NCBI GenBank assembly: GCA_001938485.1
Contig: MQRK01240488.1
Coordinates: forward strand, 1 to 50,033
DNA from: Girardia tigrina
Taxonomy: Eukaryota
DNA: 50,033 bases
Direction: 5' to 3'
Part shown: positions 1 to 50,033 of the stretch, piece after piece
Position numbering within the stretch: the stretch's first letter is position 1
How the letters are laid out: each line of letters begins with the position of its first letter
Notes under the pieces: model-generated
Told to the model about the DNA's origin: nothing
Seen by the model: only the letters and a program-made list of their open reading frames with translations
The model's database searches: none
Program-made: the position numbers and the translations under genes

Positions 1-22
1 AGTCTTTGTTTTCATATATACA

Positions 23-60
<38 letters not shown>

Positions 61-62
<2 letters not shown>

Positions 63-795
63 TCAAACCCCCGCTGTGGACAAACCACCAATGATCAAAC
101 CCCCTGTGGTCAAAGCACCTTCTACCGATCAAATACATCGCATAAAAGGCATAATGGATCAATCTATGTACAAGAATATCATCGGTACCTTTTGCAAAAG
201 ATAAAATGCCCCGAGGTTGGGTATTTCAACAGGATAATAATCTAAAGTACACGGCCAAAACAGTACAGGATTTTTTCAAATAAAATTCGTGTTTTGAAGT
301 GTTCATCGCAAAGTCCGTATTTAAATCCTATTCAGCATATTTTGGAAAACATTGATCGTCATTTGAAAGACAATAAGCCCAAAATAAGAACGAGATCTAC
401 GAAAGGATTCAAGATATTTGGAGCAACATTCCTTTGGATGTGATTAACAAATTGGTCGACTCAATACCTGATCGTTGTAAAGCAGTTTTAGCTTCGAAAG
501 GTTAAGCTATAAAATATTAATAAAATTTACAATTTCTATCAAATTTTGTCAAAAATATTTGTTTTTTAATAAAATTTTAAATTGTCCAGAGACTTTTGCA
601 CGGGTTAAAATTTGAAAATTGAATGTTCGCCATGAAAAATATTAGCAGAATTAAAAAAAAAAGATTTATTTAGCGTAAAAGCTTATAAAAAAAATTATAT
701 ATCTGGTCAAAATTTAAGCTTGCCATCTTATAAACTCATGGCTTAATTGAATAAATTGTTTTTTTTTACTGTCCACAGACCTTTCCACACTACTG
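61..795 (+). mobile_element. Tc1-type (DD34E) transposon 3' remnant, frameshifted
   Basis: Broken frames read IHRIKGIMDQSMYKNII, QQDNN, QSPYLNPI and IWSNIPLDVINKLVDSIPDRCKAVLASKG..KY*; the element ends ...CCACACTACTG|TA (TIR plus TA target). Confidence 0.8.
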
Positions 796-1700
796 TATTA
801 AAACATTAATATTAAAAAATGTAACGTAAAGCCTGATGATGATGTATGAAACATTGACACTTTTCAGTAATTAATTTCTTAGACAAGATTTAACTAGATT
901 ATTTTATCACATATATAATCAAAAGATTAAATAAATCATCGTAGTTCTATTTAAAAGGTGAACATAAGTAGCAACTGGTCATTAATGAAAAACTGAAACT
1001 GAAGTGATAATAAGAGCTCAGACTGAACGGAAGTCTGATAATAATAGACTCCTTATATTTTCATCAAGTTGATCGTATCAGTGACATTTTGATTTTGGTT
1101 AAAAATACGTATTAAAAAGTTTAATACTATGCTATGAGTTTCTTTCTAATAAAAATTAATTAAATAAAACTTCTGAAAATTCATAAGATTTATCAGATGA
1201 GAAGATGAGAAATTATTTTAAAATAAATTATTATAAATAGTTTATAATCTTTTCTTTACCTGAATAATCAAAACATAACATTCATAGACTACCTAATAAT
1301 TTATAAATGTTCCATTATAAATAAAAAACTGGTGATGTATTTATAGGTCGTAGTATTTAAAATTTTGTATTCAAATAATTTATTTGTTTGAAATTTATTT
1401 GTTGGGAAATATTTTGACATCTAATTGAAAACTTTTAAATAACTATTACACATCAAAATGTTACCATATATAATCATATATATGAAAATAGAAAAATTTT
1501 CATTTCTTCTGTTATATTCCTTTTAAGTAATAGATTCCCGGGCCATATGAATATAAATTTTCAATATTTAAAATTATAGTTCTCTGAAAAAGAAATTTAC
1601 CATTAATTATTATATTGAGTCTTACTTTACTGAAAATGCATATATTTCAACAACAAATATAATTTAAAAATCTATTAAAATAAATTAATTTAATAATTAA

Positions 1701-2003
1701 CATGTTGTCGCACATGACGGCTATAGCCGTCAAATTTTTAACAATCAGTAGACAAATAACGGTTGTAGCCGACTTACATTTTTCATTAATAAAAACAGAA
1801 CCATAGATAGTACAACGTCTACTAATGTATTAATGCGATGTATTAATGTATTGCGACTATAACCGTCGAGAGTTTTCCTTAAAAAAATTTAAGGATATGT
1901 GTGATGATTTTCGATTTCAAATATGTAACTGATGCTTATTTTCCTATGCTAATATATCATATTTCTGGCAACGATCTTGAAAAAAGAAGTGTGCGGCAAC
2001 GGG
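1701..2003. mobile_element. piggyBac-type MITE
   Basis: TTAA at 1697-1700 and 2004-2007; imperfect TIRs CATGTTGTCGCACA / TGTGCGGCAACGGG; internal palindromic GACGGCTATAGCCGTC-like motifs. Confidence 0.75.
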
Positions 2004-2369
2004 TTAATCCAATAATGTTAATTTATTTTTAATAAACGGCCTTTAGAGTGATATTTATCCATAGTGTATATTATATTTTAAAGACCGTAATCACAGAGCT
2101 AAGAAATTGGCAATATTCTAAACTTAGAATGCATGCTCAGTTGTAAATTTTATCTTAATTATATTTTTTTATAAATTTTTTATGTTACTTATTTTATTTA
2201 TTAAATATAAAGTATATTAAATTACATGACGATTCTAGTACTTGCTACTTGATAAATTTGCTCAAAAATTTTTTTTACAGTCTTTAGTGGCCGCAACTTG
2301 CGCCGTGGTCCTCGGGTTGGACATACCTAGGTAAGGTTATGCTAAAAAGGTAAAAAAATAACTTATTAC

Positions 2370-3768
2370 CAGGGCCCCAGAAAGTCAATATTTTTATAGT
2401 CAACTTTTTTTATGGAAACCAAAATTGTACAAGATACCATTACTTTCATCCATTTTGTAAAATATAGCCAGGAAAAAAAATTTTAAGGTCAATAAAAGTC
2501 AATTTTTTTGTTGTGTCAATAAAATCAGCTATTTAATTTTAAGTTAATAAAGTCATTTTTGTTATATAAATGAACAATTTTGGTTAGAATTTAGAATAAA
2601 TTATAAAATTATAAATTTTTAAAAAAGTGGTGAAATAATAAGCAAATTTAATTACAATAAATTCTTCTTTCAATAGTTTACAAAAATCTAATTTTAAAAT
2701 CAGCATCATTCTCATTTATTATCAGCGCAAGCTTTTTAAATTTATATTTGATAGAGAATTAAATTTATAAATTTTAACCGATTATTATTTTCCTGACTAT
2801 TATATATCATTCAATAATGCCCAAATATGAGGTATCAATTAGAACGAAGGCTCAGAAAATTATATAGAACTATCCCTCTGAATTTACTTTAAATCCTTTA
2901 TTCATTTTGTATGCAACTGTTAAATGTGAGAAACAATTTCTAGTGGATAAGCACCGTTCAACTGCTACGCAAACTCAAAATTCTAAACGTTCTAATTCTC
3001 AATTTACATTTACATCTCAGATGCAATCATTTATTTATGTTGGTAAAAATGATTTTACGCGTGATGAAACTGAAGCCTTTCTCTCTGCAAATATTCCATT
3101 ATGGAAAATAAGACACCCATGTGTTGGGCGTTTGTTCACAAGCATTGGCTATCATCTGCATTCTGAAGAAACGTATCGATCACGTATTTCAAATATTTAC
3201 CAAGAAGAAATGACTCGTATTTGCCAAGTTATAGAAAATAAACCAATTTTCTTAGTTATTGATGAATCAGATGTATCTGGAAAAAAATTTATGAACATTC
3301 TAATTGGTGCTTTAGATAATCCAAAGAAGACTAACATGTGTGAATGTTTTGCTACAACAATGCCAACCATCAACAACTTCTTTCGAAAGAAGTTTTTCGA
3401 TGCTGAAGAAGATTCTTGCAAATGACAGGAATTTCAAAAACGGAAATATAAAGCAATTTATCATTCTTTTTTATAATAAATCTGATGAGCAATGATAATT
3501 AATAAATTTGTTTTCGGTTTATTTTTTTTAATTTATTTTAACATTGGTTTCATAATTCAACAATACCGGACTTATTATGATTGTTTAAAAATTAATGGAA
3601 AAGAATAAAGTCAATTTTTATGGTAAATATATTACTTTTTAGAAGTCAATTTTAAAATTTTATAGGTCAATAAAACCTTATGTAATTGTTTTATTTAATA
3701 CCTGAAATATCAATAAAATCAATAAAAGTCAGTTTTTTATAGTTTTAGGTCAATAATCTGGGGCTCTG
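2370..3768 (+). mobile_element. hAT-like DNA transposon with internally deleted CGGBP1-like transposase
   Basis: TIRs CAGGGCCCCAGA / TCTGGGGCTCTG; 8-bp TSD CTTATTAC / TTTATTGC (6/8); many subterminal GTCAAT repeats; ORF 2907-3425 has AFLSANIPLWKIRHP and IFLVIDES motifs. Confidence 0.8.
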
Positions 3769-4883
3769 TTTATTGCATTACATTAAGTCAAATCCTTGTA
3801 CTTATTACGTTAAATTTCATGATCATAACTCAATGCTGTAAATCCTCTTCAAAAATTAAAAAACATAAATAGTGACAACAAATATATTTTTTAATTCATG
3901 GGATTTTAATGTTTCATTATATCAATAATGTGTAACAAATGATTAAAACAAAACATAATGATATAAAGATAAAAATACAAGAATATTTAAGAAAATTGTT
4001 TCAAAAGTGATTTGAAAGAGTAAGATATTCTAGAAAAGATAAAAATATTCAAAATGAGAGTGAGAAACAATTAGGAATTTTCTGGAAATACAAAATATTT
4101 GTAGCTAACTTGTGGAAAATATATAATGTTTATCATAAACATGACTTACATGTGTCATTTGCAATTTCTAGACTCGTATAGAAAAACAAACTACAAATCT
4201 TTCAACGTCACTCTGAAAACATGATTTCAGAAATGTGATACTTAATGAGCGTTAGATCCAGAAAAAATGTTGTGTCTAATAAAAACGCATAAATAGAAGC
4301 AACTATAAAATGATTTAATTTACATAATTTATAATAATTGTAAAAGATAAATATAAGAAAATAAATTTAGGAACCTAAATAAAAAACATTAAAAGAAATA
4401 AATAATTTGATAATACTTTGCAAATTGATATATTTTGTTCTTAATTTATTACAATCAATACTTCAATCATGCGACAGGTGCATCCGTCTCACATCAACAT
4501 ATTCTCAATTAGTTTGACTATCAACGTGTTAACTAACCAAAATTAATTTAATTTATAAAATAAATGTTTAACAAATCAAAAATATCTCTAGATAGGACGT
4601 TTTCTTAAGTATTTCTTCTTTGATTTATAAACTAAATTTAATATTAAAGATGAAATATTTTAGCTAAAACGTTATTCTAAATCAAACCGGTGTTTTGTGA
4701 GTCGATGTAATTCAAAAGCAATCGATTGATGTAGCATCGTCTTGAAAGAGTCATGATATTCTCGACAATTACATCGCTGAAGTGGTTTGGTGTTGTACAA
4801 ACAAATGTTATTTAAAACATCATGTAAACGTAAACAGTAAAAATTAAAAAAAATATGTATCATAAAAAGAAAGGCAAAATTAC

Positions 4884-5125
4884 TTTCAAACAGTTTTGGT
4901 GGACATATTTTAGAGTTCCAGAACAGTAGCAAGGAGAAATCAGTAGATCCGACTGAGTATTTTTTGACAAATGACAAAATCTACACATTGGGTCACTTAA
5001 GATCGATCCATTGCTGTAAATACTGTTATCGTGTTGGTCGTCGATACTTTTATCTGGTGAACCGATTGAGTCTTGGTGATTTTGTAATTGTAAATTTGAA
5101 ATTGTTTTAGGCAGGAAGCATTTTT
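4884..5125 (-). CDS. MARCH-family (RING-CH/RINGv) E3 ubiquitin ligase, internal exon
   Basis: The exon is bounded by TTCAG| and |GTAATT and translates KCFLPKTISNLQLQNHQDSIGSPDKSIDDQHDNSIYSNGSILSDPMCRFCHLSKNTQSDLLISPCYCSGTLKYVHQNCLK, matching RING-CH C-x2-C...PCxCxG(S/T)xKYVHxxCL. The closing W...CxxC exon was not found in the window. Confidence 0.9.
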
Positions 5126-5669
5126 CTGAATTAGATAAAATAATATAAAATCAATGAATCAAACAAGATAGTGTTAGGTATTTTAGACATCCCATGCTTA
5201 TTATTGATAACATTTATTGTTCTTAGGCTTTTTAATAATTTTTTAATCGAAAATAAGCTATTAAACACAATATATGCGAAAAAAACTTTACATAGTCCTG
5301 AAAACTTAAACAATTAAAACTCAATAACTAAGATTTGTTATAACACGAATAAAAAATTATTTATTGTGAGCAAAATTGTAAAAATTTCAGCCAAAAAGTT
5401 TCATTTAGAAAGTTACTGATTTGGATTCAAGAAAATAAAAATCAAGTATATACACTTATTGATTTAAACATAACATAAAATTTGGTTCTTCCTCTGTTGG
5501 TCGAAACTATTGATTTGAAAATGAAAAAGATCCCAATGTAATTTCAGAAGTACTGAAGTTCAAAGATGTTGCCTATTTAAAATTTGATAAAACATCCCAT
5601 CTCCAAATAATATCTAAACCAACTTTGCAAAGAAATGATTACTCATCTATCATCAATATTTCAAAATGA

Positions 5670-8600
5670 AAACAATCTTAACACAATATTAGCTAAGCAT
5701 GTAATGCTAAAATCTTGGTTTTCACGACGACTGGGTAATTAAAAAGGAACAAAAATTAATAGATCTTGGTTATTATATTTGCCTTAAGATGATAAAGCCT
5801 TTTGTTGATGTTTATTGTTTATATCTTCAAATTCTAATAGCTGATCATCCTTCATTACTACTTTTAGTTTTAATCAATGGCAAAAACCTGAAAGATCGTA
5901 GATCGTTTACAACGTGGAAAGAGACAGAAAGGCGAATAATGAGTAATTCAACACTGGACATTGAACTACAAGCAAATATGCATTCAGAGAAACAACGATG
6001 GCGAAATATATTGCAATGAATTTTAGGATGCTTAAAGACCTTATCTTACAAAATGTACCTGTTCGGAATTCAAATTAAAATTTTTAATATTTGTTGAAAA
6101 ATTATCCTTATTAAATTAAATGAATTCTTTTTCTCTATCTCAAAATCCTTATTTACAATTTTTGTATCAGTGTGTGAAAATTTTAATCGTCTTTAAAAAA
6201 TTTTATTTATTGATATGTTAAGGTAATCAATTTTATTTAGACTGTTAATTTCGAATTTTATTAAAATTATATATTGTAATAATTACAAAAGTTGTTGGAA
6301 AAAAATATTGTTTTTTGTTTTCTTTAAATAATACGATGTAAAGGAGTCGAAAAATTCGAAAAATATGAATAGTTTTTTATGAAAATAAATTTTTGAAACT
6401 TTTCGAATTGTGTCGCTTAGGTTATTTATTTGAATTTGGTATGCCAAGTGAAGAGGTAGTTAAACGAAAATATATTTTTTAAAAGAAGACGATTATGATA
6501 ATTCGGTCAATGGTTTGTTTTGTAATGACGAAAATTCGAATGATTTCCATCAAGTGTCATCGAAACCGTCAATTGTCAGCAATAGGGAAATCATTCTGAT
6601 TCATAAAACCGGTTCGAGTTTGAGATACAACATGAATAGAAATACGATTAGTGATAATAATTCATCGATTGCTGGTGATAATCTCAAATGGGTCAACAGT
6701 TCGGCGTCATGTTCGTTCACCGGGGACGACAATTCATTTCCGAGCCCGTCAAAAATCATCAACACCGTTTCGATCACGGTCATGATCGTCCGGGATAAAT
6801 TCTCGTTCCAAAGTCCTTTTGCGTCGTTCTCGATCTCGGCCACCAACCCCGACACGTCTCGATCATAAAAAGACGTCAATAAAGACCCGCAAAACTCAAT
6901 CGTTAACAACGCAACAGTCGTCACAACTGGTACGAATAATCCATATCCTTAATCGATCAATAAACCCATCCAAACCCGACAAATGCGTCAGAATCAGACG
7001 AATCGCCGTTATGAAACCAGTCAATCGACAAATCGTTAAACCGTTGAAAAATTTGTTGGGACATATAAAATTCGGGATGATCGATCGAATTCCGTGAAAC
7101 GCGATTCGGAAGAATCGATATTTCAGATGCCCCGATATTCGTTGAGCTCACAAGCGCACTTGGAGAAAGTTAAATCAGACAGTCACCGTATGAATTATTT
7201 TCATTTTTCAAAGAGTAACTTAAACAGTCAATGGGCCCATGATTCGAATTTTGAACTCTCCGAAATTCTATCTCCACAACTGTGTTCAGTCACCGTTCGA
7301 TCCTCGGGGCAAACTGAGGGTCAGGTGGAACAGTACCTCTACGAGGTCATGTTGAAAATTTAAATCTTCATGGGGGAACAAAAATTGTGAATTATCTTTA
7401 CTTAAACTAATACACAATATGACCAACTACTAGCAAACCATCTTAAAAATGTCATGGATACTCCACGATCTCTGTCTCACCTGAAATTCAAAATGAATTC
7501 ATTCAACTTCTTGCATTTAGTACGCAATAAGCTAATAAATGACATCAAAAGAAATAAATATTATGGACTTCTATTCGATTTGACTCCCGATATTGCTCAT
7601 AGAGAACAAATGTCATAAGTAATTAGATATGTATACATTGTTTACATTAATAAAGATTATAATAAGGAAACTCTTTTGGGATTTATTGATGCAGCTTCAA
7701 TAGAAAGTGAAATTTTAATAAAATTGAATAATGATCACATTTTATTATCTCAGTGTTACGATAATGCTGATGCTATGTCGGGTTGTTTATCTTGTATCCA
7801 AAAAAGAATTCTAGAAAGAAATAACTTAGCTATGATTGTTAATTGTGAAAATTAATCATTAATTTTAGTAGTTAGTACAGCAAAAGATGATCCAGAAGTT
7901 GTAACTTGTTTTGGAGTCATTAAAAATATTTATCTCATCTTTTCACGTTCAATTTTATGATGGGAATTATTGAAAAATACCCTCAAAAAATTCTTAAACG
8001 TGAATCTGCAACTCGATGGAGCGCCAGAGCATAAGCAATTAACACTATTGTCGACGAAATAGAACAATTAGTTGATTTATTAGAAAAATTAGTAAATGAT
8101 CATCTGCAACAAGAGTTAAAAACCCGATTTACTAGAATAAATGATACTAATTCTAAATTCGGGTTTTTACTCAATACTGTAACTTTATTAAATGAAGATG
8201 ACAAAAGTCTTGAATAAAATGTAGAAATTTTTAGGGCAACTTTATGACACTGATTTTGATGGATCAGACCTTTATAAAGAAATATGTGAATGCAAGATGT
8301 TACTCCATAACAGAGAGGAGGTTAGACCCAAAATTCCAGTAGATCTTCTCAAATTTATAATTTCATACGACGAAAATGCTTTTCCAAATTTGAGGATTGC
8401 AATGCAAATACTACTAACAATTTTGTTTTTAATTACTGGTTGCGAACGTTAGTTTAGCAAATTAAAACTAATAATGTCATATTTAAGAGCACAAATGAGA
8501 CATGATCATCTTAGTGATTTAGCATTTTTAAGTATAGAAAATGATAAATTTGAAGAAAATTAATTTTGATGAAGTTATCGATAAATTTGCTTCATCAAAG

Positions 8601-8952
8601 GCATGAAAAATATATTTTTTAATGTACAAATGCAATTATATTGTAATTCATTTCATTATTTTATAATAGTTATTAGTTATAATAACTGCTCCTTTCAATC
8701 TTATATAATAAATACCTTATTAGACATAAATTTTTATTTTAATTATTTTATTTATATTTTTATGAAATAAAAATTTAATCCAATTTTATTCAAAATTATT
8801 TTATTATATTAAGTAATTATTACAATTAATAATTTTAGCAATTTTTATTAGGGTATATTATTATTATTGACTTTCTTTTAAAATTATTACGTGATGAAGG
8901 GGGGCGCAAAAATGTTTATGCCCATGAGACCGTTATGCTCGCTACGCCACTG
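5670..8952 (+). mobile_element. Decayed ZMYM1-like hAT transposon (5' end missing), interrupted by a ~1.3-kb insert
   Basis: Fragments RSWLLY, EKQRWRNILQ, YYGLLFDLTPDIAHREQMS, QCYDNA..MSG, TRWSAR, FPNLRIAMQILLT, CER.FSKLKLI; 3' TIR ...CTCGCTACGCCACTG. Confidence 0.85.
6480..7365 (-). pseudogene. Unidentified GC-elevated gene-like fragment with stops and a frameshift, inside the hAT
   Basis: Minus-strand ORFs 6957-7151 and 6601-6924 look protein-like, and the composition differs from both flanks; no family recognised and the strand is uncertain. Confidence 0.35.
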
Positions 8953-8959
8953 CAAATTA

Positions 8960-9995
8960 ATGATGTACCATACACAAAGATCATCTTAAAAATTTTGGAA
9001 TTACTATAGATGAATATTTAAATAGTTAAATAAATATTTAAAAATTATCTTGGTAACTTAAGAGAGTACACATGTGATAAGATTCCACTGTGAAATGTCA
9101 AAAATACAAATACAACAATGTGACTCATTAGTTACAGGAAAATGATAAACATCAACGAACATTCATTATTTGCTGAAAATATATATAACTTAAATAATTT
9201 CAACTTGCGTCAATAAGATGTCATTTTCTACACTGTTACCACTTAAAATTTTCCAGTATTAATAATAATTGAAAACAAACTAAATAGTTTTGCTTTGTTA
9301 AAAAAATATTTGTAGAATTAATTGTAATGGATTACATTAAATTTAAATTAAAGATGAAAACTAATTTGAAAAATTATAAGTTAAAATAAAGCTTAAAAAT
9401 AATAAAGAAAATAATCTCAAATATATTTGTGTATATATAATAAAAATAAGATTATTCTTTGTTTTATATTAGAGGTTGTCACTACAAGAACTAAGGAGAC
9501 TAGTATTGAAAATGAAAGCGGTCTGGCCAAAAAATTGTGCTTAGATTTTGCTATTATGTTTTTAAAAAAGTTACAAATTAAATTTTATGAATATATAGAT
9601 TTTTATTTTGAAAAATTTAATTGATTATTATTAATATTATTTATAAATCAAATTAATTCTACGAAAGAAATTATCAGTTTACATTTTGACTATTCTGTTG
9701 CCAAAAATACTCGAATACAAATCAGTGATTTTATTTAACCAACAATAATCACTGAACATACTATTTTGTCGTGCGAAGAATTATTATGTCCTGAATTATA
9801 TGAATTACGAAATAACAATGTGTCACTTTTCACTAATAATTAAAATTTTCCCTAAATTTCCAGAACTTTATTTGTTATTTTATAGATGATTGAAGTGAAA
9901 CGTATTTAGTGATTGTGCCAAAATTGGTTTTGGGGCATCCACCTAAAGATTTTATGGAACTATTGACCCACAAAATATTCATAATCTATGAAGTA
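8960..9995 (+). pseudogene. Possible decayed multi-exon gene
   Basis: Exon-like blocks with GT/AG borders (EVVTTRTKETSIENESGLAKKLCLDFAIMFLKK; ETYLVIVPKLVLGHPPKDFMELLTHKIFIIYE|GTAATT) that contain in-frame stops. Confidence 0.25.
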
Positions 9996-12900
9996 ATTAT
10001 ATGTTAATAGAATTCTGTGTTAACCAAAAAGAGAGAATGTAAATATAAAATTGTTTGTTCAATTTATATTTATCTGATTTCAAATAACGTCTTAAACATA
10101 ACATAAAATTAGTTTTGATCATAAATCATCAGGGAAAATCAAAAAAAATTACAAAAACTATAATATCTTAAACTAATAAAGCAAACTTTTTCCCCTTTTT
10201 TCTGTCGTTTGCTTTATATTTGATTTTGACAAAGTCAATTATATAAATAAAAAGGAAATATTTGTTTAACATTCATTGATATTTTTTAATTTATTGCCCC
10301 AACTGGATCCATTTCACGCAAGACGCTATCTTTCGGATGTTTAATTCATATCATGTTTCAAAATCCCCTCTGTAAGTTTTTCTATTTTCTCAAAGAAGAA
10401 TTACGATATGTCGTCATTCATCCTGTGCCAGCACGCCTCTACACCCATTCTCATTTATTTATACCACAAAGGCATTTATATATGACAAAAATATATATTA
10501 ATTATCGATATCGAATTAAATCTGTGATTATATAAATTGAAAATATGGCAAAAGAATGAAGCAACAGCGTTCTCGATTGCTCGCTCTGCATAATGCTTAA
10601 ATGCGAGTTGGGACGCTCTTGCAAATGCAATTTAGATTCCGAAATTTCCGATGTTTACGACAAAAAACATTCATCAAAAACATTGGCTACATAAAGAAGT
10701 CAGGCAGTATCAACTCGGATTTAGCTGCATCGAAACCGCATCTCATTAATCACTACAGAATCATGTCGGAATTTCCTCGCGGAATCCACTTTGATTCGCT
10801 AGAGAGACTTTGGAGTTTGGTGTTGGGGGTCCCAGATATTGGCCAGTCACGTTTAGATTTTTAAATACCAATTTGGTAAAGGAAAAGATCACTTTTTAAA
10901 GTTTTGTTCAAAGAAATTATCTGTTATTATTAAATAAAATTTAAGGAATATTTGCTTTTTATTGTCTGATTTTGTTTATTTTGTATATAAAGATTTTATG
11001 CATTAATTTAATGATCTTAGAAAAACAATGAATATTCCTTGACCATCATAATTGGATTATGGAAATTATGTGTGATTTACTGTCTACTGATCCTATGGAT
11101 CTTGAAACACTTGAAGATAAATCAAAAAATAGGGGATGAGTATAGAATTCTAAAGAATATTTTTATGCTTATGAAGCCGATGTAAGGAAGCGTTTTCAGA
11201 TAAATTTCCATTTCGTTTTATCATTCGTGCATATCAAGTCCTAGTGACAGTAATCTTTAAGCTACTCGTATCTGGCTATTTTGTGTTATTTTTTTTAAAT
11301 TTACTTTTTCTAGTTATTTTTTAAAATGTGGGAGCTTTCATAAGCAAATGCTTATGAATATATTTTAATGCTCCAAAATTATGTTTGTATGCTGGTGTGT
11401 ATAATGTTTTGACAATGCATTGTAGGTATGTATTGCCAATGCATGCCTTTTTTGTTTGTGTGCAATTTATTTTTATATTTTGACATTTACAAATGATGTA
11501 TGATATATATAAATGCATACAAGGTCGATTCTAATTGGTAACTTTATTTTTTTTAATTTTAAATATATTTTTATATACAGGAATATATCCAAATGCCTAC
11601 ACGGCATATTTAATCGAGAACAGGTGTATCTGATCTTCGAATAAGTAATATATCCGACCAAATGCTTTTCGTAACTACTTTTTGTGACCACTATTGCCTT
11701 ATCGACCGCTTTATTAAAATATAAATGAGATCAATCTTGAAAAGTGATTTTAGATAATTTTAAAAAATAAAGATGCCTATTTGTATTTTATAGCCACTAA
11801 AATCAATAAAATTTTTTTATCAGTTTGCAAAAAATTAAGAGTCATTAAATCGAATGTCTTATCCATATGTCTTGTAACACAATACCGGATTATAGAACTT
11901 AGTCAACCCCGGTACTGCAAGTATTAATCTGAACACTATTTTTTGGAGATAAAAATATTTTGAAAAAAAACTTTTATGAAATATTTCTTATTATAAAAAA
12001 TAATGATAAATCATTTGAAAAATGTAGGTTGTGACGAATATTTTAAATTTGATATGTTGAAATTGGTTTGTTGAATTTTGTATGTTGAGTTTAGTATTTG
12101 GAAATGTGTTTCTCCCACCCAGATGGAAAATTGATATTTTGGATGTTTACGATGAATAATTATTCGAGTATAATTTATATTTTAAAGTACAACATAAGAT
12201 ATTTAAAAAACTTTAAAAATATTAAATCGTTTCAAATTTTCATATTAAAATTTAAATAAAGTAAATAGTTTAACTAAGTTTTAAATTAAATAAATATTCT
12301 TTCTTTCCATAAAATCATTTTTTAAATAAAATTAATATGTAGGTAAAATTATTACTTAAACTACAAAATTTGAACTTTAAAAATAAAATCAGAAAATAAT
12401 GAAAAATTTGTTCGAATAATTGTTTATTAACAAACATTAACAAAAAGTTATCAATTTAGAACGATGTCGAATTACGAAAGCTTTGCTGAGAATTGTCCAA
12501 AAGACAATTCTGATTGTAATGAAAATAAAAGTTCAAAAAGCCATGTTGGTGTTCTTAATATATGTAAATAAAAAATTTTCGTAAAAATTAAAAAAAAATA
12601 AAAAAAAGACGAATAATTATTAAATCTTTAAAATATTGGACTTCCAAAACTTCATTGAATATCGGCTGGGCTTTACTTACAAAATATTTTAACTATAATT
12701 ATAATTTTTTATTATTGTGAGAAATATTTTCTAATAGTCTTTATTGCATTATGTATTGGGTATGTAACATACCAGTAAGCAATATACCGTATGTTGCTTT
12801 TAGATTGTTTCTACTATCAGATAGCTGATTAATATTTTAATTCTTACTATCTGAAAATAATTTGATTTAAATTTAGATTTTAATAATTAATTTTATTTAT

Positions 12901-13156
12901 AGTTAAAATAATTGTAAAAGTATAAATAAGATTGTACATAAATAAGAAATTGTGTAATCAATATATATTTTGGCTTCAGATTTTCAAGGTTACTTCAAAG
13001 TGGGTCACTTAAAATAAATTTTTTTTAACTTATTTAAATATTTTTCCTGGTATTCTTTTAATATTTGATGTATTGTCATATTTTATATTTGCTTTTGCCA
13101 CAACGAAACTACACCCCAAAAATCAACTAAATCTTAATCAAAAACAAACAACAAAC

Positions 13157-13622
13157 CCATTTGAAAATTATCAAAAGCGGTTCTCGTCCGAAAATTGGTG
13201 TTGACAAACTCGTTGCAAGTGCAGATAATGATTCCACCGGCCCCGCCGCCGCCACCGCTTCTGTCGACATCGGTCCTCGGCTCCGGTTTCCCATAGGACG
13301 CCGAATAGTCATTGAACTGGACCGCACTCGAGTCGCTCTGATGAGGGAAGAAATACGGCATCTGGCTGTGATTGGGCGCGGTCTCGATGATCTGCACATA
13401 CTGGGGATCATTGTCTGCAGGATACTTGTTCAACAGATTACAATAGGTGATGTAATTATCGCGATTTGTATTCGGGCTCGTGACATAATAGAGAAGAAAC
13501 GAACGATCGTGATAATTTCCAAACGATTTCAATTGATAATACGACAAATCTCTTTGGTCAATATTGAAATAATTTGTCATTTCTGTACAAAAGGAACATT
13601 GTGTATTTTTCGAATAATTCAT
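13157..13622 (-). CDS. Probable first coding exon, inferred N-terminus of the MARCH ligase
   Basis: Intact GC-elevated ORF from ATG 13622, ending ...CAA ATG G|GTTTGT (phase-1 donor). This matches the phase-1 acceptor at 5125 (G+AA = Glu, frame stays open). The linkage is an inference. Confidence 0.55.
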
Positions 13623-14147
13623 TGAATTTTGAAAATTAATCACGAGACATGAATATTTGGTTTTAGAAAATACGTTTGTTTAAAGTCTAAAAATCGATTT
13701 GTTTCAATTGAAAAAAATTGATATTTGAAAAAATTCAACTGAAATCAATAAATTTATTTTGCTAAAATTTTCGAATACAAAGAATCAATTAATAAAACAA
13801 AACACAAAATTAATATATTAAAAGTTTTCAATGATTAAAAATCAATTTTTAAATTTAAATTGAATTAAAAATTTAATAAATCTTTTTTATGATAATTTTT
13901 ATTGTATTTTTTTTTATTGAAATTTAATAAGTGAAAAATAAAAATAAAGTTCGGTGTATAAATTATTTTGGGTAATATTTATTTTTAATTAAGTAAAATT
14001 ATTCATAAAAAAACATTGTGATAAAAAACAATCCAACTCAAAAATTATTATTTAAATTATTCCATGATTAAATTGTAAATAATTCAATATCGATTAAATT
14101 TCCGTGCACAAATTCTAGTTTAGAAATCATTTTTCGTTAATATATTT

Positions 14148-14333
14148 ATGGAACAATCAAGCGGGAACCCGGGAAATGACGAACATTCCACTAAACCTGT
14201 TTTGGAAAAATTTAAAACGAAATCTAAATCGGTTAAAGAGAGAAATATATTTTCCCGAATTTTTCATAAAAAAACACCGAAAGAATCCAAATTTACTATG
14301 ACGAAAAATAAAAACGTAAAGGGAACCATTCAA
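14148..14333 (+). CDS. Profilin exon 1 (Lys-rich N-terminal extension; alternative ATG at 14298)
   Basis: Runs from ATG to CAA|GTATCG; a 52-bp intron to AAG|TTT joins it in phase 0 to exon 2. Confidence 0.6.
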
Positions 14334-14385
14334 GTATCGAATTTGGTTTTCGCTTATTCATAAATTACTATTTTTGTTGCTGAAG

Positions 14386-14562
14386 TTTGCTGCCGATGCC
14401 AATTGTGAAGTATGGAAGAAAATTGTGGATAATAGCATAATAGGAACGAAACTCATTGATAGTTGTGTACTTTGTACAAAAGAGGGTCAAATTTTGATGT
14501 GTAATCCTCAGAATTATACGCCGTCACTGGAACAAATGGCAATCATAATCGATGGATTTGAA
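14386..14562 (+). CDS. Profilin exon 2 (N-terminal half of the domain)
   Basis: FAADANCEVWKKIVDNSIIGTKLIDSCVLCTKEGQILMCNPQNYTPSLEQMAIIIDGFE resembles the profilin pattern W..YVD..L.GT......I...G...S.EE...I..GF; donor GAA|GTTCGT. Confidence 0.85.
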
Positions 14563-15251
14563 GTTCGTTTGTCATTAATTGTATGAAATAATTGATGTTT
14601 TTATTTCATCGATAATTTTCTAGGAAGACAACTTTAAATTTTTGGAATTTCAAAAATTTAAATAGAAAAAGTTAGATTTTGTTTGAACATCCTCAAGATT
14701 ATTAAATTTAGACGCTGACATAGGAATCAAAATTTTCTATATTACACGTTTTCCAAAAAGTGTTTAAAGACCAACATGATAACAAACTTATTTTTTTTGA
14801 AAAATAATTTTTGAAAATTTTAAACCTATATACCCTGGGGTATTAAATAATTCTTATATCAATATTTTATTTTCCTTTATAAATTTAAAATTAAACTATC
14901 GTAATTAAATACTTAATCATTTGGTCAAAATTTTGTTTAATAAATTAATTTTAATTTTTGTTTATTATTTTCGTTATGATAATCGACACTACAATACAAC
15001 TTTTCTTCTTCATGTGCCGTATAATTTGCAGCTAATGATTAATCACATTTAAGTAGTTTAGTTTCAATTTATTTAGCTGTCAAAAAATTATCAAATGTTA
15101 TCATTAAGTATTTTTCATGTAAAAGTTACAAAATACAAAATCATTTTAATATATACCTTGTCTTTTCATTGTACGCTTTGTTTTTAGTAAATCAGAAAAA
15201 ATTGTTTAATTTAGTTTTATGTTAGGAAGTTACAAAACAGTCACTTAAGAA

Positions 15252-15561
15252 CAGGGCTTCAAATTTCCTTAGAAATTAATCTGTAGGATTTTCAGTTCAC
15301 ATTCCAAATCCCGGGAAACGGATTTGAAAAAATTCCATTCCCGTTCCTGGGAATTGAAATGAAAGTTAGTTATGTAATGCATGAAAAATAATAAAATATA
15401 TTTTAACTACATTTTTTGTTTAACAGTGCATTATTTTAATCATTTTTTACTTACTAATCAAAAATTAATCAAAATTTTAAAATTTTCATTCCCATTTCAA
15501 TTTCCGCTATTCCTGGGATTTCCCGGGAACGGAAACGAGAATTGGAAAAGTTGAAGCCCTG
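15252..15561. mobile_element. hAT-type MITE
   Basis: TIRs CAGGGCTTCAAATTTCC / GGAAAAGTTGAAGCCCTG; subterminal TCCCGGGAA-like repeats. Confidence 0.75.
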
Positions 15562-15564
15562 TTT

Positions 15565-16360
15565 GGGAATCGTTATTTGTGATGAAAAGTAGATCCATTA
15601 TGAAAATCGCAAACATTCAGTTAACTGGAGGGACGCAAATGAAGCTCCAAAACGCAGTCCAAAGCACAAAATTCATCAAAAGAAGCTGATGGTGAGTGTT
15701 TGGAGGACTGCGTAGATATAATCCATTATGACTTTGTGAAAACTAGTTTTTCGATCACAACAGGAAGATATTATGCGGAACTCAAAGATAAACAGGTCGA
15801 CTACAATTTAGCTCCACGAAAAAGTAATACCACATAGTGTCTTAAGTCAATGACAAAATAAATAAATAAATTTTACATAAATAAACTGGCTTTTTATCCA
15901 TTTTTTTTAATTTATAGTTACATCAGACGAAATTCAGTGGTTTGAAAAATTTATTAATTATTTTTAATTGTGACAAAGTCAAGTACACATTTTTAAAAAA
16001 ATGCAAACACACACACAACAAACACACATTCATCAACTTGAGTTGGAACTTCTGCATCATCTTTCATACTCACCAGACCTAGTACAAACTAACTACCAAT
16101 TTTCCTCATTTTGAAGATCTTTTTGTTAAGAAAAAAATTCAATTCTGAAGGTGCCGTTAAATTGACCTTCAAGAAATTTAAAGATTCTCGTCAACTGAAT
16201 TTTTATTCAATTGGCCTCAATAAGCTGCAGCTCAAATGACAAATAAATGTGTCGATAATAGTGGTGTATACTTTGATGAATGATATAAGTATTTGTATTG
16301 GTAAATTATCAATAAACGTTTACTTTAGTTCCACAAATTTCATATTTGACGACCTCATAG
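15565..16360 (+). mobile_element. Mariner transposase remnant, interrupted
   Basis: Fragments IVICDEK.IHYEN, HQKKLMVSVW, IIHYDFVK and LLHHLSYSPDL; many stops. Confidence 0.75.
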
Positions 16361-18139
16361 TAAAACAAGATCTTATATTTTCTAAATTCAATTTTTTAAC
16401 ATTTTTTCATGAATCTAACTCCCTTCCAACAATGAATTTTATTTTTCTTCATTACGTTTACTAACTATAAATAATAGTACCTTTTTTATAAATAAAATGT
16501 TTATTTTTATGATAACCATAATGAGAATGTCTTCCTATAACATTAGTAATAATCTTAGATATCAAACAAATAATCTTACAAACATAGTAATTATATATGT
16601 GGGTTTCAATTGAATATTTTTCTGCTTAAAACACCTGTCAATATTAATGTTTACTCTTATAAGAATTTGTGTACAGAAAATTCAATAAATTAAAATAGCG
16701 GAGTTCGTATGATTTTAGACATGGATAGTGCTTCATACGTCTGATGTGTCTCCCTAGAGCCACCACCAGGCATAATATCGTTGAGATTACCTACAAGTTA
16801 GTTTTCCTTTTGAATGCTATATAATTAAAAACTATTGAGTTTATTTGAAAATCTCCTAACGATATTAACTACCGTTTACGTTTATTTTGAATCTTAAGTA
16901 TAAAAATATAGACATTTTATCCTAAGAAATCTATTTTTCATGCGAATATTACGTCTCTTTCTTGCGTTGCAGCAATGATCACCCATGTAGCTTTTGAACG
17001 CATGTAAATTACTAGTAAGACGTATTCGCATCAGACACGAACATCTACGTTCACTGGTTAATAACGACTAATTTATTTTATTAATAAATATTTGAATGAA
17101 TACTAACTTTGAGTTTATTAAAATCATGTTCTGTTCACTTTAAAGTTAAAAATCACAACAGGCAATAGGCAATTTCGTCGCTCAGCAACATCATGGTCAT
17201 TATATCACGGTTTATTCCAAAACACGGTAACTTAATCTAGTATAATACTTAAGGTGGATGCAAATCCTTTATTTTACTTCTTTTCACGGTATTGAAAATC
17301 TACATCACTAAAATATTGTTCCTTTACAGCTTCATTTCTTGGCTGTTTCGGATATTCTTAAAATTTCCAAATCGTTTCATGCGATGACCAAGTCAACTCG
17401 ATATATCAGTGTACTTCAACGGGGGCGTTTTGAAAATGTATGAAGCGCTGAAAAAATTATTCATACAAGTTGTCAATTCTTCTCCAATCTATTCTCCAGT
17501 CCTTTTGTACTCCACTTTGAATTTATCGTATAAATTTAATTTTTTTGAAGAATGGGCGCTGAATATTTTACTTTTTCAAACGTTTTTAAAAAGTCCTAAG
17601 TAAACTATAAATAAAGACAGGTGTATAAAATAAAAGTAATAACAGACATTGCAATGAATTAAGCAGGTTTATACATGAACGTCATAGAGTAGATACTTGT
17701 ACTAACTGCTCTATAATATGAAATATAAAAGAGTGGCGCATCCAATTTATAATTTAGTTCAATGTTATGCGTGATGTTAAGTGCCTACTACAAATTTTTC
17801 CTCGCCTTAGACAAAAATAAGTATAATTTTTTGTATTGTTAAGCAGCTAGCATACTTTCGTTATGTAAACTTTATTATTATGAAATTAACATTTTTTAAA
17901 AATCTTCATTTAAAAAAATCCTATACTAAAGTTTTCATTTTGATGTTACATTCTTATAAAATTTCATTATTAATTAATTCTCATTTTTATAATAATGTTT
18001 AAATATTAAAATTCAAAAATCTTTATGAACTCCCCAAATTGATCTCTGTAATTTAAATTTATTTATGCAAAATTATACTCTTGTTTAAGTTGATTAATAA
18101 AATTATTTTGTTGTTAATTAATTTTGAATTATTTATCAT

Positions 18140-19243
18140 TATTAACTATGTTTTTGGACCCTGTTTTCTGAAAATAGTATTAGTCAGCCGAAGAAAAAAT
18201 GCGGACAATACAATGTTGAATATATGAAATATGGTTTTATTCCTTCACTAGAAAATAGTAGTTTACCTTTCTGTCTTCTATGTAATAAAACGGTTCAATG
18301 AAACCTTCTAAGCTTATTTTCTATGCAATTTAATTATTTTAAATGACATCGCTCATATGACTGATTTATTTGCCAGATTTAACAAGAATAATTTTTAACT
18401 AGAAAGGGAATCATTAAATTTAATGAAAACTAAAAGTGTAATATCTACCTTTGTTACAAAACTTTTGCGATACAAACAAAACTTGAAAAGAGGAGAATGT
18501 TCTCAGTCTCCAAATCTTTTAACATTGCAAAACAGAGATAAAGATTTGTTTACTTATTGTCAACACTTAACGGCGCTTCATTCGGACGCCGAGCAAAGAT
18601 TTGAAGGCATTCTTCAATTGGATATTCCCGACCCTTTTGCAAGTAGTCAGAGCACAAATGCTGATGAAAACATACTAATTCAGGAACAACTGGTCGAATT
18701 ATCTACAAATGAGGAGCTGAAATCAATGTTCAAACAAAAATACGACAATTTTTAGATATAAAAATAAATCCTAATTTTGTACGCAGCATTATGAATTATT
18801 GTACAGAAGCTGTTGATTGCTTTTTCGTCTACCTATTTGGTAGAACGTCCATTCAGTGCCGTTATGAGCCTTGTTACAAAAAAAGAAACCGACTAAAAAT
18901 TAGTGCTCGTGGGGATTTGCGGTTGCTATTCACCAACATTGAGTCGGACATAAATACCCTAACGACATCTCATCAGGTTCAACCCAAGTCATTATTTTTT
19001 TGTATTTTAAAACAAAATTTGTAATTTTTATTCTTCTTCTACAAAATATTTTACTTATATTGTATTTTACCGTTACCATTTACAATTTAAAACATCAAAG
19101 TTAAATTTTAAATTTTTTTGTTATGTATTTATGTAGTCTTTCACCCAGAGTTTGTGAGAAAATTTTGACTATGAAAGGGGATCCGTGGGCAAGTTATGAC
19201 TAAGAAAAGGAATCCGTGGGCCAAAAGAGGTTGGGAACCACTG
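18140..19243 (+). mobile_element. hAT (Buster/Charlie, ZBED5/SCAND3-like) remnant
   Basis: QYNVEYMKYGFI...PFCLLC...SMKPSKL; STYLVERPFSAV...KKRNRL...GDLR; 3' TIR GGTTGGGAACCACTG. Confidence 0.85.
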
Positions 19244-19355
19244 GTATAAATGATGAATTAATTTTTCACTGAAATCTCCTTTAAATAATTAGTATAAATA
19301 AAGAAATTTATTCTTAAAATAAAATTAACAATGATAAGTTGTTAATGATAAAATT

Positions 19356-19651
19356 TTAACTCAAAACGGAAAAAAATAAAGAAGATGAGAATAACAATTG
19401 CGGCAAAAAGAGTTTGGTGGAAGAAGAAATGAAGTAAATGAGGTTACTTATTTGAAAACTTGATGATTGAATAAGTTCCAAGCAAAATTCTGTTGGTCTT
19501 TTTATTATGAACTTGTTGATGGAGGAAGGCGATGATAGAAAACTCCGGTGAATTTGATAGATTGTTTCGTTAGTTGATGGATAATGTCGGGAAATTTGAT
19601 AAAAAATATCCACATAAAATCCACGAAACGAATAGAAGATGGCACAATTTA
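19356..19651 (-). CDS. Candidate terminal exon of an unknown gene, nested antisense in the profilin intron
   Basis: TAG acceptor followed by about 97 open codons ending in a hydrophobic tail (LFLPQLLFSSSLFFSVLS*); the upstream sequence is a TA repeat and a gap. Confidence 0.3.
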
Positions 19652-19694
19652 CTATATATTTGATTTTTTTTACTGTATTATTTATTCAATTTTA

Positions 19695-19741
<47 letters not shown>

Positions 19742-22700
19742 NNNNNNNNNNNNNNNNNNNNNNNNNNNNNNNNNNNNNNNNNNNNNNNNNNNNNNNNNNN
19801 NNNNNNNNNNNNNNNNNNNNNNNNNNNNNNNNNNNNNNNNNNNNNNNNNNNNNNNNNNNNNNNNNNNNNNNNNNNNNNNNNNNNNNNNNNNNNNNNNNNN
19901 NNNNNNNNNNNNNNNNNNNNNNNNNNNNNNNNNNNNNNNNNNNNNNNNNNNNNNNNNNNNNNNNNNNNNNNNNNNNNNNNNNNNNNNNNNNNNNNNNNNN
20001 NNNNNNNNNNNNNNNNNNNNNNNNNNNNNNNNNNNNNNNNNNNNNNNNNNNNNNNNNNNNNNNNNNNNNNNNNNNNNNNNNNNNNNNNNNNNNNNNNNNN
20101 NNNNNNNNNNNNNNNNNNNNNNNNNNNNTACGATGGCGCACGGGATCCGTGTCAAAACAAAACTGTCATGTTTTCTTTGTTTAATTTTCCATCATCACTT
20201 GAGCCCCCGCCGAAGAATGCGGAGCATGGTGGTTGTTGCATTGTGGAGGGCTGCTGGAAGTAGGAGGGGTGCGAGAATAAATATTCCTCGTAACGCGGTG
20301 TGTTGCAGTGTTGTGTTTTTCATGTTGGTGTGACTGTTTGCGTGGGGTGTGTTGTGGAGGTGTGATGGTGTGGAGTAGTAGTTGCGTGATGTTGTTGTTG
20401 TGGTGGTGTGTGGTTTCTGTGTGATCTGTTGCTCTGTGATGTTGGGAGCGTGTGTTGTAGTTGTGTTGAGGGTGTGAGGTCGTTGCTCGTTTCTTGGTGT
20501 TGTCACGGAAACAAAGCGGTCGTATGATCTTCGTTTGAGATGATTTTCTAGTTGTCTTCGTGACTAATGGACGCTTTGACGTTGTAGCTTTCTTTTTGGG
20601 GGAGTTGTTGTTGTCCGGCTTTGGCTTCGTTTCGTCCTGGATGAACTCTTCCAATTGCAGGCAAGGCTTGAGGTTGCAAATATTCACGATGATCTCCTTG
20701 CCATGTACCAAAAGTTTAGCTGTGTTGTTATCTAGTACGATGGTTAGGAGCTTATGTTGTCCAGTGTAGCGACTTTCTAAAGATATCGCGGTTTCCTTTT
20801 GGAACCAAACCAACTTTGAGGTCACAAGTTCTTTCGGGACAAAGATGTGCTGTCCCTCTGGGTTTGGTGGTGTTCTGTCGGCTTGCAAAAAGTGTTCACG
20901 CACCGNCCGCCGTTAACATCTCATCGTTTCTTCGTGCTTCGTTGAAGGGAGGTTGTTTAGAGAGGTGTTTGAGCCGAAGACCATTTGTGCGGGCCAGGTA
21001 CCATATCTGCTATGAGGAATGTTTCTCCAGCCTAGCAAAATGAGTGGTAACTGCTTCGCCCAATCATTTTTCTGTGCTAACGTTCTGAATAAGTTCTTCA
21101 GGGTACAGTGGAATCGTTCTATCAGGCCGTTGGTTTGCGGTTGGTACGCGGTGGTCTTGATTTTCTGGATGCCCCATCGTTGAGTGAGGTCGCTTAATAA
21201 CTCTGACTCGTATTGTCGCCCCTGATCTATTATGATCCTATTCGGAATGCCGAAACGAGAAATCCAGTTGTTGACGAATATTTCAATAATGGTGTCAGTG
21301 ACCAATTATCTGAGTGGGAACGCCTCGGGCCACCTCGTGTTCCTGTCTAGGATGGTAAGGATGTACTAGTAGCCATGTGACATGGGAAGTGGTCCGACAA
21401 TGTCCATATGCACCGTGTCAAAACGACTGCCGGTAGGGAACGTCAGTATTGACGATTTGGTGTGCTTCGTGACCTTATTTTTCTAGCACTGAAAACTGGT
21501 GCGAGACCAAAGAGTAATGTCTTTCCGCATGAACGACCAAATGACTTTGTTTCTTATCAGCTGGTAGGTGGCCTTTGAGCAAGGGTGTGTTGAGTTGTGA
21601 ATTACCTGGAAGGCTTGAACCCGTAGATCCTGGCCCAGCACTGGTCGGAGGCACCCCGGGAGCGACGTGTCATAATACACATTTCTTTTTTTGATTGACA
21701 GGATTTTGAAGGAGCTGAGATCTTTCAAGCTGGGTGAATACTGCTCCAAGACCTCTGTGGTGAACAACGGCTCAAAGTCAAGACTCATTATGTCAGCTCT
21801 AGAAAGGCAATCTGCCATTACATTGTCGGATCCTTTGATATGTTGTACTTTGATGTTGATCTGGGACAAGTAACTGATTTGGTGTTGTTGTCATGGAGAT
21901 GAATTTTTCATCGTTAGATAGAAAGTTAGGGGTTTTTGATCCGTGTAAACAGTAGTAGGCTGGGCGATGATGAAATGCTCGAAGTGACGAACGGACATGT
22001 ACAACTCTAATATTTCGCGGTCGAAGGCCGAGTACCGCGTCTGCGGTGAAGATAGCTTGTGTGAAAAGAACTCTATCGGTTCTGGTTTGTCTCCACGAAT
22101 CTGCATGAGCCCTTCACCGATGGCAATGTTCGATGAATCGGTTTTCAAGGTGCAACGGGAGATTGCTGTCGGGAAAATGTAGCTAGTTTGTCGCGAGCAT
22201 ATCCTCCTTGACCTATTAGAACACGGTGTCAGCTACGCGTGGCCAGGAGATTTTGGATCGTTTCGGACCAGTAGAAAGTGCGATAAGTGGGGTAAGTGTT
22301 CCGGACAGGTTGGGTATGAATTGTCTGACATAATTAACCATTCCTAAAAAACTACGGAGAACCATGATGTTCTCTGGACGAGGAAAGTCTAGAATGACTT
22401 TTATTCTGCTATCCAGTGACCTTACCCCGTCTCTGGAAATATTGTGGTCAAGTAAATCCACCTTCGGTTAGAAGAATTGACATTTGTCGAGCTTAATGCG
22501 AAGGTTGTGATCATGAAGCCTCGTCAGAACTTCGAATAAGTGTTTTTTGTTCATCATGGTTCATGGAGGCAACAATGATGTCATCGACATATGCGGCAAC
22601 GTTGCTGAGCCCATTAAAAACTATGTCAATGTGCCTTTGGAATGTTTCCGACGCATTTCGAAGCCCGAACTCATATAGAGGCAGGTACTTATATAGACCG

Positions 22701-25104
22701 AATAGCGTAGTGACGGTGGTTTTTGGAATTGATGCCTCATCCATTGGAATCTTTTGGTACGCCTTACTCACGTCAAGTGACGAGAATACTGTACACCCTG
22801 AAAAACGCTGAAGAATGTCAGTTATCAACGGCATGGGGTATGAGTCAGGTATAGTGACCTTTTTGACTCCCCGATAGTCCCCGCAGATCCTAAGTGATCC
22901 ATCTTTCTTTTTGACGATTTGGAATAGAGCAACCCACGGAGAGGAGGAGCGCCGGATGATACCATCTGCCTCCAATTCCCATAATTCTTCAGCAACTTGT
23001 GTTCGGATCACTTGTGATAGTTACCTACGGCATTGATGAACTGGAGCACAGTTCGTGATGGAGATTACGTGTGTTGATACAAAAGTTGTAGGCTTGTCGG
23101 CATTGGCGTCATCCAGCAGTCCTGGAAATTGCTCGCGAATCTGTCTGGTGGTGTCGGTTTCCAGGGTGTTGATCAAACGTTCTGTCGTGGTCGTCGGCGG
23201 GACTGCTGATTCTTGTCGGTAGTTGTTGTCGATGTTGAGACATACCTTGGCCAAGAGAGTTTGAGTGCTGCACTCGACCAAGATCTTGAAGTGTTAAAAA
23301 AATCGGTCCCTAGGATGGGTTGTGTCACTCCGACAATGGTGAATGTCCAAGTGAATTGATTTCTCAATTGGTGCAACGTGATCGTGAGCTGTACAGTGCT
23401 GTACGGGTGGACGGTGGTGCCGTTAGTGGCGCTGAGGTACTGCGAGAGTCACTTCAATTGAGACCTGAACGTGCGAGGAATAATAGAAACGGTGGATCCG
23501 GTGTCGACAAGAAAGCGAAGGTCGCTATTGATCGGCGTTTTCACTCGGGCCTCAGATGTGAAGATGCCGCAGTAGTTATTTCTGTCCACCTCGCTTGCCA
23601 CCGGAACGATGGGTGATACTATTTTTTTACTCTTGAAGTGGAAGCAACCGAGAGCACAATCCTTGGAATTCCTACCGAATTTGGCTTGACAGATGCACAC
23701 GTCAGTCATTTGAGGTTCGGATCCATCGCACGGGAACGTGCAACCGGGTTGGCATTTCTTAGCTGCTTTTTCACGAATCGACGGTAAAAATAACACAAGA
23801 CGATAGTGGTCTTCATGAATAAACCGAATAGCGGGGTTGGCGCTCCTCCAGGACATCCGACGACTGATATACATACAGCATGACTCTGCGATCCCGGGTC
23901 AATGCATTACTGAGCGGCTCGGTTTCCACTAGTGAGCAATCACGGTTGCCGCTGATAGCGATCAGACTGGCTTGCAGAGCCGCTATCTGTTCGGATAGTG
24001 TGGTTACCTCCGTGAAGTGTACGTGTTGGGGTGTTCTCGAGCTCGGTGTGCGGCTGCTGTTGCTGGTTGCCGACATGATCGGGTAGCAGTGACCCTTGTT
24101 GTGCCCAACGGTTTCGGCGATTTAGACCGCGATCTTGGCGAACTCCACGAGTGGTAGATTGTCGAAGGCGGTAAGTATGGCCCGTTATGTGTCCGGTATA
24201 GCTAGGAGGAAGAGCTTCCGCATCAGCAGCTGATCTGCATCATCATTGACCAGTGCCGGGTTGAGCGCATGCAGATCGGTTGTCATCTTGTTCAGGAACT
24301 GAGTGGGCCTGATGGCTCCCTCGGCTGAGTCCTGAAATATCGCTCTAAGTGCGCATCGAAAGTCTGTGAGTGTGCCTTCATTAAGTGGTTGCACAACTGA
24401 TCGTATGGTCGGTCATGTGCCATGATCACCGGAAGATCTTTGTTTATTACCAGCAATTGATCGACCCGTAATGCGGCTGTGAGGTGTTGAAACCGCACAT
24501 GTTGGCTCCTCATGGTTTTCAGGCGGAACTCCATTAGTCCAAGACAGGTTCGAGGTGATCTGTAGTCATCTAGAAAAAACGGGGACGTCGGTAACGCCAA
24601 CGAGTGCACTGCGTTTCGCTCTTTCAGCTGTGGTATGCTGGTTTCAGAGAAAAGTTCAGGTCCCTCATCGCGATCACCACCGCCTAAAAGTGCCACGTGG
24701 CAAGTGATTGTGGTGTCGGTCACGATCCCGTACTGCCTGAAAGAGAGGTGAGAGCGTAACGGTTAAAACCCCTTATAAAGTGGGACTGGATGTCCCGACT
24801 GACTGGTGAAGTGATTTATGAGGTGTTCGATAAAATAGTCGGTGGACAATTTGAGTGTGGTGACAATGTCCTCTTCAGTGTTTATTGTTATTGTGGTATG
24901 TGCTTAAGTTATTGTTTTCAGTGTGTTTTGGATGTGGTGTGTGCTTATTTGATCGTTAAGTGCTGTGTTAGAGTAAATTTGTTTAATGTGAGGCGTGTGA
25001 GTGTTTGTTGCGGTGCATGCGTGGTGATTGTAGTGAGTGTAAGTGTTGCAGCAACCGCGTTTTAAAAAAACATTCAAAATTGCTGACCTGTGTTGGATCG
25101 GTTG

Positions 25105-25122
25105 ATCCTACTTCTGTCACCA
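25105..25122 (-). promoter_or_regulatory. Primer-binding site (tRNA-Leu-like)
   Basis: TGGTGACAGAAGTAGGAT lies 1 nt inside the LTR end and is close to the tRNA-Leu-type PBS TGGTGTCAGAAGTGGGAT. Confidence 0.75.
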
Positions 25123-25123
25123 A

Positions 25124-25633
25124 TGTGGTACCGACAGCCGGACCGAATGGCGACGGCCGGCACCTCTTAGACGTGCCGGGACTTGGTTCTCGGAGAGATC
25201 GCCACATCGGTTTGACGAAGTCTAGTTGTCGATAGGGTCTGGTGATCATCGGTCGATATGCCATAAGATGGAGGTCCCNNNNNNNNNGTTCCGCCTCCGA
25301 GAACGCCGATACCGCTCCGTTCGTCGAAATACGACACGAGTGTGCAACCAGCGAGACTGTGGGGATCCGTCATGCATCACCAAATTGTGCGAGGCGATGG
25401 CGCACGGGATCCGACCGATTGGAGCCGGTACTACATTGTGCGGTGTCCGTCAATATCAGCATCGTGTAAAAACATCCGAATGACGATTAATATTCAATAT
25501 TGATCGAAAATATATAAAAAGGAACGTTCATCATTTCTATTCAAAACGCAAAATGATTTATTTCATTTAAAATTGTGCCATCAAATATTATTAAAACAAA
25601 ACTGTCATGTTTTTTTGTGTAATTTTTGATCAC

Positions 25634-25637
<4 letters not shown>
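25124..25637 (-). repeat. 5' LTR of the Gypsy element
   Basis: TGTGGT...ACCACA termini; shares GATGGCGCACGGGATCCG and AAAACAAAACTGTCATGTTTT with 20130-20198. Confidence 0.85.
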
Positions 25638-25664
<27 letters not shown>

Positions 25665-26009
25665 TTCTTAATATAATATAATATCATAATTAATGATATT
25701 AGTGAAGGATTCTACACTAGATCAACGAAAAGAATAGCTGTTATCATGTCTACCTTTTATCGAAATATGTCTCAATTTTATATAATTGTTACAAGCCAGT
25801 TGATTTATTAATACGGAGCAACCATTGAAAGTATTGAAATAAATATCCATTTTCGTTTGAATTACGGAAGAAAGCTTTAGATAAACTAATGAATTCTCAT
25901 TCAAAATTGGTCACGGTTGTGAATATTAAATGCTCATTTTAAATATTTGATCTGTAACTGTAAGTTTATGTAATTAACTTCAGTTTTGCTGACCATAAAA
26001 CATATACAA

Positions 26010-26340
26010 TGGATAAAACATCCCCTTCACATCATAACAATCAGTAACAATCCATTGTTAAAGCGGAAAGACGCAGGTCAAAATACGATTTTCAACATCC
26101 CTCGGTTGTATTTCGAAAGGAACTAAATTTTATTCTTTTGGGATTCTTCCTTACTCTTTAAGTTTTTTTCTATAGTTGACAACTCCAAATGATATGGATA
26201 CCTCACATTTCTTATCTTCACAAGTATTTTGCTATCTAGTTTTTTTCCTTGTTTTCATAGTCAAAATCACCGCTTCAAATAGCTCAAAACCCTTCTGACA
26301 CGTTTGTTCAGTTAAAGGTAACTCACCCTAAATGCATTCC
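26010..26340 (-). mobile_element. Mariner N-terminal fragment
   Basis: Degenerate equivalent of the WVPxEL..DVE.R..TC motif (VPFEIQP..DVENRILTC). Confidence 0.45.
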
Positions 26341-26566
26341 AATAAATACCAGAATCGTGTATATTGATAAATTGTTGTCTGTTGATTAATATTTTTCTTT
26401 AAAATCAGAACAAAACATTTCAATTGATTCTAAATAGAATTTCATCAATAGCACAATATTCCACATTTGCATGTAGAAGTATGCATAATAATGAGAGAAA
26501 ATAACAAAATTATTTCAATCATTTCTCTCATTTTACAATCGTTTATTAGCTGATTCCGAAAAGTTA

Positions 26567-26650
26567 CTTAATTTTCCGAGACTTAATTTTCAAGACTTAA
26601 TTTTCGAGATTTAAATTTTAAGACTTAATTTTTTAGACTTAATTTTTGAA
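26567..26650. repeat. Minisatellite, about 6 copies of a 14-15 bp unit (ACTTAATTTTYNAG)
   Basis: Directly visible tandem copies. Confidence 0.85.
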
Positions 26651-27229
26651 ACATAATTGTCGTGCCCACTATATCTTTTACCAGAATCAAAACTGTAATA
26701 TTTATTGAACTAAATTAGTCATGTGTTTCTAATTAGAAAAGTTTCCTCTGTTATAATTGACATTCTTCCTCAAGAGCTCAATCTTGAGCAAATAGCTCTG
26801 TTACTGACATATATTTCACCTGGTGCTTATAAATATTTTTATGGTATTCATTTTCCAAACCTGAATTTATTATAATTTCTATCAACTATTGTTGTTGGTT
26901 GGTAATTTAATTTATTTGTCGACTAAAAATTATTTTAATTTCGAAAATTCTTTTGACAATTATATAAATATTGAAATATATAAGAGTTTTCGATCTATAA
27001 TTTTACTCATGTCATCAATATTATGACAGAAGTTATAGGTGACCAGTAGGGAATTCAACGGTAATACCGTTACCGGTAAAGTTTTAAAACTGATTTTAGG
27101 TAACGGTAAATTATCGAAAAATTATAACAAAAATAACTTTGTTAAAAATGTTTTTTCATGAATATAACTTGCAAAATATACTTCTAGAATTTAATATTTT
27201 GAGTTTTGTTATTATTTGAAATTCATGGT

Positions 27230-27935
27230 GATTGTTCATGGTGATCGCTTCATCAACAACATCGTTACACAAGATGAAACCACGGTGAGCTTGTATGTGC
27301 CTGAGAGCAAGCATCAATTTTCTGATTGATGCTTCCCCTGTGAAAAAGCTCCCCGAAAACTTCGAAGCGGCAACTCACACAAGCGAGCAGTAATGCTGAC
27401 TATGTTCTAGGATTCCCATGGCATTATTAAAATTGATTTCCTTGCGAAAAGACTGGCAATGAATAGTGAGTATTATGTTGAATTACTTCGCGTTGTGAGA
27501 AAGTCTAGTAGGCTGCCAAGAGGGATTCTATTGTGGCTCCTTCAAGACAATGTACCCATTCACACTTCGCGAGTAACTTTGACTGCTGTAGATGACTGTG
27601 GCTTTCAGTTGGTTTCCCACCCCCCTATAGCCCTGACCTATCCCCAAGTGATTTTCCGTTGTTTAAATACCTAAAGAAACATTTGAAAGGAGTCCACTTT
27701 CATTCAGTTGATGTCCTCAAGGAGAAAGTCTTTGATATTCTCAATTCTTTGCCTCCCATTTTTTTACAAAAATGCGTTCTCTGAGCTTGTTGCTTGCTGG
27801 CGCAAGTGTGTTGATATACACGGCTCATACATTGAGAAATGATTTACTTTGATGTCATGTACTGATTCTGAAAAAATAAAGTTGATTGGACTTTGCTTTC
27901 TTGTCGAATCTAAGGACTTATGGATCGCGCCATAT
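27230..27935 (+). mobile_element. Mariner (DD34D-type) transposase catalytic-domain remnant
   Basis: IVTQDET...PESK; MNSEYY; LLQDNVPIH; HPP/YSPDLSPSDF across a frameshift; GSYIEK*. Confidence 0.85.
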
Positions 27936-28039
27936 ATTGTAACACTTTTTCCACATATTAGATATTTACATTACAATTGATAATAGTATTGAGTAGCAAT
28001 AGTATAGTTACTTAAGCGTATTGACAAAAATAATTTTAT

Positions 28040-28870
28040 AGTTGGGGGTAGCTACAACATTGGGTATTGTACTAGAAGGGTCGTGTCACAATAAAGGTTG
28101 AGAACCGCTGATATATTCAATCACCTCATAGATATACGTCCGAAAAAAATAAATATCAAAACTTTTCTCTTAAAACTCTACTTTTGAACGTAGTGATAAG
28201 TTTCATATTCAATTTATTCTGGGAAAAAACAATATGGTTCATCGCATTTTCTCCAGGTTAATGAGGTTAAGTTGAGAGAGACAGGCACTGATGTTCATAT
28301 TTAATTGCTACTTATCTTTTGGGTATCGAATTCGCAACTATTAACTTCATCAGGCATGAGATAATTTCCAGTAGTTGATTTATCTTTTGTCCAATCAAAC
28401 CCAAAAATTGACTTCTTACTTGTGAACAATTTTTGGTATTCATTTGAGTGAAACAACTAATAAGGCCCAAATCTGTTGAATTCTTTGAAAAAAATCTAAG
28501 ATTCATAACCAAGAGTATCAAGATTTTCATGAAACTGAGTTTGCTTGTTTCATTGTAGCTACGTTTAAAAAAATCAAACACTTTCAACATTTCGCATCAG
28601 AGTTTGTATGGGATCCATACAGCCAATTTTCATAGTTAAAACTCTCATCCTTTTTTCAACCTGTCACAGGTGACTGATTACAAAAATCTGATGGTCAAAC
28701 TTTTCATCCATCAGTGAGATTTATTATGTCTTTAACTTCATGAAATATTTTTCAACTTAGCTTTTCCCGATTGTTCCTCGCATAATTTTACTCGAGATAG
28801 TGAAATAACTGTACAGTATCCAAAACTTTCTTGAAGTGGATTGAATTAGATTTGACACACTTTTTCAATA
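28040..28870. mobile_element. hAT fragments (a MITE end at about 28110 and a minus-strand transposase remnant)
   Basis: ...AGGTTGAGAACCGCTG hAT-type TIR; degenerate LDP..K and TSVP motifs on the minus strand. Confidence 0.45.
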
Positions 28871-29695
28871 ACTGAAAAATTAAAAGTTTAATAAAGTCTA
28901 AAGGAAATTATATTTTAAATAACTTTTAATTTACTTATGATATCTATATTTCTCTTTTTAACTCATAACCTAATAAAATTATTAAAAACCATGTGGCATA
29001 TTTAATTTTGAAATTTCGACTTTTAATGATAAAAACAAATAAAGGAAATAATCAAATTAAAAAGTAATAGCGGCAAATATCTGGAAGTAAAATAATCCGT
29101 AAATAAATAACACAAAATCAATATCTATATTTACAACATATTAATATTCATATACTAGAACCGTTATGTCGAAAATTAATCGAGTTCAAAAATAATTCAA
29201 AAACAATTAAATATATTTGTTTAAATATTCAACTTTTTGTGTGGTTTGAAAAATAAAGTTTGGAACCGCTTGAATTGTATCAAGTCTAGAATTAATAACG
29301 GCATTTGAATTAAGGGTGAAACGCGTTTGTTTTGGAAATAAATTTTATAATCAAAAATGGCCTTTGTTTACATTATATATAACTATTTTATTTATATATT
29401 TATATACAAGGTTTCTTAAAAATAATTTAACAATTATAAAGAAATAAATTTGTATATAAAAAATAATTGTTAAACCAAGAAAAATTTTTTCTTTGCTCTT
29501 GTTGGTAAATTCGGATAAAAATAACTTAAAATAATAACTTAATTAATAACTTAGCTGAAAATATGATATATTTATTATCATATAATATTTTATGACAAAA
29601 TAGACCATAAATTTCAATCTAAAATAATATCGAAACCGCTGATTTTAACAACCTGTTTGATGATTTCTTATTTTTCTGTTTGAATTTATAAACAG

Positions 29696-29923
29696 AATCC
29701 TGACAAAATCGCAAAGCAAGGATTTGAAATTGTGACCGGTTTATTCAGTGTGGTTAATTCGGAAGAAAATCAAATTTTGGGTCAAACACATAACGGGACG
29801 GAGAAAATAGCAATATTTAATAATAAATCAAATATTTTAATTGGCCAGTGGAGCAAACCCGGAAATGATCCGCTGAGTTTACTCACTGAAATAAGAGGCT
29901 ATATTGACAACCAAGGATTCTGA
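29696..29923 (+). CDS. Profilin exon 3 (C-terminal half)
   Basis: Acceptor AAACAG|AAT; NPDKIAKQGFEIVTGLFSVVNSEENQILGQTHNGTEKIAIFNNKSNILIGQWSKPGNDPLSLLTEIRGYIDNQGF*. The phase-0 join gives the profilin-typical GFE/NPD..G and a C-terminal Y(I/L)..QG(F/Y). Confidence 0.85.
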   Translation, partial: NPDKIAKQGFEIVTGLFSVVNSEENQILGQTHNGTEKIAIFNNKSNILIGQWSKPGNDPLSLLTEIRGYIDNQGF

Positions 29924-30425
29924 ATAGTTTGTTTTAATTTGAAACTTTTTTTAAAAAAAACTTTTTCTTTCCTATTGCCGGGAATTAATAATTTCCTTTT
30001 TCTTTATCTTGAACAAAACAATTTATTTGTTAATTTTAATAATTATTAAAAAAAATTTTCTTTTATTTGATTGTCTTTTTTTGTATGTTTATTCATAAAA
30101 TTGTTGTGATGGACAATTATTTTTATTTATTTTAGAATTTTTTATTTAATGATTTTATCAGAAAATAACAAAAACTCTGTATATATAGTTTTCATCTGTA
30201 AGAAAACAAGTCAATGCTAAAATTTTTGTACAAATCTTTCTTGGTATTAACAAGACTGAAAAGTTCAAGATTTAAATTTAAATAAATTGATTACAGTTGG
30301 TTATATGATTCAGTTTAAATGACCTAATAATAAATCCTAAATTAAATAGTAAATTAAAAATATGGTTTAAGAATATTCCTAATAAATTCCTCTATAAGCA
30401 ATTTAAATAAATATCTATATATAAA

Positions 30426-31900
30426 TTAGAAAACTATCCGCCATATATGACGGCGGCGCTGAATTTTCGACTTTGAAAATTTCTGTTTTAATTTTTAAAT
30501 CGTAATTATTACAATTTATTATTTCGAATTCTGTGTTGATTTAACAGTCAGTCAGTTAAAGAGGCTCCCGGAGCCTTTCGGCAAAGGCGCTGTACAGATA
30601 AAACCATCTCGATGAGGACTATGCAGAGTTATCTCAACTTTACTCGGATTCATTCACTGTTCTTCCACTATTTCGCATTTTGGGGCTATCCATAAATGAC
30701 GTCACGCGATTTTTGCAGATTTTCAACCCCTCCTCGCTATCATCACACTTTGTCATAAAATTCTGTCCCCCTCCAGCGTTACGTCTTTTATCGACTGTCC
30801 CTTTATCAGTGTTAGGAACGACATTGGTCGTATAAATGTCTCCTGTTTCTTCCGACATTCAAATAACGAAAAACATACACCTCGATTAAAATAATTTATT
30901 AAATGACAATTTTTGAATTTTCACACAAATTTTTTTGTTTATTTAAACAACTGTTTTTATTTGAGAATATTTTTAGTATTTCTATTTTTAATCGTTTATT
31001 ATAGATATGGATATAGATATATATATTTAATAACATTAATAATTATTTAAATGTTGAGAATTAAAATATCTTATAAATTATACTTATAAATCTTACAATC
31101 AGCATACATATGATCCTAGTAAAATTTAAGCTTGTTCGACAAACCGTGAATGAGATGATACCGAAATTTTGCAAATTTAACCTAAATTGATTTTTAGAAA
31201 TATAATTAGTAAATAAGTGATGGATATCGTCATTTATCAAATATATTAGTATTTTCATTAAAATTTTGACAAAATTCCTTGTAGGAATCATCAAAATCGT
31301 CATTATTCGAAATCAGTGTTGATTTAACAATTTAACGACTTGTACGGTTGTCAATCGATTTCATCGGCTTCCGGGCGTCTATCGGCAAAGGCGCTGCACC
31401 GACAGAATTGTATTGATGCGGGCTATCCAGATTTATCACGTCCTTAAATGGATTCACTCCGGTTCCTCCGCAATTTTGCATTTTACTTGTTGATATTATT
31501 TTTTAATAACGAAAATTTGTAATTTCTACAAAATTGATTTTCAGCGATAAAAGTTGCAAATAAGTGATAAAAATCGTCATTTATCAAATATATTAGTATT
31601 TTCATAAAAGTTTTATCAAAATTCCTTGTAGGAATTTATTTATTATCATTCAAATCGTCATTATTCGAAATCTGTGTTAATTTAACCATTTAAAAACTTG
31701 TAAGGTTTTCGATTGATTTCATCATCTTCCAGATATCTATCCGTGAAGGTGCTGTACCGAAAAAATTGTATTGATGCGGGTTATCCAGATTTACCACGTC
31801 CGTAAATGGATTCCCTCCGGTTCGTCCGCAATTTCACATTGAAAAGCGTGACTGACAAACAAACAAACAAACCCACTTTTTAGACAAATATTATATATAT
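30426..31900 (-). mobile_element. Non-autonomous Helitron with three diverged internal repeat units
   Basis: Minus-strand 5' end ATATATAATATTTG...(GTTT)n GTCAGTCACGCTTT; 3' end has a CCGCC-n9-GGCGG hairpin 8 nt before CTAA|T (CTRR); related units at about 30523-30680, 31210-31483 and 31560-31840. Confidence 0.7.
30682..30790. mobile_element. MITE end nested in the Helitron
   Basis: GGGGCTATCCATAAATGACGTCACGC terminus, typical of common metazoan MITEs; it interrupts repeat unit 1. Confidence 0.5.
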
Positions 31901-32079
31901 TAAAAATGACCTATTGAGTAGATGTTTAAATAAAGATTATGTAGGAGTTAATTTTTTAAATTTGTTGTTAAATATATTTTGCAGATTAATCACGTCTTTT
32001 TTCACCTACGCAATCTTATTACATGATATAATAGTAAGAGGAAAATGGGCATTCGACATACAATTCCCATCTCACTAAC

Positions 32080-32560
32080 CCAAGTAACCATGGCGACGGT
32101 TACGGTTCACTTAGCAATGGTTACGGTTACCATAGCAATGGTTCCAGTTCACTTGGCAACGCTTCACATGGGTTCATGATACCATAGCAACGGTTTCGAT
32201 CACTTTGGAAACGCTTCTGATTGGCCCTTGGTACCCTAGCAACGGTCGCGATCACCTTAGGAACGGTTCTGATTGGCTCCCGGGTCCATATCAACGGTTC
32301 CCATTTCCTTAGAAACGGTTCCGATCACCTTAACAACGTTTCTGATTGATTCCCGATACCTTGGTAACAGTTCCCATCACTTTGTAATCATCGATAACAC
32401 CTTACAATACCTTGACAACCATCATCTTTACCTTCAAAATCATCGAAAACAACTTAATGACCAATCAAATCACGTTGACAGTCATCTAAAAAGCCTTAGA
32501 AACCATCACCGTTACCTTAAAAATCATCAAAAACATGTAAAAACGATCAAAACTACACAA
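32080..32560. repeat. Degenerate 21/31-bp tandem array with X-box-like and CCAAT motifs
   Basis: Units end ..CC(A/T)TAGCAACGGT; GTAACCATGGCGAC and GTTACCATAGCAAT are present; CTGATTGG is interleaved. Confidence 0.8.
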
Positions 32561-33789
32561 AAAATGTGCTAATTAATACTGCACAGTGCTGAACTGTGCC
32601 GAACTGAGCATATACATGCTGCACATGTGTTAATCAATACTTCACATGTGCTAATCGAAATAACACATTTACAAATGTATAGAGCACTGTGCTAAAAATA
32701 CTACATATGTTCAAGTGTGGACAATCAATAAATTCACAATTGTGCAAAGTGCACATTATTTTTATTGATCCAATATGCAATTAGAATTTTTATATATTTT
32801 TTTGTTTTTAATATAATAGAGTTTAAAGTTTATAGTGGTGTATAACGTCCCAATGGTGAGACAGAATGCCCATTGTGTGTCGAATGTCCATAGTGTAAGA
32901 GGGCGAAGAAAGCGAAATTTAAAAATTCTGTTTGAACACATGTATAGGAACCCATGTTCTAATGTATCACTTGTAGTAAATAGACGCAAGGCGGTACTTT
33001 GTATTTGTATTTAAAATTGTAGATTCTCTAAAGGAAGAAAAAGGCGGGAATTCGAATTGCAGATTCTCTAAATAAACTCCCTTTACGGTATAAAACCCTG
33101 TCAATACGTTTTACACTTTCTAGGCTAGTCCAGGCTTGCCAAAAGCACACCACTTTATTCTTACTCAATGGAAAATGTAAGAAATGTTGAATAATGGGCT
33201 TGATCCATCCAGTTTACCTACTATATCCCAAATATTAGTATATAATCTATTGCAGTCATATATGATTATGGTCAACAAATTAATACTATGGATGTGTATG
33301 AATATACGCGATAAATAGTCTGTTGTGTAATAGAAAGCAATGTAATTGCGAAAACATCCAACTTTTTAGATGACTGTGATGTTTTCCATCATGTATACTA
33401 TTATATGTTATATATTATTGTTAGGGAGTTTTTTTGGTGAACTTTAAATTTTTGGAAATTTTTAAATTGAAAATCATATATATAGTTAAGATAAGTCAAA
33501 ATAATGTTTTACTAATTAAAATAATTTGTTTAATAAAATGAACTATTAAAGAAGTTTTTTGTATGTAAAATTAATTTTTAAAATATTGTAAGTTCTATAA
33601 AAAATGAATATTTTTTAATAGATCGAATGATTAAAGAGTTTACTATATGTAAAAATTAGTTTTAAAAAATAATTTAATTTCTGTAAAATATGAATATTTT
33701 TTAAAAGTTTGAATGATTAAAGATGTTTATTTTTAAGAAAATTAATTTATAATAGAAGTTACAAAAATATGATTAAATAAAAAAAACAG

Positions 33790-34545
33790 ATTGCTTGTTC
33801 AACTTCATCGAATGCTTCGAATCGGCGGCCTTTCAAGAAGTGTTGCATGAATCGGAAGAGGCCATAGTCGGAGGGAGCGCAATCAGGTCTGTAAGCAGGA
33901 TGCGCCAGGATTTCCACTCCATCCAACTCTTGGAACTTCCCTGTCGTATGCTTGGCAGTATGCGGCTTGGCATTTTCTTGCTGAAGCAGTGCACGTTTTC
34001 GGTTGATTAAGACAGGGTACTTCTTGAGCTTCTCGTAGACACGATCCAGCTGTTGACAATAGAGCTCTGCATTGATGGCTTTACCGTTCTGAACCAACTC
34101 AAAGTGTACGACTACCTCAGAGTTCCACCAGGCACACAACATGATTTTCAAGCCAAATTGATCTTGTTTTGGAACTGACGGCGTTGCTTGACCCGGTGGA
34201 ACCCATCGCTTGTCTCGCTTGTGGTTGACAAAGTAGACCCAATTCTCGTCCGACGTTTCGTTTCTAAAAGCGGTCATCTTGTGGATTCTGTAGCAGTGTT
34301 CGGCAAATTTGGACTCTTTTATCAGCCTGTGCTTTGGTGAGTTCATGTGGATCTTGACGCGGTTTCTCGTGCACAAAGTCGAGCTGCTTCAAATGCCAAT
34401 GTATGGTTGACTTGCCATCTCCAAGCCTAAATGCCAAATCGTGAGTGCTTGACGAAGGCTTCGTGTCCAACTCTGCTTGCAAGTCATCGTTATCCAGTTT
34501 TGTTGGTTGACCAGAACGATAACTGTCATTCAAGTCAAAGTTGCC
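33790..34545 (-). mobile_element. Mariner (DD34D-type) transposase pseudogene, 5'-truncated
   Basis: GNFDLNDSYRSGQP, PHELT, TSDENWVYFVN, KIMLCAWWN, LQQENAKPH, HPAYRPDCAPSDYGLF. Confidence 0.92.
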
Positions 34546-34628
34546 ATGGTTACGGGTCTAACCTTCCCCCCCCAGGAAGTATCTAGTGAGATGGGAATTG
34601 TGTGTCGAATGTCAATTTTTATCTTACT

Positions 34629-36215
34629 TATGATTTCCGAGGCGTACAACGAAGATTGACATCCGGAAGAGTTGAATATGGCTTACTGATGATTTTTCAA
34701 GATTTCAAAAATCAAAGAAGCCCAATGAATTATGGTCAAAGGATTTAGATCCAACGAATTAGTCGCAATTTAATAAATCATTGGATGTCAAAATCACAAA
34801 CTATTTTAGTGAAATGCAAATTTAAATTAACTCCTCGTAATCTGTTATCAATATCAGGAGAAAGATTACCTTCAAAAAAGTTGTTCCCAAGTAAGGAAAT
34901 CAATTTGTTATGGTGGTAGAAAAGAAGGGCACGTAGGAAAAAATGTCAAAAATGTGTCAATGAATTAAGAATCCAGTGAGTACAGAATTCCCAAAAGACA
35001 GGACTCCTTAGACAAAAATATTAAAAATCTTTAACAAAATAGATTCATTTGAAGATGTAATTCTCCGTGGAATATACCAATGGTATACGTGGTGAAAGCA
35101 GAAAAGAAATATATAAAATTAAAACTTGATTTGTGAAAACTCAATGAGGTAACACATAGTTTGATATTTCCAATACCTAATATTGAGGATATGTGGGATA
35201 CTTAAAAATGGTTCAAATGATTTTAATACATTTGACTTGGAAAATGCATTTTACTAAGTTAAATTTGACGAAGAATCTCAAGAAAGACAAATTTTTACAA
35301 AATCGGACCTTTTCCGCTTTACACGGTATTGCGGATGTCCCTTGAACTTTTCAAAAATTGATATCTATGTTCTTCGGTGAACTAAATTGGAAGAAAGCCA
35401 TTGTGTATACAAATGATATATAATATTGTCAAAAGATCTTGATGAATACTTTGAATAAACAACATTTGACCCAAAATAAAAGCGGGTGGATTACTAATAA
35501 ATGTAGAAAAATGTCATTTTCTTAAGAAAGACAAAATATTTTGGCCACATAATAAACTCAGAAGCTATCGAAACTGACAAAATTGAAATTGATGCTAATA
35601 TTAACTTTGAAAGATCAAAATGTGGAAGAAATTTAAGAAGCTTCGTATGAGTATGTAACTATTATAAGAATTTTATTCAGGATTACTCAAAATACTCCAA
35701 AACCTTAGAGAACCTATTTGGAAAAGTAAAGAAATGTTAATTTGGACGAATACATATGATACTGTTTTTAAAAAATGAATGCATTGTAGTGGTTACTTAA
35801 ATATGTGTGAGGAAAAATTCTGAATGTTGTAAGTTTGTTGTTTGCATACTGTTTAGATTGGTGACTCTCCTACTCAGATGGGATTGATATGTTATTTATT
35901 AATTATTTAAATCTAATGAGATTTATGTTTAAATACTAATTAATTAAAAGTTTGGTAATTATAAATTTTCATAATATTTTAGTCAACTATTTAACTTATT
36001 AAATTTAATATATTTTAAAAACTAATGTTTATTTTAAAATTTACCTATTGCATTTTAATCCAATTAAATTTCGACACATTAAAAGTTAATAATTATAAAA
36101 TCTCATTCATAAATCAAAGGTTTGAATATAAATACAAAAACATATTCATCAAGAACGACACTTCTCTCAGAAAGTGCTACTGAAAATGATTCTGTTTGTG
36201 TTTTAAATGTGTTCA

Positions 36216-36258
<43 letters not shown>

Positions 36259-37450
36259 CTTAAATACATTAAAATACTTAATATACAATAAAATATTAAT
36301 TATTTATAAAAAAATCAATTTTTCCATAGATATTGGAAAAGCACAAAAAAATATTTACACCTTTATTTCTGTTTAAATAAACACTATAACTTTGATTATT
36401 CTCTTTTTTTTATGAAATAAAAATTATTTTATATTTTATAAACATTAAATCGTGAATTTTCACACGCAGGCTTGCAGACAATATTTTTTCAATCTAAGAC
36501 AGAATTATTTTTTAAAAAATAAATGAAAAACGAGTCATCGACGGTAATCCATCGACCGAGTTCTTTGGATTTTAAGTAAGGCGATCAATTTCCTCTTTTG
36601 CCGAGGACAAAGAGTACTCATCCAAGACCTATGTCAACAACAACAGCGCCACCAACCCTATCGACCGGCAGCGGGTGTCGACCGACTATTATTCTTCGAG
36701 TTATGAGTACCCCACTGTAGCGGACCCTCAAGGGTGTTGTCGGCGGTTGCAATTACGAAAACGACTCGGTTATCTCGCCGAATATGACGGCGTTGTTGGT
36801 GCTAAATGCTACGAACCCCATATACATTGTTTGAAACACATGTTTTTAGCTTATCCAAATTTTAATAAGGACTTTACACTCAAAAAAATGGAAAAATCAA
36901 GCCATAAAGCTTATGCATAATTGGTAGCACCCACGGTCAAAGGGCTACGGTCCAAAAAAACTTATATGGAAAGAAATTCAAGATATGTTGACTACTAAAA
37001 AGCAAATTAAGCCGAAATTTCAAAAATGGATAAATTTTTTAAGCAGTTTGGATATGGGTTTAAAATAAAGGAAAGGAATTAATAAAAAATGCCGATTTCT
37101 TGTCTCGAAGGAAATGTAAAAGCAGTGTACATTTTCAAATGAAAGATGAATAGACCAAACCAAGGAAATTAAAAACAAAAGTTTTGACTCTTATTACAAA
37201 ATCAAAGGGTTAGCAATGACAAAAGAACCTTAAAGAAATTAGTGATGCATATGAAACATTGCATCACTAATTTCTAAAAACAATTTTAAAACCAAAAACT
37301 TTAAACAAAAATAATAAAAGTACTTTAAAAAAATAATAAATTCTCGAGGATAGAAACATACAAGTTACTATATCATGCGGGTACTAAAAAAGTTTATGAT
37401 TACATCAAAACTGATTTAGAAAAGGAAACTAGTAAATCAAAAAATTAAAA
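34629..37450 (+). mobile_element. Old, highly decayed Gypsy element (gag knuckle, RT, RNase H) with later insertions
   Basis: CYGGRKEGHVG knuckle remnant; FPIPNIED; FDLENAF; VYTNDII; LRSFV.VCNYY..FI; LAYPNFNKDFTL; NADFLSR. Confidence 0.7.
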
Positions 37451-39977
37451 GAACTCTACTTTGTCACCAAAGTTTTAATAAAAAATAATTTAAAAAATTT
37501 TATTGTGAGGAACGTTTTGAATTGTGCGTTTGTAGTGATCTTCTCAATCAACCAAAAAAATCCGATTCGAAAAAATCGGATTAGAAATTAAAAATAATGA
37601 CTGTTAGAAATTCAACCTTGTTTAAATAATTACAATTAATGTTAGAAATTTGAATTAATAAATGATGAATACTTTTTTTCTCTATGTTAATTTATTAATA
37701 TCATTTAATTCGTAACACTATGCTATTTTCATTTTGATTGATATTTTCTTTGATTTAATTAATTTAATTTTAATTTAATTTAATTTTAAAGTAAAAAGAT
37801 TTAAAATAATTTTTGAATGTATTATTTAATTTTTAATGTAATTTAAAATTTTAATATATTAATCTAATATGTACTTTTTTAAAAATGTTTAGATTTAATT
37901 TTTAAATTGTTTCTATTTTTCTTTTTAAATAAATTATAATCAGAATTTTTATACTTTTAGTTTGTAAGTATAACGATGATGATGAATTGTATAAGTGGAA
38001 TAATGTCTTTCATTGATATTATTATTACCCCTACCACTACATCTATCAAATTTTAAAACTAGTAATTTTATTACTTGAAAAATTATTAACTTTTCTTTTT
38101 TTCTCTGGATTAACTTCTCTTTTTACTGTCTCTCCAAACTCTATCCTAAATATCATAGAGCAATGATTCTCCATGGAATGTATACCTCTTTCGTCTGAGA
38201 ATGTCTTCAATTATAATACAATAATTGATAATAATAATTGATCAATTATAGTTGTCCAGTGTGTGAGTAGCGGAAATAACACGATAATAACATTAATTGT
38301 CCCCATCAAAACAATTCAACAATTAAGGATACGCGAAATAATAATGGCCGTTCTGTGTGATAACTGTAGGGATGAGTATTTTGTTTCTGATTGTTCTCAC
38401 ATATTCATGCTAATATATCCCAACAATCACGAGGAAGTACTCTATTTATTTCTCTGAGCCTTTATAAAACTCTAATTTCGGTTTCCTAAAAGTAGCAAAA
38501 AATCATATTTCAGAGAAAAAATTTTGAAATATTAAATTTATTATCAAATTTTGTATGAAATTATTGTTTTTTTATTTATATTTAAAATTAATGAGAGTCA
38601 ATTCTTTTATTGTGGAGAGAGTTACAGCAGTTCTTTTCTTCCTTATAGATTAAAACTTATTATTTTTAATGTTTATAATTATGGTATTATAATTATGGTA
38701 TTATAATTATGGTATCATCAGGACAATTTCAAGTTTACACATAAAATTATCAAAGACAACCAAAATCAATCAAAACAGTGTGTAAACTTTCTATGTATGA
38801 TCACTTTAAAAGATATTTATTTGTTCATACACACACACATACATATATACATATGTATATAAATAATCTGAATAAGCATTTATTATTTTACTAAAATCCT
38901 TTGATTACATTCTGTGAAGAACGGACCATGTCATGAATTTTAGTGAAAATATAAATGGTTAATCAAATGATATTTTCTATGTTTTTGTTTTATAACAGGC
39001 GTTTTATCACATTATCAATTCATCACATGCAGGTTTCAAGTTTAAATTTTATATTTATTTTACTTCAATGATCGACATTATAAATTTTAACCCATATAAT
39101 TAACGAAACTGCTCAGCACTCACAAGCGAGCAGTATAACATTTTCGGGAGTGCATGCAACAGTAATTGAGATAAAGATAAATGAATGAACAATTTTAGCC
39201 TCTATAGCCATATAACAGTGGTTACTATGTCTTGCAGTGAGATAAATAAGACCTTATCAGACAGGAATATTGTTGTACTCAACCTTTGATGATATCAAAA
39301 GGCTAATAATAATACGAAACTGCATATTTTCTAACCCCTACGTTTAAATGATCAAATAACGAATTAAGAAATTATTATTTGGCAATAATGATATATATGT
39401 TCTTTCATACCTGACTGTTTATTTTCATCTTGACCGAGGTTATATTATTTTTTGTGTGGTGATTTTAAAATTATTGTTAGTTTGACTTTGCTTTGTTTAT
39501 TTCTTTTTTGAATAAATCTCACAATTAAATCCCACATCTTCATTATTTTTGTTATTGTTTAATTATAGTGATAGAAAATTATTGTTTCTGCAGGTGCTAA
39601 AATCAATTAAGAATTGCTAGATCTAGTACTGTTTAAAGACACTACTCGCGGATTGATATATGCCGATTGAAAATATATCTATTTAAAAACAATTCATTTG
39701 TAATGTATAAAAACATTTTAAAACCTTGGTTTTATATTTACTGTAATATGTTGCATAATGTATTACGACATTTTCTAATTGCTGCTCTCGAAAATCTGAT
39801 ATTTTTGGAAATGTCAGGCCACCCCTGTTATGGAGTATTATTTTATTTTTTTAATAGATAAAAGAAATAATAATTTTTTCATTATTTTTATGTTTTTTTT
39901 GAAAAATAAAATAAAATTTTATAATTTTCTTTTTCATGTATAATTTAAGTATATATATTTAATAATAATTTTATATA

Positions 39978-40749
39978 TGTTGAGGGAGTTGAGGGCATAT
40001 TCTCAAAATTTATAATATATGTATTGTGTTTAAATTAATAAATATTATAAACAAATTATATTTTTTCATAAATAAAATATTTATGATAATAAATATAAAA
40101 TTATATTTTTTATATAAATAAATAGAATACTTAAGAGAATTCGGTAAATAGGAAGAGAAAAAGAAAGATAAATAATTATAAGAAAAGAATAAATTATTTA
40201 TTTAAAATAAAAATAAAGCTGATTTTAAAAAGAAAGACCTAGTATAAAAGGTCATTTTTTATTAGATTTTAAAAGTACAGAAAGTCATTAAGAAGTTAGA
40301 AGTTACAAAGTTCAAGACGAGTTTATTTACAAGACGTGTTATTTGTTTATTGAAAGTCAAGACGAGTTACTTAACAAGACGTGTTTTAAATTATCTGTTT
40401 ATTGAAAGACGACGAATAAATTAGTCTCGACAATTATATTTAAAGAAGTCCGATCAGAAGGTGAACATTCATTTTAAATTGACACCGAAAGAGTGCGAGT
40501 CGAAAGAATTTAATAGTTTGTGAAACCAAATTGAAGCACTGAAATAGTGTAATAATTTTTTAAAGTAATTTTTCAAAAGATTTTTTATTTAAAGATTTAT
40601 TTTATAAATAAATAAATATATACATATATAAACGCGCTGGAAAGTGCGTCCTCGACTTTTTAAATACGGTTACTCGAGTTGTCGCCAAGACTTTCGAAGT
40701 TAAAATATAAAATCAGCCAGGGGCCAAATAAACCTTATTCTTTTCAACA
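39978..40749 (+). repeat. Probable solo LTR
   Basis: TGTTGA...TCAACA termini, internal TATAAAAG and a short direct duplication (AAGACGAGTT...ACAAGACGTGTT); no matching TSD seen. Confidence 0.5.
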
Positions 40750-43539
40750 TCTTTATCTTAATAAAAAACTGTAATAAATTGTATATATAAAATAAATTTT
40801 GCAAATAAAACTAGACTTTTTCCTAAACTAAATAGAAACACAACTAACACTCAACATATATACGATCCTCAAAAGATATAAAATGGAAACAAATCCCTTA
40901 CATAAAAATATTTAATTCTTCCAACACATTAAAATAACCAGAAGTAATAACAAAAAACATTATAAAATGTTTAAAATAACTTGTTGGACCTGGTTAACTC
41001 AAACAAAATAATATCAACATATCTGAATAATGTCTTTTTATAATTTATTTTACAAATATTTAAAAGTATTTATATTTACAAAATAAGTTCCACAATAAAT
41101 TCCTAAGTATTTTAGTTTATAGAAGGAAAACGAACGAAGACGAAACTAAAGTAAAATTATAAAAAAAATCATTCCGATTATTATTCATTCATTTTTATTA
41201 TATATTGTTTTGTATTGTAATTATTTTTTTTTAATTTTGTTTTTCAAAGATACAAAAACATTCTTTCTTTACAAATCGGTGATTAATAAAGATATAATTA
41301 TCAAGCTTTATAATGATTCGAAAAAATCTGAAAAAATAATATTTAATTAACCTTATACAAATATAATTAATATCAAATAGAAACCTAAAATTATAATATA
41401 TATTATCTCGTAAAAAAATTGTAGACTTAAATAAAAATATTCTGTTTAAATAATGACATATTGTTTCAACATTTTCTTAATTATAAAAAAAATGTTCAAG
41501 TAAAAAAGTCTTTTCTATTGCATTTTTCAAAAAAAATTTAAAAATTGTTTTTAATTAATTATATAAGTAATTAATTACAATTGAAAGAACAACTACACTT
41601 TCATTATTTCTCATCATTTAATGCAAATATATAAAAATATAATTTATAATAGAATCAAATATAATACTGATCCTTTAAAAATATAATTTTCATTCTTGAA
41701 GATCGTCACACAGAATTTATGTCATTATGAAGGGCTTTAAAATGTTTAATTTATTATAATATCATTAATCTCAAAAAATATTTTGTTTTATCTGGATGGC
41801 TGATCTCAGGGGTTCTGGGACCCATGCTTGTTTCATTATATATGTATCTTTATCAGTTACACGATAAGTAATGTTTAAAATAGGAATAAGAAGACCAACA
41901 AGAAGATGTATTTGTGAATATGATTATTATCAAAATTATAATCATTTTATTGATGAAAATTTAGAATCAAGTTTGCAGTCGGATACTACAAAACCAATTA
42001 TCAAATCAATTCAATAATTCAGATCAAAAGGAATTTTGTTGACCCTCAAAGAAGCCATAATGATTCCATGTGAACTTGAGTAAAAAAAGCCATAGTTTTC
42101 TGAATTTCATATCGCTGGATTCAGAAGTTTTGTATGGCATTTATAACATCATTTTAATCTCTGATACGTCTCGAGGGGGGTTTGATATTACTTTCAACCT
42201 CTGTAGAAATATATCAGAAAAGGAAGATATAATTTAGAAAAATTAAACCTTCCACTAAAATTTAGAAATGATTAAATTAGATTATAAGATTTAATAACTA
42301 AATGACAACACGAGAAAATATTTTTCATATAAATTTATTTAATATACAATAATTACAAATAGGATTTTACAATGAAACTCAAATGTCCTTAGTGTGTAAT
42401 GTGAGATTTTAGTGGTGGTCACAGTACATCGACTGCAGACCACGAATAGATGAGTTAATAATAATAAGGATTATTAATTTAAGAATTTAAATAATAATAA
42501 ATAATAATTAATTATTGATTTTAAAATATTAAAATTTAATAATAAAAACTTATAATCAATTTTCAAGAATCTCACCCTGTGTGAAAATTAATCTCCTCAA
42601 TAGACAATTTCGATTATCAACAATTTCTCAATTTCTTCCTTGAGCAATTCTTCTTGTTATAATCAACAAATCTTCGAATCAAATTAGAATTTTTCTCAAA
42701 CTTCTTTACTAAAGTCGGTAATATAACCGATAGTTTTCGACAATAAAATGATTGTAAGCTTTCTTCAGTCTTCTTCGATATAATACAATTGAAAGTCTTC
42801 TAATTGATAGTAATCGATAGTCTCCTCCGATGAACAACAATTAAAATGATTGGAATTCTTCTTCGAACGGGGGCTCTTNNNNNNNNNNNNNNNNNNNNNN
42901 NNNNNNNNNNNNNNNNNNNNNNNNNNNNNNNNNNNNNNNNNNNNNNNNNNNNNNNNNNNNNNNNNNNNNNNNNNNNNNNNNNNNNNNNNNNNNNNNNNNN
43001 NNNNNNNNNNNNNNNNNNNNNNNNNNNNNNNNNNNNNNNNNNNNNNNNNNNNNNNNNNNNNNNNNNNNNNNNNNNNNNNNNNNNNNNNNNNNNNNNNNNN
43101 NNNNNNNNNNNNNNNNNNNNNNNNNNNNNNNNNNNNNNNNNNNNNNNNNNNNNNNNNNNNNNNNNNNNNNNNNNNNNNNNNNNNNNNNNNNNNNNNNNNN
43201 NNNNNNNNNNNNNNNNNNNNNNNNNNNNNNNNNNNNNNNNNNNNNNNNNNNNNNNNNNNNNNNNNNNNNNNNNNNNNNNNNNNNNNNNNTATATTTATTA
43301 CAAAAAAATAAAACCAAAAATCAAAGCAATAACACAATATCAAATAATTATCAAAATAAATTAAAGTCAAAATCAAATAATTATATCAAAGTCAAAATAC
43401 TTATAAATAAAATAATTATATCAATCCCCAACATCTCAATGAAATATAATAAATAAATAAAATATATATAAACTTGAAAATAAAATAAAATATAAAATAT
43501 CTTCTTATAATAAATAATAAATTAAATAAAAACGAATTG

Positions 43540-43900
43540 GATGTATAAATCTTTACATTTGAAAAAATAATTTTGTTAGAGTTATTTCAGGAAATCGATT
43601 TTTGTATGTTTCAAATTTGCATATTTCATCAGCAGCAATTATAATTTTCGAATTATTGATTTAAATATTTTGTTTCTAATGGGAGATTTGAAAATTTATA
43701 TTTTATTTTTTTAATAAATTTAAAAATCTTCCATTAAAAATCAAAACATTTTAATCAAAATATGCAAATATTTTACAAATTATAATTGCTGATGATGTAA
43801 TACGAAATTCCGAAACATGTTCAAAAATCAATTCTCAAAAAAGCTTTAACCAAATAATTTTTAAAAAATATCAAATTAGCGTTTACAAGACTCAATACTA
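43540..43900. mobile_element. Inverted pair of Penelope-like terminal repeats with hammerhead remnants
   Basis: Imperfect palindrome of about 300 bp; the right arm CTGATGAT...CGAAACATGTTCAA...AAAAAAGCTTTAA...ACAAGACTCAATA is homologous to 49756-49870 on the minus strand. Confidence 0.6.
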
Positions 43901-44040
43901 TATGTTCTTTAAAGAAAGATAAGGAAATTGATAGAAAATATTTTAATTCGTCACAAAAACGCAGGACATCAGCCTAGCAACTCTACATGGAATTTTATCA
44001 ACAGGAGTTGACTTTTAAATCAAAACTTGACCATAAGAAA

Positions 44041-44209
44041 GGCCGTTTTTGTCCAATATTACTCGCTTGAATATTTCTCTCAAACTGAAGGTCTGAATCC
44101 CCGTGATAGGTTCCCGTGAGAACAATTTCATGTTCGGCAGATATAAACACCCTTGATCAATAATTTGATTACCACACTATCCGGCTTTCAGATGAAGGAT
44201 TTCACCACT
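44041..44209 (-). pseudogene. TUBB: Beta-tubulin N-terminal pseudogene fragment
   Basis: Reads (S)GEILHLKAG*CGNQI, frameshift, [23 protein letters not shown], versus canonical MREIVHLQAGQCGNQI...[23 protein letters not shown]. Confidence 0.9.
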
Positions 44210-44989
44210 CTTTGTTAAGAAAGATAACAATTGATTTTTTTAAATTGTGTTGTGAGAATCTGGCGCACTCTTAAAATTTTTGAATATTTAAAATAAGCAA
44301 ATATCTAAAATCAAAAGTTCTTGAAAAAAATTATTAATTCAAAATATCTCTAGTTAATTTTTTAAAAAAAAGTAATTCTCAAAAATAATTTAATGAAATT
44401 TTATTTGCTAAAAATGTAAGTTTGAAATTATTTGTTAAATAATTGATTTTCAAAAAATAATTGATTTTTTTAAATGTGTTGTGAATAACTTTGAGAAGTA
44501 GTTAAATTCCGTTGATTTTGAAATTTATTTTAAACTAAATTTTATAAAATATTGAAATGCAATTCTGTAAAATTATTATATCTAAAAAAATATAAAATTT
44601 ATAATTCAGTATTTTATGTATAATTAATTTGGTCAAAAAGAAAGCAATAGAAAAGTTCCTCAACAAAAATTGTTATTTGTGATAGAAATAAAGTCTTGCG
44701 TTTATGAATTCCATTCTTGATCAAAAACCCAATATCACTATTTGTTGTTTCATAAAAAAATGTTCAAGATATTTTATACTAATCTTATTACAAATAATTC
44801 AACAAAATTATTTAACAGGTAAACAACCTATTAACTGGCAGATTAGGAAATCAGCAAAGAGTACTCCAATATTGGATCACGATATTTGACAAGGAGAAAT
44901 AAAAATAAGTATAACTTAGAGTATCGTCAAAATCGTTATTCTTAACCAATAATGAATGATCTGGGAGATAATTGTCAATAATTTTCGAT

Positions 44990-45943
44990 TTCTGATCAAT
45001 CAATGTATGTTTTGGCTAGAAAGTTTCACGAGACCGGCTCTGTAACCGACAAGAAAAGAAGTGGGCGCCCTAACAATATGAATACCGATGAAAATAAAGA
45101 AAATGTTAGAACTTTCTATCAGAATGCGCCATTAACATCTACAGTTCGTGCAAGTTTTCAGTTGCATATACCACGCACAAGTTTACGTAGAATAATGAAG
45201 GAATCAATGAGAACATCGACATCAGGGACAGAATAATTTGGACCGACGAAGCTTCATTTAAGTTGAATGGTCACGTTAATTTGCATAATGCCGCGTACTA
45301 CTCCACTGGCAATCCTCGTCTGGTATGGGAGACTAACAATCTTTCTTCACGAATTTGTGTGTGGGGAGGAATACGTTCAACGGGTGTGCTGGGTCCATAC
45401 TTCTTTGATGGAACGGTCAATTCTCAGCTATATCTTGACATGCTGCGTGATTTTGCCGTACCTCAGCTTGACACAGATAACGACGTTTGGATGCAAGACG
45501 GTGCTCCCCCTCATTATGGTAGAAATGTACGCGACTTTTTGGATAACACTTTTGAGATGTGGATAGACAGGAGAGGAACCACTGAATGACCTCCACGATC
45601 ACCGGACCTGACACCTTGTGATTATTCAATGTGGGGTATCCTGAAAGAACGCGTTTACTCACAAAATGTTCTAACCATATCCGAGTTGAAGGAAAGAATT
45701 ACTACAGAATTTGCAGCCTTGAACAACGATAAAGACTTGTACCGACGAATCTGTCACTCTGTTCAGAGAAGAATCCAGTTGTGTATTAAATCTGAGGGAC
45801 AACACTTTGAAGACAAGATTTAATTGTTTTCAAGTTTTTGTTTTGAAATTATTATTGTACGCTGATTAAATAAAAGTTGTATCATTTAGAATGTTGTGTT
45901 TATTATTATTAAAACTGGGTAAAGTGACTTATGGCCACCCCTG
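44990..45943 (+). mobile_element. Tc1/mariner-superfamily element (rosa/DD41D-like; D-D spacing counted as 40)
   Basis: KFHETGSV.DKKRSGRP; IIWTDEASF; GPYFFDGTVN; QDGAPPH...*PPRSPDLTPCD; 3' TIR ...TGGCCACCCCTG|TA. Confidence 0.9.
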
Positions 45944-46585
45944 TAGTTCGACTGTCACAATATTTAATTTCTATTAAACAAAAACTACTCGACGCAATAC
46001 ACACATAAACACACACACACATACACACATATATATCAACGTGTGATAAGGTGGTTAAATGTGTGTACCTGTACAAAAGAAGTAAACAAAAAGGTTAGTG
46101 AAAAGAATTGAGAATTCTTTCGATGTCGGTTAAATAGATTTAGAAATGAAGAGATTTTTGAAAAGAAGGCCATGAAATATAAGTAAATAAATTTACGATA
46201 TTTATTATTAAAAATATTCAAAAAACTATTTTTCCAAACTTCTACTTTATTTAACACAAATAATTATTTTCAAATTGTAAATAATTTTTCCTATACAATT
46301 GTTTACCGTATTATCTTTACAAAAAAAAGAGAATTTAAAATTAAAACAAATTAAAGTTTAAAGATAAATTTTCGTTTTCTTCTTCTTCTTCTTTTCTGTA
46401 AAATATTATTTTCCTCATTAAATCAAATGTGTTTTCCATTTCCATATGAAAAGTAAATCATAAAATCGTGAGTTGTGACATAATCATCATCATCATTTTA
46501 AATATTGTCAAAAAACGACTCAATTTCTCAAATGAACTTGTGAAGGTCTTAATTTCTCATTTCCTCAACACTTTGTCGGTGAGGC

Positions 46586-46686
46586 TCATTTCATCCTGTT
46601 TGACAGCAGATTTAATAAACCGAGATTCCATCCCCAGTTCCAGCGATTCGGATAATCAACAATATCTTTATAAATTTCTGTCTGAC
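46586..46686 (-). CDS. Candidate terminal exon
   Basis: CAACAG| acceptor, then QTEIYKDIVDYPNRWNWGWNLGLLNLLSNRMK*; the reading frame is uncertain. Confidence 0.3.
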
Positions 46687-47063
46687 CTGTTGTGAGAAGC
46701 AAAACATTTAAATCAAAATTATTAATATAAAAAACATTAAGTATTATTTCTTCCTGTCGATAAAATTATTTGGAATCTTAATCCATTAATTAATGAATAT
46801 TTTCTCCCATTCTATTTTCGTTACATGTTCTCTTTTCCGTTATTGAATTTATGGAGATTAATAATAATAATATTTTCAATGTCACAAAAGCAATAATAAT
46901 AATAATAATTATTATTATTATTATCGTCATTGTTATAATTATTGGCGTTATAACTCATGTATCCGTTAACATAAATATCATTATTAAGAATATATTTTTT
47001 ACAATACTTATAATAACTCACTTCCAATATATATTGTGGGTAAAAAACGTTTAATAAATTTGT

Positions 47064-47102
<39 letters not shown>

Positions 47103-47106
<4 letters not shown>

Positions 47107-47860
47107 TAAAATATATATGTGTTAAAAATCTGTTAAACGATTTTTCACCCACTTCTCATTGTCCGATCGAACTGAAATTTTACCCTAATTCGTAATCTCG
47201 ATGATAATACATGAATCAATATCAAAATTTACTATCTAAATGATTAATTAGTCATTTTTGCACCAAAATAAATTACTGGTCATGTCATAATTATCCACAT
47301 TGATAAATTAAATAAAATGAATTTATAAATATATCTTAACTTTATAAATTGTCTGTAACTTTTAGGAATAATTCATCTTTTGGATTCTCTATTTTTTATT
47401 TGGATGTATCTTTGTCATGGGGAATTTAATAAAAAATGATTTTCGAGATTTTGGTATTCTACTCTTTTTATCATTTTCTCGTTAAAAACTTTTTGATGGT
47501 TTAAGGTGATGGAACGGCTCCATAAATGTTTTAGAGTCATCATTGTATTGTATTGTATAATATTGTATTGTAAAATTGTATTAAAAATACTGTGCTCTAA
47601 TTTTAGTATGGTACATTTTAATACACTTTTATATGTGTTATAAGTGTTGTAATATGAATATCTTTTAGACACAAAACCTTTTAGAGCTTCTACAAGAAAG
47701 GTTTTTACCGTAAATTTTCAGTAAATATTGTAATACGTTATTATTAATAACAATTTAAAAATAGCAAAAACCATTTCAAGCATATGTATGCAAGATTTTG
47801 TAATAGTTTTTATTAAAACTAAAAATTTGAAACGACAACGCACCGTATCTTAATAATTAA
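47103..47860 (+). mobile_element. Possible decayed Helitron/HINE-like element
   Basis: Starts next to a (TA)n tract, with a TCCGATCGAACTGAAATTTT motif and a weak 3' hairpin-like end near 47835-47855. Confidence 0.3.
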
Positions 47861-48008
47861 TTAACTAATTAATACAATTTAATATTACAATTTTAAATTA
47901 TGTACAAATTTTCAGTTGGAAGAATTGGAAATCAATTTTTATTATGTGTATAATAAATAATCATGTTCAATTTTACAAAATGTGTCAGTAACTCACTGCA
48001 CAGATATT

Positions 48009-48108
48009 GGGGACCTGTTACTTGGTAACCTGTGTTCAGCCAGTCGGACATACCTCCACGTGGTGTCCCTGTGAAACTAGAGCTCTCTTCTCTAAGCTAA
48101 AGTGTCCG
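48009..48108 (+). ncRNA. HDV-like (CPEB3-like) self-cleaving ribozyme
   Basis: P1 GGGGAC (48009-14) / GTCCCT (48065-70) with G1-U wobble; P2 CGGACAT (48045-51) / GTGTCCG (48102-08); P3 ACC/GGT; L3 TCCACGT; P4 TAGAG/CTCTA; J4/2 GCTAA with the catalytic C at 48097. Confidence 0.85.
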
Positions 48109-48352
48109 CAGCTTGCCTTGTTGGGGTGCTGACCAACATAGTACAGAAGGCGAGGACCTGCAATCCACCTCTTTGAAATGCTATCTGAGCGGAATCGTAG
48201 AAACGTCGAAAGGCGGGGCCCATGGTTAGTTGAAGGATGACACCCAATGATACAACCGACTCAGCTCCTTATAGATTCTGAGTCATTATCACAGGTGAGA
48301 GCCACATGAATTCTATCCAGGTTCGTGTGCTGCCACCTTGGGGAGGAGGCCT
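48009..48352 (+). mobile_element. 344-bp ribozyme-headed short retroelement
   Basis: Perfect 14-bp TSD ACTGCACAGATATT at 47995-48008 and 48353-48366; the 5' end coincides with ribozyme G1; GC-rich relative to the flanks; no ORF. Confidence 0.85.
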
Positions 48353-48823
48353 ACTGCACAGATATTAACATTTGATGATTATTGTATCGCTCATATATTT
48401 GATAACTTTCGTCGCCCATTGAAATTAGTTGATGAAGACTTGTTGCTCCTTGAGATGAATGGGTTGTCATCTCCTAAGATATTATCAACAAATTTATTCA
48501 TTTTATACCATAAAATTTGCCTGACTTGAATAAATACCGTGAACAAACCACTGATTATTGATTTATTCGTGTATTACTATTTGTCTTAATAAATGTGTTT
48601 CTTCTGTGGTGTTCATTTACTTTTGACATTGCTTTGATTATATACATATCTCTTTTATTTTATTTATTTTTTTGCAACACAATACAACTAAAATATTTGA
48701 TAAATAAATTACCGGTTCAAGCAAAAAGTCAATATCATTATTTAAAAAAAATAAAAGGTAAAAAAATTAGTTTTCTCTGAATTTTTCTTTTGTACTACTA
48801 AAAATTGAATTCCGGGAACTCAC

Positions 48824-48951
48824 TTCAAAAATATAACGCGGTAGATTACACCCTTTATCAATCAGTCCAGTAAAACCATTTGGATCCTTTACAAAAGGGC
48901 GTATTCTCAAGTCCGTAATCGTAGCAAAAACATTTACTAAGACTAATTTCC
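48824..48951 (-). CDS. Candidate internal exon of an unidentified gene
   Basis: AG|GG KLVLVNVFATITDLRIRPFVKDPNGFTGLIDKGCNLPRYIFE |GTGAGT (consensus donor), open frame. Confidence 0.45.
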
Positions 48952-49705
48952 CTTAAATTCCAGTTTCTTTCAAAGAAAAGAATAATTTAACAGTCACAAA
49001 TGTATTGATAATCATATTCATTCTTCTCTATACTACACACCATAACTATAGCTATCTGTTAATTTGATTTTTATTTGTCCTGATCTGATCCTAATATTGA
49101 CTGAACCACTCTCTCATATTCTCCTCCAGTTCTTTCCGTTAATAAATACAATAATTGCTTAAATTTATTAATTATTTTATTTTTCTATTTATGCTTATGT
49201 CTAGTTTTTGTCTTTCATATTACAATTGCATAAATTAAAGGATACCTAAAAATTAATTTTTAAATAACGAAATCAAAGAAAACAAATAAAAGTGATCTTA
49301 ATTTCGTTACGACAAATAAATTTGTAAAATTTACATCTCCACATTGCTAAATATACAATATTGGAATATTATTCATTAAATATAAATAAAGAAATCTAAA
49401 TTTATGGATTTGAATATTAAATCAGACAACGCGCTTCGAGACACTTGCGTATACATAATCAAATCAATCTTCAAATTGATTTTTTGTGCAAATAAATTTG
49501 GTTTATTATATTTAAATTAAAATTAAATGCATAAAATGAAGAATTTGATTTCGAAATGAAATCCAGAACAAAGTGTGTTTCGTCTGTAATTGATTGATTA
49601 GCGTTGACCGAATGCGTTGTTAAACAAAATGTCACGAAAAACCAAACTGATACCGTTGAGAAGACACATCGTTTTCTCAGAAAAGCGTTCAGTCTATCAT
49701 TTCAG

Positions 49706-49759
<54 letters not shown>

Positions 49760-49823
49760 AGTCTTGTGAACGCAAGTTTAGTATTTCGAAAATATAATTT
49801 GATTAAAGCTTTTTTTATATAAT

Positions 49824-49867
49824 TATTGGACATGTTTCGATGTTTACATACATTATCATCAGCAGTT
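49824..49867 (-). ncRNA. Minimal type-I hammerhead ribozyme motif (Penelope-type), slightly degenerate
   Basis: Minus strand ACTG-CTGATGA-T-AATGT-ATGTAA-ACATC-GAAAC-AT-GTC-CAAT: intact core, GUC triplet and palindromic stem III; stems I and II each have one mismatch. Confidence 0.6.
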
Positions 49868-50033
49868 TTCGGATGTTTAGTATATATGAATATTGAATTG
49901 TTTGAATAATAGAATTTAACAGATATATTTACTTTAAAAGGTAACGAATAAATTAATTATTATTATTTATCAAAGTATTATTGGGTAATAATGGCAAAAA
50001 GAATATTTTAATTAAAAATTTTAAGTATTGAAA

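What the first reader, a model, noticed from the sequence alone, without database searches (positions are those of the whole stretch)
47995..48366. Short ORF-less retroelement that begins exactly at the cleavage site of an HDV-like ribozyme
Seen: a perfect 14-bp TSD (ACTGCACAGATATT) brackets a 344-bp insert. Its first base (48009) is G1 of a full nested double pseudoknot: P1 with G-U wobble, 7-bp P2, P3 ACC/GGT, CPEB3-like L3 TCCACGT followed by GT after P1, P4, J4/2 GCTAA, and an extra GTTAC-TTG-GTAAC hairpin in J1/2. I see no ORF, no poly(A) or simple-repeat tail and no tRNA-derived A/B-box head. Known: HDV-like ribozymes define the 5' ends of R2- and RTE-clade non-LTR elements, and target-primed insertion gives TSDs of this size but usually 5'-truncated copies. 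Inference: this is either a non-autonomous, promoterless SINE-like family released from read-through transcripts by self-cleavage, or a 5'-UTR-only LINE RNA mobilised in trans. The intact TSD suggests a recent insertion. P1 is 6 bp rather than the usual 7.
Basis: partly seen in the sequence, partly recalled or inferred. Interest (0 to 1): 0.88.

Follow-up and report, generated by a model that had tools for sequence, protein, structure and literature searches.

The report
Short retroposon headed by HDV-like ribozyme
A 344-base, gene-less mobile-element copy lies between perfect 14-base target duplications and starts exactly at the predicted cut site of a self-cleaving (HDV-like) RNA fold; LINE-type elements and their parasites are already known to do this, so it is a clean new example, not a new kind.

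Summary
ACTGCACAGATATT occurs only twice in the window (47995-48008, 48353-48366) and brackets a 344-bp, 51% GC insert in 21-28% GC DNA. I coded the published HDV-like ribozyme search descriptor. It matches once on both strands of the 50-kb window, at 48009-48108, so it starts on the first base after the left duplication. In random sequence it matched about once per 120 million positions. Two unrelated metagenomic ribozymes share the same 20-nt core and the same J4/2 letters but have different, fully paired P2 helices. The insert has no ORF over 41 aa on its own strand, no tail, no tRNA-like head and no Rfam match.

Best reading: a target-primed retroposed copy of an RNA whose 5' end was made by self-cleavage. 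That makes it a SIDE/NARTc-like non-autonomous derivative of a ribozyme-headed non-LTR element, here dispersed rather than in rDNA.

Not shown: cleavage itself, a partner LINE, or any second copy. Ribozyme-headed LINEs and their short derivatives are published, so novelty is modest.

The parts
47995..48008 (.). Left copy of the 14-bp target-site duplication (ACTGCACAGATATT)
   Evidence: Exact repeat, only two occurrences in the window
48009..48352 (+). 344-bp insert: ORF-less, tail-less retroposed element, 51% GC in 21-28% GC flanks
   Evidence: No other copy in the window
48009..48108 (+). Predicted HDV-like self-cleaving ribozyme (nested double pseudoknot); predicted cleavage is 5' of G48009
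   Evidence: Only match to the published descriptor on both strands of the window. About 1e-8 per nt in random sequence
48009..48014 (+). P1 5' strand (GGGGAC), pairs with 48065-48070 (GUCCCU); G48009-U48070 is a wobble
   Evidence: The plain MFE fold also predicts this helix
48017..48029 (+). Hairpin in J1/2 (5 bp, 3-nt loop), in the position of the P1.2 peripheral helix
   Evidence: P1.2-type helices in J1/2 speed up large HDV-like ribozymes (PMC4908430)
48045..48051 (+). P2 5' strand (CGGACAU), pairs with 48102-48108 (GUGUCCG), 7 bp
48052..48064 (+). P3 (ACC/GGU) enclosing L3 UCCACGU (48055-48061)
   Evidence: L3 fits the descriptor TYYHCG*Y. CCUCCACGUGG matches 10 of 11 letters of the most conserved R2 ribozyme motif quoted in PMC5035012
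48065..48072 (+). P1 3' strand (48065-48070) followed by J1/4 GU (48071-48072); G48071 can pair with C48057 to give a 1-bp P1.1
   Evidence: The P1.1 pairing partners come from my own knowledge of the HDV fold
48078..48094 (+). P4 hairpin, UAGAG/CUCUA with a 7-nt loop; a sixth pair C48077-G48096 is possible if A48095 bulges
   Evidence: and direct reading. The helix is not flush with J1/4
48095..48101 (+). J4/2 AGCUAAA; C48097-U-A-A fills the CNRA slot, so C48097 is the predicted catalytic cytosine
   Evidence: The same CUAA occurs in the metagenomic ribozymes L004 and L001
48102..48108 (+). P2 3' strand
48109..48352 (+). 3' body of the element, presumed to be what a partner reverse transcriptase recognises. 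Local hairpins at 48258-64/48278-84 and 48293-48338, the latter ending 14 nt before the 3' end
   Evidence: Pair probabilities 0.88-0.99. The whole region is no more stable than shuffles. The function is inferred
48353..48366 (.). Right copy of the 14-bp target-site duplication

Best explanation
The 344-bp insert is a DNA copy, made by target-primed reverse transcription, of a short non-coding RNA whose 5' end was cut by its own HDV-like ribozyme. It most likely derives from a ribozyme-headed non-LTR (LINE-type) element that has lost its coding region, as SIDEs and NARTc have.

Proposed steps:
1. A source copy with no promoter of its own is transcribed as part of a longer host or neighbouring transcript (inferred).
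2. The first 100 nt fold into the double pseudoknot and cleave just 5' of the G that corresponds to 48009, which frees the RNA from upstream sequence (inferred from the fold).
3. The 3' body, with its terminal stem-loops, is recognised by the reverse transcriptase of a 'stringent' partner LINE that needs no poly(A) (inferred; the partner was not found).
4. The partner's endonuclease makes nicks staggered by 14 bp, and cDNA synthesis runs to the very 5' end of the cleaved RNA. The 14-bp duplication and a junction with no missing or extra base are the footprints, and both are visible in the sequence.

Whether this is one member of a repeated family or a single event is open.
For: - A perfect 14-bp duplication brackets a GC-rich insert, with sharp composition steps at both edges.
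- The published HDV-like descriptor matches once on both strands of the window, and that match starts on the first inserted base. In random sequence it matched 1 start site in 1.2e8 nt. If a motif did lie in the insert by chance, only about 1 in 245 placements would put it at base 1.
- All conserved positions are present: G1, L3 U..CG, and C-N-R-A in J4/2.
- The nested helices (-14.5 to -16.7 kcal/mol) plus P2 (-9.2) roughly equal the unknotted MFE of -25.6, so the fold is energetically competitive.
- The 20-nt core is letter-identical to two independent metagenomic HDV-like ribozymes. Both have the same CUAA in J4/2 and unrelated but fully paired P2 helices. One of them sits in a phage-like tRNA array, as theta ribozymes do (PMC10879173).
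- A hairpin in J1/2 is a known activating feature.
- There is no ORF, tail, tRNA head or known RNA family.
- Published precedent: R2 and R2/R1 SIDEs, the latter with 14-bp duplications, and NARTc/TbRIME.
Against: - No cleavage data exist.
- No second copy and no partner LINE were found in any collection I could search, so no covariation among true homologues is available.
- Rfam has no hit even at E<=10. This is weak evidence, because Rfam also misses the descriptor-perfect L004 ribozyme and scores L001 below threshold.
- P1.1 can form only one pair (GU where the two metagenomic ribozymes have GG).
- Four to five unpaired bases separate J1/4 from P4, so the strict stem-P4 descriptor is not met.
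- An alternative AGCU/AGCU pairing in the MFE fold would sequester C48097.
- The unknotted fold energy is no better than shuffles (z = -0.05), and the same holds for the 3' body.
- The two metagenomic comparators were selected by sharing the core, so they support the fold class and say nothing about this element's history.
Confidence: 0.7

Rival explanations
1. A full-length ribozyme-headed LINE inserted here, and a later DNA-level deletion in place removed its coding region. This would leave the 5' ribozyme, a 3' remnant and the original duplication. The short form itself never moved.
For: It explains the intact duplication, the exact 5' end and the missing ORF equally well. No second copy of the short form was found.
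Against: The deletion would have to remove several kb cleanly while sparing both ends. A perfect 14/14 duplication suggests a young insertion, which leaves little time for that. Published SIDEs show that such short forms do propagate. Nothing here separates the two readings directly.
Confidence: 0.12
2. A one-off chimera. During a single target-primed event, a LINE reverse transcriptase jumped from its own 3' region onto an unrelated ribozyme-cleaved RNA, or copied an aberrantly deleted transcript. The result is a unique insert that founded no family.
For: Template jumps by R2 reverse transcriptase onto other RNAs in vivo are documented (PMC3414825). No second copy was found in what I could search.
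Against: This differs from the best explanation only in copy number, and the lack of copies is uninformative because the source genome was not searchable. The insert shows no visible junction signature.
Confidence: 0.1
3. An ordinary 5'-truncated LINE or other retroposed fragment whose first 100 nt look like an HDV-like ribozyme by chance.
For: No Rfam hit. The unknotted fold is no more stable than shuffles. No biochemical data.
Against: The descriptor match rate in random sequence is about 1e-8 per position, and the single match in 100 kb of searched strand falls exactly on the first inserted base. The core and J4/2 are identical to independent ribozymes.
Confidence: 0.02
4. Not a retroposition event at all. 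The 14-bp repeat is a chance or replication-slippage repeat, and the GC-rich block has some other origin, such as assembly error or foreign DNA.
For: AT-rich DNA carries many short direct repeats.
Against: This is the only complex 14-mer repeat of its kind in the window. Its two copies coincide to the base with both composition steps and with the ribozyme start.
Confidence: 0.02

Closest known systems
SIDEs (Short Internally Deleted Elements) of R2, and R2/R1 hybrid SIDEs, in Drosophila (Eickbush and Eickbush 2012, PMC3414825)
   Same: Short and ORF-less. A 5' HDV-like ribozyme defines the 5' end of a co-transcript, and the 3' end is borrowed from a LINE. There is no own promoter. The hybrid SIDEs have 14-bp target duplications and precise 5' junctions. 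The P3-L3-P3' core here matches 10 of 11 letters of the most conserved R2 motif (PMC5035012).
   Different: SIDEs sit at the R2 or R1 sites of 28S rDNA, whereas this insert is in AT-rich non-rDNA (no rRNA hit anywhere in the window). R2 SIDEs end in poly(A). The ribozyme here is compact (100 nt, 30-nt J1/2) compared with the large J1/2 of Drosophila R2. No partner element and no further copies are known.
NARTc / TbRIME / SIDER with the L1Tc ribozyme in trypanosomatids (PMC3383444, PMC4035085, PMC3185411)
   Same: Dispersed, non-autonomous, truncated derivatives of a LINE that keep its 5' HDV-like ribozyme.
   Different: Those first 77 nt also act as an internal promoter (Pr77), and the elements have poly(A) tails and are very abundant in protist genomes. 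I found no sequence relation and no sign of a promoter here.
Ribozyme-terminated autonomous non-LTR elements: R2, RTE, Baggins and others (Ruminski et al. 2011, as summarised in PMC6765202 and PMC7761336)
   Same: An HDV-like ribozyme at the extreme 5' end of a promoterless element that is transcribed by read-through.
   Different: Those elements encode endonuclease and reverse transcriptase. This one encodes nothing.
drz-Agam-2-type large HDV-like ribozymes with a P1.2 helix in J1/2 (Webb et al. 2016, PMC4908430)
   Same: A structured hairpin in J1/2 between P1 and P2.
   Different: The hairpin here is short (5 bp, about -2 kcal/mol) and does not close the whole J1/2. Any effect on rate is untested.
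Minimal / theta HDV-like ribozymes of gut phages (PMC10879173), represented here by metagenome loci L001/L003 and L004
   Same: Identical 20-nt P3-L3-P3'-P1' core, identical CUAA in J4/2, and P1 GGGGAY.
   Different: Phage or bacterial context (tRNA array in L004), J1/4 GG rather than GU, short J1/2, and unrelated P2 and P4. I take the shared core to be convergence or ancient fold conservation and not evidence of shared mobility.
Twister-variant ribozymes at the 5' ends of Schistosoma mansoni non-LTR elements (PMC8501958), and hammerhead ribozymes in schistosome SINEs (PMC6765202)
   Same: A self-cleaving ribozyme defines the 5' end of a promoterless retroposon, including short non-autonomous ones.
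   Different: A different ribozyme class.

Membership tests
HDV-like self-cleaving ribozyme (fold family) | Nested double pseudoknot in the order P1-J1/2-P2-P3-L3-P3'-P1'-J1/4-P4-J4/2-P2', with P1 of 6-7 bp starting at G, P2 of at least 6 bp and P3 of 3 Watson-Crick bp | tested here: met
   Published hdv-looseP4 descriptor as I implemented it. Single match at 48009-48108. Helices listed.
HDV-like self-cleaving ribozyme (fold family) | Conserved letters: L3 TYYHCG*Y, J1/4 RN, J4/2 CNRA with the catalytic C | tested here: met
   UCCACGU, GU, and C48097-U-A-A.
HDV-like self-cleaving ribozyme (fold family) | P4 helix directly flanked by J1/4 and J4/2 (strict stem-P4 descriptor) | tested here: not met
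   Bases 48073-77 are unpaired before P4. P4 is known to be dispensable in some members (PMC3774820), so this does not exclude membership.
HDV-like self-cleaving ribozyme (fold family) | P1.1 of one or two pairs between L3 and J1/4 | tested here: inconclusive
   Only C48057-G48071 can form, and U48072 has no partner. The literature accepts one or two pairs.
HDV-like self-cleaving ribozyme (fold family) | Compensatory changes among homologues | not testable with these tools
   No homologous copy was retrievable. Two ribozymes that share the core have unrelated, fully paired P2 helices, but I selected them by that core.
HDV-like self-cleaving ribozyme (fold family) | Site-specific self-cleavage 5' of G1 | not testable with these tools
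   No biochemical or transcript-end data. The DNA copy beginning at G1 is indirect support only.
HDV-like self-cleaving ribozyme (fold family) | Match to an Rfam HDV-type covariance model | tested here: not met
   No hit at gathering score or at E<=10. The models also miss L004 and score L001 at 26 bits against a cut-off of 44, so sensitivity is poor.
Non-autonomous non-LTR retroposon of the SIDE / NARTc type | Target-site duplication, no coding capacity, ribozyme at the exact 5' end | tested here: met
Non-autonomous non-LTR retroposon of the SIDE / NARTc type | 5' and/or 3' ends shared with an autonomous partner LINE | not testable with these tools
   There is no LINE sharing sequence with the insert in the window, and no eukaryotic genome collection is available.
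Non-autonomous non-LTR retroposon of the SIDE / NARTc type | Several copies with the same ends and different flanks | not testable with these tools
The protein-route search was empty.
R2 element or R2 SIDE | Site-specific insertion in 28S rDNA | tested here: not met
   No rRNA match anywhere in the window. The flanks are 21-28% GC unique DNA.
Classical SINE (Pol III head from tRNA, 7SL or 5S) | tRNA-, 7SL- or 5S-derived 5' head with an internal promoter | tested here: not met
   ARAGORN found none. There is no Rfam match in 47900-48450 at E<=10 other than noise.
Retrozyme / Penelope-like element with hammerhead ribozymes | Hammerhead motif(s) | tested here: not met
   No hammerhead family hit.

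The most novel reading that the evidence does not exclude
The insert is a recently active member of a dispersed, multi-copy family of minimal retroposons in an animal genome. Such a family would have no promoter, no ORF, no tail and no small-RNA head. It would depend on read-through transcription plus HDV-like self-cleavage for its 5' end and on a stringent, non-rDNA LINE for copying. That would be a SIDE-type parasite that has left the rDNA niche in which SIDEs were described as rare.
Probability: 0.4. Interest if true: 0.55.

Novelty: new member of a known kind. Interest (0 to 1): 0.42.

Why it matters
If this is a family, it would be a compact natural example of the minimum an RNA needs to be copied by a LINE: a 100-nt self-cleaving head and about 240 nt of 3' recognition sequence. 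It would also extend SIDE-type parasites from rDNA to dispersed sites in an animal genome. In addition it adds an HDV-like ribozyme variant for comparison, with a one-pair P1.1, a short J1/2 hairpin and spacer bases before P4. As a single copy, it is simply a very clean footprint of ribozyme-defined 5' ends in target-primed insertion.

Tried and rejected
- Rfam at gathering score on the whole window, and at E<=10 on 47900-48450: no ribozyme family, only noise.
- Plain MFE folding of the head and of the 3' body: no better than shuffles. This is uninformative for a pseudoknot.
- Search for further copies:
  - blastn of the insert against the window found only itself.
  - Exact-pattern scans of viral contigs with the core, the 3' end and the 5' end found nothing.
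  - A scan of prokaryotic genome contigs with the 5' end found nothing.
None is a copy of the element, three are genuine unrelated HDV-like ribozymes, and the rest are chance matches in other sequence, at least two of them apparently coding.
- Protein route to other copies, through the 51-aa antisense ORF: no candidate.
- Host identification:
  - A mariner remnant finds unnamed metagenome proteins (up to 78% identity) and bdelloid-rotifer proteins (60-69%). This does not fix the host.
  - A weak profilin-like exon finds nothing.
- A MAFFT alignment of the three ribozymes was out of structural register at the 3' side, so I compared the helices by direct parsing and did not run formal pair counting.
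- The papers by Webb 2009, Ruminski 2011 and Webb and Luptak 2011 are not held. I took the descriptor from the RNArobo supplement instead.
- Rejected: terminal inverted repeats or a DNA transposon (the ends are not complementary, by direct reading), an rDNA-specific R2 or R1 insertion (no rDNA), and a Pol III SINE.

Full report
**What is there**

The 14-mer ACTGCACAGATATT lies at 47995-48008 and again at 48353-48366, and nowhere else in the window. The match does not extend by a single base on either side. Between the two copies lie 344 bp (48009-48352) at 51% GC. The 300 bp on either side are 21% and 28% GC, and the window as a whole is about 26%. I listed all exact direct repeats of 14 nt or more within 1 kb of each other. 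This pair is the only complex one outside a 358-bp tandem array near 31 kb; the rest are (TA)n or A/T-rich strings. The two copies therefore behave as a target-site duplication around an inserted, compositionally foreign block.

**The ribozyme fold**

I took the search descriptors used by the Luptak and Brejova groups for HDV-like ribozymes from the RNArobo supplement (PMC4870747, Figs S11 and S13). They require:
- P1 of 6-7 bp beginning with G and closing on a pyrimidine.
- J1/2 of up to 50 nt.
- P2 of at least 6 bp.
- A strictly Watson-Crick 3-bp P3.
- L3 = TYYHCG*Y, J1/4 = RN and J4/2 = CNRA*.

I implemented them directly, and on both strands of the window they match once. The match starts at 48009, the first base after the left duplication, and ends at 48108. 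The parts are:
- P1 48009-14 / 48065-70, with a G-U at the cleavage-site pair.
- A 30-nt J1/2 holding a 5-bp hairpin, 48017-21 / 48025-29.
- P2 48045-51 / 48102-08 (7 bp).
- P3 48052-54 / 48062-64.
- L3 UCCACGU.
- J1/4 GU.
- P4 48078-82 / 48090-94.
- J4/2 AGCUAAA, with C48097 in the catalytic-cytosine slot.

**Is it chance?**

In first-order Markov sequence with the element's own composition, the descriptor gave one start site in 1.2e8 nt. With the window's composition it gave none in 8e7 nt. A loosened descriptor (P2 of 5 bp, freer L3, longer spacers) again found 48009, plus one AT-only artefact at 36385-36485. The 18-nt core has no second match in the window even with three mismatches. On top of this, the match begins on base 1 of the insert, out of about 245 possible placements. 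Chance is not a serious explanation.

**Energetics and weak points**

The nested helices (P1, the J1/2 hairpin, P3, P4) evaluate to -14.5 to -16.7 kcal/mol, and P2 as a duplex to -9.2. Together these are about the same as the best unknotted fold, -25.6. The unknotted MFE also contains P1.

Weak points:
- P1.1 can form only one pair (C48057-G48071).
- Four to five unpaired bases (48073-77) lie between J1/4 and P4, so the stricter stem-P4 descriptor is not met.
- An alternative AGCU/AGCU pairing could trap C48097.
- Ordinary fold z-scores are null, as expected for a pseudoknot.

**Independent ribozymes with the same core**

None is a copy of the element.
- L004 satisfies the full descriptor.
- L001 and L003 carry a 51-nt minimal version with a 5-bp P2 and no P4.

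All three have P1 GGGGAY/GUCCCU and the same CUAA in J4/2. Their P2 helices are unrelated in sequence but fully paired: ACUAUUA/UAAUAGU and AGGCA/UGCCU, against CGGACAU/GUGUCCG in the window. L004 is a phage-like contig with a tRNA array, which is the setting described for theta ribozymes (PMC10879173). Rfam scores L001 at only 26 bits against RF02682 and misses L004 altogether, so Rfam's silence on the window carries little weight. These comparators show that this exact core belongs to real members of the fold class. Because I chose them by that core, they are not evidence about the element's own evolution.

**The rest of the insert**

On its own strand the longest ORF is 41 aa; the longest on the opposite strand is 51 aa. 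There is no A-run or simple repeat at the 3' end, no tRNA-like gene, no Rfam family and no terminal inverted repeat. The 3' body (48109-48352) is not globally more stable than shuffles. It does have two confident local hairpins: 48258-64 / 48278-84 (pair probability 0.99) and a compound stem-loop at 48293-48338 (0.88-0.96) that ends 14 nt from the 3' end. These are plausible handles for a reverse transcriptase that recognises its own 3' untranslated region, but that is inference.

**Mechanism**

The sequence shows three things directly: the staggered-cut footprint (14 bp), a 5' junction with no lost or added base, and a fold whose predicted cleavage site is that junction. The remaining steps are inferred:
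- A promoterless source copy is transcribed by read-through.
- The RNA cuts itself free 5' of G1.
- A partner 'stringent' LINE binds the 3' body and copies it by target-primed reverse transcription to the very 5' end.

This is how R2, RTE, Baggins and L1Tc are described as working (PMC6765202; PMC7761336), and it is how their short derivatives are thought to spread.

**Comparison with what is known**

The closest published kind is the SIDE (PMC3414825). SIDEs are short elements made of an R2 ribozyme plus the 3' end of R2 or R1. The R2/R1 hybrids have 14-bp duplications and precise junctions, and their ribozymes self-cleave in vitro. The core here (CCUCCACGUGG) matches 10 of 11 letters of the motif quoted as the most conserved in R2 ribozymes (PMC5035012). 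SIDEs, however, live at fixed sites in 28S rDNA, and this window has no rRNA match at all.

The dispersed analogues NARTc, TbRIME and SIDER (PMC3383444, PMC4035085) belong to trypanosomatids. Their ribozyme doubles as a promoter, and they have poly(A) tails. A hairpin in J1/2 recalls the activating P1.2 helix of drz-Agam-2 (PMC4908430).

The authors of the SIDE paper call non-LTR SIDEs rare, so a dispersed animal SIDE-like element would be a worthwhile addition. It would not be a new principle.

**What could not be done**

- The small antisense ORF has no relatives in the protein collection.
- Pattern scans of viral and prokaryotic collections were empty.

The central question, family or single event, and the identity of the partner LINE are therefore untested. 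A blank in these collections says nothing about the source genome.

The host is unidentified. A mariner remnant is closest to unnamed metagenome proteins and, among named ones, to bdelloid-rotifer proteins at 60-69% identity. Given how often mariner elements transfer between species, this does not fix the organism.

**Verdict**

It is a new member of a known kind, of moderate interest.

In my private working I recalled a few short motifs from memory: a Pol III B-box consensus, a fragment of a fly profilin, and residue numbers plus a guessed L3 of the HDV ribozyme. All letters used in calls came from tool outputs.

Noticed in passing
window 20129-25600 (- strand), between N runs 19742-20128 and 25279-25287: GC-rich (43-47%) degraded Ty3/gypsy-like LTR retroelement. 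Reverse transcriptase, RNase H, integrase zinc-binding and integrase core domains lie on separate ORF pieces, so pol is broken several times. I did not count stops and frameshifts separately.
   Followed up: partly
window 33762-34557 (-), 44982-45820 (+), 27411-27781 (+), 246-440 (+): Four mariner/Tc1-like transposase remnants, each split over frames. The first has Transposase_1 and DDE_3 hits. Its nearest named relatives are bdelloid-rotifer proteins (60-69% identity), with unnamed metagenome proteins up to 78%. The last two were recognised by eye only.
   Followed up: partly
window 31184-31834 and 32098-32377: A 358-bp tandem repeat (1.8 copies, 82% match) with a more distant partial copy at about 30533-30655, followed by a 52/21-bp minisatellite.
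   Followed up: no
window 4863-5150 (-) and 14320-14583 (+): Host-like exons: a RING-variant (MARCH-type) domain (E 3e-10) and a weak, sub-threshold profilin-like stretch. The profilin-like piece has no relatives in the protein search.
   Followed up: partly
L004 (metagenome contig Ga0265301_10062584), 1-2867: Phage-like contig carrying at least six tRNA genes on one strand, a descriptor-perfect HDV-like ribozyme at 1750-1828 (-) and a sub-threshold twister-P1 match at 798-852 (-). That is two ribozyme classes in one tRNA array.
   Followed up: partly
L001:231-281 (+), identical in L003: A 51-nt minimal HDV-like ribozyme (5-bp P2, no P4) that Rfam scores at only 26 bits against RF02682.
   Followed up: partly
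window 36385-36485 (-): The only other hit of the relaxed ribozyme descriptor. Its P1 is AAUAUU in AT-rich DNA, and I judge it a low-complexity false positive.
   Followed up: no
window 24-67, 19698-19741, 36219-36257, 47067-47104, 49709-49754: Recurrent (TA)n microsatellites, one of which abuts an assembly gap.
   Followed up: no
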